From assembly GCA_022844165.1 (NCBI GenBank), contig JALHMH010000004.1, positions 96,001 to 160,000 of the forward strand: DNA of 64,000 bases, given 5' to 3'. Made by a program: the position numbers and the translations under genes. Source of the stretch: Lysobacterales bacterium. Its GTDB lineage: Bacteria > Pseudomonadota > Gammaproteobacteria > Xanthomonadales > SZUA-5. The notes under the pieces were generated by a model. That model had not been told where the DNA came from and searched no databases. It saw only the letters and a list, made by a program, of their open reading frames with translations. Below, piece by piece: positions 1 to 64,000 of the stretch (the stretch's first letter is position 1; every line of letters starts with the position of its first letter).

Positions 1-658
1 GGTTCAACGTACGCGTGCCAAAGTCGAAGCGGGTGCCGATGGAGAAATTGGCTATTTGCATCTGCGGCAGATGGGTAGCGGCGACATGGCGAGTTTCGTT
101 CGCGAGTTCTACGCGAACGTCGACCGCGCGGGATTGATCATCGATGTGCGCCGCAACCGAGGCGGCAACATCGACGCATGGGTGATCGAAAAACTGCTCA
201 AACGCGCTTGGGCGTTTTGGCAACCGCCGGGTACCGCGCCGTATTGGAACATGCAACAGAGTTTTCGTGGGCACCTGGTGGTACTGGCGGATCAATTGAC
301 CTATTCGGATGGCGAGACCTTTGCCGCCGGCGTCAAAGCTCTGGGTCTTGGCCCGGTGATTGGCATGCGGACGGCGGGCGCTGGCATCTGGTTGTCGGAC
401 CGCAATCGACTTGCCGACAACGGCGTAGCGCGAATTGCCGAGTTCGGACAGTTCGATCAAGATGGCCGTTGGATGATCGAAGGCTTTGGTGTTGAACCTG
501 ATATCGCTATCGACAATCCACCGCTGGCAACCGGCCGCGGTGGCGACGCGCAGCTCGATGCCGCCATCGCGGAACTCAAACGGCGAATGGCCGCAGAGCC
601 CGTTGTGCAGCCGCCTGCCGAGATCATCCCGCCGCTCGGCAAGACCGGACGGGGCTAA
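1..658 (+). CDS. S41 family (tricorn-like) peptidase, C-terminal part; 5' end lies outside the window
   Basis: Frame open from position 2; motifs IGYLHL, LIIDVRRNRGGN, TYSDGE (catalytic Ser), GMRTAG, IEGFGVEPDI, DAQLDAAI. Confidence 0.9.
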   Translation, partial: VQRTRAKVEAGADGEIGYLHLRQMGSGDMASFVREFYANVDRAGLIIDVRRNRGGNIDAWVIEKLLKRAWAFWQPPGTAPYWNMQQSFRGHLVVLADQLTYSDGETFAAGVKALGLGPVIGMRTAGAGIWLSDRNRLADNGVARIAEFGQFDQDGRWMIEGFGVEPDIAIDNPPLATGRGGDAQLDAAIAELKRRMAAEPVVQPPAEIIPPLGKTGRG

Positions 659-704
659 CGACTCGGTTCGGGCAATTCGCAGGCAGCCGGCGCGGCCAGA
701 CCAT

Positions 705-720
705 TGGCACATGAGTCGCT
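705..720 (+). promoter_or_regulatory. Possible sigma-54 (-24/-12) promoter for the ABC transporter genes
   Basis: TGGCAC-ATGAG-TCGCT against consensus TGGCAC-N5-TTGCW (one mismatch), about 50 nt upstream of ATG 772. Confidence 0.4.
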
Positions 721-771
721 AGCTGGCGCTGGCGACACTGCGTTCCATTGAAACGATGGAGCGATGGTTGA

Positions 772-1665
772 ATGCTGGCGATCGAAAGCACGAAGCTCAC
801 CCGACGCTTTCCACAAGGAGGCGGAATCAGCGGCCTGGATTTAGCGGTGCCGACCGGCAGTCTGTATGGATTCGTGGGACCCAATGGCGCGGGTAAGACG
901 ACAACCATCCGTCTGCTGTTGGGCTTGCTTCGCCAACAGAGCGGAGCAGTGCTGATCGACGGTGCACCCGCCTCGCGCACGACCCGCGCAAAACTCGGGG
1001 CTCTCATCGAGTCACCATCCGTTTACGGCCATCTCAGCGGCTACGATAACTTGGACGTGACGCGCCGCTTGCTCGACAAACCGCGCGCTGCAATTCACGC
1101 GGTGCTGGATCGGGTTGGGTTGCGTTATGCGGCTCACCAACGTGCGAGCGACTATTCGCTTGGCATGCGCCAGAGGCTCGGTTTGGCCCTGACCTTACTC
1201 GCGGCACCATCGATCCTAATCCTCGATGAACCGTCCAACGGGCTCGATCCTCAAGGCATCGCGGACTTACGCGTACTTCTGCGTAGCTTCGTTGCCGAAG
1301 AACGCATGACGCTGATGGTCTCTTCTCACCTTCTGAGTGAGGTCGAGCAGACGGCGACGCACATCGGTGTTCTGTACCGCGGCGAATTGAAGTTCCAAGG
1401 TGCGATCACCGAGTTGCTTGCGAAGGCCCGGCCGTTGGTTTATGTGGGCTGCGATCGCCCGACCGAGGCAGCGGCGCTGCTGCACGGTGCGGGTATCGAT
1501 GCAGTACAGGTCGACTCGCGGCTGCGAATCGACAGCGCAGTGCCGCCCCATGTGGTGAATCGCCGTCTGGTCGACGCCGGCTTGCGCGTCAACGAGCTGA
1601 TCAGCGAGCGGCCATCGCTCGAATCGATGTTCTTCGGTCTGACGCAAGCTGCAGAAGGAGGCTGA
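772..1665 (+). CDS. ABC transporter ATP-binding protein (BcrA/LanF-like)
   Basis: Walker A GPNGAGKTT, signature YSLGMRQRLG, Walker B ILILDEPSNGLDP, SSHLLSEVE. Confidence 0.9.
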   Translation: MLAIESTKLTRRFPQGGGISGLDLAVPTGSLYGFVGPNGAGKTTTIRLLLGLLRQQSGAVLIDGAPASRTTRAKLGALIESPSVYGHLSGYDNLDVTRRLLDKPRAAIHAVLDRVGLRYAAHQRASDYSLGMRQRLGLALTLLAAPSILILDEPSNGLDPQGIADLRVLLRSFVAEERMTLMVSSHLLSEVEQTATHIGVLYRGELKFQGAITELLAKARPLVYVGCDRPTEAAALLHGAGIDAVQVDSRLRIDSAVPPHVVNRRLVDAGLRVNELISERPSLESMFFGLTQAAEGG

Positions 1666-1667
1666 CA

Positions 1668-2432
1668 ATGATGAGTCCCTATGGGCGTGCGCTTCAGGCC
1701 GAGATACTGAAATTGAGAAACACGTTAGCCTTGCGCTTGACTCTGATTGCACCCTTGGTTGTGGTGGGTCTGGTGACTGTGCAATGGCTGATGCAAGGTC
1801 GCTCGCCAGTACCGAGTGATGCACTGCCAGCGCGTGTATGGGCAGATTTTGCGGGCGCCGTTCTGGGCATTTTCGTGATACTGATGTTGCCGCTTTACGT
1901 GACCCTGCAGTCGGCGCTGCTGGCGCAACTGGAGCACCAGGACCGGCAATGGAAACACCTTTTGGCATTGCCGCTGCCGCGTTCGAGCTACTTCGTTGCG
2001 AAGCTGATGGCGCTGGCCCTGCTGGTGGCGCTCAGCATGTTGGTGTTGACAGTGTTGATTCCCGTTGTAGGCAGCCTCTTGCATCTGCGGGCATCGATAC
2101 CCATCGCAGGCTGGCCAGACCTGATCGACATCGCGCGTTCGCTTGGTCGGGTGTACTTATGTGCGGCGCTGCTCATCGTGTTGCAGGCATGCATCGCACT
2201 TTATTGGAAGAGCTTTACCGTAGCGGTTTCGATCGGAATGAGTGCAACGGTGATGGGTTTCATCATTGGTCAATCAAGCGAATTTGGCCCGTGGTTTCCG
2301 TGGACGATGCCCATCCAACCTCTGACGCGGCATCCTGCGCCGGAGCAAGTCATGCTGATCAGCAGCCTCGCCGCGGTGCTCATGGCCATTCTGGCTGCCT
2401 ATGAGTTCGAGCGCCGCGAGTTTTTCGATTGA
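1668..2432 (+). CDS. ABC-2 type permease (LanE/LanG-like)
   Basis: About 6 hydrophobic segments; AEILKLRNT and EHQDRQWKHLLALP motifs typical of lantibiotic/bacitracin-type permeases; follows the ATPase. Confidence 0.85.
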   Translation: MMSPYGRALQAEILKLRNTLALRLTLIAPLVVVGLVTVQWLMQGRSPVPSDALPARVWADFAGAVLGIFVILMLPLYVTLQSALLAQLEHQDRQWKHLLALPLPRSSYFVAKLMALALLVALSMLVLTVLIPVVGSLLHLRASIPIAGWPDLIDIARSLGRVYLCAALLIVLQACIALYWKSFTVAVSIGMSATVMGFIIGQSSEFGPWFPWTMPIQPLTRHPAPEQVMLISSLAAVLMAILAAYEFERREFFD

Positions 2433-2456
2433 TCGAACCGGGGCCGCAGGTATGAT
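2429..2456 (+). promoter_or_regulatory. Putative sigma-70 promoter for the small SEC-C gene
   Basis: TTGATC-16 nt-TATGAT; followed by hairpin CTGCCC/GGGCAG (2461-2478) and RBS GGAG (2485-2488). Confidence 0.45.
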
Positions 2457-2495
2457 CGCGCTGCCCATCGTCGGGCAGTTGGCTGGAGCATTGCC

Positions 2496-2735
2496 ATGAA
2501 TACCGAATTTAAAGATCAGGCGAGCTTTTGAGGTCACGAGCAAACGCCGCAAAGGATTCCCGTCTGAAACCCAGGTGAAGCGTGGACCGCGCTTCGTTCA
2601 CATCGACAAAGAACTGCTGGAGAAGCTCGGTCGGAATGACCCGTGCCCGTGCGGTTCCGGGAGGTTGTTTCAAACGCTGTTGTCTGATCAGCGGTAGCTT
2701 TTGATGGCGTCAATCGCCAAGACTATGTCCGTTAA
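2496..2735 (+). CDS. SEC-C zinc-motif small protein (78 aa) split across four segments by three putative programmed +1 frameshifts
   Basis: Joined product [78 protein letters not shown]; shift sites AGC TTT TGA (2523-2531), TTG TTT C (2665-2671), AGC TTT TGA (2696-2704). Confidence 0.75.
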
Positions 2736-2739
2736 CGGG

Positions 2740-2772
2740 AGGACCGCGATCGGAAGCGATCGCGGTCCTTTT
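2740..2772 (+). terminator. Rho-independent terminator
   Basis: Perfect stem AGGACCGCGATCG-GAAG-CGATCGCGGTCCT followed by a short T run, just after TAA 2733-2735 and between convergent genes. Confidence 0.8.
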
Positions 2773-3167
2773 CACGCGATCTGGCGCAACCAGTCTTGCA
2801 GGTTGTAGTAATTACTGACTCGGCTGATTTTCCCGTTGTCGATGTCAAAAAACGCGCCACCGGGCAACCGATACTGCTGGCCGTTTGCAGCCGGCAGACC
2901 TACGTCTGTGGTCAAATATTGACCGATCACGACGTATTCCGCCGCAGCATGTTTGCCATCGTCGGCGGCGAGGATACGAATATCTGTCAAGTGCTCCAGA
3001 TAGCTCACGCGCATTCGCTGCAAAAAGTCCGCGAATGCGGCCCGGCCGATTTCTCGTGCGCCCTGGTTCAGATCGTGGGCAACGTTGTCAGCCAGGAGAT
3101 CGAGCATGCCTTGCCAATCGGCGCGATTGAATGCTTCGTAGTAAACCGCAATCAGTGCTGCTGACAA
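2772..3167 (-). CDS. SnoaL/NTF2-like ketosteroid isomerase-related protein
   Basis: YYEAFNRADWQGMLDLL, VAHDLNQG, GQQYRLPGGAFF, RVSNYYN; TTG start. Confidence 0.85.
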   Translation of the reverse strand: MSAALIAVYYEAFNRADWQGMLDLLADNVAHDLNQGAREIGRAAFADFLQRMRVSYLEHLTDIRILAADDGKHAAAEYVVIGQYLTTDVGLPAANGQQYRLPGGAFFDIDNGKISRVSNYYNLQDWLRQIA

Positions 3168-3182
3168 TTCGACCTCTTGCTG

Positions 3183-4121
3183 TTAGAACGCGTAGCCAAA
3201 CTCCTCCAAGAATCGTGCCTTGAACTGAGTCAAGTCGAATCGTTGGTTCTGCGTGCCGGCGTGTTCTATCTTGATGGCGCCCATCAATGAGGCAATTCGG
3301 CCGGTCGTTTCGTAGTCGAAATCGTTCATCAGGCCATAAATGAGCCCGGCACGATAGGCGTCGCCGCAGCCGGTGGGGTCGAGTACCTGCTGTGCACGGG
3401 CCGACGGAATGTCAATGACACCGTCGCGCGTGTGCCATAGCGAACCTTCGCCACCGCGGGTCACGATGTAGGCGCTGACCTTCGATGCAATCTGAGCGGG
3501 CGACCAGCCGGTGCGTTCGGTCAGCAGTTGCGACTCGTAGTCGTTAACCGACACGTACGTGGCCTGCTCAATGAAGGCGCGGAACTCCTCGCCATTGAAC
3601 AGTGGCAGCGCCTGGCCAGGATCGAAGATGAAAGGAATGCCCATCGATTTGAACTCGGCGGCATGCTGCAGCATGGCATCGCGGTTGTCCGGCGCCACGA
3701 TACCGAATGCCGCACCGCGCACATCCTTGACGTGCGCGCCGTGGCTTTGCGTCATCGCCCCGGGATGAAACGCCGTGATCTGGTTGTCGTCCAAATCGGT
3801 CGTGATGTATGCCTGCGCGGTGTAGTGGTCTGGCAATTCGCGCACGCAGCGCAGATCGACGCCCATGGCCTCGAAGTGTTGTCGATACGGCTCGAAATCG
3901 CGACCCACAGAACCAAAAGGCACCGGATGACCGCCGAGGAGCTTTAAGTTGTAGCTGATGTTGCCAGCGCACCCGCCAAACTCGCGGCGCAGTTTCGGTA
4001 CATAGAAGGCAACGCTGAGCATGTGCACTTTATCGGCCAGGATGTGGTTTTTGAAGCGATCCTCGAACACCATGATGGTGTCGTACGCGAGCGAACCGCA
4101 GATCAGGGCTTGTTTGGACAT
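3183..4121 (-). CDS. PfkB family carbohydrate/adenosine kinase
   Basis: ICGSLAYDTIM, FGGCAGNI, DPTGCGDAYRAG PfkB signature; start reassigned to ATG 4121 (MSKQALI). Confidence 0.9.
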   Translation of the reverse strand: MSKQALICGSLAYDTIMVFEDRFKNHILADKVHMLSVAFYVPKLRREFGGCAGNISYNLKLLGGHPVPFGSVGRDFEPYRQHFEAMGVDLRCVRELPDHYTAQAYITTDLDDNQITAFHPGAMTQSHGAHVKDVRGAAFGIVAPDNRDAMLQHAAEFKSMGIPFIFDPGQALPLFNGEEFRAFIEQATYVSVNDYESQLLTERTGWSPAQIASKVSAYIVTRGGEGSLWHTRDGVIDIPSARAQQVLDPTGCGDAYRAGLIYGLMNDFDYETTGRIASLMGAIKIEHAGTQNQRFDLTQFKARFLEEFGYAF

Positions 4122-4353
4122 GGTTTTCTTGTTGAGCGTGATGCCGCGGAGACTAGCAGGGTTGCACCTTTGGCGACGTCCGGTGAGCGACGTACCGATG
4201 CCGCGAACGCCAAGGTAAGCCCTGCGTTTCATCCGGGAGGTCCGAATAACCTGCTGCGCGGGCTGATGGGATTTGCCAATGTTGCTCGCGCTTGTCGAAT
4301 CTACGTGAATCGCGCGTTATGATCGCGACATCTGCAAGCCGGGGATACGCTCG

Positions 4354-6396
4354 ATGTCGTGGGGACGTGAGACGGGCAAGGGGCTTCAAGTTTCACTGTT
4401 GGCGATGGTACTGGTCGCTTGCGGCGGCGGCGGCGGCCCGGAGACGGTCGGTACCGCACCGCCGGCGTCAGGCGCGCCTGCGCAGGGCTGTACTGGGTCG
4501 TGTGCAAATGCCCAGTCGTTCTTGACCGCGGCCGACGTGAACACCGTCATCGCTCAGGCGGTGGCCGAAGCGTCTGCTAACACCGCGCCGGCGACCATCG
4601 CCGTTGTTGATCGCGTCGGCAATGTTCTTGCCGTGTATCGGATGACCGGTGCGCGTGGGCTGGTCAACATCAATTCCAACCGCAATGTCGTCGGTGGCCT
4701 TGAGAATTTGAACGTGCCCAGTGAGCTCGCGGCTATCGCAAAAGCGATCACTGGTGCGTATTTGTCGAGCGAAGGCAATGCGTTCTCGACGCGCACTGCA
4801 AGCCAGATTGTCCAGGAGACTTTTAATCCGGGCGAAAGCAACGCGCCATCCGGACCGCTGTTTGGCGTCCAATTCAGTCAGCTCCCCTGCTCCGATTTCA
4901 TGCTGCGTTTCGCAACTGGGCAGAGTCCTGGCGTTGGGCCCAAACGCTCTCCGCTCGGTTTATCAGCAGATCCTGGCGGATTTCCGTTATACAAAAATGG
5001 TGTGCCGGTGGGTGGCGTTGGTGTAGCGGCCGACCCGCTCTACACACTCGATCGACGGATCCTGGATCGCGATCGCGATATCGACGAGCTGATCGGGCTC
5101 GCTGCAACATTCGGATATGGCGCGCCGGCAGATCGACGTGGAGACGTCATCACGGCGGATGGAAAAACGTTCCGCTACACCGATGTCGAATACGCAGATT
5201 TAGCCCGCGCACCCGGCAATGCCCCGGCATTGACGCCGGCCAATGGCAGCTTGATCAAGGTCCCGGCCTACGCCGATGCGGTCGTGCGCGAGGGCACGGC
5301 ATTTGGTCAGCCGGCCTCAGGCATCCGCCCGGCCGACAGCGATCTGGCCGATCTCGACGCCTTCATCCTGGTCGATGGAAACAACCAGAACCGGTTTGCG
5401 CCTCGCGCCGGAACGGAGCCCTCGGGCGCGCTCACTGCAAATGAAGCGCAGACGGTATTGCGCGAAGCACTGAAGGTCGCCAATCGCGCCCGCGCGCAAA
5501 TTCGTCAACCTTTCGGTAGCCAGGCACGAGTGAGTTTTTCGGTCGTCGATACGCGCGGCACGGTGCTCGCCCTGGCGCGTACTCGCGATGCGCCGGTGTT
5601 CGGTCTGGATGTGAGCTTGCAAAAGGCCCGTGCGGCAGCGTTTTTCTCCAGTGCGGCCGCGGCTGCCGATATCAGCAGTTTGCCGCCTGCGACATTTTTT
5701 GGCTCGGCGCTGAATGCTCAAGGCCTGCAACTCTCAACCGTGGGTAGCACGCCGCTTGTATCTTATGTCACGCGGACTCGCGAGTTCCTGGGATCGGCGA
5801 CGTCGTTGGGCGACGGTGCGATTGCTTACGCAAATCGTTCGGTCGGGAACCTCGCTCGGCCGTTCTATCCGGATGGCATCATCGGGTTGCCAGCGGGTCC
5901 TTTTTCCAACGAATTCGACTCGTGGAGTCCTTTTGACGTCGGTCTGCAACTGGACCTGGCATACAACCAGCTGGCGCTTCATGTAGCGCACTATGTGAAT
6001 CAACTGGGTGCGGCCATTTTTCTGGACGGGCGGCTATTGGCGCCAGCGCCCACCGCCCAGAATCCTGTGCCATTGCCCGACATCGGCTTTAGTTGTACCG
6101 GTCTGCCGCGAATTCCAAACGGTATTCAAATATTCCCTGGCAGCGTACCAATTTATCGTGGCGAGCAGCTTGTCGGTGCGATTGGCATCTCGGGCGATGG
6201 CGTTGACCAGGACGATATGATCGCGTTTCTGGGTCTGCACAATGCATCAGTCGCTTTGAACGGATCGATTGGTAACGCTCCCGGCGCTCGCCGGGCCGAT
6301 CAGCTGGCCCCGCGCGGCGCGCGCTTGCGCTACGTACAGTGTCCGCAAGCGCCATTCATCGATAGCAACGAGCAAAACGTCTGCGAGGGCAAATGA
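4354..6396 (+). CDS. Lipoprotein with tandem GlcG/HbpS-like heme-binding domains
   Basis: Lipobox LVAC-GGGG; two GlcG-like units (ATIAVVDRVGNVL...PGGFPLYKNGVPVGGVGV and SFSVVDTRGTVL...SLQKAR...FPGSVPIYRGEQLVGAIGISGDG). Confidence 0.75.
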   Translation: MSWGRETGKGLQVSLLAMVLVACGGGGGPETVGTAPPASGAPAQGCTGSCANAQSFLTAADVNTVIAQAVAEASANTAPATIAVVDRVGNVLAVYRMTGARGLVNINSNRNVVGGLENLNVPSELAAIAKAITGAYLSSEGNAFSTRTASQIVQETFNPGESNAPSGPLFGVQFSQLPCSDFMLRFATGQSPGVGPKRSPLGLSADPGGFPLYKNGVPVGGVGVAADPLYTLDRRILDRDRDIDELIGLAATFGYGAPADRRGDVITADGKTFRYTDVEYADLARAPGNAPALTPANGSLIKVPAYADAVVREGTAFGQPASGIRPADSDLADLDAFILVDGNNQNRFAPRAGTEPSGALTANEAQTVLREALKVANRARAQIRQPFGSQARVSFSVVDTRGTVLALARTRDAPVFGLDVSLQKARAAAFFSSAAAAADISSLPPATFFGSALNAQGLQLSTVGSTPLVSYVTRTREFLGSATSLGDGAIAYANRSVGNLARPFYPDGIIGLPAGPFSNEFDSWSPFDVGLQLDLAYNQLALHVAHYVNQLGAAIFLDGRLLAPAPTAQNPVPLPDIGFSCTGLPRIPNGIQIFPGSVPIYRGEQLVGAIGISGDGVDQDDMIAFLGLHNASVALNGSIGNAPGARRADQLAPRGARLRYVQCPQAPFIDSNEQNVCEGK

Positions 6397-6397
6397 C

Positions 6398-8188
6398 ATG
6401 AGCCTGTGCTTATCGCTTGCCCTGACTGCCGCTGGCCTTTGCCCACCGGCGCCACACGCCAACTCTCTGGCGATGGAAACGCTGATCGGTGGATCGTTGC
6501 CGGCTTATTTGTACGATCCGGACGAAGTCAAAATCGTGCGCCGACGTCCAGGGCACCCGCCGCCCAAATCGCGCCATCGGCCTGATCAGAACACGGCAAA
6601 TGTCGATCCCGCGCCGATCGACGCCGTCGGTGAGTTCTTGCCGGTGCCAGATCGTTGGCGAATCATGGAGACCTTAGGCTTCAAGTACCCTTGGTACGAT
6701 CCCTACAACCAGAACATCTGGAAGGGCGACAAACCGATTCACGATGAGGATTGGTTCCTGAGCTTGCTGGCCATCAGCGACACGGTACTTGAACCGCGAT
6801 CGATTCCAACACCGGTTGGCCCGCAGGCTTCCGCCGATCCGGGCGCGCTGGATATCTTCGCTGGCGGAGATCAGACGATCGTTTCGCAAACCGTGCTTGC
6901 GGGGCTCGTGTACTACAAAGGCAACACGACGTTCAAACCGCCAGCGTACGAGTACCGATTGACGTTGGCACTCAATTACAACCGTGTCGATATCGATGAC
7001 GTTCGTGGACTCGACATCGATCCGCGTGAGGGCAAGACTCGTGTCGATGGGTTCATCGCGCTGCAAGAGGTTTTCGCCGACATTCACTTGCGCGACGTTA
7101 GCCCGCGCTACGATTTCGATGCGATTCGTTTTGGCATTCAGCCGTTCTCGAGCGACTTTCGTGGATTCCTGTTCCAGGATCTGCAGTTCGGCGTGCGCTT
7201 GTTCGGCAACCGCGACAACAACAAGAAACAATACAACCTGGCCTGGTTCCGGCGCGTCGAAAAGGACTTGAACTCCGGTCTGAACGACGTATCGGAGGGC
7301 CTGCGCGACGACGATATCTTCATCGCGAACTACTATTGGCAAGACCTCGGGATACTCGGATTCACGTCGCAAGCGACGCTGGTCTACAACCGCAATCGCG
7401 AAACGGATTTATTCTTCGATTCCAACGGCTTCATCCAACGGCCGTCATCTTTGGGCACCGAACGTCCGCGCGAATACGACGTGGCGTATCTGGGTTACAA
7501 CGGCGATGGTCGCATCGGTTGGTTGAACCTCTCGGCGAGCGCCTATTACGCTTTTGGCGACAATCAAGGTACGTTTACCGGCCGCGACAGCGATGTCCGC
7601 GCGGGTTTCTTTGCGGCCGAGTTGTCACGTGACTATGACTGGATTCGTCCGCGGCTGTCCGTCGCCTATGCGAGTGGCGATGAGGATCCTTTCGATGATC
7701 GCAGCAACGGTTACGACGCGATCTTCGAGAACCCGATTTTCGCGGGCGCCGACACCAGCTATTGGATTCGTCAGAACGTGCCGCTGATTGGCGGTGGCGG
7801 CGTCACTCTAGCTTCGCGAAATGGCATCCTGAACTCGATGCGCTCGTCGAAAGAACAGGGTCAGTCCAACTTCGACAATCCTGGCTTGCACTTGATTGGG
7901 ATCGGCGCCGACTTCGACATCACGCCGGAGTCGCGAGTGTCGTTCAACGTCAACCAGTTGTGGTTCGATGAAACCGCAGTGCTTGAAGCGGCGCGCAATC
8001 AGGCGCCGATTGATCGCGAGATTGGTACCGATGTGTCCATTGCCTGGATCTGGCGCCCGTTCATGACACAGAACATCGTGTTCCGTTTGTCCGGTGCCGC
8101 GCTTGAGCCAGGCGATGGACTGGCGGACTTGTATGGCGACGACGACACCTACTACACGGTGTTGGGCAATGTGATTTTTACCTATTGA
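6398..8188 (+). CDS. Putative outer-membrane beta-barrel (porin-like) protein
   Basis: N-terminal signal-like segment from ATG 6398; many amphipathic aromatic strands; C-terminus VLGNVIFTY fits a BAM beta-signal. Confidence 0.65.
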   Translation: MSLCLSLALTAAGLCPPAPHANSLAMETLIGGSLPAYLYDPDEVKIVRRRPGHPPPKSRHRPDQNTANVDPAPIDAVGEFLPVPDRWRIMETLGFKYPWYDPYNQNIWKGDKPIHDEDWFLSLLAISDTVLEPRSIPTPVGPQASADPGALDIFAGGDQTIVSQTVLAGLVYYKGNTTFKPPAYEYRLTLALNYNRVDIDDVRGLDIDPREGKTRVDGFIALQEVFADIHLRDVSPRYDFDAIRFGIQPFSSDFRGFLFQDLQFGVRLFGNRDNNKKQYNLAWFRRVEKDLNSGLNDVSEGLRDDDIFIANYYWQDLGILGFTSQATLVYNRNRETDLFFDSNGFIQRPSSLGTERPREYDVAYLGYNGDGRIGWLNLSASAYYAFGDNQGTFTGRDSDVRAGFFAAELSRDYDWIRPRLSVAYASGDEDPFDDRSNGYDAIFENPIFAGADTSYWIRQNVPLIGGGGVTLASRNGILNSMRSSKEQGQSNFDNPGLHLIGIGADFDITPESRVSFNVNQLWFDETAVLEAARNQAPIDREIGTDVSIAWIWRPFMTQNIVFRLSGAALEPGDGLADLYGDDDTYYTVLGNVIFTY

Positions 8189-8207
8189 CGGTCTGGTTGG
8201 GGACAGC

Positions 8208-11200
8208 ATGAAAAGCACAACGCTCTGGGCCTTGGCTGGATTATTGGCCATCGTACCGTTCGCCCACGCTGCCGAAGAGTTGGTCGCCGTTGAGCGCGAA
8301 TACGTCACGGCGCCGGACGCGCCTGCGCACCAAACCTGGGCGCAGGCCGACGCCAAGAGCGACGGTTGCATGAGTTGCCACTCCACGGTGGACCAAAAAA
8401 CGATGCATGCATCGCCAGCGGTCGTGCTCGGATGCACCGATTGCCACGGTGGTGACGCAACGGTCGTTGGCCCTAAAGACCAAAAGGGCCAAGTGGCGGT
8501 TGCACCGGGCCACGGCGCAGATGCGGATGTTGGTCACGATCACGGCAGTTACGCACCCGACTATTTGGCAGCGATGGAGAAGGCGCATGTGCTACCGCGC
8601 TATCCCGATGCCTGGCACTACCCGCGCTCAAGCAATCCGGAGCGCACTTACACGCTGCTCAATAAGGAGGCGCCTGAGTTTACGCGCTTCATGAATCCGG
8701 GGGATCTGCGCATCGCGCACGAAGCGTGCGGCGCGTGCCACATGCCGATTATTGAGGCAGCGAAACGATCGATCATGGCTTCGAGCGCAATGCTCTGGGG
8801 CGGCGCGTCTTACAACAACGGCATCTTGCCCTACAAGCGCTACATTCTGGGCGAGGCGTACACGCGCGAAGGTGAAGCGGCGACGATTACCTCTTTGGTG
8901 CCGGTGACGCCCGAAATGCAAGTCAAGGGCGCACTGCAACAGCTGGTGCCGCTCCCGGCGTGGGAAGTCATACCGCCGGGCGATATCTTCCGCGTCTTCG
9001 AGCGCGGCGGGCGCAACATCAACACCACGTTTCCAGAGACAGGCCTGCCAAATTCGCTCGGGCAAATCCAGCGACTCGAGGAGCCCGGTCGTCCGGACAT
9101 CAAGCAGTCGAACCGGGGCCCCGGCACTGGTCAACGCATTGCCGTGCCAGTGATCAATATTCTCAAGACGCGGCTCAACGACCCAAATATGTGGTTCCTG
9201 GGCACCAACGATCAGCCCGGCGACTTTCGCAATTCTGGTTGCACAGCGTGCCATGTGCCTTATGCGAATGACCGCGATCCGCGGCACTCCGGGCCTTACG
9301 TACATGCGGGCCATATGGGGCAGAGTCAGCAGGCCGATCCGACGATTCCCAAAGACCGGCCTGGGCATCCGATCAAACACGCCTTCACGCGCTCGATTCC
9401 CACCAGCCAATGCATGATCTGCCACATGCACCAGCCGAATATGTTCGTAAACACGTTCCTGGGCTACACCATGTGGGACTACGAGTCCGACGCGCCGTTC
9501 ATGTGGCCGGAGAAACAGCAGTACCCAAGCCACGTTGAGATGCGCAAGGCACTCGATCGCAACCCCGAAGAGGCGGTGATTCGTGGCAAGTGGGCAGACC
9601 TGGAATTCGTCAAAAAAGTGGCCGAGCTCAATCCACAGTTGAAGGACACTCAATTCGCCGACTATCACGGTCATGGCTGGAATTTCCGCGCCATCTTCAA
9701 ACGCGATCGGAAGGGGAATTTGTTAGATGCCGGCGGGACAATTGTCGAAGACAACGACCCGAAGAAGTTCGAAAAGGCCGTGCATATGTCCTCAATCCAC
9801 GTGGACGTCGGTATGCATTGCGTGGATTGTCACTTCGCGCAGGATATGCACGGAAACGGGCATGTTGTTGGTGAGGTCGCAGCCGGTGTTGAGATCATGT
9901 GCAGCGACTGCCATGGAACGCCGGACAAGTACCCGAGTCTGATCACGTCCGGGCCAATGGCCAGTAAACAAGGACGCAATTTGTCCGACTTACGAAATCC
10001 CGATGGCAAGAAACGTTTCGAGTGGATCGGCGAGAAGCTCATTCAACGTTCGATCATGACACCAGGCCTTGAGTGGGAAATGTCATTGGTCAAAGACACA
10101 TCGAATCCGACCAGTCCCGCCTACAATGTGGTCGCCGACCGGGCGCATACCATGAGTCGAGATAAGGCAACGCAGGCCTTTGGCGTCGACGTGCCGCCTT
10201 CCGACTACGCTCACGGCGAAGACAAAATGCTCTGCTACTCCTGCCACACCAGCTGGACAACCAGTTGCGGTGGCTGCCACTTGCCGATCCAGGCCAACTG
10301 GATGACCAAGCGCAATCACTACGAGGGCGGCACCACACGCAACTACGCGACCTACAATCCGCAGGTCGCGCGCGACGATGTGTTTATGCTGGCCAGGCAC
10401 GGCGAAGTGAAGGACTATAAGATCGCTCCCATGCGTTCCAGCTCGGCGCTGATCCTGTCCAGCACCAACAGCAATCGCGAGAAGATCTACATCCAGCAGC
10501 CACCAATCGCGGCGTCGGGTTATTCAAGTCAGGCGATGGCGCCGCACTATCCGCACACCGAGCGCCGTACCGAGACGAAGACTTGCACCGACTGCCATGT
10601 TTCGAAGGACGGCGATAACAACGCGATCATGGCTCAAGTCTTGGGCCAGGGCACTAAGTTTATGGACTTCCTTGGCTATAACGCGTGGGTTGGTGGCAGT
10701 GGCGAAATCAGTGCCATTCGAGTGACTGAATGGGAGGAGCCGCAGGCCGTTGTCGGAAGTTACTTACATAAGTACGCTTACCCGGATTGGTTCGCCGAAC
10801 ATCAACAGCGCGGTCAGCAGCTCGAGGAGGCGTATCAACATAGCGCAGGCGAAGCGAATTGCATCCAGCTACGGGGAGAGTATCTTTTTGTGGCGGAAGG
10901 CAGTAAAGGCATGCGGGTTTACGACGTCGCGAGCATCGCGAATAAGGGCATCAGCCAGCGCATCATCACCGCACCCTTTTCGCCTGTCGGACACGACACA
11001 CACATTCCGAGCTCGAACGCAACCTGCGTCGTGCTCCCCACAACCCAGCCCGTACAGCCATCGCGCAATCAGGGTGACCTGATGCGCAAAGAGAATTTGG
11101 AGCAGCCGCACTCGCCGATCTATCACTACGCTTTCATCACCGATAGCGAAGAAGGCCTGATTGCGGTCGACATCGACACGCTCCACGATGGCGAACCGCG

Positions 11201-12074
11201 CGACAATTTCCTGACCCGGGCGATGACCTGGAATCCCGATGGTGTGCTCAATGGTGTTCGACATTTGACCATCGCCGGCCATTGGTTTTACGCGACGACG
11301 CCGCGTAGCGTCGAAGTCATCGATATGACCGATCCGCTGCAGCCGCGCCATGTTCGCTCGGTTTCGCTAACCGATGCGCGCGCGAGCCAACAGCAGTTCC
11401 GGTACCTTTTTGTGACCACTGGCCGTGGGCTTGAAGTGCTCGACATCACCCACCCGGAGAAGGCGTATGTCGTGCCGGATGCGTTCATCGCCATCCGTGA
11501 TGCGCACAAGATTCATGTGGCGCGGACGTTTGCGTATGTCGCCGCAGGTAGCGAAGGTCTCGTCATTGTCGACGTGACCAAGCCCACAAGTCCTACGCTC
11601 TACCAGCGCTTCAATGGCGGTGGCGCCATCAGCGATGCACGCGATGTGACGGTCGCTTCCACCAATGCATCACTTTATGCCTATATCGCTGATGGCAAGA
11701 ATGGTTTGCACGTCGTGCAATTGACTGGACCTGAAAACCAGCCGAAGTTCTACGGCTTTAGCCCAGATCCAAAGCCCGTGTTAATCGCTTCGAAGAAGAC
11801 CGCCAAGATCGCGCTTTCTCTCTCTCGTGCGCTGGAGCGTGACCGTGCGGTCGACGAGACCGGTGGCCAGATCGCGGTGCTCGGCCGAGTCGGATCACGC
11901 CCATTCAATGAGGCCGAACAACGCGCATTCTACCTGGACGGGAATGGCAATCCTTGGACAGTCAGCGATCAGGTTGACGGACCGCGTGGTATCACGACGA
12001 AACCTCTGCCGTTCAAGAACAATCGGATTATGGAGATGCAGCAGGGCGCGAATAGCGCTGGTATGCCACATTAG
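8208..12074 (+). CDS. Secreted decaheme cytochrome c with C-terminal LVIVD-repeat beta-propeller
   Basis: Sec signal (…VPFAHA); ten CxxCH motifs (CMSCH, CTDCH, CGACH, CTACH, CMICH, CVDCH, CSDCH, CYSCH, CGGCH, CTDCH); LVIVD repeats such as AYVAAGSEGLVIVDVTKP. Confidence 0.85.
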   Translation: MKSTTLWALAGLLAIVPFAHAAEELVAVEREYVTAPDAPAHQTWAQADAKSDGCMSCHSTVDQKTMHASPAVVLGCTDCHGGDATVVGPKDQKGQVAVAPGHGADADVGHDHGSYAPDYLAAMEKAHVLPRYPDAWHYPRSSNPERTYTLLNKEAPEFTRFMNPGDLRIAHEACGACHMPIIEAAKRSIMASSAMLWGGASYNNGILPYKRYILGEAYTREGEAATITSLVPVTPEMQVKGALQQLVPLPAWEVIPPGDIFRVFERGGRNINTTFPETGLPNSLGQIQRLEEPGRPDIKQSNRGPGTGQRIAVPVINILKTRLNDPNMWFLGTNDQPGDFRNSGCTACHVPYANDRDPRHSGPYVHAGHMGQSQQADPTIPKDRPGHPIKHAFTRSIPTSQCMICHMHQPNMFVNTFLGYTMWDYESDAPFMWPEKQQYPSHVEMRKALDRNPEEAVIRGKWADLEFVKKVAELNPQLKDTQFADYHGHGWNFRAIFKRDRKGNLLDAGGTIVEDNDPKKFEKAVHMSSIHVDVGMHCVDCHFAQDMHGNGHVVGEVAAGVEIMCSDCHGTPDKYPSLITSGPMASKQGRNLSDLRNPDGKKRFEWIGEKLIQRSIMTPGLEWEMSLVKDTSNPTSPAYNVVADRAHTMSRDKATQAFGVDVPPSDYAHGEDKMLCYSCHTSWTTSCGGCHLPIQANWMTKRNHYEGGTTRNYATYNPQVARDDVFMLARHGEVKDYKIAPMRSSSALILSSTNSNREKIYIQQPPIAASGYSSQAMAPHYPHTERRTETKTCTDCHVSKDGDNNAIMAQVLGQGTKFMDFLGYNAWVGGSGEISAIRVTEWEEPQAVVGSYLHKYAYPDWFAEHQQRGQQLEEAYQHSAGEANCIQLRGEYLFVAEGSKGMRVYDVASIANKGISQRIITAPFSPVGHDTHIPSSNATCVVLPTTQPVQPSRNQGDLMRKENLEQPHSPIYHYAFITDSEEGLIAVDIDTLHDGEPRDNFLTRAMTWNPDGVLNGVRHLTIAGHWFYATTPRSVEVIDMTDPLQPRHVRSVSLTDARASQQQFRYLFVTTGRGLEVLDITHPEKAYVVPDAFIAIRDAHKIHVARTFAYVAAGSEGLVIVDVTKPTSPTLYQRFNGGGAISDARDVTVASTNASLYAYIADGKNGLHVVQLTGPENQPKFYGFSPDPKPVLIASKKTAKIALSLSRALERDRAVDETGGQIAVLGRVGSRPFNEAEQRAFYLDGNGNPWTVSDQVDGPRGITTKPLPFKNNRIMEMQQGANSAGMPH

Positions 12075-12119
12075 TTCGGGTGTGAGAATGAGACGACGTT
12101 AACAGCGACTCGCCTTCGT

Positions 12120-13256
12120 TCAAAGCAGGTGACGTTGCCCAGGCGCCGACAGCTGTGGCAGCGGCGGCATGTTCGCGGTGCCTGCGATCATGAGTTTGAA
12201 GCGCTCGCCCATTTCGCCAGGTAACATGAGGCGCTTTAGAGCGCCGGTGAGTTGCAGGCGCGAACGATCCTCCAGGGTGGCCAGTTCGGCGAAAATGGTG
12301 GGTAGATCCTGGCGCAACATGAAGCCGGCCTGCGTGTCGTAAGTGAGCAGGTGCAGTTTCGCGGCGGTCAGAGCTTCTGCAAGGGCGGTAAAGTCGACGA
12401 ATGCGGAGATGTCGTTCAGGCCGGGCAAAAAAAACGGGTCGTCATGGGCCCGATGTTGGTGATGGCAGATCAGTGTTCCTTGATCGCGTTCGGGCCGGTA
12501 ATACTCGGCTCGCCCATAGCCATAGTCGCAAAACAGTGCGATTCCGCGACGCAGTTGCGCTGTCACCGTTGCGATAAAGGACGGCAGCACCGTTGCAACC
12601 TCGCTGGCGTAGCCATGGGGCAGCTTGCGTCCGAGGCTGGATTCGATGTGGCGCACAGCGGCCGCGAGCGCCGGCGTCGCGGATCGATTTTGCCAACGCA
12701 AACCAATGTCGAACGCCACTGCGCGTTCGAGTACGGTGCCATCGTCAATGCAAAAACATTCCACCGCGAGCGCGTCGAGCACCTCATTGCCGATGACCAC
12801 GCCATCGAATGGCGATGTCGGCGGCGCATCCAGGAACTCAACATCGAATCCTGCCAATCGTTGGGCCTGGCGCGCGCGCAAATCGCCACTGCGATCGAGC
12901 ATGCAATAGCGTACCGGTGCAACGCGTAATCCGCGCAAAGTCGAAAGAAGGTCGGCGGCCAGGGCGCCACTGCCGCCGCCGAGTTCGAGGATGGTCGGGT
13001 GGTCGAAGGCTCGTAGCACGGGTGCGATCGCGTGTGCGATCACGCGCGCAAAAGCCGGCCCCAGTTCGGGTGCCGTGACGAAGTCGCCTGCGGCGCCGAA
13101 CTTGGTCGCGCCGCCGCTGTAGTAGCCCAGTCCCGGCGCATACAGCGCAAGGTCCATATACCGCGCAAAGGAAATCGCACCGGTGCCGACCTGTGTGCGA
13201 ATTCGCTCGACGAGCGTGGCGCAATGCGCCATCGCTTCGGCATCGGGCCCGCTCAA
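12120..13256 (-). CDS. SAM-dependent methyltransferase, MidA/NDUFAF7 family
   Basis: ISFARYMDLALYAPGLGYY, GDFVTAPE, ELGGGSG, NEVLDAL, DYG, PGEMGERFK; TTG start overlapping the upstream stop (alternative ATG 13232). Confidence 0.85.
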   Translation of the reverse strand: MSGPDAEAMAHCATLVERIRTQVGTGAISFARYMDLALYAPGLGYYSGGATKFGAAGDFVTAPELGPAFARVIAHAIAPVLRAFDHPTILELGGGSGALAADLLSTLRGLRVAPVRYCMLDRSGDLRARQAQRLAGFDVEFLDAPPTSPFDGVVIGNEVLDALAVECFCIDDGTVLERAVAFDIGLRWQNRSATPALAAAVRHIESSLGRKLPHGYASEVATVLPSFIATVTAQLRRGIALFCDYGYGRAEYYRPERDQGTLICHHQHRAHDDPFFLPGLNDISAFVDFTALAEALTAAKLHLLTYDTQAGFMLRQDLPTIFAELATLEDRSRLQLTGALKRLMLPGEMGERFKLMIAGTANMPPLPQLSAPGQRHLL

Positions 13257-13675
13257 AACGCGATGCCGGCCTTGCGAAAGGCCTTGGCCAGCAAGAACAC
13301 CGGACCGATCATCAGGAAGCGAAGGTCGTCCAGAAACGATGGCTTTTTGCCTTCGATTGCGTGACCGATGAACTGAAAAATCCAGGTCAGGACAAACAAC
13401 ACAATCGCCGTCCAATGCAGGTACGGCACATAGGCGAAAGACCATAGGCACAATGCGGCGAACAGCAGCATGGCAGCCGTCATTGGCAGGGACAGTGTTG
13501 CGTAGTAAACGAGCCCTGCGACCGCAGACGCGTAGGCCAGGTAAGGGTGAGCCCAATACAGGATCGCGAGTACGCACCAGACGATGATCGGCACGCAGAT
13601 CCAATGGATCAGAATGTTGGTTGGGTTGCGATGGGATTCGGCGTATTGGCCGATCAGCTGATCGATGGTGCGCAT
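13253..13675 (-). CDS. DUF962/Mpo1-like membrane protein
   Basis: YAESHRNPTNILIHWICVP and QFIGHAIEGKKPSF motifs. Confidence 0.85.
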   Translation of the reverse strand: MRTIDQLIGQYAESHRNPTNILIHWICVPIIVWCVLAILYWAHPYLAYASAVAGLVYYATLSLPMTAAMLLFAALCLWSFAYVPYLHWTAIVLFVLTWIFQFIGHAIEGKKPSFLDDLRFLMIGPVFLLAKAFRKAGIAF

Positions 13676-13706
13676 TTGTCGGACCTTGCGAAGGTGTTTG
13701 GGAACC

Positions 13707-14303
13707 TCAGGGTTTCATTGCCGTGCGGCCATGAAAGGCATGCGCGAGCGTGCCGCGATCAATGTACTCCAACTCGCCTCCGACGGGAACGCCATGTGCG
13801 ATTCGACTGACGTCAACGCCGGCCGAGCGCGCGAGTTCGCCCAGATAATGTGCGGTTGCTTCGCCTTCTACGGTGGGATTGGTGGCGATGATCATCTCTT
13901 TGACGTCGCCCTCGGCCAGGCGTTGCGCCAGGTGATCCAGGCCTATTTCGCGCGGACCGCGGCCATCCAACGGCGACAGGCGCCCATGCAGCACGAAATA
14001 CAGGCCGCGATATCCGGTGGCTTGTTCCAGCGCGTACAAATCAGCGCTGGTTTCGACGACACAGAGCTGATGCGGATCGCGGCTTGCGCTGGCGCAGATC
14101 GGGCACACTGGCGTTTCGGAGAACGTCCGACATCGGGTACAACGGCCTATGCGGTCGCTGGCCTCGATCAGCTTTTCGGCCAGGCGTTTCGCCGGCGCAC
14201 GATCGCGATCGAGCAGATGAAATGCCATGCGCTGCGCGCTCTTTGCGCCAACGCCGGGCAGGCAGCGCAGGGCTTGGATCAACTCCTCCAGCAACGGACT
14301 CAT
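13707..14303 (-). CDS. recR: Recombination mediator RecR
   Basis: [12 protein letters not shown]4 zinc finger, [18 protein letters not shown]; lies in dnaX-ybaB-recR. Confidence 0.97.
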
Positions 14304-14319
14304 GATTGTAGCGCCGTGG

Positions 14320-14655
14320 TCAGAACGGTAGCTTCATTCCCGGCGGCAATGGCATTCCGGCGGTCGCCTTTTGCATCCGCGCCTGAGAGACCTCGGCAAC
14401 TTTGTTCACCGCGTCGTTAATGGCGGCAGCCAGCAAGTCCTCGACCATTTCCGGATCGTCCTTGAGCAGTTGCGGATCAATGCGCACGCGACGCGCTTCA
14501 TGGCGCCCGCTCATCACCACGCTGACCATTCCACCGCCAGCGCTGCCGGTGACCTCGGTTTGTTCCAGCTCACGTTGCGCTTGCGCCATGTTGCGCTGCA
14601 GTTCTTCCTGCATTTTTTGCGCTTGTTGCAATAGATTTCCCAGTCCACCACGCAT
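14320..14655 (-). CDS. ybaB: Nucleoid-associated protein YbaB/EbfC
   Basis: [25 protein letters not shown]. Confidence 0.95.
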
Positions 14656-14671
14656 AGGAGCCACCTCTGTC

Positions 14672-16249
14672 TCAGTTCAATTTCAGACTACCGGGCACCG
14701 GTTTGGCGCCGAGCTCATGGATTAATGCCGACGCCACGGGATCGGCGAGCAACGTAGCCTCGGCAGCGCTCTGTCTGGCTTGCGTCTGGCGTTGCGCGCG
14801 GTCAGCAAAGGTCTCACCAGCAACCTTGGTGCGCTGAATATCAATGCTCGCGGCGGTCCCAAGTGCGCGCCGAATCCCTTCCTCAAGTCCGTTTCGCGCT
14901 AATTGTGTATTGACGGCATCCAGGTTCGGCGCGAGGGCTAAGATCCAGCGTTCGCCCTGGCAGTCGACTGGCTTGAGTTGCGCTGCGAGTTCTCGCGCCG
15001 GGCCGCGCAATTCGGCGCGATCCAAGGCATCGAACCAGCGCTGTTCAATTGCATTGGCAGGCGTAGTGCTTGCTGCCGCCGGCTGGGCCGTCGCAGCCGA
15101 GCTCTGTGGTGCCGCTGATCTGGTCTGAGAGGGGCTCGGCCTGGCTCGTACCGGAGCAGAACCGCTGCCGGGTCGGAACGCCAGCAGGCGCAACATCGCC
15201 ATGTCGAAACCGGTCCTGTGATCTGGCGAGTAGTCCAGATCGCGCCGTGCAAGCAACGTTATCTGATAGTAGACCTGGACCACCTCGGGCGCCAATGCAC
15301 CCGCGAACTCGACAAGCGTCGCCGTATCGAGCACATCCGAATCGACGCTCTCTCCCAAAACCTGCCGTGCTGCAACGTCGTGCCAAAGACGCATCATCTC
15401 CACGAGTACGCTGCCATAACCCACGCCCATCATGGCGACACGCTCAAGTTCAACTTTGAGTTTGCTGCCGTCGCCCGCAACGAGTGCCCGCGCTATGCCT
15501 AGCAGGGCATCGCGGTCGATCGTGCCGAGCATTGAGGCGACATCCTCGGCCTTGACGCTGCCGCCACCGAATGCCAGCGCTTGATCCAGCAAGCTCAAGC
15601 CATCGCGCAGGCTGCCATCGGCTGCGCGTGCCAATGCGTCGATACCTGCAGCTTCGTAAGCGATACCTTCGGCATCCAGGATGTGGTGCATTTGTCCGGC
15701 AATTTCTGCGCGTTCCAGGCGTTTCAAACTGAATTGCAAGCACCGCGACAAGACCGTGACCGGGACTTTTTGCGGGTCAGTCGTCGCGAGCAGAAATTTC
15801 ACATGCGGCGGTGGTTCTTCCAGCGTCTTCAGCAACGCGTTGAAGCTTGCCGTGGACAGCATGTGGACTTCGTCGATCAAGTAGACCTTGTAGCGCCCAC
15901 GGCCTGGCGCATAAACAACGGAGTCCAACAGATCACGGGTTTCGTCGACTTTCGAACGCGAAGCGGCGTCGATTTCCATCAAGTCAACGAAGCGCCCGGC
16001 GTCGATGTCGGTACACGCCGAACAAACACCGCAGGGTTCGGTGCTTACGCCGCGTTCGCAGTTAAGTGCCTTGGCCAAGATCCGCGCGATCGTCGTCTTG
16101 CCAACGCCGCGCGTTCCGGTAAACAAAAACGCATGGTGGAGGCGACCGGTTTCGATACCATTGACCAATGCGCGCACGACGTGTTTTTGGCCCACGAGTT
16201 CCGAGAATCGTTTTGGGCGCCACTTTCGAGCGAGGACAAGATAGGTCAT
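14672..16249 (-). CDS. dnaX: DNA polymerase III subunit gamma/tau
   Basis: [25 protein letters not shown] motif. Confidence 0.97.
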
Positions 16250-16350
16250 TGGTTGGCGGCTGAAGATTATGGGGGTGACGGTGGGTGAAGTAGTTGTGGC
16301 TGTTCAGTTGTGAATAGTCGATGGGTTGCCTCGTCGGCAGCCTCCAATAC

Positions 16351-16497
16351 GCTGTTGAGAAAGTGCTTTCCTGCACCTTCTCAACGTCACAAATCCGGGA
16401 TAGATCTAAATAAATCAAGCACGTGCGTGCTAGATTCATGTGCTGCTCGATTCATGTGCCATCCATGGTTCGCGCTGGCAGGCTGTTTCTCAACAGC
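16351..16497. mobile_element. Possible MITE / IS-end remnant
   Basis: Perfect 12-bp inverted ends GCTGTTGAGAAA (16351-16362) and TTTCTCAACAGC (16486-16497) around a less GC-rich non-coding core; no transposase; no clear target duplication. Confidence 0.4.
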
Positions 16498-16504
16498 CCC
16501 AACC

Positions 16505-16984
16505 TCACTTGTTCCGTTCGCGCAATATCCGCGCTTTATCGCGTTGCCAGTCGCGATCTTTCTCCGACTCGCGTTTGTCGTGCAGCTTTTTGCCTTTGGC
16601 CAGGCCTAGTTCAACTTTGACGCGATTGCCTTTCCAGTACAACTTGAGCGGAATGACCGTGTAGCCCTTACGCTCCACCGCTCCGATCAGTCGATCGAGT
16701 TCGGCGCGATGAAGCAGTAATTTGCGGTTGCGCAATTTGTCGGCAATGACATGCGTCGAGGCTGAAATCAGTGGCGTGATCTGCGCGCCGAATAGATACG
16801 CTTCGCCGTCTCGAAGCAGCGCATAACTCTCGCCGAACTGAACGCGACCGTCGCGCAGGCTCTTCACTTCCCAGCCTTGCAGCGCTAAGCCAGCCTCCAG
16901 GCGCTCATCGATGTGGTAGTCGAAGCGAGCGCGTTTGTTCACAGCGATGTCGCCACCTGCGCTATCTTTTTTGTTCTTGCTCAC
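16505..16984 (-). CDS. smpB: SsrA-binding protein
   Basis: [38 protein letters not shown]; GTG start at 16984. Confidence 0.97.
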
Positions 16985-17001
16985 GATGTTCGAACTTTCT
17001 G

Positions 17002-17454
17002 GTGACTGCCCTGTCCGCCAACGAAACACGGATCTCACGCAGCATACTGGTGGGATTTACGCCCGCGCAGATGTTTGCGCTTGTGGCAGATGTGGAGGCA
17101 TACCCGAACCGCTTCAACTGGTGCGATGCCGCCGCCGTCGATCGGACGCAGCATAACCGGGTCAAGGCAAGCTTGTCAGTGCGAGTGCTGGGTATCGCCG
17201 TTCGGTTTACCACAATGAATACTGAGCGACCACCGGAGGAAATTGTGTTGGCGCTTGAGGAAGGGCCGTTTCGACACCTGCAGGGCAAGTGGTCTTTTGT
17301 CCCGATCGGCCAATCGGGTTGCCGCGTATCGCTCGATCTTCGGTTCGAAACCACTCGGGGGTTGGTTGCCCATGCGGTGGCTGTTGCATTCGCGCAGATT
17401 GCCGATCGCATGGTCGACGATTTTGCCAAGGCGGCGAAAGATGCCTACCGTTGA
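17002..17454 (+). CDS. ratA: RatA/PasT (Coq10-like START domain) protein
   Basis: [24 protein letters not shown]; divergent from smpB as usual. Confidence 0.9.
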
Positions 17455-17692
17455 GGTTGTCTTGGCATGGCCACATCGTTGCGATCGGGTCACACTGACG
17501 GTGGCAGACGGCGCTACCGTGGCTGACGCGCTGATTCTGAGCGGCTTACCGGTGGATCCGGAAATCGGCGTGGGCGTGTTCGGCGCGCGAGTCTCGTTGA
17601 ACACACAGCTGGTCGATGGCGATCGCGTCGAAATCTATCGCCCACTGCAATTCGACCCCATGGAGGCACGACGCAGGCGGGCCAGGCGCTGA
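17441..17692 (+). CDS. rnfH: RnfH/RatB ubiquitin-like protein
   Basis: GVFG, GDRVEIYRPL, DPMEARRRRA; ATG 17441 overlaps ratA. Confidence 0.9.
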   Translation: MPTVEVVLAWPHRCDRVTLTVADGATVADALILSGLPVDPEIGVGVFGARVSLNTQLVDGDRVEIYRPLQFDPMEARRRRARR

Positions 17693-17740
17693 GGCGAAGG
17701 GCCTTTTGTGGCGAAGCCTCACTAAATTGGTGATGGCGCC

Positions 17741-18295
17741 TCAACCAAGCGGCCGCAGCACATCAATGGCGAACTCTGGTTCATAGGGCGGCACACTGCA
17801 CTCCACCACATCACCCGGAGCGATTTGCAATTTAACGCCGATGACATCGCCGTGGATCGGCAGTTGCGTCACGCAGCGGTCGGCCAGGACCACGCTATGG
17901 ACGCTCGCGGCGCCGGCCGCGCGCAGGTATTCGGCAACCCGGAAAAGCGAGTAACCCTGGTATAGAACATCGTCGACCACGAATACCTGGCGATTCCGTA
18001 CTTTGCTTGAAATATCCAGAGTCGTGTCCAGGCGCGTTTCCGGATGCAGAAGCTTCAAGTCGTCGGAGTAGCGTTTGACCATGAGATCAAGGCGCTCGAA
18101 AGACGATGCCTGTTCTTGATTGGTCAGCTTTTCGAGCATCCGGTCTGCCAAAGGCGACCCGCGGCGCAACATGCCCAGCAGCAATGGACGTTGTGTCTCG
18201 ATCAGCGCGGCCAAATGCCGTGCCATGCGCTCGATCACGGGTTCGAGCGCTGCGTGGTCGTACAGGCGAAAGCGTGTGCCAATCACCTCGGTCAT
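17741..18295 (-). CDS. PyrR-like phosphoribosyltransferase
   Basis: LLGMLRRGSPLA, RYSDDL, PRPP loop VFVVDDVLYQG, LADR..LPI..D; start ATG 18295. Confidence 0.8.
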   Translation of the reverse strand: MTEVIGTRFRLYDHAALEPVIERMARHLAALIETQRPLLLGMLRRGSPLADRMLEKLTNQEQASSFERLDLMVKRYSDDLKLLHPETRLDTTLDISSKVRNRQVFVVDDVLYQGYSLFRVAEYLRAAGAASVHSVVLADRCVTQLPIHGDVIGVKLQIAPGDVVECSVPPYEPEFAIDVLRPLG

Positions 18296-18545
18296 TGTGC
18301 TCGTCCGGCGGTCAGTGCTGAAGTGCATTGTGACATAAGCGCACCATCTGATCGGCCGTCGATCATGCGGCACGGCGCTTTGGAACCTGGGCTCACCTTT
18401 CATGAGTACCTTCACCCGCCGCATTGTTCGAATCTGGCGGTCGCCTCGACTGGCCGCTCTTGTGGAAACCGATGGTGCGGGTGCCCGCGCCCGCGTGCCG
18501 TACACTCAATTGACCTCTGGGAAAGCTGAATTTCCCGATCGAGAG

Positions 18546-18559
18546 TTGATCTTTGTCAA
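18546..18559 (+). promoter_or_regulatory. FNR/ANR-type binding site upstream of ccoN
   Basis: TTGAT-CTTT-GTCAA against consensus TTGAT-N4-ATCAA, about 50 nt before ccoN. Confidence 0.75.
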
Positions 18560-18611
18560 CCGCCGTCTGCGAACGCCGAAGGAGCATGGCGCCACCAAAT
18601 AAGGAGGTGCT

Positions 18612-20048
18612 ATGGCGCACGCAACTGAGAAGGTCGCCTACAACGATCGGGTGGTGATGCAGTTTGCAGTCGCCACACTGATCTGGGGCATCGTCGGAAT
18701 GGCGGTTGGATTGCTGATCGCCGCACAGCTGGCCTGGCCGGTTCTGAATTTCGACATTCCATGGTTGACGTATTCGCGACTCCGGCCGCTGCACACCAAT
18801 GCGGTGATTTTTGCGTTCGGCGGATGTGCGCTTTTTGCGACCAGTTATTACTGCGTACAGCGTACGTCGCACGCGAAACTCTTCGGTGGAAAGCTCGCCG
18901 AGTGGACCTTCTGGGGCTGGCAGTTGGTCATCCTGCTCGCCGCGATCACGTTGCCGCTCGGAATTACGCAAGGTAAGGAATACGCCGAACTGGCGTGGCC
19001 TATCGATATCCTGATTGCGGTCGTCTGGGTGTCCTATGGTGTGGTGTTTTTTGGAACCATCGCCAAACGCAAGGTAGAACACATTTACGTTGCGAATTGG
19101 TTTTTTGCGGCGTTCATCATCACCGTCGCGGTGCTGCATATCGTCAACTCGCTGGCGCTGCCAACGAGTCTCTGGCACAGCTATCCGGTGTATTCGGGTG
19201 CAGTCGATGCGATGGTGCAATGGTGGTACGGACACAACGCGGTCGGCTTCTTCTTGACCGCAGGTTTTCTCGGCATCATGTACTACTTCGTGCCCAAACA
19301 AGCGGGCTTGCCGATCTACAGCTATCGACTGTCGATCGTGCATTTTTGGTCGCTGATCGCGATCTACATGTGGGCTGGTCCGCACCATCTGCAATACACG
19401 TCGTTACCCGATTGGGCGCAGTCGCTTGGCATGGTGTTTTCTCTGATCCTGCTGGCGCCGAGCTGGGGCGGCATGATCAACGGCATCATGACCTTGTCGG
19501 GCGCATGGCACAAACTGCGCGACGATCCCATCTTGAAGTTCCTCATCGTCAGCTTGTCCTTCTACGGCATGAGTACCTTCGAGGGACCGATGATGTCGAT
19601 CAAGAGCGTTAACGCGCTATCGCATTACACCGATTGGACGATCGGCCATGTGCATTCCGGCGCATTGGGTTGGGTTGCGATGATTTCGATCGGTGCGTTG
19701 TACATGCTCTATCCACGCCTCCTTGGGCTAAAAGGGATGTACAGCACCCGCGCCATTGAATGGCACTTTTGGATCATGACCATAGGCGTTGTTTTGTACG
19801 CCGTGTCGATGTGGGTGTCGGGCATCGCGCAAGGGCTCATGTGGCGTGCAACCAATGAAGACGGCACCTTGACCTACACCTTCATCGAAGCGCTGAAGTT
19901 CACATATCCGTACTACTACATTCGGTTCTTCGGCGGGTTCTTGGTGGTGTGCGGCATGCTCTTGATGGCCTGGAATACGTGGAAAACCTTCGCCATGGCG
20001 AAAGGCGCTACGCGGCAAACAACGATCCTCACCGAACAGGTTGCTTGA
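18612..20048 (+). CDS. ccoN: cbb3-type cytochrome c oxidase subunit I
   Basis: [35 protein letters not shown]; RBS AAGGAGG. Confidence 0.98.
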
Positions 20049-20051
20049 ACC

Positions 20052-20693
20052 ATGAATCACGAAAAGTTCGAGAAGAGCATTCTGCGCTTGGGCATTGCTG
20101 TGGCGATCGTGATCAGCTTCGGCGGGCTCGCACAAATTCTGCCGCTGATGTACGAGGCGCAGATCATCGAGCCGATGGCTGACATGAAACCGCGTACTGC
20201 ATTAGAGCAAGCGGGATTCGACATCTACATTCGCGAAGGTTGCTACAACTGCCACTCACAGCAAGTGCGCACGCTGCGTGCAGAAGTGGCGCGTTATGGG
20301 CACCATTCTCTGGCAGCCGAAAGTGTGTACGACCGGCCCTTCCAGTGGGGTAGTAAACGCACCGGACCGGATCTGGCGCGTGTGGGTGGCCGCTATAGCG
20401 ATGAGTGGCACCGCGTACATCTGCTGAATCCGCGCGATGTGGTGCCGGAGTCGAATATGCCGGGTTACCCATGGCTGGCAAAAAACCTCGTGGATGCAGA
20501 ACAAACCGAGGCGAACTTGCGCGGATTGCGCATGTTGGGCCATCCATACAGCGATGAAGACGTCGCTGCGGCTGCGGCGTTGGCGTCGAAGACCGAAATG
20601 GACGCCATGGTCGCTTATCTGCAGAGTCTTGGGCGATATGCGCCGAAGGTAGAGACTCTGACTCAGACCGCAACGGGAGGGGCATCGGAATGA
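20052..20693 (+). CDS. ccoO: cbb3-type oxidase subunit II
   Basis: [29 protein letters not shown]. Confidence 0.97.
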
Positions 20694-20827
20694 GCCTTTC
20701 AACCTTATTCGGCTTGATCACGGCGGCCAGCTTTGTTGCCTTTCTTCTGGTCATCGCTTATGCCCTGGTGTTGCCAAAGCACACCATCGATCGTGTTTCG
20801 AAACTGCCGCTGGAGGATGGTCCATGA
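20690..20827 (+). CDS. ccoQ: cbb3-type oxidase subunit IV (45 aa, not in the ORF track)
   Basis: [26 protein letters not shown]...KLPLEDGP; one TM segment plus LPLED tail; ATGA overlaps with ccoO and ccoP. Confidence 0.85.
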
Positions 20828-21753
20828 GCTTCGGATGGAGCGTATTTGTCATTGTCCTCACGCTGATCACGGTGCTTGGCAGCCTGTGGCTGTTGTTCGC
20901 CACTGCGCACGTCGAAAAGTCTAAAACCGGTGATGAGACTACCGGACACGTTTGGGACGGCGATCTGCGCGAATACAACAAGCCGCTGCCGCGTTGGTGG
21001 TTGTGGCTTTTCATCGCGACGATTGTGTTCTCCGCAGGATATGTTGCTGTGTTCCCTGGCTTTGGCTCGTTGCCGGGAACTTTCGGATGGACCTCCGATG
21101 GCGAACTGCGCGAAGAGTTGCGCGTCCATGAAGAGCGGGCACGTGCGATTTTTGCGGAGTTTGCGACTCAGCCAATCGAGGCATTAGTGAACAATCCGCG
21201 AGCGCAACAAATGGGCCGCAACTTGTACGCCACCCACTGCACTGGCTGTCACGGCGCGGACGCGCGCGGCAATCGTGGATTTCCGAACCTCACGGATACC
21301 GACTGGCAATGGGGCGGTGATGCCGCGTCGGTGGTCAAGACCATCAATGAGGGAAGAATTGCCGCAATGCCCGGGTGGCGAGACGCCTTGGGCGGCGACG
21401 CCGGTGTAACGGCGATGGTTGAATACGTTAAGTCGTTGTCCAATCGCAGCCATAATCCGCGTCTGGCTGCGGAAGCCAAGCCCAAATACGACATGTTATG
21501 TGTTGCCTGCCATGGCTCCAAAGGTGAGGGCAATATCGCACTCGGATCGCCGCATCTGAACGATCCTGTTTGGCTGTATGGCGGCGAGACGGAAGCAATA
21601 TTCCAGAGCATCGCCGTTGGCCGCAATGGCAACATGCCGGCGCATGGCTGGTTGGGCGAAGATCGGATTCGTGTGATCGCTTCCTGGGTCATGGCGCAGG
21701 CGGTATCGACAGAACCAGTGGTGCCGACAGCCGCGGCGGCGGGCGGCAATTGA
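20824..21753 (+). CDS. ccoP: cbb3-type oxidase subunit III (diheme)
   Basis: TTGHVWDG, EYNKPLPRWW, CTGCH, CVACH. Confidence 0.97.
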   Translation: MSFGWSVFVIVLTLITVLGSLWLLFATAHVEKSKTGDETTGHVWDGDLREYNKPLPRWWLWLFIATIVFSAGYVAVFPGFGSLPGTFGWTSDGELREELRVHEERARAIFAEFATQPIEALVNNPRAQQMGRNLYATHCTGCHGADARGNRGFPNLTDTDWQWGGDAASVVKTINEGRIAAMPGWRDALGGDAGVTAMVEYVKSLSNRSHNPRLAAEAKPKYDMLCVACHGSKGEGNIALGSPHLNDPVWLYGGETEAIFQSIAVGRNGNMPAHGWLGEDRIRVIASWVMAQAVSTEPVVPTAAAAGGN

Positions 21754-21995
21754 TGGCCACCGAAGCGGCGGTTTGGCGTTGGGGAGCGGTACTCTGGCCG
21801 TCGTTTTTTGCGGCCGGTGTGATGACCGCCGTCTTCTTTGCCTTGATCGATCCGTTGGACTTGAATGCCATCAGTGCACTGCCGATCGAAGTGACGCGCG
21901 AGCAGGGTTATACGATCGGCTTTTTCATGTTCTGGATTGGCGCCGCCAGTTCATCGTGGTTCACCGCGCTGCTGTTGAAGAAGCACGATGAGTGA
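21753..21995 (+). CDS. Small two-TM protein of cco clusters
   Basis: VLWPSFFAAG...FFALIDP...YTIGFFMFW; translationally coupled between ccoP and ccoG. Confidence 0.75.
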   Translation: MATEAAVWRWGAVLWPSFFAAGVMTAVFFALIDPLDLNAISALPIEVTREQGYTIGFFMFWIGAASSSWFTALLLKKHDE

Positions 21996-23379
21996 CGATC
22001 TGGTTTTTCTTTACGAGCGCGCGGCGAAGATCTACCCGCGTGCGATTGATGGGCGTTTTCAGAAGCTGCGCAAGGCGGCGGTGTTCTGGCTGCTCGGTAT
22101 GTACTACCTGTTTCCATGGCTCAATTGGGACGGGCGGCAAATGGTGTTATTCGACCTCCCGGCGCGCAAGTTTTATGTCTTCAGCTGGGTCGTTTGGCCG
22201 CAAGACTTCATTTTCCTTGCCGCGTTCCTCATCGCTTGTGCGTTGAGTTTGTTTTTCTTCACAGCACTGGCTGGTCGGCTCTGGTGCGGGTATGCGTGCC
22301 CACAAACGGTGTGGACCGAAGTGTTCTTGTGGATCGAACACCACACTGAGGGTGATCGCAACGCGCGCATGCGGCTCGACAAGGTGCCGATGTCGCTGCG
22401 CAAGTTCCGCATCAAAGCGAGCAAACAACTGCTTTGGATCGGGCTTGCGCTTTGGACAGGCTTTACCTTTGTCGGGTTCTTCACCCCGATTCGCCAGCTG
22501 GCGCTCGACTTTCCGCTGCAATGGGACCTGACGCGGTGGTTTTGGGTACTGTTCTACGGCGGCGCAACTTATGCCAATGCGGCGTATCTGCGCGAACAGG
22601 TATGCAAATACATGTGCCCATACGCGCGATTTCAGAGCGCCATGCTCGATCGCGACAGCCTCATCATCAGCTACGACGAATCCCGCGGCGAACCGCGTGG
22701 CGCGCGTCGCCGCGATGTTCCGGATCGCGCCAGTCGGCTGCAGGAGGGCAGCACTCCCAGCACTGCAGAATTGGGCGATTGCATCGAGTGCAAAGCCTGC
22801 GTGTTGGTCTGCCCGACTGGCATCGACATTCGCAAAGGCTTGCAATACGAGTGCATCGGCTGCGCGGCGTGTATCGATGCGTGCGACGAAGTGATGGACA
22901 AAGTGGGTTATCCGCGTGGTCTGGTACGCTATAGCACCGAGAACGCGATGCAGGGAAAAGCGTCCAGGCTGCTCCGGCCCCGGGTCATCATTTACGGAAT
23001 GATCTTATTTGCCCTGTGCGCGTCTGTGTTGCTTGGCGTTTTGCTGCGCAAGCCGGTGATCATGGATGTCATTCGCGATCGCGGTGCGTTGTATCGCTTT
23101 GCCAATGACGGCCGGGTCGAAAACGCCTACCAGGTCAAGCTCATTCATCAACGCGAGGAACCGGGCGTCTATGAGCTGCGTGTATTGACGCCAGGATTTG
23201 AGCTCGTTGCGCCGGCGCGAATTGAGGTGACTGCTGGTCAGGTGCGTAACCTGGCGGTGACGCTGCGCCAACCAGAAGAAGCGGCGCGCGGTGCGAAGGA
23301 TGTTGTGCTTGAGGTGATTGACGTTGCCGATCCGACGTTGCGCGTGCAGGAGCGAACGCGATTTTTCGGGCCAGGTTGA
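21988..23379 (+). CDS. ccoG: Cytochrome oxidase accessory Fe-S protein CcoG
   Basis: GRLWCGYACPQT, CKYMCPY, CIECKACVLVCP, CIGCAACIDAC. Confidence 0.96.
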   Translation: MSDDLVFLYERAAKIYPRAIDGRFQKLRKAAVFWLLGMYYLFPWLNWDGRQMVLFDLPARKFYVFSWVVWPQDFIFLAAFLIACALSLFFFTALAGRLWCGYACPQTVWTEVFLWIEHHTEGDRNARMRLDKVPMSLRKFRIKASKQLLWIGLALWTGFTFVGFFTPIRQLALDFPLQWDLTRWFWVLFYGGATYANAAYLREQVCKYMCPYARFQSAMLDRDSLIISYDESRGEPRGARRRDVPDRASRLQEGSTPSTAELGDCIECKACVLVCPTGIDIRKGLQYECIGCAACIDACDEVMDKVGYPRGLVRYSTENAMQGKASRLLRPRVIIYGMILFALCASVLLGVLLRKPVIMDVIRDRGALYRFANDGRVENAYQVKLIHQREEPGVYELRVLTPGFELVAPARIEVTAGQVRNLAVTLRQPEEAARGAKDVVLEVIDVADPTLRVQERTRFFGPG

Positions 23380-23456
23380 AGTCCGGAGCGGTCGTTGGAT
23401 ACGAGCCGATCAGCGACAATCAGCATGCCCGGTGTCTGGCGCAGATCGCTGGGGAA

Positions 23457-23470
23457 TTGACCGGCGTCAA
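23457..23470 (+). promoter_or_regulatory. Second FNR-type palindrome, upstream of ccoH
   Basis: TTGAC-CGGC-GTCAA in the ~150-nt ccoG-ccoH gap. Confidence 0.55.
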
Positions 23471-23531
23471 TCAGGCCGCGCCGACGACGGTAGACCATAT
23501 GCGGACTGTTGGCGCAGCCGGAGGGTCCGAG

Positions 23532-23984
23532 TTGAAAAATATCGCAATCGTCATCGCACTGGTGCTGCCGCTAATCATCGCCGTTGGTGGCGGCATGGTG
23601 ACTTTGTTCCTCGCGCTGAACTACGGCGACAAGCCATTGCCGGTTGCGATCCACAAAAAGGGTCCGGTGCAATTCGGCACTGCCAAAGCGACCGAGCGAG
23701 CGACAGAGCAGGCACTCAGCGGCGATCTGTCCTGGGATGATCAACGGATCCATCTGCGTCTGCCCGGTGTAAGCGACCAAACGCTCCGTTTGCTGCTGTG
23801 GCATCGAACGGCCGGGTCACCGGATCGCAGGATCGAATTGACGTCAGTCGCCCCGGGCGAGTACGTCGGAATTGGTGAGCGGCCTTCCCAGGCCTGGCAG
23901 GCGTTGGTTGAGCCGATCGATCGCCGTTTCGCTCTTCAGGCTCCGCGTATCGTCGACCGCACAATTCTTGAGCCGATGCCATGA
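23532..23984 (+). CDS. ccoH: FixH/CcoH family protein
   Basis: N-terminal TM (LPLIIAVGGGMVTLFLAL), LLLWH..DRRIEL...GEY; position between ccoG and ccoI; TTG start inferred after GAGGG. Confidence 0.7.
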   Translation: MKNIAIVIALVLPLIIAVGGGMVTLFLALNYGDKPLPVAIHKKGPVQFGTAKATERATEQALSGDLSWDDQRIHLRLPGVSDQTLRLLLWHRTAGSPDRRIELTSVAPGEYVGIGERPSQAWQALVEPIDRRFALQAPRIVDRTILEPMP

Positions 23985-26224
23985 AAGCGCTGGCGTCCTG
24001 CTGCGTGCACTGTGGAGCGCCGAGCACCAGCGCCTTCTGCTGCACTGGCTGTGAGGCAGCTGCCTCGCTGCTGAGCGCAGTTGCGTCTGGTGCGGGAAGT
24101 GCGCGCGCGCGCGATACCAGTGTGCGGCAAGCGGTGGTGTTGGCTGTGCCGACGATCAGTTGCGGCGCATGCGCGGCTGCGATCGAACGCGCGCTCATGC
24201 CGCTTGCGAGCGAGTTGGACGCGCTGCAGGTGGAAGTCGCAAAACGCCAGGTGCGGTTGCGGGTGAGCGAATCGAATCTGCCGTTGGTTATGCAAACACT
24301 GGCCAACGCAGGTCATCCTGCAACGCCCATCGGCGCTGCTGCCAAAGACGAACGCAGCGCCGAGCGCAGTGAGTGGCTGCGTTTGGGCGTCGCCTGGTTT
24401 GCGTTGATGCAAGGCATGATGTTCACGGAGGCGTTGTATTGGGGCCAGGGCGAAATGGAACTGCCGGTCCGCGACGGCTTTCGCTGGCTGGCATTCCTGA
24501 TCACGTCGATCTCGATTGCCTATGCAGGCAGCCCGTTTCTGCGCGGCGCCATGGGCGAGCTTGGTGCTCGCCGCATCGGTATGGATTTCCTGATCTCCAT
24601 ATCCGTGCTGCTTGCGTATGGCGTCAGCGTGCTCGAGACGTTCCGCGGTGGCGATGTGGTTTATTACGACGCTGCGCTCATGTTTGTTGCTTTTTTGCTC
24701 ACAGCGCGCACGATCGAGGCACGCGCCACGCGCAGCGCACGGCGGCGCATCGAAGCGCTCAGCGCACCGTTGCCGGAGACGGTCATGCGTTGGCGCCAAA
24801 CAGAGTGGATCGCAACGCCGCTGGCAGCAATTCGGATTGGCGATGAGTTGCATCTGGACGCTGGCGCTGTGGTTCCGGTGGACGGGCTGTTGGTGATGGC
24901 CGCGGAAGTCGACGAATCGTCGCTGACAGGCGAAGCGCATGCGATCTTTCAGCCGGCGGGCGCCCGGATATACGCCGGTAGCCGGGCGGTGACCGCGTTG
25001 CGCGTTCGCGTGAGTGAAGTCGTCGAGCGCAGCACACGCGCACAACTGGCACGAATTGCCGCCGAGGCGCTCGCAGATCGACCGCCCTGGCTCGCGGCCG
25101 GCGAACGTTATGCGGGTGTTTTCACGGTGACGATGTTGGGTCTGGCGATCGCCAGTTTTGCGCTATTGAGTCTGTCCGGAAGCGACCGTGGTTTGCCCAC
25201 CGCATTGGCGGTACTGGCTGCCAGTTGTCCATGCGCATTTGCGCTCGCGTTGCCGGCCGCACTCGCTGCAGCCCAATCATCGTTGGCAGGGGCTGGCATG
25301 TTGCTCAAACGCGGCTCGGCACTGGCTGCACTGGCAGACGTGCACCTGTTATGTAGCGACAAAACCGGCACGCTGACTGCTGCCCGGTCGACGCTACGCG
25401 ACGTTCAGCTGGTTGCAGATGTGCCGCGTGAACGGGTTTTGGCGATCGCCGCTGCGCTGGAGCGCGATGTGACGCATCCGCTGGCGGAGGCATTTGCGCC
25501 CTACGATCAGCATATCGAGCGGCACGACCACAGCGTTGCCTTGGGCGCCGGTCCCTCGGCTTTGATCGATGGCCAGCGTTGGTCGTTGCAGGCCCATCGG
25601 GAGCGTGTTGCGCTGTTTCGTGGCGAGCAACCTGTCGCACAGTTTGTGATCGACGATCCGGAACGACCTGGTGTTCGATCTTTGCTGCAAGGTTGCGCAG
25701 ATCGAGGCATTGAGGTCGCACTTCTGAGTGGCGACGCGCCATCGCGGGTCGCGGAGTTTGCGGCAGGGTTGGGTTTGCGCAATGCCCATGGTGGCTTGAA
25801 ACCGCAGGATAAGCTCGCCTGGCTACGTGCTCAGTCGGTATCGACAGTGATGTTGGGTGATGGTCTGAACGATGCGCCTGTGCTCGCCGCTGCCACGGTA
25901 TCGGTCGCAATGGGGCAGGGGGCGGGCGATGCGCACCGTGCCGCGGACGTGGTGCTGCTCGGTTCGGATGTGACCAAACTACTGTTTTTGTTCGATTTGG
26001 CGCGGCGCTTGAAGCGCATTGTGCATCAAAACTACGCATGGGCATTGGGTTACCATGCGTTGATGCTGCCACTTGCGTTGTCTGGCGCCATGCCGCCATG
26101 GGCTGCCGCGATCGGCATGGCGGCCAGCTCGCTGATCGTGACGTTGAATGCGCTGCGATTGCGCAGCCCTGGCCAATCAAACTCCATTCTGTTCGATCAT
26201 CCTCCATTGAGCACTGTGCGATGA
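23981..26224 (+). CDS. ccoI: Heavy-metal (Cu) P1B-type ATPase CcoI
   Basis: CVHC/FCCTGC N-terminus, HMA CGAC, TGE, CPC, DKTGT, HP, GDGLND. Confidence 0.92.
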   Translation: MKALASCCVHCGAPSTSAFCCTGCEAAASLLSAVASGAGSARARDTSVRQAVVLAVPTISCGACAAAIERALMPLASELDALQVEVAKRQVRLRVSESNLPLVMQTLANAGHPATPIGAAAKDERSAERSEWLRLGVAWFALMQGMMFTEALYWGQGEMELPVRDGFRWLAFLITSISIAYAGSPFLRGAMGELGARRIGMDFLISISVLLAYGVSVLETFRGGDVVYYDAALMFVAFLLTARTIEARATRSARRRIEALSAPLPETVMRWRQTEWIATPLAAIRIGDELHLDAGAVVPVDGLLVMAAEVDESSLTGEAHAIFQPAGARIYAGSRAVTALRVRVSEVVERSTRAQLARIAAEALADRPPWLAAGERYAGVFTVTMLGLAIASFALLSLSGSDRGLPTALAVLAASCPCAFALALPAALAAAQSSLAGAGMLLKRGSALAALADVHLLCSDKTGTLTAARSTLRDVQLVADVPRERVLAIAAALERDVTHPLAEAFAPYDQHIERHDHSVALGAGPSALIDGQRWSLQAHRERVALFRGEQPVAQFVIDDPERPGVRSLLQGCADRGIEVALLSGDAPSRVAEFAAGLGLRNAHGGLKPQDKLAWLRAQSVSTVMLGDGLNDAPVLAAATVSVAMGQGAGDAHRAADVVLLGSDVTKLLFLFDLARRLKRIVHQNYAWALGYHALMLPLALSGAMPPWAAAIGMAASSLIVTLNALRLRSPGQSNSILFDHPPLSTVR

Positions 26225-26358
26225 ATAGTCTGCTATTCCTGCTTCCGATCAGTGCCTTGCTGGTGGTTGTCGCGCTAAGAGCATTTTGGTGGGCTGTGCA
26301 CAACGAACAATTCGAGAATCTCGACACTGCCGCCAAGAGTGTGCTCGATGATGAGTAG
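26221..26358 (+). CDS. ccoS: cbb3 oxidase maturation protein CcoS
   Basis: MNSLLFLLPIS...FWWAV..EQFENLD. Confidence 0.92.
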   Translation: MNSLLFLLPISALLVVVALRAFWWAVHNEQFENLDTAAKSVLDDE

Positions 26359-26388
26359 CCGCGCGCCAGCGAACCCAAAAGCAAGGGC

Positions 26389-27054
26389 ATGGACAGTCTG
26401 CTTGTCCTGATCTCGGGTCTTGGCCTGGGCGCAATTGCCAGTGGCCATTGTGCGTTGATGTGCGGCGGGTTGGTGGCCAGCTTGCGCTTGTGCAGTGCCC
26501 GTTCTTCGCCGTTGCTGTGGTTGGGTCGACTCATCAGCTACACCGCTCTTGGCGGACTTGCCGGCTCGGTTTTGTCCTGGTTGCCGCGCAGTGAATTGGC
26601 CGCTGATGTGGTGCGAATTGCGTTTGTGCTGTCGATTCTGCTCGCGGTAATCGCATTACGAACGCCTCAGCACTTTGCCTCTCGACAGTTGCGTTCGCAC
26701 GTGGCCGGACCTGCGGGCACGTTCTTTGGCTTTTGGCCCTCGTTTGCGCCACGGGTTCGTGCGCTTGTGGCAAACAACTCGGGTGCAGCTCGCTTCGGCT
26801 TGGGGTTGTTTTGGGGTTTGTTGCCTTGCGCTGCACTGCACACCACCTTGGTTGCGGCGTCGATTAGCGGGAGCGCAAACAACGGCGCGCTACTGCTATT
26901 CGGTTTTGCGGCCGGCACCAGTCCAGTGCTGTGGTGGACCGAACGGCGGTTTGGTCTGCCCATCGCGCATATGCGCTGGGCGTTGTTGCTGCTACCGCTG
27001 CCATTGCTGGCGCATCCAGCCGTGTTGCCGTGGCTGATCGAGTGCGTGAGTTAG
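26389..27054 (+). CDS. DsbD_2/TauE-like membrane protein (cco-associated)
   Basis: HCALMCGG, GRLISY, WGLLPC, FAAGTSP. Confidence 0.85.
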   Translation: MDSLLVLISGLGLGAIASGHCALMCGGLVASLRLCSARSSPLLWLGRLISYTALGGLAGSVLSWLPRSELAADVVRIAFVLSILLAVIALRTPQHFASRQLRSHVAGPAGTFFGFWPSFAPRVRALVANNSGAARFGLGLFWGLLPCAALHTTLVAASISGSANNGALLLFGFAAGTSPVLWWTERRFGLPIAHMRWALLLLPLPLLAHPAVLPWLIECVS

Positions 27055-27078
27055 TCGTCCGTTCCCTGAGTGCTGGCC

Positions 27079-27141
27079 AGGCTTCGCCTCAGACCGACGA
27101 GCATTGCTGGCTTCGTCCGACAGCGTACTCGCCACATCCCC
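27079..27141 (+). repeat. Dispersed intergenic repeat family A, copy 1
   Basis: AGGCTTCGCCTCAGACCGACGAGCATTGCTGGCTTCG; related copies at 27373-27395, 29790-29845, 49806-49869 (-) and a fragment near 17689-17720. Confidence 0.75.
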
Positions 27142-27242
27142 GCGCTACGCATTTCCGGCCCGGCGGCAAAGCCGCCGGTCGTTCGGATCGGCACACGCCT
27201 ATCGGCGTGTAAGCGCCGGTCCTCACCCCCTTGGCTCAAGGA

Positions 27243-27294
27243 GCCGCCGGTCGTTCAAGTCGGCTCGCGGCATGCCGCGAAAGCCACCGACTTT
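27243..27294 (+). repeat. Dispersed intergenic repeat family B, copy 1
   Basis: 42 of 52 positions identical to 49925-49976; partial copy begins at 27171. Confidence 0.7.
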
Positions 27295-27450
27295 CACCCT
27301 CGTCGCGCCTTGCCTGACGCCGAAATCCATCGGAAATATTGTTCAACTTAATGACGGAACACCACACTAGCGAGGCTTTGCCTTAGACCGCCGAGAAGAT
27401 CTGTGACGATGCTTCGACTCTTCACTATGCTCCGCCGGTCTTGATCTCAA

Positions 27451-29772
27451 ATGGGTCATCGTATGCTTCTTGGCAAACATGTTGCCCTTGCTCTGCTTGC
27501 AATATCAGCTGCAAGCGCGATCGAAGCCATGAATCCCGCGCGCTCGGCGGGTATCGGTGGCGTAGCGCCGGCCCCACGGCCCGATGGGAGCAACGTGCTG
27601 CTTTACGGCCAGTTCGATGGACCGTCGGGCAACGGCGTGCCCGACCAGGATTTCGAAGCCTCATTCAATGCCTTCGACGCATGGGCCGCTGACGATTTTG
27701 TGGTGCCTGCCGGAACAACGTGGTTAGTCGATGAAGTACGTACGGTCGGTACAACAGGGACCCCCGGCGGCGCCACGGTCAGCGTGACGTTCTATGCGAA
27801 TTCGCCGGGTGGTGGCGATCCGGATTTGCCCGGTGCTGCCGTACCCGGCTGTAGCTACACGGGCCTTGTACCCACCGATGTGGCCGGGTCGTTTACGATT
27901 GTGCTGCCAACGGTGTGTTCGCTGGCGGCCGGTGCCTACTGGGTCGGTATCCAAACCGCGCAGAACGTTGCTTCATTCGGCCAGCACTTCTGGTCGAATC
28001 GTACCGTGCAAACCGGGTCTGAGGCCGTTTGGCGAAATCCAGGCGATGGATTCGCGACCGGCTGTCTCGATTGGGAGCCGCAGACCGAATGTGGCGTTGG
28101 AGGTGGCGCCGCGCCGGATCTGTTGTTTCAGATTTTCGGCAATGTCGGTGGTGCGGATCTGGCTTTGGCGTTGACCGACACGCCGGATCCAGTCGTTGCC
28201 GGAGCATCAATGACGTACACGGCGACGCTCACCAACCATGGCCCGAGCGCCGCGTCCGATGCTGCGCTCAGTTTGCCGATGGCAGCGGGCACAGGTTTCG
28301 TTTCTGCGGTCGCCACCGGCGCGACTTGCACCACACCAGCGGTGGGTGCGAACGGCACGTTAGCCTGTACATGGACGGGCGTAACGGGCATTGGTGCTGG
28401 AAATGCGCGCACCGCAACGATCACCGTCTCGGTCCCGGCAAGCGCCGCGGCTGGAACGGTCTTCAGCGTCACCGGTACGGTTTCCTCGCCAACGTCGGAC
28501 TCGACACCGGGCAACAATCAGGCTACGACTACGACCACTGTGGCAACGTCAGCCGACCTGTCCATGACGCTGATCGACAACCAGGATCCGGTGACTGCCG
28601 GTGCGGCTCTCACCTACACAGCAACGGCGATCAACAGCGGACCGTCGGATGCTCAGGATGTTGCAATCAGCTTGCCGGTCCCCGTCAATACCACGCTGGT
28701 CAGTGCCAGCGGCGGAACGTGTGTTGCAACCACTTGCACGTTCTCCGGGGCCACCGCGCCTAACGCCATTCGTGTTGCGACTTATGTGTTCACGGTCTTG
28801 CCTTCGGCCACCAATGGCAGCACGATTTCGGCCTTGGCGTCGGTGAATTCGACCACCAACGATGCGAATCCAGCCAACAACTCGGCGCCAGCGACGACCG
28901 CCGTGACTGCGAGCGCTGATCTGGCCGCGGGTCTTACTCTCTCGCCTATACCTGCGACGGCGGGAACGAACCTGATCTACACTGCAACGGTCGCTAACCT
29001 GGGTCCATCCGACGCGCAGAACGCGCAAATCAGTTTGCCCCTGCCAGCAGGGACCAGCTTAGTGTCTGCATCGGGTTTGGGTGCCAGTTGCTCCGGCACA
29101 AACTCGGTGGTCTGCGTATTTGCCGGAGCCACAGCAGCTAACATTGCCCGCACCGCAACCGTCACGGTATTGGTCGCGCCGGGTGTGGCCAATGGCGCCG
29201 CACTGTCGGCCACCCATACGGTGTCGTCGGCCACGCCTGACCCTGTCAATTCCAACAATGCTGTTTCGGCAACGGTAGAGGTGACTGCCAGCGCCGATTT
29301 GGCATTGACGCTAAACGCCTCATCGGTCGACACACCGCCGAATGTGCCAGTGACCTTCACTGCGGTGAGTGCCAATTTGGGACCGAGCGACGCGCAGAAC
29401 CTGTCGATATCGACGGTACTGAGTCCGGACTTCCGGTTCGGTACCGTAACTCCGGGCGCCGGTGGTGCCTGTACGGCGCCTCAAGCCGGGCTGCCTGGCA
29501 CGGTGACCTGCACCTATGCCGGTGCGACAGCATCAAACGCATCGCGGACGATGCTCGTCACAGCAGCGGCGATGGTCGATGGTGTGACCACCATCAACGC
29601 CAGCACAACGTCGGCAACGAGCGATCCGGTCACCGCCAATAACGCGGCGAGCGTATCGATGCGTGCTGGCTTCCCGTTTGAGGCGATTCCGGTCAACAAC
29701 CGGCTGGCGCTAGTGCTGATGGCCGTGCTGCTTGGCGGTTTGGGTCTGGCCGTGGTTCGCCGCAACGGCTGA
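27451..29772 (+). CDS. Secreted protein with four DUF11 repeats and an IPTL-CTERM-like tail
   Basis: Signal peptide; four ADL...N.GPS.A...D....NN.A repeats; C-terminal IPVNNRLALVLMAVLLGGLGLAVVRR. Confidence 0.85.
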   Translation: MGHRMLLGKHVALALLAISAASAIEAMNPARSAGIGGVAPAPRPDGSNVLLYGQFDGPSGNGVPDQDFEASFNAFDAWAADDFVVPAGTTWLVDEVRTVGTTGTPGGATVSVTFYANSPGGGDPDLPGAAVPGCSYTGLVPTDVAGSFTIVLPTVCSLAAGAYWVGIQTAQNVASFGQHFWSNRTVQTGSEAVWRNPGDGFATGCLDWEPQTECGVGGGAAPDLLFQIFGNVGGADLALALTDTPDPVVAGASMTYTATLTNHGPSAASDAALSLPMAAGTGFVSAVATGATCTTPAVGANGTLACTWTGVTGIGAGNARTATITVSVPASAAAGTVFSVTGTVSSPTSDSTPGNNQATTTTTVATSADLSMTLIDNQDPVTAGAALTYTATAINSGPSDAQDVAISLPVPVNTTLVSASGGTCVATTCTFSGATAPNAIRVATYVFTVLPSATNGSTISALASVNSTTNDANPANNSAPATTAVTASADLAAGLTLSPIPATAGTNLIYTATVANLGPSDAQNAQISLPLPAGTSLVSASGLGASCSGTNSVVCVFAGATAANIARTATVTVLVAPGVANGAALSATHTVSSATPDPVNSNNAVSATVEVTASADLALTLNASSVDTPPNVPVTFTAVSANLGPSDAQNLSISTVLSPDFRFGTVTPGAGGACTAPQAGLPGTVTCTYAGATASNASRTMLVTAAAMVDGVTTINASTTSATSDPVTANNAASVSMRAGFPFEAIPVNNRLALVLMAVLLGGLGLAVVRRNG

Positions 29773-29789
29773 GGATTTACGCCTGGCGT

Positions 29790-29845
29790 GGCTTCGCCTC
29801 AGACCGCCGAGCATGGCCGGCCAACAGCGAACTTGCCATAACCCC
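29790..29845 (+). repeat. Dispersed intergenic repeat family A, copy between convergent genes
   Basis: GGCTTCGCCTCAGACCGCCGAGCAT...ACTTGCCATAACCCC. Confidence 0.75.
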
Positions 29846-29851
29846 ACGTCG

Positions 29852-30523
29852 TCAATCCATGACTATCGCGCGACGCATTGCAGCAATCGTGGCGCGATAG
29901 TCAGCGGCTCCGAAAATGGCGGAGCCAGCGACAAAGGTGTCGGCGCCAGCGGCGCTCGCCGCACCGATGTTGTCGATTTTGATGCCGCCATCGACTTCCA
30001 GGCGAACCGCGCGACCGCTGGCATCGATGCGTTCTCTGACGGCACGGATCTTGTCGAGCGCGCCCGGGATAAACGACTGTCCGCCAAATCCGGGATTGAC
30101 TGACATGATCAACACCAGATCGATCCGATGCAGCGTGTGATCGAGCCAGTGCAGCGGTGTTGCGGGATTGAATACCAGACCGGCGTGCAGACCCTGGTCG
30201 GCGATCAGGCCCAGGGTACGATCGATGTGCTCGCTCGCCTCCGGGTGGAAGCTGATCAGACTTGCGCCCGCTTTGGCGAAGTCGGGAATGATGCGATCAA
30301 CCGGCTTGACCATCAGATGCACATCGATCGGCGCGGTGATCCCATGTTTGCGCAAAGCCTCACAGACCAGCGGGCCGATCGTCAAATTCGGAACATAGTG
30401 ATTGTCCATCACATCGAAGTGCACCCAATCGGCGCCGGCGTCGAGTACGGCGCGAGTGTCTTCGCCCAAACGTGCAAAGTCGGCGGACAGAATGGATGGC
30501 GCGATAACAGGGCTTTGTTTCAT
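29852..30523 (-). CDS. rpe: Ribulose-phosphate 3-epimerase
   Basis: [37 protein letters not shown]. Confidence 0.98.
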
Positions 30524-30647
30524 GATTTCGGGTGATCGATTTGTATTGCTCCAGCATAGACAAATCGCTCAATGGATATGTCGCGCCTGCGCAATCGTTG
30601 GCAGAATCTGCCGGCCGCCGATGGCCGCATAGAACGGGAGCAATACG

Positions 30648-31163
30648 ATGTCGGACGCTTCGTACGTCGAATGTGTGGCGCCGGGCGCGGCGCTGCAATT
30701 CATGACCCGCAACGACTGGTTTATCGACGCGCTGCGCCGCCTTGTCCGGATCGCACCGCAGAACGAAACGATCTCGATTCTGGCCGCGCTGAGTTGGCAG
30801 CAAGAAATCTTGCACGACTACGGTGGGTACGCGGAATGCGAGCGCGTCTGTTCTTTCCACGCCGCGAACGCACGACCCGCGGCAGCGGCGATTCGCGAGT
30901 TTGTGGGTTGGTGCGAGAAACACGCCGAAGAGGCAGTTCGTGCGATAGAAGGCGTGTATGGCAAACCGGAGCACTTGCTGGATGCGATCGGCGCCCGGTT
31001 GGCGCGCAAAAACCCGCAAAACGAGTCTGTCGGTGGCGAAGAGGGCGATAGCTATGAGTTTTTCTTCGATGTGCTCGAGAGCATTGGCGTGATGCTGGAA
31101 CGCGCCGCTGCGCAAGAGCAAACTGTGCGCTACGCGACTCGGAGGAATCGGGACTGGGAGTAG
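30648..31163 (+). CDS. Hypothetical protein
   Basis: RBS GGGAG before ATG; 171-aa ORF filling the gap between rpe and the next gene; no recognised motif. Confidence 0.55.
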   Translation: MSDASYVECVAPGAALQFMTRNDWFIDALRRLVRIAPQNETISILAALSWQQEILHDYGGYAECERVCSFHAANARPAAAAIREFVGWCEKHAEEAVRAIEGVYGKPEHLLDAIGARLARKNPQNESVGGEEGDSYEFFFDVLESIGVMLERAAAQEQTVRYATRRNRDWE

Positions 31164-31387
31164 CGGGCAGCGCGCGTGCGCATCCAGCATCGATCGTCCG
31201 TCGATCGGTCAATCTTCTGCAATGCACATATGTAACGCAGTCGCGTTCGCAACTGCCAAAGTGCTTGCACTATCACTCCTGATCCCGCCCCGGAACGTCG
31301 ACTGGCGCGAGACCTTCGCGGTCGACGACGACCCGCGACGACTTCGCAAGTACGGCGCCGAACATTCGACCAGCTCGTCGCGTTCGG

Positions 31388-34300
31388 TCACTGCGTCTGG
31401 CAGCGCGTTTGTGTTGGTCCCGCGTAAATGAATCGCTCGATGGTTTTGCTCTGCGTCATGCCATCCAGCGTGTAGCTGAAGGTGCCACGCTCGCCGTTGC
31501 TGAAGCTCAAGGTGGCCGATCCGACCGTTGGCAGCGGGAACAGGGTCGCTGCATTGCCGTTGATCAGGTTGAACGGCGTTCCACTTTGGGGGCGCGTCAG
31601 TGCGCCGGCAAACCTGCCATCCGCACCACGCTGTAACAAGCCGCTGAGCCACATCGGACGCCCATCGTTGGCGTAGGTGTACCACGCGGCGAAGATCGAG
31701 TCGCCGCCTTCAGTAAGTTGCACGCCCCAGCCAGATTCGGCGGGATTCCACCAGGTATCGCTGCGGTTCTGATCGCCAGCACGCGAGCCTTCGACGAAGA
31801 TGCAGGCGGCAATCGATCCGGGAGAAATCCGGGTCATCGACTTGGTTTGGGTCACGCCGCCAATCGTGTATTCGAACAACAACCGACCATTGTCCTGCTC
31901 GCGAAATCGTGCACTGCCGATTTGTGAGCTTTGGCCGTCGATTGGGCCGTTGATTCGATCGAAAGGCGTGCCCGTAAACGAGAGAATGTTTCCGCCGTAG
32001 CTACCGTCCGCGTTGCGAGTTGCGCCTGCGATCAAGTACCAGATCGGTCGACCGTTGCCGTCGTACGTGTACCAGGCGGGAAACAGAACGTCGCCTTGGT
32101 GTGCCATCGACAGACCCCAGCCATCCTCCCCGGGAACGTACCAAAGCCCAGTGAGATTGGATGGGCTCAATGCGCGAGGCAGCGGCCAAACCCAGGCACC
32201 ACGCGAACGGGTGAACGCGGCGAGCGTGGTGAAGCCGCGATCAACGTTCAGCTCCCAGATCATCGCTCGTGGTAGTCCTTCGAAACGCTGCCAGATCACC
32301 TGTTCGGCATCGACATTGTTGGTGAAATAGAGCCCCCAGTCGCTGCCGGCAAATACCTGTCGCGGTATCCAGGGATTGACGATTACGGTGTTCACCGGAA
32401 TCGACGGCAGATTGCCAGAGACATTGCGCCAGGCGAACTGCGTGCAACTGGCGCTGCAGCGGACCTGAAAGACGTTGCCAGGCTGTGCAGGCGTATTGGC
32501 CGAAAAGCCAGCAACCGCTGCGTAGCCGATTGAGGGATCCACTGGATCGACAGCGACATCGAGCACCGGCCGGTTGGGTAACACCTGGTTGTTCCCCGTG
32601 ACGTTGAGCCACTGTGCTGGCGTGGTATTGCCAAGATTGAGGCCGAACCAGACATTGCCATCGAGTGTGCCAACCATCGCGATTCGTCTTGTGGATGGCG
32701 CGAAGCGCAAGCCCTGAATGACGGAGCGATTGTCGGTGCCCAGGATCAATGCGTCTTTGGTCAGATTCGGACTGATCGCTGTCCAGCGCGTGGCGGCCGT
32801 GGTTGCGGTGGCGCCGTTTGTCGTCTCCCAAATTCGATTGGTGCCTGCAATCAAGTGCGTGCAACCTTCGCTCGCGCTACAGCCGCTGTGTGGGACATTG
32901 GTATCGCCATAGCGGTACAAATCGAACCGCATCAAGAAGCTCTTGGGATCGCCACTGGTCTGGCCGGCGCCCCATGCGCCGAAAGCCTGCGCCTCCGGCG
33001 CATTCGGTCCGTTGGTGCTGACCACCAGATTGCCGCGTTGGCTCGACATGTAGACACGCTGGCCAAGGATTGGCTCAATGCGTGCGGTAATGCCGTCGCC
33101 GCCGAATACATGAGTCCACGCCGCTGGCGTTGCAGGACCGCTCTGGACCAGTACGCTGGTCCCATTGTCTTGCGCACCTCCAATGACAACGCGGTCATTG
33201 TTTGTGGCAAAGTTCGCGGATATGTCACCCGAATAAAACTCGATGGCGTTGATCGATGTGTTCAGCGGTATCCAGTTGGGTTCCGCGGCCGTCGCATTGC
33301 CGGTGTAGTAGACGCCGCCGTCGTTGCCAATCAGCAAACGGTTGGAGTCGCCGCCGACGAAGGCACGGGCGTGTTGGTCGATGTGAACAGCGCCGCTGTC
33401 GTTGCTACCCGCCCGCGTGCAAGAGATCGCCGGAAAGGTATTGCCGCCATCGGTCGAGCGATACACCCACCAGGCGCTGAGCACCACGGTTTCGGGATTG
33501 TTCGGGTCGACGCTGATGCCCGCGTTGTACCAGTTCTGATTGCCCGGCTGGCATCCGCTGAACGATGCGCCGGCAGGCTGGCTGCGCAATTGCCAGCTGT
33601 CGCCGCCGTCGACGCTGCGATAAAGCGCCTGAATTTCGAAGTTCGCAGGCCCAATCGTCTTGGCATAGATGACATTGGGCGCAGAAGGTGCAATCGCCAG
33701 TTCGACGCGGCCAAACGGTGCGAACGACTGGCCGACGCCGGTGTTTGCCGGCCAACCATTCTCTTGGCGAGAGATCAAGGTCCAGGCGCTGACGGCGGGG
33801 CACTGGGCGTTTGGCCAGGTCGTGCGGTAGACGCCGTTTGCGCCGTTCTGATCAAGATCCGGTTGCACCGGAGTGGCTGAACCACGTGCGCCAACGGCGG
33901 CGTAGAGTGTGGTGCTGCCTGCTACCAGTACGGCGTTCAATGCTGTAATGTCCTGTCGCTGTGGATTGATGGCGTTGTGTCCGAACCGATTGGTCAGGCA
34001 CGGCCCGCTCCAGGTGTGGCCCGCGTCGTACGAAAAGTACAGTCCGGTTTTGGTTCCCACCGCGACGCGATTGGAGTTGCCCGGATCGACGAGCACTTTG
34101 CCGATCGCCTGGTATTGCGCGAAGGCACTCAGCGATGCCGGATAATTGGGGACAAAAACGTCGCGACCGAGGACTTGCCAGGTGTCGCCGCCGTCGCTGG
34201 ATTTGAGTACGCCGGCAGAGCCAAACGACCAGGAACCGAAACGCAGGTCGCCCGTACCGGCATAAATTACGTTTGCATTGTTTGGATCCATCTCCAAATC

Positions 34301-34801
34301 GCCGATGGCAATGCTCGCAATATTCGGATCGTCGGTGACGTTGGAGAACGTTGTGTCCGCCGAGCAGCAGTTGTCGGATCGCCACACGCCGCCACCGTCG
34401 CTGGCAACCCATACCCGGTAGGAGTTGAGATTGCCCGGGACCAAAGGCAAAGGTGAGACGACAATATCGTTGACACGGCCGGTAACGCGGTCGCTGCCCT
34501 GGTTGAGGGGCTGGGGGCCGAGCGGCGTAAAAACGTTCGGGTTGAGTCGCGCGTTTTTGTCGGTCAAGCGGTTTCCTTCGGGTATCGCCGCTGAAACACT
34601 CAGGTCTTGGGTCAGCGCTTCGTTCCACCAATTGGCGTCGAAACGTCCGGTGGGATAGCTGTAAAGGTGCGCCATAAAATCGCCGATCGGTTCAGCACGC
34701 GGGTCTTTGATGACCTTCGGCGTGTTAACGCTCAGCTGTGGCGCGTGGTGCGTGCAGCTCAGCATCAGTAACACCATCGACAGCAGTAAACCTTTTCGCA
34801 T
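31388..34801 (-). CDS. Large secreted BNR/Asp-box beta-propeller protein with a duplicated C-terminal domain
   Basis: Signal/lipobox-like LLMLSC; Asp-boxes SSDGGDTW, SYDAGHTW, SVDGGDSW, STDGGNTF; HIDQH; two C-terminal repeats GLWYVPGEDGWG/TWWNPAESGWG. Confidence 0.8.
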   Translation of the reverse strand: MRKGLLLSMVLLMLSCTHHAPQLSVNTPKVIKDPRAEPIGDFMAHLYSYPTGRFDANWWNEALTQDLSVSAAIPEGNRLTDKNARLNPNVFTPLGPQPLNQGSDRVTGRVNDIVVSPLPLVPGNLNSYRVWVASDGGGVWRSDNCCSADTTFSNVTDDPNIASIAIGDLEMDPNNANVIYAGTGDLRFGSWSFGSAGVLKSSDGGDTWQVLGRDVFVPNYPASLSAFAQYQAIGKVLVDPGNSNRVAVGTKTGLYFSYDAGHTWSGPCLTNRFGHNAINPQRQDITALNAVLVAGSTTLYAAVGARGSATPVQPDLDQNGANGVYRTTWPNAQCPAVSAWTLISRQENGWPANTGVGQSFAPFGRVELAIAPSAPNVIYAKTIGPANFEIQALYRSVDGGDSWQLRSQPAGASFSGCQPGNQNWYNAGISVDPNNPETVVLSAWWVYRSTDGGNTFPAISCTRAGSNDSGAVHIDQHARAFVGGDSNRLLIGNDGGVYYTGNATAAEPNWIPLNTSINAIEFYSGDISANFATNNDRVVIGGAQDNGTSVLVQSGPATPAAWTHVFGGDGITARIEPILGQRVYMSSQRGNLVVSTNGPNAPEAQAFGAWGAGQTSGDPKSFLMRFDLYRYGDTNVPHSGCSASEGCTHLIAGTNRIWETTNGATATTAATRWTAISPNLTKDALILGTDNRSVIQGLRFAPSTRRIAMVGTLDGNVWFGLNLGNTTPAQWLNVTGNNQVLPNRPVLDVAVDPVDPSIGYAAVAGFSANTPAQPGNVFQVRCSASCTQFAWRNVSGNLPSIPVNTVIVNPWIPRQVFAGSDWGLYFTNNVDAEQVIWQRFEGLPRAMIWELNVDRGFTTLAAFTRSRGAWVWPLPRALSPSNLTGLWYVPGEDGWGLSMAHQGDVLFPAWYTYDGNGRPIWYLIAGATRNADGSYGGNILSFTGTPFDRINGPIDGQSSQIGSARFREQDNGRLLFEYTIGGVTQTKSMTRISPGSIAACIFVEGSRAGDQNRSDTWWNPAESGWGVQLTEGGDSIFAAWYTYANDGRPMWLSGLLQRGADGRFAGALTRPQSGTPFNLINGNAATLFPLPTVGSATLSFSNGERGTFSYTLDGMTQSKTIERFIYAGPTQTRCQTQ

Positions 34802-34871
34802 GGTCTGCGTTCCTATCGCCGATAGGCGCAGAATACGGCGCATCGTTCGCGTCTCGCGCAGGAACTTTGTC

Positions 34872-37800
34872 ATGGTTCGTTGGGTAGCTGCTTCACTGAT
34901 GCTGGCGATGACATCTGCATTCGCAGAAGTGCCATACGTGAATTTCGAGAATCACCCGGTCCGTGCGCTGTCGCTCAGTCCCAACCGGCAACTGCTTGCG
35001 GTCGCGCACACCAGCGATGCTCGCGTGCAGCTGATCGACGTCAGCGGCGAATCGCCGCTGGCCGTCGGCCATGTGGTCGTCGGTTTTGATCCTGTCGCGG
35101 TGCAGTGGCGCAACGATGGCGAGCTTTGGGTGGTCAACCATGTTTCCGATTCGATCAGCATCGTTGATGTGACGGCGCGGCGCATCACGCGCACGCTGGC
35201 GACGGGCGATGAACCCTTCGATATCGTATTCGCTGGCAACCGCGCGTTCGTGAGTTGCTCGCAAGTCAATCAGGTCCAGGTATTCGATCTGAATGCACTG
35301 CACGTTGCGCCCCAGGTTGTGTCCATCAACGGCGAAGATCCCCGTGCATTGGCCCTGAGTCGGGACGGGCAAACGGTGTATGCGGCGATATTCGAATCGG
35401 GCAATGCCAGCACCATATTGGCGGGGAGTTTCTCCGGGATCAATCCCGGCATACCCAACGTTGTCAGCGATCCCCGCGGACCCTATGCCGGCCAGAATCC
35501 ACCGCCGAATCGCGGCACCAGCTTCGATCCACCGGTTCACCCGGCACGCACGCCGCCGCGCGTCAGTTTAATCGTCAAGCGCAACGCGCAAGGACGATGG
35601 ATGGATGACAACAACGGCGACTGGACGAACTTCGTATCGGGCCCGCAGGCCGCCGCATCGGGACGTCGCGTAGGCTGGACGCTTGGCGATCGCGATATCG
35701 CAGCGATCCGCGTCAGCGATTTGCAAGTGAGTTACATCACCGGGCTGATGAACATCGGCATGGCGCTGGCGGTCAATCCGGGCAGCGGCGAGGTGACGCT
35801 CGTGGGTACGGATGCGCGCAACGAAGTGCGCTTCGAGCCGATCATCAACGGCAAGTTTTTGACTGTCGCACTGGCGCGGCTCAACGCGAGCGGCAGTATC
35901 GTCAGCGACCTCAATCCGCATTTGATCGGGCAACCAGCGACGGTCGCGACTGCCTTACGCGAACGCTCGCTCGGCGATCCGCGTGCGATCGTCTGGAACG
36001 GCGATGGCTCTCGTGCCTATGTCGCAGGAATGGGTTCGAATAACGTTGTCGTGATCGATGCAAGCGGGTCACGAGTCGGTGCACCCATTCGTGTTGGCAC
36101 CGGGCCGGCTGGGCTTGCATTGGATGGCATACGCAACCGGCTCTATGTGTGGAACCACTTTGAGGCCTCGCTATCGCAGATCGACACGGCGACAAACACA
36201 GAGCGCTCGCGGTTGGCGCTTTTCAACCCGTTGCCGACCGCCATTCGCGAGGGCAGGGCGTTCCTTTACGACACTCAGCGCACCAGCGGTGGTGGACAGG
36301 TGTCTTGCGCCTCGTGCCACATCGATGCGCGGATGGACCGGCTGGCGTGGGATTTAGGCGATCCCAGCAAGCCGCCGCAGGTCTTCGATCAAAATTGCAT
36401 TACCCAGGTCGGGCAACCGCGCTGCGAGGACTTTCATGCGATGAAAGGCCCCATGACTACACAAACCATGCAAGACAACATCGGCCACGAACCGCATCAC
36501 TGGCGCGGCGACAGGGCGGGCATCGAGGCGTTCAATCCGGCCTTCGAAGAGTTGCTGGGCGACGATGTTGAACTGACGCGCAACGAAATGCAGGCGTTCG
36601 AAGATTTCCTCGCAACGATTCACTTCCCGCCGAATCCGTTTCGCAATTTCGACAACTCGCTACCGACTTCACTGCCGTTAGTGGGCCACTACACCAGTGG
36701 TCGTTTTGCGATGGCCGGGCAGAACTTTCCGCCGGGCAACGCGGTGCGCGGCACGGAGCTGTTCACCACCGGGCTGCTCGACAACGTATTCCAGTGCGGT
36801 AGTTGCCACACGTTGCCGACGGGCATGGCAACGAACGGCCCGCTATTGCTTGGCGTGCTCGGATTTCCGGTGGGCGGTCGGGTGATGCCTATGGGCCCGA
36901 ACGGCGAGAACCACCTTGGCGTTGTCAGCACCGACGGATCGACGAATGTCTCGATCAAAGTCCCTCAGCTGCGCAATCAGCACGAGAAAGTCGGCTTCGA
37001 AATGAGTCAACTCGACAACAACGCCGGCTTTGGTTTCTTCCATGACGGCTCTGTGGATTCGCTGGCGAAGTTTCTATCGGCCAACGTGTTCTCAGTCCGC
37101 AGCGATCAGGATCTGGCGGATCTGATTGCAATGAACCTGGCGTTTTCCGGCTCGGAATTTCCGCAGCCAAACGCGCCGCTTGGCGCGCCAGCGCCGCTGT
37201 CCAAAGATGCTCATGCGGGCGTGGGTCAGCAGATTTCGGTCGGTGCAAGCGTTCCGACGCGGGCGGCCGAGATGCTGGCTCAGGCGCGTGCCGGGCGCTT
37301 GGATTTGATCGTACGCGGCGATCGCGGGTACGTCTTCGACCGCAGTAGCGATTCGTTCACTCCCGATGATGGCAGCGTTGCCGTTTCCGTCAGTGCGTTG
37401 CAGGCGCTGGCGGCAACCAGCGCACAAACCTGGACCGCTGTGCCACGTGGAATGGGGCGGCGCCTGGGCATCAATCGAGATGGCGATAACGTGCTCGATG
37501 GCGTTGAGATTCGCCAGGGATCCAATCCAGCCGATGCGAGTTCAACGACGTTGCGCGCCCTCGCCGGTCTATGGTTCAACCCGGCGCGTTCCGGGCACGG
37601 GCTCGATGTGCAGCATGCCGGCAGCAACATGGTCGCGACGTGGTACACCTACAACGACGATGGCAGCCCGACCTGGTACTTGAGCGTTGGGCCACGCGCC
37701 AACCCCTATGTGGCTACGCTACGGCGATTCACCTGGAACGGCAGCGCAGCGGTAGAACAGAGTGTCGGCGATATTCGTCTTGAGTTTTCCAGCGCAACCC

Positions 37801-38258
37801 AGGGCAACATGCGCTGGACGCTGGGCTCACGCAGCGGCAGCGAGCCAATTCAATCACTGTTGATCGGTAGTGGATTCGCCAATCCTGATCGAACCGGAAC
37901 ATGGTTTGCGCCGAGCGAACCTGGTTGGGGACTGAGCATTCATAGCGACGCTAACGTGCGTGCGTCGGTGCTGTATTTCTACGATGGCAACGGTCAGCCG
38001 CGTTGGTCACTGGGCGTCGGCACAAATAGCGCGACGGAAGTTCTGACGATGCTCAACTATCGGGGTTTTTGCCCGGATTGTCCGTTGGTTACAACGACGA
38101 CAACAACCGCGGGCCAGATCAATTTTTCTTACAGCGGAGAGCGTGCCGGGCAAGCCTCAACCGACGTTGCCAGTGCCGCAACGCCAAACGCGCGGTGGTT
38201 GCGCAGTGCTTCGATCGCACCACTGACGGAAATGGCGCTGCGACCAGAGCAACACTGA
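34872..38258 (+). CDS. YVTN-type beta-propeller plus diheme cytochrome c (CCP/MauG-like) protein with the same duplicated C-terminal domain
   Basis: Signal peptide from ATG 34872; VVNHVSDSISIVD and other propeller repeats; CASCH and CGSCH; KVPQLRN...FHDGS; C-terminal GLWFNPARSGHG/GTWFAPSEPGWG repeats. Confidence 0.8.
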   Translation: MVRWVAASLMLAMTSAFAEVPYVNFENHPVRALSLSPNRQLLAVAHTSDARVQLIDVSGESPLAVGHVVVGFDPVAVQWRNDGELWVVNHVSDSISIVDVTARRITRTLATGDEPFDIVFAGNRAFVSCSQVNQVQVFDLNALHVAPQVVSINGEDPRALALSRDGQTVYAAIFESGNASTILAGSFSGINPGIPNVVSDPRGPYAGQNPPPNRGTSFDPPVHPARTPPRVSLIVKRNAQGRWMDDNNGDWTNFVSGPQAAASGRRVGWTLGDRDIAAIRVSDLQVSYITGLMNIGMALAVNPGSGEVTLVGTDARNEVRFEPIINGKFLTVALARLNASGSIVSDLNPHLIGQPATVATALRERSLGDPRAIVWNGDGSRAYVAGMGSNNVVVIDASGSRVGAPIRVGTGPAGLALDGIRNRLYVWNHFEASLSQIDTATNTERSRLALFNPLPTAIREGRAFLYDTQRTSGGGQVSCASCHIDARMDRLAWDLGDPSKPPQVFDQNCITQVGQPRCEDFHAMKGPMTTQTMQDNIGHEPHHWRGDRAGIEAFNPAFEELLGDDVELTRNEMQAFEDFLATIHFPPNPFRNFDNSLPTSLPLVGHYTSGRFAMAGQNFPPGNAVRGTELFTTGLLDNVFQCGSCHTLPTGMATNGPLLLGVLGFPVGGRVMPMGPNGENHLGVVSTDGSTNVSIKVPQLRNQHEKVGFEMSQLDNNAGFGFFHDGSVDSLAKFLSANVFSVRSDQDLADLIAMNLAFSGSEFPQPNAPLGAPAPLSKDAHAGVGQQISVGASVPTRAAEMLAQARAGRLDLIVRGDRGYVFDRSSDSFTPDDGSVAVSVSALQALAATSAQTWTAVPRGMGRRLGINRDGDNVLDGVEIRQGSNPADASSTTLRALAGLWFNPARSGHGLDVQHAGSNMVATWYTYNDDGSPTWYLSVGPRANPYVATLRRFTWNGSAAVEQSVGDIRLEFSSATQGNMRWTLGSRSGSEPIQSLLIGSGFANPDRTGTWFAPSEPGWGLSIHSDANVRASVLYFYDGNGQPRWSLGVGTNSATEVLTMLNYRGFCPDCPLVTTTTTTAGQINFSYSGERAGQASTDVASAATPNARWLRSASIAPLTEMALRPEQH

Positions 38259-38262
38259 TCCC

Positions 38263-39429
38263 TCAACGCGCCGCGCACCAACCGGCGTAGTCGATATACG
38301 CAGCGTTCGCACGTCCTTGGGCGCATCGGGCGCAATCGGGATCGGCTTTCAATCGGATTTCGCGCAGCGTTGAGTGTAAGAAATCGATGGTCAGCAGGCG
38401 CCCGATCAGCGGTGAACCGATTCCCGCGATCAGCTTGATGGTTTCACTGGCTTGCCATGTACCCATGACGCCGGGTACGACGCCAAGCACACCCAGCTCT
38501 GCGCAATTGGGCGCTTCGTGACTCGGCGGCGGCTCGGGAAACAGGCATCGATAGCACGGTGCTTCGCCGCGCGCCGTTGCGGGATGGAAAACGCTGATTT
38601 GCCCCAGAAAACGTTCAACTGCGGCATACACCAGAGGCTTGCCGTGATTGAGCGCAGCGTCGCTGAGCAGATACCGAGTCGCCAGGTTGTCCGAACCATC
38701 GATGATGACCTCGCAGCCATCGATCAGCGCGTCGATATTGTTCGACTCGGCGCGTTCGGCATGCAACTCCAGATTCAGTGCCGGATTCAGCGCTGTCAGC
38801 GTGGCGGCCGCAGACTCCACTTTGGGTCGGCCGATGCGCGCCGCAGTGTGCACAATTTGTCGTTGCAAGTTGCTGCTATCCACGCTGTCGCCGTCGGCGA
38901 TGCGCAGGCTGCCGATGCCGGCTGCCGCGAGATACAGGGCGGCAGGTGACCCCAGGCCACCCGCGCCAACCAGGAGCACACGCGAGGCCTGCAACTTGCG
39001 CTGGCCATGAATGCCCAGCTGCGGCAGGGCGATTTGTCGCGAATAGCGCAGGCGCCAATTTGCGTCGTCCGCGATAAGCTCGACCGGCAGGCCCTGATCG
39101 ATCCACGCGCGCATGCCGCCCCGCACGACGCTGATCTGTCGATAGCCAAGGCGCCGCAGCGATTCGGCGGCCAGCAGCGCACGGCCACCGGCGGCGCACG
39201 TCAGCAGCACTGGGCGCTCCGGCGATGCATAGCCTTCGACTTGAAACTCGAGTTGTCCGCGCGCGATGGTGCATGCGCCAGGGGCAATCCCGCTTGCCCA
39301 CTCATCAGGTTCGCGGACATCGATCAACAACGCGCCGTGGCGCTGCTCGGCCAGCGCTTGCGCCGGTTCAAGGAGCTGAAACTCCGCGCGCAGTTTTTCC
39401 AGCCATGATTCGCGTTCGCTCACAGACAT
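38263..39429 (-). CDS. moeB: Molybdopterin-synthase adenylyltransferase with N-terminal rhodanese domain
   Basis: IDVREPDEW, CAAGGR, RYSRQ, VGAGGLG, SNLQRQ, CYRC, DPDCARC. Confidence 0.92.
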   Translation of the reverse strand: MSVSERESWLEKLRAEFQLLEPAQALAEQRHGALLIDVREPDEWASGIAPGACTIARGQLEFQVEGYASPERPVLLTCAAGGRALLAAESLRRLGYRQISVVRGGMRAWIDQGLPVELIADDANWRLRYSRQIALPQLGIHGQRKLQASRVLLVGAGGLGSPAALYLAAAGIGSLRIADGDSVDSSNLQRQIVHTAARIGRPKVESAAATLTALNPALNLELHAERAESNNIDALIDGCEVIIDGSDNLATRYLLSDAALNHGKPLVYAAVERFLGQISVFHPATARGEAPCYRCLFPEPPPSHEAPNCAELGVLGVVPGVMGTWQASETIKLIAGIGSPLIGRLLTIDFLHSTLREIRLKADPDCARCAQGRANAAYIDYAGWCAAR

Positions 39430-40652
39430 TGCACCCAGACCCGTTCGCCCGCACGGCATTCTTGAGCGCCAGTGGGCAGGTAAATCAGAGCATTCACGTC
39501 CTTCAGACTCAACAGCCGATGTGGCTGTTGGTTTGCGAGTGGCTCAACGCAGGCATTGCCGTTTGCATCGATACGCCAATGGCCGCGCTGAATTTCAGCA
39601 CGCGGATGCGATTTCAGCAGGTCGCGCGACAGTCTCATGTGTTGTCGAGCCGGGCTTTGAGCATGGCCGGTTGCCATCAGGCGCAATGCCGGTGCTACCA
39701 GTGCGTGAAACAGCGAGAACACCGATGCGATATTGCCCGGCAGACCGAAGAGTGGAGCGTCGCCCCAGCGACCAAACAACGTTGGGTGTCCAGGTTTGAG
39801 CTGTAGTTGCCAAAAATGCACCTGCCCGTGTTCTGCCAACAGCGGCGGGAGCAGGTCCATCTCGCTGCTGGAAACGCTGCCGCTGGTCACGATCAGATCG
39901 GCGCGCGCCGCAATTGTCGTTAGTGCCTGGGCGATCTTTTGTGGATCGTCCGGCAGCAACTCCCGACATTGCACGACGCCACCCGTTTGTTCGATCAAAG
40001 ACTGCAATAGTGCATTATTACATTGATAGACGTGGTCTTTCGCGCAGGGCTGGCCCGGCTCGGTCAGCTCGCTGCCGAGCCCGACGATGGCGACGCGCGG
40101 CGGAACGTAGACCCGTAACGGTTGAACGCCGGCTGCGGCCAGTAACGCCAGCTGCACGGGCCCGATGCGTTCGCCGCGGGTCAACAAACGCGTTCCGGGG
40201 GCGGCGTCTTCACCCACCACACGCACGTTGGCGCCTCGGCTGGGAATGGCCGTTGGCGTCAGCACGGCCGCACTGACCATGCAATGTTCGTCGACGATGA
40301 TCGTGTCGTAGCCCTGCGGCATGGGAGCGCCGGTGGTCACTCGAACGGCGCTATTGGGTGGCGCTTCGCCGCGATAGGCGCTGCCGGCCTGGGCTCGGCC
40401 GACGACGCTCAGGGCGCTTCGGGCCGCCAGTTCATCGTAGCGCACCGCAAAGCCATCCATCGCTGCCTGAGAGAATGGCGGCCATGGTCTGGCAAGAATC
40501 ACATCGTCGGCCGAGTAACGGCCCGCTGCGGTGTACAGATCGACGCGTTCTGCATACGCTGCGCGCCCGCTCAGCGCCGCACCGACCAATTCCTCGGCCG
40601 TGCTCAATGGGATGTTCTTCGGGTAGGGCGCGGCGAATGGGTCGATGGCCAT
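39420..40652 (-). CDS. moeA: Molybdopterin molybdotransferase (gephyrin-like)
   Basis: AAMDGFA, VTTGAPMP, NVRVVGED, KPGHP, LPGN. Confidence 0.88.
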   Translation of the reverse strand: MAIDPFAAPYPKNIPLSTAEELVGAALSGRAAYAERVDLYTAAGRYSADDVILARPWPPFSQAAMDGFAVRYDELAARSALSVVGRAQAGSAYRGEAPPNSAVRVTTGAPMPQGYDTIIVDEHCMVSAAVLTPTAIPSRGANVRVVGEDAAPGTRLLTRGERIGPVQLALLAAAGVQPLRVYVPPRVAIVGLGSELTEPGQPCAKDHVYQCNNALLQSLIEQTGGVVQCRELLPDDPQKIAQALTTIAARADLIVTSGSVSSSEMDLLPPLLAEHGQVHFWQLQLKPGHPTLFGRWGDAPLFGLPGNIASVFSLFHALVAPALRLMATGHAQSPARQHMRLSRDLLKSHPRAEIQRGHWRIDANGNACVEPLANQQPHRLLSLKDVNALIYLPTGAQECRAGERVWVQCL

Positions 40653-40664
40653 TTTGCGCTAACG

Positions 40665-42047
40665 CTACCGCTTGACGTGCCGCATCAGCCGTTGGCGCTT
40701 CTTCTTCTGCCGATCGGTTAACTCGTTACGCTTTTCAGCGAACGGGTTAGCGCCGTCCCGAAACTCCAGGACCAGCGGAGTGCCGGTGAGACGAAATTTT
40801 TCACGCAACGACTTTTCGAGATAGCGGTGATAAGAACCCGGCAGCTTCGACAATCGCGAACCGTGAACGATGATGCGCGGCGGGTTACGGCCGCCTTGAT
40901 GCGCGTAACGCATCTTGGCCACGCGGCCCTGGACCATCGGTGGCTGGTGCTTTTCGAAGGCCTTGTTCAGCGATTCCGTGAGCTCGGTCGCCGAGAACTC
41001 ACGTGTTGCAGCGCGGTGGGCCTGATTGACGGCCTTGATCAGTTCGCCCAAACCTGAGCCATGCAGTGCAGAGATCGGAATCCGCTTGGCGTAATCGACG
41101 AACGCCAGCCCCCAGTCAAGACGAGAGTTGACCAAGGTACGCTCACGTACGGCCAAACCGTCCCATTTATTCACGGCGAGCACCAAACCTCGGCCGAAGT
41201 TGACCAACTCACCTAACAGGTGCGCGTCCTGATCGGCGAATCCTTGCTGCGCATCCAGCATCAGAATGACGACATGGGCGTCGTTGGCGGCTTGCAGTGC
41301 CTTGATGACGCTGAACTTCTCGACCGTCGCTTCAACGCGTGCGCGTCGCCGAATGCCGGCCGTATCGATCAGCAGGTACTTTTTTCCGTCGCGTTCCATC
41401 GGAATACGCACCGCATCGCGTGTCGTGCCGGGCATATCCATCGCGAGCACGCGCTCTTCGCCGAGCAATCGATTGACCAAGGTGCTCTTACCCACATTCG
41501 GGCGGCCAATGATCGCAATGCGAATGCGCCCGTCGTCGCTTACCGTGGTATCTACCGCTGGCAACAGGCCGTCCAGGTGTTCGACCAATTCGCCGATGCC
41601 GGCGTGATGGGCGGCGGAAACAAACAAGACATCGGCCAGGCCCAGGCGCGAGAACTCCGCATGCGCATCTTCGATACGTACGCCGTCGATCTTGTTGACC
41701 ACAAGTGTGATCGGCTTGGACAGTGCGCGCACTCGGTTGGCGATTTCAATGTCGTCGGGATGCAGTCCATCGCGCGCATCGACGATCAGAGCCACATGAT
41801 CGGATTCTTCGATGGCCTGCCAACTTTGTGCGCTCATGCCCTTGGCGAGCAGGTCTTCGCCATCGGTCAGACCGGCGGTATCGACCACCATGAACGGTTT
41901 CTCGCCGCGGTGGGAAATGCCAAAAAGGCGATCTCTTGTCACGCCCGGCATGTCGGTCACGATGGCATCGCGAGTACGCGTCAGCGCGTTGTAGATCGTC
42001 GATTTGCCGACGTTTGGCCGGCCGACTAACGCGACGACGGGCAGCAT
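40665..42047 (-). CDS. der: Ribosome biogenesis GTPase Der
   Basis: Two GRPNVGKST G-domains with DTAG and NKID/NKWD; start ATG 42047 (alternative 42068). Confidence 0.97.
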   Translation of the reverse strand: MLPVVALVGRPNVGKSTIYNALTRTRDAIVTDMPGVTRDRLFGISHRGEKPFMVVDTAGLTDGEDLLAKGMSAQSWQAIEESDHVALIVDARDGLHPDDIEIANRVRALSKPITLVVNKIDGVRIEDAHAEFSRLGLADVLFVSAAHHAGIGELVEHLDGLLPAVDTTVSDDGRIRIAIIGRPNVGKSTLVNRLLGEERVLAMDMPGTTRDAVRIPMERDGKKYLLIDTAGIRRRARVEATVEKFSVIKALQAANDAHVVILMLDAQQGFADQDAHLLGELVNFGRGLVLAVNKWDGLAVRERTLVNSRLDWGLAFVDYAKRIPISALHGSGLGELIKAVNQAHRAATREFSATELTESLNKAFEKHQPPMVQGRVAKMRYAHQGGRNPPRIIVHGSRLSKLPGSYHRYLEKSLREKFRLTGTPLVLEFRDGANPFAEKRNELTDRQKKKRQRLMRHVKR

Positions 42048-42121
42048 GCTGGGGCTATTGTCGTCCATCGATCGGTGTCTTGGGTTGCCGTGAAAGTTGG
42101 TGGGTTGGACTTGGCGCTGAC

Positions 42122-42146
42122 GCCCTCCCTCGACTTCGGGGAGGGC
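42122..42146. repeat. GC-rich intergenic hairpin (REP-like or mRNA-stabilising)
   Basis: GCCCTCCC-9 nt-GGGAGGGC between bamB and der; no U tract. Confidence 0.35.
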
Positions 42147-42261
42147 ATCGGCAGACAACGATTGCGCTCAACCAATGTAACCGCCGACGGCTTGCGGCCA
42201 TGATCGTTGTGTACGGCGATATGGGCCCGCGTTCGCGGCGTTGTCGGGTCTGGATGAATCC

Positions 42262-43398
42262 TTAGTTGATTCGGTAGGCGCCGAGGGCGCCGTCGTTGTT
42301 TTGCGCATAGACGACACCATCGACCGAGATCAGGCCACTGCCAAATCCGGCGTCGCCCAATTGCGTGCGCGCGGCCAGTTCTCCGCTGCTGCGCTCTACG
42401 ACATGCAAATAACCTTCAAGGTCGCCAACAACGAGGAAGTCACCCACCAGAACTGGCGTCGACAGCATTCGGTGCGCCAACAGATCGATTTTCCAAAGGG
42501 ACCCGCCCGTGCGGCGATCCAGCGCCCAAACTTCGCCATTGGCGGCGATCGCGAACACCGCATCGTCGCCGGCAGCCACGCCAGCAACACTCGATAGCTC
42601 GCGAGTCCACAAGGTTCGGCCGCCGTCGCTGGTGAGTGCTTGCGCAGCCGATGCGTAACCGGCGACGAACACGTCGCCGCGTTGAATGGCAATTCTGCCG
42701 TCGACGTCGATCATGCGTTCCAGGTCGGTGCGCCCTTCCGCCACGCCGACGGCATGCTCCCAAAGGACCCGGCCATCATCGCGTGCAAGCGCCGTCACCT
42801 TGCCGCTGGCGCTGGCGATGATGACGCGATCGCCGCTGATCACAGGCGGCGCGTTGCCGCGCAAACTGAGCGTCGGTACACCACGATCGACAGCCCACAA
42901 CAGTTTGCCGTCTCGCGCATCGAGTCCATGTGCACGACCATCATTGGCGACGATGACAACCAGGTTATCGTCAATGGCTGGCGCCGTTACCACTTCTGAA
43001 GAGACGCGTGCCTTCCAGCGTTGTTCTCCCGATTCTGGATCGAAGGCGTAAACGTCCCCTTCAATGGATCCGACGACCACGATCGTCAGCGATGCGGCGG
43101 GTCCGCCGGTCAACCCCTCGATTTTCTGATTCCAGAGCCGGGCGCCGTTGGCGGCATCGAACGCAACGATCCCAGATTCGATGCCCGCTGCAAACAACCG
43201 CCCACCGGCAAAAGCGGGCGTCAACTGCGCGCCCGTCCGGGCGGCGCCATCGCCGAGGCTGCTGGCCCACAGTTTTTCGATGGAGGCCTTTGCCTCAAAA
43301 TCAGCCAGTGGCGTTGGCGGTTCGATGTTCTCTTTTTTTGCGCTGTCGCTGCATGCCGCCAGCGCCAGCGCGATGATCAGCGGTGCGCAGAATCGCAT
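42262..43398 (-). CDS. bamB: Outer membrane protein assembly factor BamB
   Basis: Lipobox LAAC; PQQ-type propeller repeats; LSLRG; GRTDLERMIDVD; synteny with yfgM and der. Confidence 0.95.
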   Translation of the reverse strand: MRFCAPLIIALALAACSDSAKKENIEPPTPLADFEAKASIEKLWASSLGDGAARTGAQLTPAFAGGRLFAAGIESGIVAFDAANGARLWNQKIEGLTGGPAASLTIVVVGSIEGDVYAFDPESGEQRWKARVSSEVVTAPAIDDNLVVIVANDGRAHGLDARDGKLLWAVDRGVPTLSLRGNAPPVISGDRVIIASASGKVTALARDDGRVLWEHAVGVAEGRTDLERMIDVDGRIAIQRGDVFVAGYASAAQALTSDGGRTLWTRELSSVAGVAAGDDAVFAIAANGEVWALDRRTGGSLWKIDLLAHRMLSTPVLVGDFLVVGDLEGYLHVVERSSGELAARTQLGDAGFGSGLISVDGVVYAQNNDGALGAYRIN

Positions 43399-44135
43399 CA
43401 GCCTTGCTCCGTTTTCGCTGAAGATGCTTCGACTGAGGCCTCGGGCACAGGTGCCGGTGCAGCTTCCGCCTCAGGTGTGAGCGCGGCGGCCGGAGCGCTT
43501 TCGATAGACGCGATCAAGTCGTCGCGCTTGATTTCCAAGGTGCGTCGCTGAGGCGCAGCGCTGTCGGTCGCCGCGAGCGCCTTGTCGAATTCCCCGCGAG
43601 CTTCGCTCAATTGTCCAAGCGCCACATAAGCGTCACCTTTGACCGTCGCGATCTCGGCCTCAAAGCCCTTGGCCGCCATGGTGCGTAATCGGTCGAGCGC
43701 TTTTTGCGCCTCACCTTTGCTGATGAGCAGGCGGGCCATTCGCAAGGCCGCTACAGTGCGCACACCATCGGGTTTGCCATCTTTGCTGACGAACTCAAGA
43801 AAACCAATCGCTTCATCGATCTTGCCCGCGGTCGCTGCGGTTTCCGCTTGTTCCAACGCTGCCAGGGAAGCGTGCGGCGCGTTCGAGAAGTTCTTGCGCA
43901 AATCCGCGGCCAGTTTGGTGGCGAGTTCAACGTCCTGCTTATCGACAGCCGCCTGAAACTCCTCGAATTTCAGCAACGCTTCAGCACGATGATTAACTTG
44001 CGATTGTTGCCAGCGCTGCCAGCCCAGCAATATCGCGAGGCCGAGCAAAATACCGACGACAATGGAGCCGCCGTTCTTCTGGAGCCATTGTCGTGCGCGT
44101 TCGCTTTGCTCTATGGAATCGAGTTCGTCGGCCAT
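43398..44135 (-). CDS. yfgM: YfgM family TPR protein
   Basis: EQSERARQWLQKNG, single TM segment, LRMAR, KGD. Confidence 0.9.
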   Translation of the reverse strand: MADELDSIEQSERARQWLQKNGGSIVVGILLGLAILLGWQRWQQSQVNHRAEALLKFEEFQAAVDKQDVELATKLAADLRKNFSNAPHASLAALEQAETAATAGKIDEAIGFLEFVSKDGKPDGVRTVAALRMARLLISKGEAQKALDRLRTMAAKGFEAEIATVKGDAYVALGQLSEARGEFDKALAATDSAAPQRRTLEIKRDDLIASIESAPAAALTPEAEAAPAPVPEASVEASSAKTEQG

Positions 44136-44232
44136 TGTGTGATCTCAGATGGTACAGTTGCGGAAAATTTTTTGGAGGCGACATGACGCCGCCCTCCAGC
44201 CCAGAGCATGCGCGATAAAGCCTCTGGATTTG

Positions 44233-45099
44233 TTAGCCGTCGCTGGACTCGCTGCTCGCGCCGCGCTGTTTGGCTTGCCAACCGTCGCCTGACGCCGTCA
44301 CGTCGAACCGTGCGACATTGCCTCGGGCGTAACCAGACAGATCCAGCGACTGCCCATTCACATCCACCGCCACGCCGCGCACGTTGCCGATGCGTACCGA
44401 TAACGGACCGCCATCAAACGTCCGCCGATCGCCGGCCTTTACGACGCTGTAGAGCAATCGATCGCCCGCCGCGTTGGTGACTTCCACCCAGCTATCCTGT
44501 TCGAATCGCATGTCCAGCACGTTCTGCACCGGTGTTGCAGGACGGACTGCTTCACGCGAGGCAAACGGACTCAATGATGCGATCAGCGGCGCCTCGGGCA
44601 CTGGCGCTGGCAGCGGTTCGGGTTTCACGCTGGTCGGAATCGGTACATTCGGCGTCGGTGCGGGAATCGCAATTCGAGGTGCATCCGGTACACCGAGCTG
44701 CGGTGTGTTGGTGACGAGCCAGTTCACTGCCGTCAGTGCCAGCGCCGTACCGACGGCATAGGTACCTGCCCACTTGTATCGTTCGAGCCAGGAAACGCGG
44801 CGTGCAACTGCGCCCGCTGCGGGCAACAGAACAGGCGTTTCGCTGATTCGCATTGCGTCGTCGACCATCGATTCTGGTGCGCCTACGAGGCGCGCGTAAC
44901 TCTTTAAAAAACCCTTGAGGTAAACAGGCGATTCGTTGCCAGCACCCTGTTCCAGGTTCTGCACTTGCCCTGAGGGCAAATGGAGCCGCTGGGCAACCTC
45001 GTCAATCGACCATTCGTTTGCCACTCTCAATGCGGCAAGTCGTTGGCCCAGTTCAGCCAAACTGGCGGGCGTGTTGTCGTCCATGATTCGCTCGCTCAT
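44233..45099 (-). CDS. rodZ: Cytoskeleton protein RodZ
   Basis: N-terminal HTH, GFLKSYAR, TM segment, C-terminal DSWVEV...IGN (DUF4115). Confidence 0.9.
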   Translation of the reverse strand: MSERIMDDNTPASLAELGQRLAALRVANEWSIDEVAQRLHLPSGQVQNLEQGAGNESPVYLKGFLKSYARLVGAPESMVDDAMRISETPVLLPAAGAVARRVSWLERYKWAGTYAVGTALALTAVNWLVTNTPQLGVPDAPRIAIPAPTPNVPIPTSVKPEPLPAPVPEAPLIASLSPFASREAVRPATPVQNVLDMRFEQDSWVEVTNAAGDRLLYSVVKAGDRRTFDGGPLSVRIGNVRGVAVDVNGQSLDLSGYARGNVARFDVTASGDGWQAKQRGASSESSDG

Positions 45100-45851
45100 T
45101 GTTGCTGCGCTTCCAGAGATTTTGCCTCTTCCGAGCGCGGATAGGCGCTGGCAAGACGGCGACGATAGTCCTCAGCGCTGGCCAGATCGCCCAGCGCAGT
45201 CTCAATTTGTACCCCCAGGAGCAGCGCTTCGGCCGTAGCGACGCCGCTGGCATCGTAGCGCTGCATAAAGGCCCGCGCGTTCAAATGATCGCCACGAGCG
45301 TGCAATACCGCTGCCATCGGATACAGTGCAGACACATAGTTCGGTCTACGATCCAGTGCCTGACGCAGATAGTTCTCGGATTCTGCGAATTTCCCCGCCG
45401 ATTTTGCGCACATGCCGGCGTTGGTCATGGCGACCTCAGGCGTGCGGTAGTAAGGGTCGGCCATCGCACGGCGGAATGCTTCGTCCGCCGTTTCGAACTT
45501 GCCCTGACGACAAAGAAAACTGCCGTAATTGTTGTTCATATCGCCGTTCTTGGGTGCGATCTCAACGGCGCGTCGAAAGTGGAGCTCGGCCTGCACCGTG
45601 TCGCCAATCGTATCTTGCAGGAATCCGGCGACGGTATGCGCTTCGGGCGAAAACGGATCTAAGTCGAGCGCTTTTTTGAGCTTGTCGCGGGCGACATCCA
45701 GCTGGCCTTTCTTCAAATACTCCTGCGCCAATTGCACGTTGAGAACGGCGGCTTTCTTTGACTTCTCGGAACTTGCGCCAACAAATCCACCACCCATTCC
45801 TGCACATCCGGCGAGTGCTGTGGCGAGTATCAGAAACAGCATTCGTTTCAT
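45096..45851 (-). CDS. pilW: Type IV pilus biogenesis/stability lipoprotein PilW (PilF)
   Basis: Lipobox LAGC; TPR repeats; NNYGSFLC; PYYRTPE..NAGMC. Confidence 0.92.
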
Positions 45852-46948
45852 GCGTGCATCTCCGCGTCTCTTCGCGCCATGGCGCTGCGTCGGGTGCGGT
45901 CAAGAACGTTGCCGACCAACTGGCCGCATGCGGCATCAATATCGTCGCCGCGCGTTCGACGCACGGTTGCGATCAAACCAGCCTCCATCACAATCGCCTG
46001 AAACTGTCGGATTGTGGCCTCATCCGAGCGTTCATAGCGTGTGCCAGGGAAAGGGTTGAAGGGGATCAAATTCAGCTTGCTTGGCATTTTCCGCAACAGT
46101 TTGACCAGGGCGCGCGCATGCTCCGGCTTGTCGTTGATGCCTTTCATCAAGGTGTACTCAAAAGTGATCGATGCGCGGGGGCGGGTCACCAAATAGCGTT
46201 GGCAGGCGGCCAGCAACTCAGCAATCGGATACTTCTTGTTGAGCGGTACAAGTGTGTTACGCAGTTCATCGTTGGGAGCGTGCAGGCTGACGGCCAGACT
46301 GACGTCGCACGCTTCACTGAGTCTATCAATACCCGGTACGAGGCCAGCTGTACTCAGCGTTACTCGCTTGTTCGCCAGCCCGAATGCGTAGTCGTCGCGC
46401 ATCAGATTCATGGCCGGCACGACCGCATCGAAGTTTAACAGCGGCTCGCCCATCCCCATCATCACCACGTTGGTCAGACGACGGTTCGTTTTCGCGTCAT
46501 GCCCAAGCGCTTGCGCCGCCAGCCACACCTGTCCGATGACTTCGCTGGTCGACAGATTGCGATTAAATCCCTGCGTTGCGGTTGAACAAAACGTGCAGTT
46601 AAGAGCACAACCCACTTGCGAAGACACGCACAGCGTGCCGCGCGTCGGTTCCGGTATGTAAACGGTTTCGACCGCATTCCCGCCAGAAATATCAACCAGC
46701 CACTTCGCGGTGCCGTCAGTGGACACCTGCTGAAACTTGACGGTCGGCGGGCGAATTTCGCTGTGCGTCTCCAACTTGTCACGCAGTTTTTTGCCGACGT
46801 CAGTCATCGCGCCGACGTCAGTGATGCCGTGATGGTAAATCCATTTCATCAACTGATGCGCGCGAAAGCGCTTTTCGCCGATGGACTCGAAAAAGGTTTC
46901 GAGCCCAGTGCGGTCGAGATTCATCAGATTGATGCGTTCACTCGACAT
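45848..46948 (-). CDS. rlmN: 23S rRNA/tRNA adenine C2 methyltransferase RlmN
   Basis: [33 protein letters not shown]. Confidence 0.98.
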
Positions 46949-46954
46949 GTCAGA

Positions 46955-47374
46955 TCAGCACAACTCGATCGAGGCAAAGAAGTAAGCAATTTCGGCGGCC
47001 GCGGTCTCGGCAGCGTCCGACCCATGCACCGCATTGGCATCGATCGACTGCGCAAAGTCGGCGCGAATGGTTCCCGGCGCGGCTTTTTTAGGGTCAGTTG
47101 CGCCCATCAGCTCACGATTCATGGAGATGGCGTTGTCGCCCTCCAGAACCTGGATCATGACTGGACCGGAAATCATGAACTTCACCAGATCGGCAAAGAA
47201 GGGCCGGTCTTTGTGGACGGCGTAGAAGCCCTCAGCCTCGCGCTGGGAGAGTTGTTTGAGTTTTGCACCCACGATCTTCAGCCCGGCCTTTTCGAAGCGG
47301 GCATAAATTTCGCCGATGACATTCTTGGCAACGGCATCTGGTTTGATGATCGACAGCGTACGTTCGAGCGCCAC
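46955..47374 (-). CDS. ndk: Nucleoside diphosphate kinase
   Basis: [27 protein letters not shown]; GTG start with GGAG RBS. Confidence 0.97.
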
Positions 47375-47553
47375 GTTGGAACTCCTGGAGTTGTGGGAAA
47401 GTCTGAAGACTTGCCGCCGTGGTCTTTTTAGCTGAGAAACACCCAGGACTTTACCACGGAAACCCACAAAAATCGCGGGCTTGGCCGGCAGAATTGCGGC
47501 GGAGTCTAACGATGGCGCTCCTGAGAGTGCAACGCGCCCGATGCAAGCTTGGT

Positions 47554-48390
47554 TCAGCTTCGTCGCGGCCGCGCTTTCGTGACTGTATCAATAGCGATTT
47601 GCAACAATCTGCACAGATCGTCGCTGGCTTGCCTGGCGAGAGGCGGCTGAAAAATCGACGGTTCGCTTTCATCGAGATAGCGCGATTGCGCCATTTCCAT
47701 TTGCACAGCGTTCACGCCCTGGCTCGGGTTTCCGTAGTGCCGGGTAATGTGCCCGCCTTTGAACCGCCCGTTGGCAACAAAACGGCGTTGGCGCAGCTCC
47801 AGTTCAACGATCAGCGGCCTTAGCACCTCATCGCGGCAACTCGCCCCGTCCGCGGTACCGAGGTTGTAGTCTGGCAAAACGCCTTCAAAGAACATCGGGC
47901 ATTCGCTGCGTATCGAATGGCCTTCCCAAAGAACGATTTCCGAATGTTGGGCGCGCAATCGCTCCATTTCGGCCTGCAGCCTGTTGTGATAGGGGCGCCA
48001 GTAGTGCTCGATGCGCTGCGCCACCGAAGAAGGCGAGGGCTCGTGGCCGCGCACGTAGATCGGTTGACCATCGAACATCGACAGCGGGCACAAGCCAGTT
48101 TCGTTTCTGCCGGGATACAAGGGCGCGCCGTCGGGTGGCCGGTTCAGGTCGATGACGTACCGCGAATAACGAGGACGCAGTAAGGTCGCGCCAAGTTCGA
48201 TGGCGAAGGCATACAGGCGGCTGACGTGCCAATCCGTATCGGGCGAATGCCGTGCGGCATCGACCATGGTCGCTCGAATATCGTCGGGCAGAGCATATCC
48301 ATCGTGCGGCAGGCTCACGATCAGCGGCGCATCGCCGCGGTGCACGCGCACCACCTCGTGAGATTGCCATGGTTCAAAAAAGGCACTCAT
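47554..48390 (-). CDS. hutG: N-formylglutamate deformylase
   Basis: [45 protein letters not shown]. Confidence 0.9.
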
Positions 48391-49634
48391 GCAAAACGCG
48401 CCGGATCGTAGGGCGCAGGGTCGATACTGGGCGTGCGGTGGGAGATCAGGTCGTCAATTAATTGTCCGGTCGATGCCGACATACTCATGCCCAGCATGCC
48501 ATGGCCAGTGGCAAGCCACAGCCCTTCGTGCCCCGGCGCCGGACCGATGATGGGTACATCGTCCATCGACATTGGGCGCCATCCATACCACTCTTCGATG
48601 CGTGTTTGTCCGATGGGATCGACCAGATACTCGCGCGCGCCGGTCACCAGAGCATCCAGGCGGCGCCGGTTGAGTGTGCTGTCGTAGCCGGCGAATTCCA
48701 TGGTGCTGCCGATGCGATACGTCGATTCCCAAGGTGTAATCGCGATGCTGCGTTCGCGACAAACCACGGGAACCTTAGGTGCGAGGTCCGGGCGCTCCGT
48801 GGTAATCGAATAGCCTTTGCCTGGCTGAATCGGCACGCGCAACCCAAGTTGTCTGCCGAGTTTGGGTGACCATGCGCCGAGGGCCAGCACTGCCGCGCGG
48901 CCGAGCCGTTCCCCATTGGTGCCGATCGCCCGCCAGCGGTGGCCTGCAAATACAAGGTTCTCCACCGAGAAATGCGGCTCGATTCGTGCGCCCTTGGCCA
49001 ACACACAACGCAGCAACTCCGCAACAAACAGGTCCGGGCGAAATTGAGCATCGTCCGGCGTATCGAAGCCACCGATGACATCGTCACGTAAGGCCGGCTC
49101 ACGCGCGCGCATCTGCGTGCGATCCAGTTCGACGACGCCGATTCCGACCTGCGCGAGTGCTCTTGGCCACCAGGCGAACGCATCCATCGCCTCAGCTGAC
49201 TTAAAGACGGTCAGATGCCCAGCGGTCGAGAACTCGCATTGGAGCTGCTCCTCCCGGCACATTCGTTCGATGGCATAGCGCGAAGGATTCAATAACGCTG
49301 CCTTCGCCCGAAGTCCGTGTTCGAACGCTGGCCAGGTGCAGCGGCGTGCAAAGCCCAACAGCCACGCAAACAAGGCGGGATCAAGGCGTGGTTTCACGTA
49401 AAACGGGGCGCTCGGGTCGAGCATCCAACGCAGCGCCTGACCCACCATGCCCGGCTTTGCGAGCGGCGGCGCATGGCTGGGCGTGATTGTGCCGCAGTTG
49501 CCGTATGAACTCCCCGAACCCGGCGTGCTTTGGTCCAAGAGCGTCACACTGTGACCTGATTTCAACAAATAGTACGCGCAGCAAAGCCCAATTGCGCCGG
49601 CACCCAGGATCAACACGTCAGATTCGCGATTCAT
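48387..49634 (-). CDS. FAD-dependent D-amino acid dehydrogenase (DadA-like)
   Basis: GAGAIG, SSYGNCG, PGKGYS, W.GWRP, ATGHGMLG. Confidence 0.88.
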   Translation of the reverse strand: MNRESDVLILGAGAIGLCCAYYLLKSGHSVTLLDQSTPGSGSSYGNCGTITPSHAPPLAKPGMVGQALRWMLDPSAPFYVKPRLDPALFAWLLGFARRCTWPAFEHGLRAKAALLNPSRYAIERMCREEQLQCEFSTAGHLTVFKSAEAMDAFAWWPRALAQVGIGVVELDRTQMRAREPALRDDVIGGFDTPDDAQFRPDLFVAELLRCVLAKGARIEPHFSVENLVFAGHRWRAIGTNGERLGRAAVLALGAWSPKLGRQLGLRVPIQPGKGYSITTERPDLAPKVPVVCRERSIAITPWESTYRIGSTMEFAGYDSTLNRRRLDALVTGAREYLVDPIGQTRIEEWYGWRPMSMDDVPIIGPAPGHEGLWLATGHGMLGMSMSASTGQLIDDLISHRTPSIDPAPYDPARFA

Positions 49635-49805
49635 TGCCAGAGTCTACTGCGATGCGAGTGGGGTGCGCCGGAAGTTTCACGCATCTCTCGCCTGGAGTCG
49701 TTGACGGAGCGGGATCTTGTCATTTGAGTCAAATTTCGTCGGAGCGGCTTTGGCAGTTGAAGCCCCCTTGAGTACAAGGGGGCGATTGAGCGCGCAGCGC
49801 TCAAT

Positions 49806-49869
49806 GGGGGTTCTGGCAAGTATGGTGTCTGGCGAAGCCAACAATGCTCGGCGGTCTGAGGCGAAGCCT
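49806..49869 (-). repeat. Dispersed intergenic repeat family A, reverse copy
   Basis: Reverse complement of 49833-49869 matches 27079-27115 at 35 of 37 positions. Confidence 0.75.
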
Positions 49870-49924
49870 CGTCTGGTCTTCGGCCACGATCCTGCGTCGC
49901 TTGTCCTCGCCATCGCGCTGCTAT

Positions 49925-49976
49925 GCCACCGGTCGTTCAAGCCGAACCGCGGCGGGCCGCGAAAGCCGCCGGCTTC
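49925..49976 (+). repeat. Dispersed intergenic repeat family B, copy 2
   Basis: GCCACCGGTCGTTCAAG...CGCGGC..GCCGCGAAAGCC, similar to 27243-27294. Confidence 0.7.
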
Positions 49977-50066
49977 GGGCGAGATCTTGCGCGAAATCTC
50001 ACCAAATGTGATCAGGTTGGCACTCTTTCTGCATGGCCGATCCGAACCAGACGATTGGGACCATCC

Positions 50067-50345
50067 ATGGACAACGCTGTTGAACTGCAGTTCGCGCTTC
50101 GCTCGCCCGATGCGGGTCCGCTTGCCGCGGTGATTTGTGCCTTGGCAGACTGGCTGGAGGATCCGCACTGCAACAGTCAGCATCGTGCACTTGTCGCGCG
50201 CCTGTTGAACCAGGGCGAAGTGCCATCGGTGCTGGCCTGCAAGGCCCAGGACCGGTTGGTGGCCTACGCTGAACAAGTGGAAGCGCTGCACACCGCTGTG
50301 TTCGAAGCTCCGGTTGAACGGCCCATCCTACGCGCTGTCGTCTGA
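50067..50345 (+). CDS. Hypothetical protein (92 aa)
   Basis: ATG after GGGA; ends 5 nt from the convergent DUF2063 gene; no recognised motif. Confidence 0.5.
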   Translation: MDNAVELQFALRSPDAGPLAAVICALADWLEDPHCNSQHRALVARLLNQGEVPSVLACKAQDRLVAYAEQVEALHTAVFEAPVERPILRAVV

Positions 50346-50350
50346 TCTCG

Positions 50351-51088
50351 TCAGGGTTCTACGCCGAGCACGATATCGCGCTCCAGCCAACCATCCAGCG
50401 TGGCAATGAAGGTCGCCGTCTCCAGTTGTAGTCCCGGAACTTTTTGATTCAGCGCGGCAATCGCCTCGGACCCCGTGACCCTGTGTTCGCTGATTGTCGC
50501 CCAGAGCAAGGCTGCCAGCGGCGTCAACACCTGAAACTGCACTTTGTCCTGTCGATTGCGGTAGACCATCAGCCAGGTGGGTTCGGCGGGAGGCTCGGTC
50601 GGCTGCCAATCGGGTCGAATGCGGTGCACGGGATACTGGTACCCAGCCAGACGCGCCAACGGCGATATCGAAATTCGCTGCGACATCCAATCGCCAGGCC
50701 GCGACGGAGCCATGCTCTGCGTATCGATGTCGAGCGCAAGTTCCAGCCATTCGTAGTGCGCCAGTTCCAACAAGAACGGAAACTGCGACTGCCAAAGTGC
50801 AGGCTGTGCCGCTAAGAACGCCATAAACTCTTGCGCAATCTGGTGAAAATACGGCGTGTGTGCCGGATGTTCACGGTAGTAAGCGCGAATCAGGAGCGCC
50901 CATTGTTCGCTGCTCATCAAACGCTTCATCACCGGGAAGTTGTTCGCGATCAGGCCTTCGACATTGTTGAACAACAAGTCGCGATAAATCTGCACGCGCC
51001 GATCTTCAAGCCCAGGCAAAGAGGGTGCGTTTGCGGGATCTCGCAAATGCTGCGCCAGCGCACGCTGGGTGATCTCAAAGGCCTGCAT
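50351..51088 (-). CDS. DUF2063 (HvfC/BufC-like) MNIO partner protein
   Basis: HLRDP, RRVQIYRDLLFNN, FPV, TPYF..I..EF, ELAHYEWLEL, YQYPVHRI; start ATG 51088. Confidence 0.9.
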   Translation of the reverse strand: MQAFEITQRALAQHLRDPANAPSLPGLEDRRVQIYRDLLFNNVEGLIANNFPVMKRLMSSEQWALLIRAYYREHPAHTPYFHQIAQEFMAFLAAQPALWQSQFPFLLELAHYEWLELALDIDTQSMAPSRPGDWMSQRISISPLARLAGYQYPVHRIRPDWQPTEPPAEPTWLMVYRNRQDKVQFQVLTPLAALLWATISEHRVTGSEAIAALNQKVPGLQLETATFIATLDGWLERDIVLGVEP

Positions 51089-51896
51089 GGCGACGCACCC
51101 GGTCCAGTTCGGCAAGCAGCTCTGGGAGCGGCGGCAGGTTAAAGTCGCGCTCCAACAGCACCGGCTTTTCGCCGAGCCTCTCGCGGGTGTACGACAGCAG
51201 ATCGAAAACGGGATCGACCACCGCCGCGCCGTGCGTGTCGACAATCAAATCCGGTGCCTCGACATAATGCCCGGCGATGTGCAGATAACGCACGCGCTCG
51301 CCGGGTATGGCGTCGACGAATTGGCGCGCGTCGTAGCGATGATTGATGCTGTTGACGTAGATGTTATTGACATCAAGCAGGATGTCGCAATCGGCCTCGC
51401 GCACGACGGCCAACAAAAACTCGAGTTCGCTCATTTCAGCGGCGAGCGGTGTGTAAAACGACGCGTTCTCCACTGCGATGCGAGCACCTATGACGTCTTG
51501 CGTTTGGCGAATTCGCGCAGCGACATGGTGTACCGCGTCGGTCGTGAACGGGATCGGGAGCAGATCGTACAGATGCGCATCGTCGGCGCACCAGCTCAAG
51601 TGCTCGCTATACGTGGCAATCTGGTGATCGCGTAGAAAGTGTTTGACCTCTTGCAAGAAGCCGGTATCGAGTGCGCCCGGGCCGCCGAGCGACAACGACA
51701 ATCCGTGCGCCAGAATGGGCTTTTGTTCGGCGAAACGGGCAAAGGATTTGCCCAGCCGCCCACCGAGGCCGATCCAGTTTTCCGGGGCGACTTCGAAAAA
51801 ATCGACTCGGTCCAGTGCCGACGGATCGTCGTGCAGCGCCTTGAACAAGCCGCGGCGCAGGCCAATGCCCGCGCCGCGTGGAGTTTCAACGGTCAT
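51075..51896 (-). CDS. DUF692 multinuclear non-heme iron oxidase (HvfB/BufB-like)
   Basis: GIGLRR, EVAPENW, HGLSLSLGG, SEHLS, YDLLP, EN, DVNNIYVN, HIAGH, DTHG, LERD. Confidence 0.95.
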   Translation of the reverse strand: MTVETPRGAGIGLRRGLFKALHDDPSALDRVDFFEVAPENWIGLGGRLGKSFARFAEQKPILAHGLSLSLGGPGALDTGFLQEVKHFLRDHQIATYSEHLSWCADDAHLYDLLPIPFTTDAVHHVAARIRQTQDVIGARIAVENASFYTPLAAEMSELEFLLAVVREADCDILLDVNNIYVNSINHRYDARQFVDAIPGERVRYLHIAGHYVEAPDLIVDTHGAAVVDPVFDLLSYTRERLGEKPVLLERDFNLPPLPELLAELDRVRRHAGL

Positions 51897-51908
51897 CGAT
51901 CAAAGTGA

Positions 51909-52271
51909 TCAAGCAGCGCCGCCGCACTTGCCTTCACCGCACTTGCCCTCTTTGCCCTTGTCCTTGTCGCCACCACACTTGCCTTCGCCGCACTTGCCTT
52001 CTTCACCCTTGTCGCCACCGCACTTGCCTTCTTCACCCTTGTCGCCGCCGCACTTGCCTTCGCCGCACTTGCCCTCTTCACCCTTGTCGCCGCCGCACTT
52101 GCCTTCGCCGCACTTGCCTTCCTTGCCTTTCTCATCGCCAACCAGCATGTAGCCCTGGTCGAGGTCCATGGCGGCCATCGAGCCGGGCGCGGCGGAAACG
52201 CTGCAAGCCAGGCTGCCCAACAGTGCTGCGCCGACAACGATCGAAACCGGCTTTACGATTGAATTGCTCAT
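51909..52271 (-). CDS. HvfA-like RiPP precursor with signal peptide and nine EGKCG repeats
   Basis: Sec-type signal, L.QGYML linker, 9x EGKCG; RBS AGGAG; directly upstream of DUF692. Confidence 0.92.
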   Translation of the reverse strand: MSNSIVKPVSIVVGAALLGSLACSVSAAPGSMAAMDLDQGYMLVGDEKGKEGKCGEGKCGGDKGEEGKCGEGKCGGDKGEEGKCGGDKGEEGKCGEGKCGGDKDKGKEGKCGEGKCGGAA

Positions 52272-52470
52272 TTGGGACTCCTAAGTTCAGTTGAATGCCG
52301 TCACGGCAAACGGCGCGTTATGTTGATACCAAAACCACGACACTGACAAGCGCTATTGCACATCTCGGCCGCTGTCGACCATACGAGACCGGGAGTGACG
52401 ACGGATGCTTTCAAGACTGCATCACATTTGCGGTGAGTGACTGTCTTCAAAAAAAGCGCGTCAATCGCTG

Positions 52471-53289
52471 TCAATACAACTGTCGATTCAATCCTAAAGA
52501 CTGCATCACCTTGCTGGCAATTTCCTCGATGGACATGTGCGTTGAGTGCATCACCGGGATACCCTCGCGTTTGAATAAGCGCTCGGCTTCTTCGACTTCC
52601 CAGCGGCATTGTTCCATCGATGCATAGCGCGAGCCGGCTCGTCGCTGTTCGCGAATTTGATGCAGGCGCCGCGGATCGATCGTCAGCCCATAAATCTTGG
52701 CACGTTGGTTACGCAGTTTAGCCGGCAGCTCGCCGGCTTCGAGATCTTCCGGTAGCAAGGGATAGTTCGCCGCACGCACACCATAGTGCAGCGCCATGTA
52801 CAGGCACGTTGGCGTTTTTCCCGAGCGCGACACGCCCATCAGCACAATTTCGGCATCCGAAAAATTCGCCTGCACGCCATCGTCGTGCGTCAGCGCGTAG
52901 TTCGTGGCATTCATACGCGCCTCGTATTCCGCCGTATCGGCGCCGCCATGCGCCTTACCCACCTTCGGCGTGCGCGGCATCCCGAGTTCCTGCTCCAGCG
53001 GCGGAATGAACGGCGCGAACACATCCAGCATCAATGCGCCGCTTTCGGCAATGCGTTGCGAGAGCAAACCATCGACCACCGTATTGATCACCACCGGTCG
53101 CACGCCGGCCTCTTCCCCGGCCCGCCGGATCTCCGCGGCAGCCTCGACCGCTTTCGCCGCGTTATCGACAAAAGCCAGCCGGCGCGTCACAAACGGCACA
53201 CCATCGAACTGCGTGAGCACACTATGGCCGATGGTTTCAGCCGTGATGCCGGTGCCGTCGGACACATAAAAAATCGGGCGGGGAAGCAT
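52471..53289 (-). CDS. ppsR: PEP synthase regulatory kinase/pyrophosphorylase (DUF299)
   Basis: [34 protein letters not shown]. Confidence 0.93.
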
Positions 53290-53368
53290 GAGCGCAGGTT
53301 CGTAGGTCGGGAAGCACAAGACTATCGGGTTCGCGGCGTTGCGAAATAGATCGCGCACGAAACGGGCC

Positions 53369-53532
53369 GGGCTTTCAGCCCTTTGGAATGTGATGTGTTT
53401 GCAAACCTGGGGCGTTGCCCCAGGCTGGTATGGTCACGGGCCTTTGGCCCGTTCAAACTGTATAGGTGCCGTTCACGTGTTTTCCGCGCCAAAGGCGCAT
53501 CGCCATACCAGCCTGGCAACGCCCCAGGTTTG
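53369..53532. repeat. REP/REPIN-like inverted doublet
   Basis: CAAACCTGGGGCGTTGCCCCAGGCTGGTATGG (53402-53433) inverted with CCATACCAGCCTGGCAACGCCCCAGGTTTG (53503-53532); small hairpins GGGCTTTCAGCCC, GGGCCTTTGGCCC, GCGCCAAAGGCGC. Confidence 0.75.
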
Positions 53533-53584
53533 AGCATTGAGGGGGTGCGGGGGAGACTTCCCCCGCTGTTCACTTGCGGGATGG

Positions 53585-54274
53585 TCAAACTCCAAGGGCG
53601 TAATCAACCGCGGCGCGAGAATGGATGCGCGTGGTGTCGAAGACCGGTACCGCGACATCGCTTTGCGACAGCAGCAACGGGATTTCGGTGCAGCCCAGGA
53701 CAATGCCCTCGGCGCCGCGCGCGATCAGGCGATCGATGATGTCCAGGTAGCCGTGTTTGGTTTGTGGCGTGACGATGCCGCAGCCCAATTCGTTGCGCAG
53801 CGTGTGCTGAACGAATGTCCGATCATCGAAATCTGGCACCAGGGATTCGATGCCTGAGGCGCGCAACTTGTCGTGGAAAAACGCCAGTTCCATGGTGAAC
53901 TTCGTACCCAGAAAACCCACTGTTTTGAGCGCTTTCGACGAAATTTCCTTTGCCGTCGCGTCCGCGATGTGGATCACCGGCAACTGCGTCGCCGACTGCA
54001 TTTCATCGGCGAGCGCGTGCGCCGTGTTGGCGCATAACACCAGCGCCTCAGCGCCCGCGGCCTTCAGATGCATGCACCCGCGCAACAGTATCGAATGCGT
54101 GCGTTCCCAGTCGTCCCAACCGTGCGTTTGCAACTCGCCGAAGTTCAGGGAGTAGATCACGCATTCGGCGAACTGCAGCCCGCCCAAGCGCGCGTTGATG
54201 CCTTCGTTGATGTATCGGTAGTAGTCGATAGTCGATACCCAACTCAGCCCGCCTAGCAGTCCCAGTTTTTTCAT
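53585..54274 (-). CDS. Asp/Glu racemase family protein (YgeA/RacX-like)
   Basis: GLLGGLSW.ST..YY; catalytic Cys motifs LCANTAH and LGCTEI. Confidence 0.92.
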   Translation of the reverse strand: MKKLGLLGGLSWVSTIDYYRYINEGINARLGGLQFAECVIYSLNFGELQTHGWDDWERTHSILLRGCMHLKAAGAEALVLCANTAHALADEMQSATQLPVIHIADATAKEISSKALKTVGFLGTKFTMELAFFHDKLRASGIESLVPDFDDRTFVQHTLRNELGCGIVTPQTKHGYLDIIDRLIARGAEGIVLGCTEIPLLLSQSDVAVPVFDTTRIHSRAAVDYALGV

Positions 54275-54510
54275 TCGCGTTTCCGATCTGGATACAGGAT
54301 CGAAGGTTCTGCGATCGCTGACTTGCGCGTCAAGCGCTTAGAGGCGCCGTGACGCGCCAGTTTCGTTGCGCCCACGCCACGGTGCGCGCTGGAGTTCAGG
54401 CCAAAGTGCCCCCAAACGGCGCGCTGGTGCGTTTCTTGGCAAAGCTTAATGGGTGCAACTGAGTTGCCGGGTTAAACTGCCGGGCATCGTCCAGGACCGG
54501 GCAGGTATGC

Positions 54511-55659
54511 ATGCTGACGAGTTGGGCCTTTGTGATCGCCTTGGCGGCGACGCCGCCGGACCCTGCGGCCGAGGTTGCGCCGCCGCTGCCGACGATCGAT
54601 GAGGTGATGCACATTCCAGAGCCGCTGGCGCAGGCGTTTGCGGCGAAGGTGACTGACCCAAAAGGCAGTCAGCATGATCGGCTGATCCGCCTCGTCAAGT
54701 TCCTGTTCGATGCCGAAGGCATGCACTTGAAGTACGTCGAAGACGCGAATTACACCGTAGCCCAGGTGTATCAGTATCGGCAAGCCAATTGTCTGAGTTT
54801 CAGTTTGCTGACGCTGGCTTTGGCGCGCAGGGCCGGCCTTGCTGCGTATGGGCAAGGGATTTCGGAGGTGCTGTATTGGTCTCAGGATCAAACAGCGACG
54901 TACCATTCGACGCACGTCAACGTTGGGGTTCCGCTGGGCAAGCGACGCTTCACCTTGGATGTTGCCGCCGGGCAAATCTTGACCGACGCGCCACCCAAAC
55001 GCATCAGCGACGCACGATTGTTCGCGCAGTTTTACGCTAACAAGTCGGCCGAGTATCTGGCTGTTGGCGATCTGCAAAGCTCAGAGCGATTCCTGCTGGA
55101 GGCCTTGCGCCTTGATGACGCGTATGCGCCCATCTGGAACAATCGAGGTGTGCTGGAGCGCCGCCGCGGTCAGAGTGATGTTGCTCGAGCCTACTTCGAG
55201 CATGCCTTGAAACTGCAGTCGGACAATGCTGGCGCTTTGTCGAATCTGGCCAATTTGTACGGCCGCCTGGGTGCAGCGGCCGAAGCGCAAAAACTGAACG
55301 ACAGGCTCACCCGGATGCAGGCGCGAAATCCGTTCTATCAGATGCAGATTGGGACCAATTTCGAGGCCCACGGCGATCTGGAACAGGCGCTTGTTCACTA
55401 CAAGAAAGCGATTCGATTGCGACCAGAAGAGCCGCGGTTTTATGCGCGTCTGGCACAGTTGCATCTCAAGCAGGGTAACGCGTCCTCGGCGCTCAGCGCG
55501 ATCAAGAATGCTTTTCAGCACGCCAAGGGCACTGCGCGAAACGCGTACCGGGCAAAATTCGAAGCGCTGCGCGAGCGAAGTGGTACGCAAGAGCGTTCAT
55601 TGGACGCACAGGAGCGTCGCAGGCAGTTCGGTCAATTGTCGTTGTCTGGCCGTTGGTGA
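54511..55659 (+). CDS. Exported TPR protein with N-terminal transglutaminase-like segment
   Basis: Signal-like N-terminus; ANCLS..H..D; TPR repeats (WNNRGV, ALSNLA, HYKKAIRLRP). Confidence 0.75.
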   Translation: MLTSWAFVIALAATPPDPAAEVAPPLPTIDEVMHIPEPLAQAFAAKVTDPKGSQHDRLIRLVKFLFDAEGMHLKYVEDANYTVAQVYQYRQANCLSFSLLTLALARRAGLAAYGQGISEVLYWSQDQTATYHSTHVNVGVPLGKRRFTLDVAAGQILTDAPPKRISDARLFAQFYANKSAEYLAVGDLQSSERFLLEALRLDDAYAPIWNNRGVLERRRGQSDVARAYFEHALKLQSDNAGALSNLANLYGRLGAAAEAQKLNDRLTRMQARNPFYQMQIGTNFEAHGDLEQALVHYKKAIRLRPEEPRFYARLAQLHLKQGNASSALSAIKNAFQHAKGTARNAYRAKFEALRERSGTQERSLDAQERRRQFGQLSLSGRW

Positions 55660-55667
55660 CGATCGGT

Positions 55668-56078
55668 TTATTGCGCGCGCCGGGCTCGAACCAAAATGCC
55701 GTTTGGTGTTTTCAGCATGAAGCCGCCGAACGAGCCCGTCTGTATCGAGATCGCATCGCCAGGCTTTAGCCGGTCCTTGTTCGTCTGTGCTGGCACAATC
55801 CATATTTGCCCGTTTGTGAGAACGACTCGGCGGCGGTTGTCGCGCATGACATCGATTGACTGGATGGCACCTTCAATGCTCTCGGGCGCGGGCGCTGGTT
55901 CGACTCGGCGCAACTGTTCGCCCGGGCTTAGACCGAATTGACTCTCGGGATCGACCGGCGTTCGTTCCCCAGGGAACAGGGCATCAAAACACGCAAGGCG
56001 TTCGCCTGGGCTTTCGATTCTGGCGCAGTCCTGCGGAGACTGAGTCGCCAGCAGTGCGGCAAACAGGTGAGTCAACAT
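55668..56078 (-). CDS. Small exported hypothetical protein
   Basis: C-x9-RLACFD motif, FGL, LTNGQIW, GSFG; start ATG 56078. Confidence 0.7.
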   Translation of the reverse strand: MLTHLFAALLATQSPQDCARIESPGERLACFDALFPGERTPVDPESQFGLSPGEQLRRVEPAPAPESIEGAIQSIDVMRDNRRRVVLTNGQIWIVPAQTNKDRLKPGDAISIQTGSFGGFMLKTPNGILVRARRAQ

Positions 56079-56209
56079 GAGGGTATGCCAGCTGGGAATG
56101 GAAGCGATGCTGCCGAGCGCACATCCCAAGTGTCAACTGCGCGGATGGCGAGCGCCGCGGACCGCAGATATGGTCAAATGCCGCACTCTGGGTTTTCGGC
56201 GTGTTTCCG

Positions 56210-57343
56210 ATGGCGCGCATACGCGTACTGCACTTCGTGACAGGTGGATTCTCCGGCGGCGCCACTCAGGTGGCGATCGCTCTGGTCGATGCGGCTCGTG
56301 CTGCGGGCAATATGGAACCACTCCTGGTGCTGCGTCGAAAACGGCGCACGCCGCCAGGTCGAATCGAAGAGCTGCAAGCGCGCGGAGTGCCGCTCGATGT
56401 TGTGCCGGGTTGGTCGCGACTGGCGACAATTTTGGCACTTGCGAAAATCTGTCGGCGTTTCAAGCCGGATGTACTGGTGGCGCATGGGTTTACGGAACAT
56501 TTGTGGGGCCGCTATGCGGGACTGATGGCGGGCGTTCGCTGTTTGGTTCAGGTGGAGCAAAACACTCGTGAGCGCTACCGCCGTTGGCATCTATGGCAAA
56601 CACGGTGGCTGGCGCAGCGCAGCGCTGCGCTGGTTGGGTGCTCCGAGGGTGTTCGCCAGGTGCTCCTGGCACAAGGGCTGCCGCCGGATCGGGCAATTGC
56701 CATTTCAAACGGCATCGACTTGACGCCGTTCGCATTGGCCGGCCAGTTCGTCTGGGCGGATCGTGAGCCTGCGATCGTCATGGTGGCGCGTTTTTCGCGG
56801 CAGAAAGATCATGCAACATTGCTACGCGCAGTCGCGTTGCTGCGAGGGCACGGGCTGCATCCAAAAGTCCGCTTGGCTGGCGGCGGCAAGCCGCTGCATC
56901 GCAAGCCAGTCGAGGCGCTCGCCGCGAAGCTCGGATTGTCTCAACAAGTGGAGTTCTTGGGTGTACATCGCGATGTGCCGGGTCTGCTCATGCGGCACCG
57001 CGTTTCGGTGCTGAGTACCCATTGGGAGGGTATGCCGTTGGCGCTGATCGAAGCGATGGCTGCTGGGTGCGCGGTGGTGGGTAGTGCTGTGCCGGGTGTG
57101 CGTGAAGTCGTGAAAGATGGCGAAGATGGGCGTTTGGTTGCGCCGCGCGACCCTGCTCAGCTCGCCGAAGTGTTGCGAGCGCTGCTTGCCGACGATGGGC
57201 CGGGCGCACTTTTGGCGCAAGCAGCTCGGCTTCGCGCGATCGCAGAGTCAGGTCGTGAACGCATGAACGCCAGATACGAAGCCTTGTTTCTGGGCTTGGC
57301 AAACGATAGCGGTATTCCGGGCGAGCTCAGGCATTCAAGCTGA
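56210..57343 (+). CDS. GT4 family glycosyltransferase
   Basis: GGA N-terminal loop, ISNGID, VARFSRQKDH, EGMPLALIEAMA. Confidence 0.92.
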   Translation: MARIRVLHFVTGGFSGGATQVAIALVDAARAAGNMEPLLVLRRKRRTPPGRIEELQARGVPLDVVPGWSRLATILALAKICRRFKPDVLVAHGFTEHLWGRYAGLMAGVRCLVQVEQNTRERYRRWHLWQTRWLAQRSAALVGCSEGVRQVLLAQGLPPDRAIAISNGIDLTPFALAGQFVWADREPAIVMVARFSRQKDHATLLRAVALLRGHGLHPKVRLAGGGKPLHRKPVEALAAKLGLSQQVEFLGVHRDVPGLLMRHRVSVLSTHWEGMPLALIEAMAAGCAVVGSAVPGVREVVKDGEDGRLVAPRDPAQLAEVLRALLADDGPGALLAQAARLRAIAESGRERMNARYEALFLGLANDSGIPGELRHSS

Positions 57344-57392
57344 TCTCGGCGTGCCAGCGGAGCGCCGTTGGCGCTCCGCTGAAACACGGTGG

Positions 57393-58475
57393 TTACCAAC
57401 TCTCTTCGAAGGAGCAGAACTTCTTCTCGCGCCGTGCCGGATCCTGGCCGAAGGCTCTGTTGCTGCACTCGACGCCGTCACGGAAACGGCGCACGATGTG
57501 TCTGCCATCTTCCGCCGAGTAGCGCACGTTTCGGGTTCCCCGAAACTCGCAATAGTCGTTCTCGCGTGCGCAATAGACCCAATGGCCGCCACCCCAGTCG
57601 CTGCCACCGAAACCGCCATCGGTTTGGTAGTCGCAGGCTTTTTTGTCCCCGGGAGCGGGGTCGCCGAAGGTGCGGTTGTCGCAAGAGTGAGCGCCGCGCG
57701 GAAGTCGCCTGAAGGTATATCGCCCGTTTGCCCCATAGCGCACAGTGGCAGAGGTCGGCAGCTGGCAACTGCGTCCTTCGCGTGCGCAGTAAGTCCATTG
57801 CCCACCCCACTGATAGTCTCCGCCGCCATAGTAGCCGTCATCGTATCCAGGCTGACCGCCGCCGTATCCAGGCTGACCGTGGGTCACTAGCACATCGCAG
57901 TATTTTCTCGATCGTGGTGCGGGATCGCCAAAGGTCTCGTTGCCGCAGAACACTGATCCGCCGCGTACCTGACGCTCATAGAAGCGGCCATCGGCACCGT
58001 AACGCACCGTTGCGAACGCGCCGCCGAAGCGACAGTTCTCGCCTTCGCGCGCGCACCGTTGCCAACCATCCGAATCCCAGTGGTCGTCGGGGTAGCCGCC
58101 GCCATGGCCGCCATGGTCGAAATAGCGCAACTCGCAGGACTTCTTGGTGCCGGGTGCCGGATCGCTGAACATCCGATTGTCGCAATCCAGAGTGGCGAAA
58201 TTCACTTCGCGATACACATAACGGCCGCGCGCGCCGTAGCGTACTACGGCCCAGCCATCCGCCGTGCAACGGTCGCCTTCGCGCGCGCAGTATTCCCACT
58301 CGCCGTAGGCGCCGTAGCTGCCGCGTTTTGCGCCACCGGCTTGTACCGGATCTGAGCCGGATTGATCGCCGATAAAACCTCTTCTCGGCTGAGCGACTCC
58401 CTGCGTTCCGATGAATAGCGCCAGTAGCGCAACCAAGAAGACATCGAACCGAAACGAATCTCTAAACATCGGCAT
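57393..58475 (-). CDS. Secreted protein with four Cys-rich W..CARE...VRYG...DPA repeats
   Basis: Signal peptide; four ~55-aa repeats, each with 4 Cys, separated by Gly/Tyr/Asp-rich linkers. Confidence 0.8.
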   Translation of the reverse strand: MPMFRDSFRFDVFLVALLALFIGTQGVAQPRRGFIGDQSGSDPVQAGGAKRGSYGAYGEWEYCAREGDRCTADGWAVVRYGARGRYVYREVNFATLDCDNRMFSDPAPGTKKSCELRYFDHGGHGGGYPDDHWDSDGWQRCAREGENCRFGGAFATVRYGADGRFYERQVRGGSVFCGNETFGDPAPRSRKYCDVLVTHGQPGYGGGQPGYDDGYYGGGDYQWGGQWTYCAREGRSCQLPTSATVRYGANGRYTFRRLPRGAHSCDNRTFGDPAPGDKKACDYQTDGGFGGSDWGGGHWVYCARENDYCEFRGTRNVRYSAEDGRHIVRRFRDGVECSNRAFGQDPARREKKFCSFEESW

Positions 58476-58609
58476 TTCTCCCCGAGCAGACGGATGCGAA
58501 CCAAGTTCGCCTGGATGCTTTCATATCACAGGGCGCAAAGCGATCCCAGGCTTGAAACGAACGATCCGCGTCACCGGTCGAACGGAAGGTGAACAGTCGG
58601 ACGGTCGCT

Positions 58610-60457
58610 TCACTGCGCCGTTTCTGTGTCGCCTCGCGAAGACTGGCGCAGACGCACTTTCGCCAAGGCGCGGTCGAACTTCTGTCGTTCCGGGTGATCG
58701 GCGGGATAGCTGACTTCGATCACGGGCCGGGCGCGTTCTAGTTCTGATGCGGCCAGTTCGAGCGCACCTTGCGCCATCGCTACTTCGGCACGCAGCCATG
58801 CTGCTTCGGCCTGACGTTCGGGTGAAAACTGCTGGCGATGTGATTGGTGCAGTTGTACAACTTCGGCCCATGCGGCAGCTGCGCCGTCCAGATCGCCCAG
58901 GTGCATCAAGGCGCGTGCGCGTTGGCGTTGAACGTTTTCGGTGTCGCCAATCGAGACGGTGCCGGCAAGCGCACGGGCACTGGCGAGATCGAGAAGCTGT
59001 CGGGCGCGCTCGGTTTCGCCCAAACCTGCCAATGTGGCCGCGATGCTGGAAAGCGCGTTCAGTGCAGGCCCGGAGGGTGTACTCAGATGCGCCGCTTCGA
59101 TCCGTTGCGCCAACATCAATGCGGTCTCGCGGTGATCAACGATCAGCGCCCACAGTCGCAAAGCGTCGATTGTCTCCGAGGCCGTCAGTGCGGCGCCGAT
59201 TCTCAGCGCTCGATCGAGCACGATTTGCGCGTCTTCGAATCGACCCAGATTGATCAACCCGGCCGCCAACTCGCTGGAGGCCTCAAGGACAAGGGCCGGC
59301 GGCGCGTCTTTTCGGTTGGCAAGCACACTCGCGGCAGCCAGCAATAAATCGCCCGCGGGTGGCTCCCGCCCGCGATAACGATCCGGACTGACCGCCGAAA
59401 TCACATCGATCAGAGTCGCCAGATGGGCGCGGGCTTGTGCCGCCTCGTGTGCGGCTACCCGGGCCTGATAAGCAAAGCCGATGCCACCGACCGCTAACGC
59501 CGCCGCCACGGTGCCGCCTGCCAGGAGGGGCCATCGATGGATGCGCGCGAAGGCCATCGTCCGCTCACGACGACTGTCGATGCCGCTGCGCAGCGGTTTT
59601 CCGGCTCGCGCATCGCGTAGATCGTCGGCCAGGGCAGTGGCACTGGGATACCGCGCGGTCGCCTGTTCGTGGGTGGCGCGATCAGCGATGCGCTTTGCGC
59701 TGGCCGTCAGTTCGTCGCCCAACAGCTCTGCGATCAGTCGACCGATGGCGTACACATCGACAGCTGTTGTGGCGATCTCTCCCCGATGCTGCTCTGGCGC
59801 AGCGTATCGCGGGGTCATGGGCCGCAGATCGGTCAATGTGGCGCATTGGTCCGAGTCGTCTTCCAGCTTGGCGATTCCAAAATCCAGCAGCCGCGGATGG
59901 CCGTCGCTGGCCAACATGACGTTGCCTGGCTTGATATCGCGGTGAATGACCAGTGCCGCATGAGCGTATGCCACGGCTTCGCAAAGTTCGATGAGAATGC
60001 CCAGGCGCTGATCGACCGACAAACGCAGCCGTGCTTCCATCAACGTGGTGCCGTCGATCAGCTCCATCGCCAACCAGGGTTGGCCATCGCGATCGATGCC
60101 GCCGTCCAACAGCTTCGCGATGTGTGGATGCTGAAGGCGCGACAGGATTGCGCGTTCGCGTGCAAAGCGCTGCGCACGTTCAGGGCCAAGGCCGTGGTGC
60201 ATCCGTTTGAGCGCGACCGCCTGTTCGAATGCACCATCGTCGCGTCGCGCCAGGTACACCACGCCCATCCCGCCGCGGCCAAGTTCTTTTTCGATACGGT
60301 ACGGACCAATTCGCGCTGGACTGGCTTGATCTAACAGCGCCAACAACTCCTCATGCAGGTCGCTGTCGACTTGAGCCAGCGCGGCGCTTCTGAGAGGCAA
60401 TGGCACATCGAGCAATCGATGGAAGGCGTTGCGCAAACGATCGAAGCGCGCGTCCAT
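58610..60457 (-). CDS. Membrane Ser/Thr protein kinase with C-terminal TPR-like region
   Basis: GRGGMG, VALK, HRDIKPGN, DFG, APE; TM segment; start ATG 60457. Confidence 0.92.
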   Translation of the reverse strand: MDARFDRLRNAFHRLLDVPLPLRSAALAQVDSDLHEELLALLDQASPARIGPYRIEKELGRGGMGVVYLARRDDGAFEQAVALKRMHHGLGPERAQRFARERAILSRLQHPHIAKLLDGGIDRDGQPWLAMELIDGTTLMEARLRLSVDQRLGILIELCEAVAYAHAALVIHRDIKPGNVMLASDGHPRLLDFGIAKLEDDSDQCATLTDLRPMTPRYAAPEQHRGEIATTAVDVYAIGRLIAELLGDELTASAKRIADRATHEQATARYPSATALADDLRDARAGKPLRSGIDSRRERTMAFARIHRWPLLAGGTVAAALAVGGIGFAYQARVAAHEAAQARAHLATLIDVISAVSPDRYRGREPPAGDLLLAAASVLANRKDAPPALVLEASSELAAGLINLGRFEDAQIVLDRALRIGAALTASETIDALRLWALIVDHRETALMLAQRIEAAHLSTPSGPALNALSSIAATLAGLGETERARQLLDLASARALAGTVSIGDTENVQRQRARALMHLGDLDGAAAAWAEVVQLHQSHRQQFSPERQAEAAWLRAEVAMAQGALELAASELERARPVIEVSYPADHPERQKFDRALAKVRLRQSSRGDTETAQ

Positions 60458-60459
60458 GG

Positions 60460-61014
60460 TCAAGACAATCGCTGCGCCAGCCACGCCCTTGCAAACGCAT
60501 AATCGCGATACACGGTGCGTTCGTCGATGTCGAGCAACGCGGCCACCTCGCCGACCTCAAGGCCCCCGAAGTACCGCAGTTCGACGATGCTCGCGACACG
60601 GGCATCCGCCAGGCCCAGATCGGCGAGCGCCGCGTCGAGGTCAAGCAGATCGTGAGTTGCATCGATGGCAACCGGCATCCACTGAGTGATGTCGACGCGC
60701 TGCCAGTCGCCGCCGCGCTTTTCGCGTCCGATCGCGCGTGCCCGATCGATCAGCAGTTGCCGCATCACTTTGGCGGCGGTGGTGAAAAAATGCTTGCGGT
60801 TCTGCAGATTCAGCGATTGCGCGCCGATCAGTTTGAGCAGAGCGTCGTGCACCAGGGCGGTGGGTTGCAGGGTCGCATGATGGTCCTTGCCACGCAGGGC
60901 GCTGGCCGCGAGCTGTCGAAGCTGCCCGTATACGGCGGGCACAAGCCGGGCAAACGCGTCCGCATCGCCTTGTTGCCACGCACTAAGCCAGGTCGTGATC
61001 TCGTTGTCATGCAT
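60460..61014 (-). CDS. ECF sigma factor of the kinase-associated (ECF43/EcfK-like) type
   Basis: ITTWL..W..GD, TLQPTALVH, HFF..AA..MR..LID.AR, KRGG, ELRYFGGL; directly upstream of the kinase. Confidence 0.9.
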   Translation of the reverse strand: MHDNEITTWLSAWQQGDADAFARLVPAVYGQLRQLAASALRGKDHHATLQPTALVHDALLKLIGAQSLNLQNRKHFFTTAAKVMRQLLIDRARAIGREKRGGDWQRVDITQWMPVAIDATHDLLDLDAALADLGLADARVASIVELRYFGGLEVGEVAALLDIDERTVYRDYAFARAWLAQRLS

Positions 61015-61031
61015 GTTTCGATGACCGCTCG

Positions 61032-64000
61032 TCATTTTGGAACCACGATTCGCGGCGCGTTGGCCGCATCCAGTGCAGCTTCCAATTGCGCTAACTCAGT
61101 GGTTCGCAGCGTCGCCAGCGCGCGCTCAATGGCGTTTAGTTCTGCGAGCAGTTGATCGCGTCGCGTCGTCATGCCCTGCGTCGGCGCGTGGTCGCTATCT
61201 TGCGTCCACGAATACAGCGGCGCCAGTTGCGAATGCAGCATGGCGCCGCCTTCGTGGCCGGTCAGAATGTCGTAGACCACTTCGGCTTTGGGATTGTGCA
61301 ATCGCGATTCGATGGCGCTCACGGCAGTGAGCAGCTTTTGCGCAGCGGCGGAAATCTCTGCGTGATTGACGTGCCGCAGCCTCAGATCCGCGGCTTGTTG
61401 GTGCACGGCTTTGGTCGTTTCGATGAGCGTCGTCGTGCGATCAAGCGCGTCGCGTAACGACAACGCAAACGCTTGATTGGCGCGCAACGCCGCCGCGTCT
61501 GCCGGCGAACGTGGATCGGCTCTGACTTCGACGCTGCCGTCGATGCGCTTGCCATCCACCGTCAAGCGCAACGTGTAGACACCCGGCAGCGCCAGTGGCC
61601 CCAGATCCGGATTGCCAAGATCGACCTTGGTAGCGAAACGCCGTGCTCCCTCCAGTCGCAGGTCCCACACCGCTTGTTGCAAGCCGATACGCTTGCTCAA
61701 CGCCGGCTTGGGTTCTTCTTCGGGTTCATCGGGGTCGTCGCCCGCATATCTGGCAGGTACTGGTTTCGACGACAGCGTCCGCAGTGTGCGGCCGTCGGCG
61801 TCGAGGATGCTCAGGCTGATCTCGTCTTTCGGTTCAACGCCCAACCAGTAGCGAATGATCGCGCCATCCGGCGGATTGGGTAACGCACCGCGGGCGAGAA
61901 AATCCCAGCGCGCCTCGCTGCGAAACCGATGCCCCACAGCACCGGGCAACAGCGCCACATTTTGTGCGCGTGCGGCGGGCAGGGCGCGTAAGCTGGCCAG
62001 ACCTTCCAAGACCCAGAACGATCGGCCTCTCGTGGCGACGATCAGATCGCCATGTTTGACTTCAAGATCGGTCACTGTCACGCGCGGCAGGTTCAGCGTC
62101 AGATCCGCCCAGTTGCCGCCGCCATTGTGCGAGTACCAGATGCCGCGGTCGGTGCCCAAATACAGAACATTGGCATCGTCGCGATCTTCGCGCAGCACCC
62201 ACAGCGGCAGATCGTCCGGCAATCCGGTGCTCACACTTTGCCAACTGCGGCCAAAATCGCGTGTGCGGAACAGGTACGGCCGGAAATCATCCATGCGATA
62301 GCGATGGACGACAACGTACGCAGTTCCAGCCGACACCCGCGATGGTTCGATGAACTCGACAGTGCCCCATTCAGGCATTCCTTTGGGGGTGATGTTGGAC
62401 CAGCTGGCGCCGGCATCGCGACTGAGGTGAACCAGGCCATCGTCGCTGCCCACCCAGATTTCGCCTGCGGTCACCGGCGATTCGGCAATCGAAAAAATCG
62501 TGCCGTAGGTTTCAACGCCCGTGATGTCCCCGGTGATCGGCCCACCTGTCCACTGTTGTTTGCTGGTGTCGTTGCGCGTCAGGTCGCCGCTGATGGTGCT
62601 CCAGCTCTGACCTTGATCGTTGCTGCGGAACAGCACATTGGCGCCGTGGTAAACCACTTTCAGATTGTGCGGCGAGGCGGCCAGTGGCGCGGTCCACTGG
62701 AAGCGGTAATCGAGCTTCTCGGGCGCCATGCCGGAAGGATTGGCCGGCCACGCGCTGATGTTGCGGATTTGGCCCGTGCCGATGATCGTGTGCGAGAGAT
62801 AACCGCCGTATTCGCCGGCGTAGATGCCGCCTGGCGTACTCGGATCGAACAGCACATCGCCGGCTTCGCCGCCGCCGATCATGAGCCAGTTGCCGAGCGG
62901 ATTGTCGCCATTGACCAACGAGCGCGATGGTCCCATCGCGGTGCCCCAATCCTGAATCGTGCCGGCGATCCGATAGGGAATGCTGTCGTCCACATCGAGA
63001 TTGTAGATTTGCGCCAATGGCAGCGGCGGCGTGTACCAGGTCTTGCCGCCATCCAGCGTGATGTCGAGGCCACCATCGTTGCCGCTGATCAGGCGCTTTG
63101 GATTGCTGGGATCGATCCAGATGTCGTGATGATCGCCGTGATGCGGTCCGGACACTTGATGCACGGTCTTGCCGCCATCGATGCTGCGCAGCAAAGGAAC
63201 CTGCGGGAACCAGATCACATCCGCGTTGGTTGGATCGATGGTCAGTACCGTGTAATACCAGGCGCGCTGTTGCAACGAGCGGTGGGTATTGATGCGTTTC
63301 CAGGAACTGCCAGCGTCGTCGGAGCGGAACAATCCGCCCTGTTCTGCTTCGATCAAGGCGTACACGCGTTGCGCATCGCTCGGTGCCACACGCACGCCGA
63401 CCTTGCCCCAATCGCCCTCTGGCAGGCCGGCTTCCGTCAGCTGAGTCCAGGTATCGCCACCGTCGATGGAACGATACAAACCGCCGCCTGGCCCGCCGCT
63501 GGTGGCAATCCAGGGCGAACGGCGGAACTGCCACAGACCTGCGTAGACGATGTTGGGGTGTTGCGGATCGAGTGCCACGTCAGAGGCGCCGGTATCGGCG
63601 TCCTTCTTCAACACCAACTGCCAGCTGCGGCCGCCATCGCTCGTGCGGTAGACGCCGCGTTCTGCGCCCGGCCCGAATGGCGAACCCAACACCGCTGCAT
63701 AGGCAATGTTCGGATCGCGCGGGTGAACGACCATCGTGCCGACCTGGCCGCGCCCTTTCCAGACATGTGTCCAGTTCTGGCCCGCATCGATCGATTTCCA
63801 GATGCCCAGGCCGATCGCCACATTGCCCCTTGGATTGGCCTCGCCGCCGCCGACATAAATGACATTAGGATCGCTCGGCGCGACGGCGATCGAACCGATC
63901 GACTGGCTGATTTCTTTGTCGAAAATCGGCGCCCAGTCCCGGCCATCGTTGTTGCTCTTCCAGACGCCGCCCTGGGCTGCAGCCGCGTACAACACTTGCG
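61032..64000 (-). CDS. Large BNR/VPS10-like beta-propeller protein (putative glycoside hydrolase); 5' end lies outside the window
   Basis: Many Asp-boxes (SIDAGQNW, TSDGGRSW, SDDAGSSW), HGDHHDIWIDP, YRFQWTAP. Confidence 0.88.
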   Translation of the reverse strand, partial: QVLYAAAAQGGVWKSNNDGRDWAPIFDKEISQSIGSIAVAPSDPNVIYVGGGEANPRGNVAIGLGIWKSIDAGQNWTHVWKGRGQVGTMVVHPRDPNIAYAAVLGSPFGPGAERGVYRTSDGGRSWQLVLKKDADTGASDVALDPQHPNIVYAGLWQFRRSPWIATSGGPGGGLYRSIDGGDTWTQLTEAGLPEGDWGKVGVRVAPSDAQRVYALIEAEQGGLFRSDDAGSSWKRINTHRSLQQRAWYYTVLTIDPTNADVIWFPQVPLLRSIDGGKTVHQVSGPHHGDHHDIWIDPSNPKRLISGNDGGLDITLDGGKTWYTPPLPLAQIYNLDVDDSIPYRIAGTIQDWGTAMGPSRSLVNGDNPLGNWLMIGGGEAGDVLFDPSTPGGIYAGEYGGYLSHTIIGTGQIRNISAWPANPSGMAPEKLDYRFQWTAPLAASPHNLKVVYHGANVLFRSNDQGQSWSTISGDLTRNDTSKQQWTGGPITGDITGVETYGTIFSIAESPVTAGEIWVGSDDGLVHLSRDAGASWSNITPKGMPEWGTVEFIEPSRVSAGTAYVVVHRYRMDDFRPYLFRTRDFGRSWQSVSTGLPDDLPLWVLREDRDDANVLYLGTDRGIWYSHNGGGNWADLTLNLPRVTVTDLEVKHGDLIVATRGRSFWVLEGLASLRALPAARAQNVALLPGAVGHRFRSEARWDFLARGALPNPPDGAIIRYWLGVEPKDEISLSILDADGRTLRTLSSKPVPARYAGDDPDEPEEEPKPALSKRIGLQQAVWDLRLEGARRFATKVDLGNPDLGPLALPGVYTLRLTVDGKRIDGSVEVRADPRSPADAAALRANQAFALSLRDALDRTTTLIETTKAVHQQAADLRLRHVNHAEISAAAQKLLTAVSAIESRLHNPKAEVVYDILTGHEGGAMLHSQLAPLYSWTQDSDHAPTQGMTTRRDQLLAELNAIERALATLRTTELAQLEAALDAANAPRIVVPK

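Follow-up and report, generated by a model that had tools for sequence, protein, structure and literature searches.

Near the start of the window, by which the whole analysed stretch of 64,000 nucleotides is meant, the forward strand carries a small gene whose coding sequence is broken into four pieces, each displaced by one base relative to the frame of the preceding one (Table 1). If each in-frame TTT with a T or C behind it is taken as a four-base step, pieces A to D join via three +1 steps into a predicted product of 78 amino acids (P0001). The GGAG, the ATG, the 11 opening codons and the three breaks at TTT_Y that had been described in a sequence-only reading of this DNA hold letter for letter, and GGAG or GAGG recurs at the same spacing across the homologous loci. 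The opening frame ends with AGC TTT, directly followed by the stop TGA. The frame of piece B, as had likewise been stated, offers no ATG, GTG or TTG ahead of its basic segment, the first such codon being GTG 2575. The frame of piece C ends in the same nonamer as the opening frame, AGCTTTTGA (2696-2704).

Table 1. Features of the small gene and its immediate surroundings, in positions of the window.
Feature	Position	Strand	Remarks
Promoter candidate, sigma-70-like (TTGATC-16 nt-TATGAT)	2429-2456	+	consensus match only
Ribosome-binding site GGAG	2485-2488	+	7 nt 5' of ATG 2496; read from sequence
Piece A, start ATG 2496 and N-terminal codons	2496-2528	+	11 codons in total, last codon TTT
Proposed shift site 1, TTT_T	2526-2529	+	0-frame stop TGA 2529-2531
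Piece B, basic core and first half of SEC-C (C-x-C)	2530-2670	+	last codon TTT 2668-2670
SEC-C zinc motif	2629-2683	+	interrupted by shift site 2; Pfam match once joined
Proposed shift site 2, TTT_C	2668-2671	+	0-frame codon CAA; 0-frame stop TAG 2695-2697
Piece C, K-x-C-C motif half and six codons	2672-2701	+	last codon TTT
Proposed shift site 3, TTT_T	2699-2702	+	0-frame stop TGA 2702-2704
Piece D, C-terminal codons and stop	2703-2735	+	10 codons (2703-2732), stop TAA 2733-2735
Terminator hairpin with UUUU end	2737-2772	.	between convergent genes; folding energy
SnoaL-like gene	2772-3167	-	converges on the small gene

The transcription signals proposed for the gene are also in place. Its sigma-70-like promoter, a candidate by consensus match only, agrees with the consensus at 9 of 12 positions, with one such site found compared to 0.2 expected in shuffled sequences. 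The strong terminator is represented by a hairpin of -28.8 kcal/mol (z -5.7) that was equalled in none of 200 shuffles; a simple terminator scan, which needs five T, missed this hairpin with its UUUU tail. The gene is present as a single copy in the genome of the window, and its neighbours there, encoding an S41 peptidase, an ABC transporter, the SnoaL-like protein and a PfkB protein, are unrelated.

The joined product contains a predicted SEC-C metal-binding motif (Pfam PF02810, gathering cut-off 20.4 bits), which P0001 matches with 38.2 bits over model positions 1-17 of 19, while the unshifted piece reaches 30.2 bits over positions 1-14. The four ligands, i. e. C-x-C and, about nine residues later, C-C or C-H, come to lie in one chain only after the +1 step at 2668-2671. 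They are spaced as in the SecA and YchJ motif peptides, which were the only matches to the motif in the PDB; the metal site is predicted from sequence.

Recurrence of the breaks and a common decoding rule

In a DNA search of 39 related genomes, the locus was found in nine besides the window's own, while two further matches corresponded to the tail of SecA only. One of the nine loci belongs to the same genus, five to other genera of the family and three to other families of the order. Three-frame translation and DNA alignment located break 1 in all eight loci with a visible start, break 2 in all nine and break 3 in six. In the other three (L008-L010), pieces C and D form one open frame, from which it follows that the C-terminal piece is part of the protein. 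The recurrence of the same breaks implies that they are not peculiar to this assembly.

A wider scan was based on the alignment of the 48-residue core (A1), with one genome per species. Relatives were confirmed in at least 587 of at least 591 species-genome stretches and in at least 583 of at least 599 metagenome stretches. The best 80 of the at least 591 show 75-90% identity and stem from Pseudomonadota (alpha, beta and gamma), Verrucomicrobiota, Planctomycetota, Acidobacteriota, Chloroflexota, Deinococcales, Methylomirabilota and others. Cultured carriers among them include Caulobacter vibrioides OR37, Massilia pinisoli, Chthoniobacter flavus Ellin428, Andreprevotia chitinilytica and Sphingomonas species. 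Within its class the gene is sparse, being carried by 4 of 301 evenly drawn genomes. It is neither phage- nor plasmid-borne: none of 50,697 phage records and two of 72,556 plasmid records contain it, the latter both representing one decayed copy from Manganitrophus (see below). The view of the sequence-only reading that a general sequencing error is unlikely agrees with the recurrence of the same breaks in other genera, families and phyla. The comparison with homologues that had been suggested likewise came out in favour of the gene, with breaks at the same places and uninterrupted homologues that match the joined product. P0001 aligns with the uninterrupted natural proteins P0012 (67% identity over 72 residues) and P0007 (72% over 69) with no gap across the three junctions.

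A single rule accounts for most of these genes. Reading begins at the start codon after the ribosome-binding site, and wherever an in-frame TTT precedes T or C, four bases are read in one step. Under the standard code, the full product was obtained in none of the 89 loci of set 1 and in none of the 160 whole-gene loci overall. The strict TTT+Y rule, by comparison, gave the complete conserved product of 76-86 amino acids in 82 of the 89 set-1 loci, while control four-base rules such as TTT+R succeeded in 0-2 loci, with the exception of TTT+N (63/89). The rule was then fixed and applied to set 2, derived from metagenomes, of whose 80 loci two duplicate loci of set 1; here, it worked for 58 of 74 whole-gene loci. 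A relaxed search, in which TTT_Y may also be read as a normal codon, solved 81 of 86 loci in set 1 and 68 of 74 in set 2, or 149 of 160 in total, with proteins of about 80 amino acids. These 149 loci contain 405 shifted and 8 unshifted TTT_Y. Six of the latter encode the Phe of a conserved G-F-P-S-E stretch in the form of TTT_CCN, and TTT_CCG serves as a shift site in some homologues and as an ordinary codon in others. The non-shift Phe codons of set 1 comprise 135 TTC, 24 TTT_R and no TTT_Y.

The 11 loci that resisted decoding have another codon at a site, lack a standard start or show an altered end. Two of them carry a Leu codon at site 3 (CTG_C in L016, CTT_C in L160) and three a different Phe codon at site 2 (TTC_A in L051, TTC_C in L074 and L136), with a break required in each case at the customary position. 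Further slippery codons, decay or assembly errors may lie behind these. L039 has lost site 1, and L057 and L156 display ATA in place of the ATG of other loci, spaced as usual from the ribosome-binding site; this ATA may be a weak non-standard start.

Across the 149 decoded loci, four sites can be distinguished. Site 1 marks the boundary between the N-terminal piece and the core (used in 126 loci), site 2 interrupts the SEC-C motif (136), site 3 lies eight codons past the Cys pair (49) and site 4 just before the final two or three codons (93); the window is devoid of site 4. Most genes contain three shifts (99 loci), followed by two (43), four (5) and one (2). The designation as a three-shift gene thus holds for the window, while the number is not fixed and varies from one to four among relatives. 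Exactly three shifts, as seen in two thirds of the genes, return the ribosome to its starting frame. Sites 3 and 4 tend toward mutual exclusion, as 38 loci use site 3 only, 82 site 4 only, 11 both and 18 neither. For every site, in-frame counterparts exist. In Verrucomicrobia-type genes, piece A is in frame with the core, which identifies it as the true N-terminus; site 2 is replaced by TTC_A or TTT_A, site 3 mostly by TAY and site 4 by TTC or other codons. Each site pattern occurs in several phyla and each phylum has several patterns. That sites are kept, lost and replaced in such a patchwork, yet most genes have three, speaks for selection in favour of these gates, beyond mere tolerance.

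Selection in each frame and possible modes of decoding

Selection was assessed by pooled Nei-Gojobori pN/pS over all pairs, an estimate that ignores shared ancestry and in which pS is near saturation. For piece B, the ratio amounts to 0.21 in the decoded frame compared to 2.0 and 1.8 in the wrong frames, for piece C to 0.43 compared to 1.4 and 0.97, and for piece D to 0.42 compared to 0.93 and 1.36. Judged by these ratios, purifying selection acts on pieces B, C and D, on each only in its own frame, while the amino acid sequence of piece A is not conserved (0.94). A contrasting picture is provided by the decayed copy on plasmid CP114562.1 of a Candidatus Manganitrophus MAG (L099:2960-3200), which is situated between genes for a tyrosine recombinase and a SIR2-family protein and at which no feature is annotated. 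In this copy, TCT stands for TTT at site 1, the motif is interrupted by an in-frame TGA, and its Cys pair is missing. The three signs of a pseudogene, i. e. relaxed selection, in-frame stops within the pieces and loss of key residues, are thus all found in L099 and are all absent from the small gene of the window.

Taken together, the locus most likely (with a probability of roughly 0.85) represents a real gene for a basic protein of about 78 amino acids with one SEC-C knuckle, which would be made only via serial +1 ribosomal frameshifting. The comparison strongly supports the serial-frameshift gene postulated from the sequence, given the recurring breaks at TTT_Y and the matching uninterrupted homologues. 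Conserved positions, sites that permit re-pairing and selection in each frame, as expected of a programmed +1 frameshift gene, are all found on this comparative level.

Translation would start at ATG 2496, and the ribosome would move forward by one base at each UUU_Y (2526, 2668 and 2699). Most likely, while the A site fills slowly, the P-site tRNA-Phe(GAA) leaves UUU and pairs again with the overlapping UUY, the 0-frame codon at this slow A site being a stop or, in relatives, CGA or CAA. The suggestion that all shifts fall on UUU codons where tRNA-Phe can re-pair extends far beyond the window, as each of the 405 inferred shifts is located at TTT_T or TTT_C. Because the base after TTT is always a pyrimidine, the +1 codon again encodes Phe, which is the signature of re-pairing by P-site tRNA-Phe. 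Ribosomes that do not slip would terminate immediately or shortly after the site. Each gate probably lets only some of the ribosomes pass, and the yield of full protein would then equal the product of two to four gate efficiencies, which would render the protein scarce and its synthesis steeply dependent on the decoding state.

A different fate was met by the proposed dependence on a stop codon and RF2, since the stop is often replaced by CGA, CAA or CAG. The 0-frame codon after TTT is a stop if the pyrimidine is T, and CGA, CAA, CAG or CCG if it is C. At site 1, CGA (37/73) is found more often than TGA (25/73); site 2 mostly has CAA (59/74), and site 3 has CGA (19/34) or TGA (15/34). With CGA or CAA so often in its place, the 0-frame stop appears dispensable and a by-product of the next amino acid. 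After C sites, the first 0-frame stop is reached sooner (medians of 6, 13 and 10 codons for sites 1-3) than the next stop after T sites (26, 37 and 36 codons); this is only suggestive of compensation, as shared ancestry is ignored.

A conserved stimulator was not detected, with a Shine-Dalgarno-like 4-mer upstream of the site in only 14/73, 32/74, 3/34 and 8/43 cases. Elsewhere in the same genomes TTT_Y is an ordinary sequence that accounts for 11.4% (216 long flanking ORFs) and 11.8% of Phe codons. Other genes show no clear avoidance of TTT_CGA (6 seen, 8.1 expected) or TTT_CAA (16 seen, 15.3 expected), and hence a general high-efficiency shifting can be discounted. Bare UUU_Y sites shift at low levels, so that three of them in series could give very little protein. 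The lack of a Shine-Dalgarno-like stimulator, the commonness of TTT_Y and the dual use of TTT_CCG together argue for partly efficient gates, and the multiplicative yield would then be very low. Ribosomal slippage, partial efficiency and regulatory use are what we infer from this body of comparative data. In its part on such sites, a published account lists UUU_Ynn as +1 shift-prone in bacteria, even without a stop codon (PMC5009743).

Alternatively, a dedicated trans-acting factor, such as a quadruplet-reading tRNA or a special modification of tRNA-Phe, could read UUUY in one step. A four-base anticodon would also explain the pyrimidine after UUU at every shift and is compatible with the missing cis stimulator. 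This reading is nevertheless very improbable. The genome of the window (99.97% complete) encodes 47 tRNAs, among them a single tRNA-Phe(GAA) with a normal seven-base loop and none whose anticodon could read UUUY as four bases. TTT_Y is moreover common in ordinary genes, to which an efficient quadruplet reader would do damage, and, given that homologues occur across many phyla, the factor would have to be spread just as widely. The sole four-base call by ARAGORN (G000 contig C9:2045-2141), a 97-nt "tRNA" with a weak fold, many G-U pairs and the anticodon ttgc, does not match UUUY and probably represents a false call. The assembly lacks tRNA-Ala(UGC) and tRNA-Ile(GAU), a common gap where rRNA operons remain unassembled.

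It is also highly unlikely that only short products matter, i. e. a leader peptide, a piece ending after site 2 or a product of 40 amino acids from GTG 2575, with the remainder persisting as a conserved relic. Unshifted ribosomes must indeed make shortened peptides, and many ORF calls of 51-64 amino acids are held in databases. Purifying selection, however, acts on pieces C and D in their own frames, the metal site is complete only once the Cys-Cys half past site 2 is added, the pieces are contiguous in many lineages, and the leader sequence is not conserved.

A correction at the RNA level, by which transcriptional slippage or editing would drop one base per T run to allow for normal reading thereafter, would fit the location of every site within a short T run. 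These runs are merely three or four bases long (three in TTT_C), while known productive transcriptional slippage uses much longer homopolymers; that the fourth base must be T or C points to tRNA-Phe pairing anew with a Phe codon and not to polymerase slippage on TTTC, which leaves this option extremely unlikely.

A sequencing or assembly error or a recent pseudogene, for which the error-prone nature of homopolymer runs and the 59-contig assembly behind the window might be cited, has a practically negligible probability and is refuted by sequence comparison as far as such data can do so, as the same breaks appear in 149 decoded loci, which stem from separate assemblies of metagenomes and of genomes (some of them isolates), selection acts in every frame, and a Logan contig, albeit possibly from the sample behind the window's assembly, shows no difference to the window over 2478-2728. 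The sequencing runs that hold the stretch are two DNA runs of one study, with no RNA run listed.

Character of the protein and its genomic setting

With the C-terminus of SecA, YchJ and YecA, the small protein shares the same knuckle of about 20 residues (Cys-x-Cys ... Cys-Cys/His), yet nothing besides. The NCBIfam models for YchJ and YecA reach at best 36.5 bits compared to a cut-off of 158, with the motif alone aligning, and neither NCBIfam nor PADLOC yielded a match beyond the motif. No named family corresponds to the conserved basic core towards the N-terminus or to the C-terminal tail. An AlphaFold2 model of the uninterrupted homologue P0012 (120 rows) has a mean pLDDT of 61.8 and consists mostly of coil. 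The protein is thus predicted to be mostly disordered outside the knuckle, as expected of a small basic partner of a larger machine.

In the protein database, the small gene is represented by 2012 clusters of ORF calls, mostly fragments of 51-64 amino acids that end at a shift site, and the Atlas holds only clusters of the same shortened SEC-C ORF calls. The shortened calls (P0002-P0121) bear names such as "nucleic acid-binding protein", "YecA (UPF0149)", "YchJ", "SEC-C metal-binding domain-containing protein" and, once, "ribosomal protein S21", while some copies are unannotated. As far as seen, these names derive from the SEC-C motif alone.

No universal neighbour accompanies the gene, while a few families recur in the fetched flanks. 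In sets 1 and 2, respectively, rtcB was found at 9/89 and 10/80 loci, SPFH/Band_7 genes at 5/89 and 7/80, Ro60/TROVE at 3/89 and 5/80, and a protein of 290-309 amino acids at 4/89 and 4/80; at least one of the four was present at 16/89 and 19/80 loci. All 49 locus-family matches lie on the strand of the small gene. RtcB occurs in two subtypes (51-79% and about 30% identical to one another) and its gene abuts the small gene in several loci; in the genome of the window, rtcB is located on another contig than the small gene. The protein of 290-309 amino acids, which had no Pfam, NCBIfam or PADLOC match, is encoded between rtcB and the small gene, or beside the latter, on the same strand (L015:1571-2443, L100:1980-2909 and six more loci). 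In L174, the small gene and rtcB flank a HEPN/AbiV-like gene (3634-4449), and Ro60 is encoded upstream; RNA-repair and RNA-cleaving genes stand together in this cluster. A predicted complex of RtcB (A3) with the small protein (A2) received a score of 0.05, which permits no call either way.

These neighbours suggest an Rtc/Rsr RNA-repair setting. A survey of RNA-repair gene neighbourhoods is said to have been provided by Burroughs and Aravind in 2016. Tentatively, the recurrent RtcB, Ro60 and SPFH genes on the same strand could mean that the protein serves the repair of RNA or of the translation apparatus, an assignment that is somewhat short of an even chance. The role of a multi-gate translational sensor, which had been put forward from the sequence, is a plausible possibility. 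Rather doubtful, at present, is the combination of both ideas, according to which the gene would act as a meter of reading-frame fidelity. Full-length protein would arise only if several UUU_Y gates together saw an increase in +1 slippage of tRNA-Phe, for example, upon A-site starvation or through damaged or under-modified tRNA or damaged ribosomes, and the output would scale with the slip rate raised to a power of about two to four. By acting on the translation apparatus together with the products of the RtcB/Ro60 genes, the protein would then close a feedback loop, much like that of RF2 for termination.

Relation to known frameshifting systems

To our knowledge, obligatory +1 frameshifting in bacterial cellular genes is confined to very few cases, above all prfB, with one site each. 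Like prfB, the small gene is situated on a bacterial chromosome and has a short leader followed by an obligatory +1 shift, for which the P-site tRNA would re-pair on xUU_U; at sites 1 and 3 of the window, even the 0-frame UGA is shared. A minority of prfB genes have UUU_U instead of CUU_U, as noted in the prfB passages of PMC5009743. In contrast to prfB with its one site, there are two to four sites here, the stop is dispensable and often replaced by CGA, CAA or CAG, a conserved Shine-Dalgarno-like stimulator is lacking, and the product is not a release factor. The prfB-type combination of a 0-frame stop with a Shine-Dalgarno-like stimulator 3 nt upstream is hence not a general feature of its homologues.

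The same UUU_Ynn site is known from error sites of Escherichia coli and the YopN-TyeA fusion, which likewise involve +1 shifts with no need for a stop codon (PMC5009743). These are single low-level events that lead to an error product or a fusion isoform. The shifts of the small gene are, in contrast, obligatory, serial and conserved across phyla. PA-X of influenza A virus uses UCC_UUU_CGU, which is nearly identical to many site-1 contexts, with TCC_TTT_CGA in 12 and TGC_TTT_CGA in 32 of 127. According to the PA-X part of the same source, no stimulator is evident there either and the PA-X level is very low (PMC5009743). The difference is that a eukaryotic virus employs one site for a minor alternative product and not for its sole product. 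Several +1 shifts per gene at one recurring codon type are found, as outlined in the relevant part of PMC5009743, in Euplotes and in mitochondria (ten shifts in Perkinsus cox1). They constitute genome-wide decoding peculiarities there. Here, it is one small gene in ordinary bacterial genomes in which TTT_Y is normal elsewhere.

The statement that no three-shift example had been described accordingly stands for bacteria in the literature searched and fails in general, given the multi-shift genes of Euplotes and mitochondria treated in that part of PMC5009743. Within this literature, nothing linked a SEC-C protein to frameshifting and no multi-site bacterial case was encountered; SecC or SEC-C is absent from the main texts of the Atkins 2016 review and the GeneTack paper. 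Both this family and the presence of three or four obligatory +1 sites in one bacterial gene thus appear to be undescribed in the literature searched.

Gene finders miss the full gene, and databases hold its fragments of 50-64 amino acids. The small gene occurs in many phyla with up to four shift sites and the four-base signal only, and its homologues offer a natural, compact test object for the control of UUU_Y slippage. They likewise lend themselves to testing whether serial gates may act as an ultrasensitive switch and whether reading-frame errors may be linked to RNA repair.
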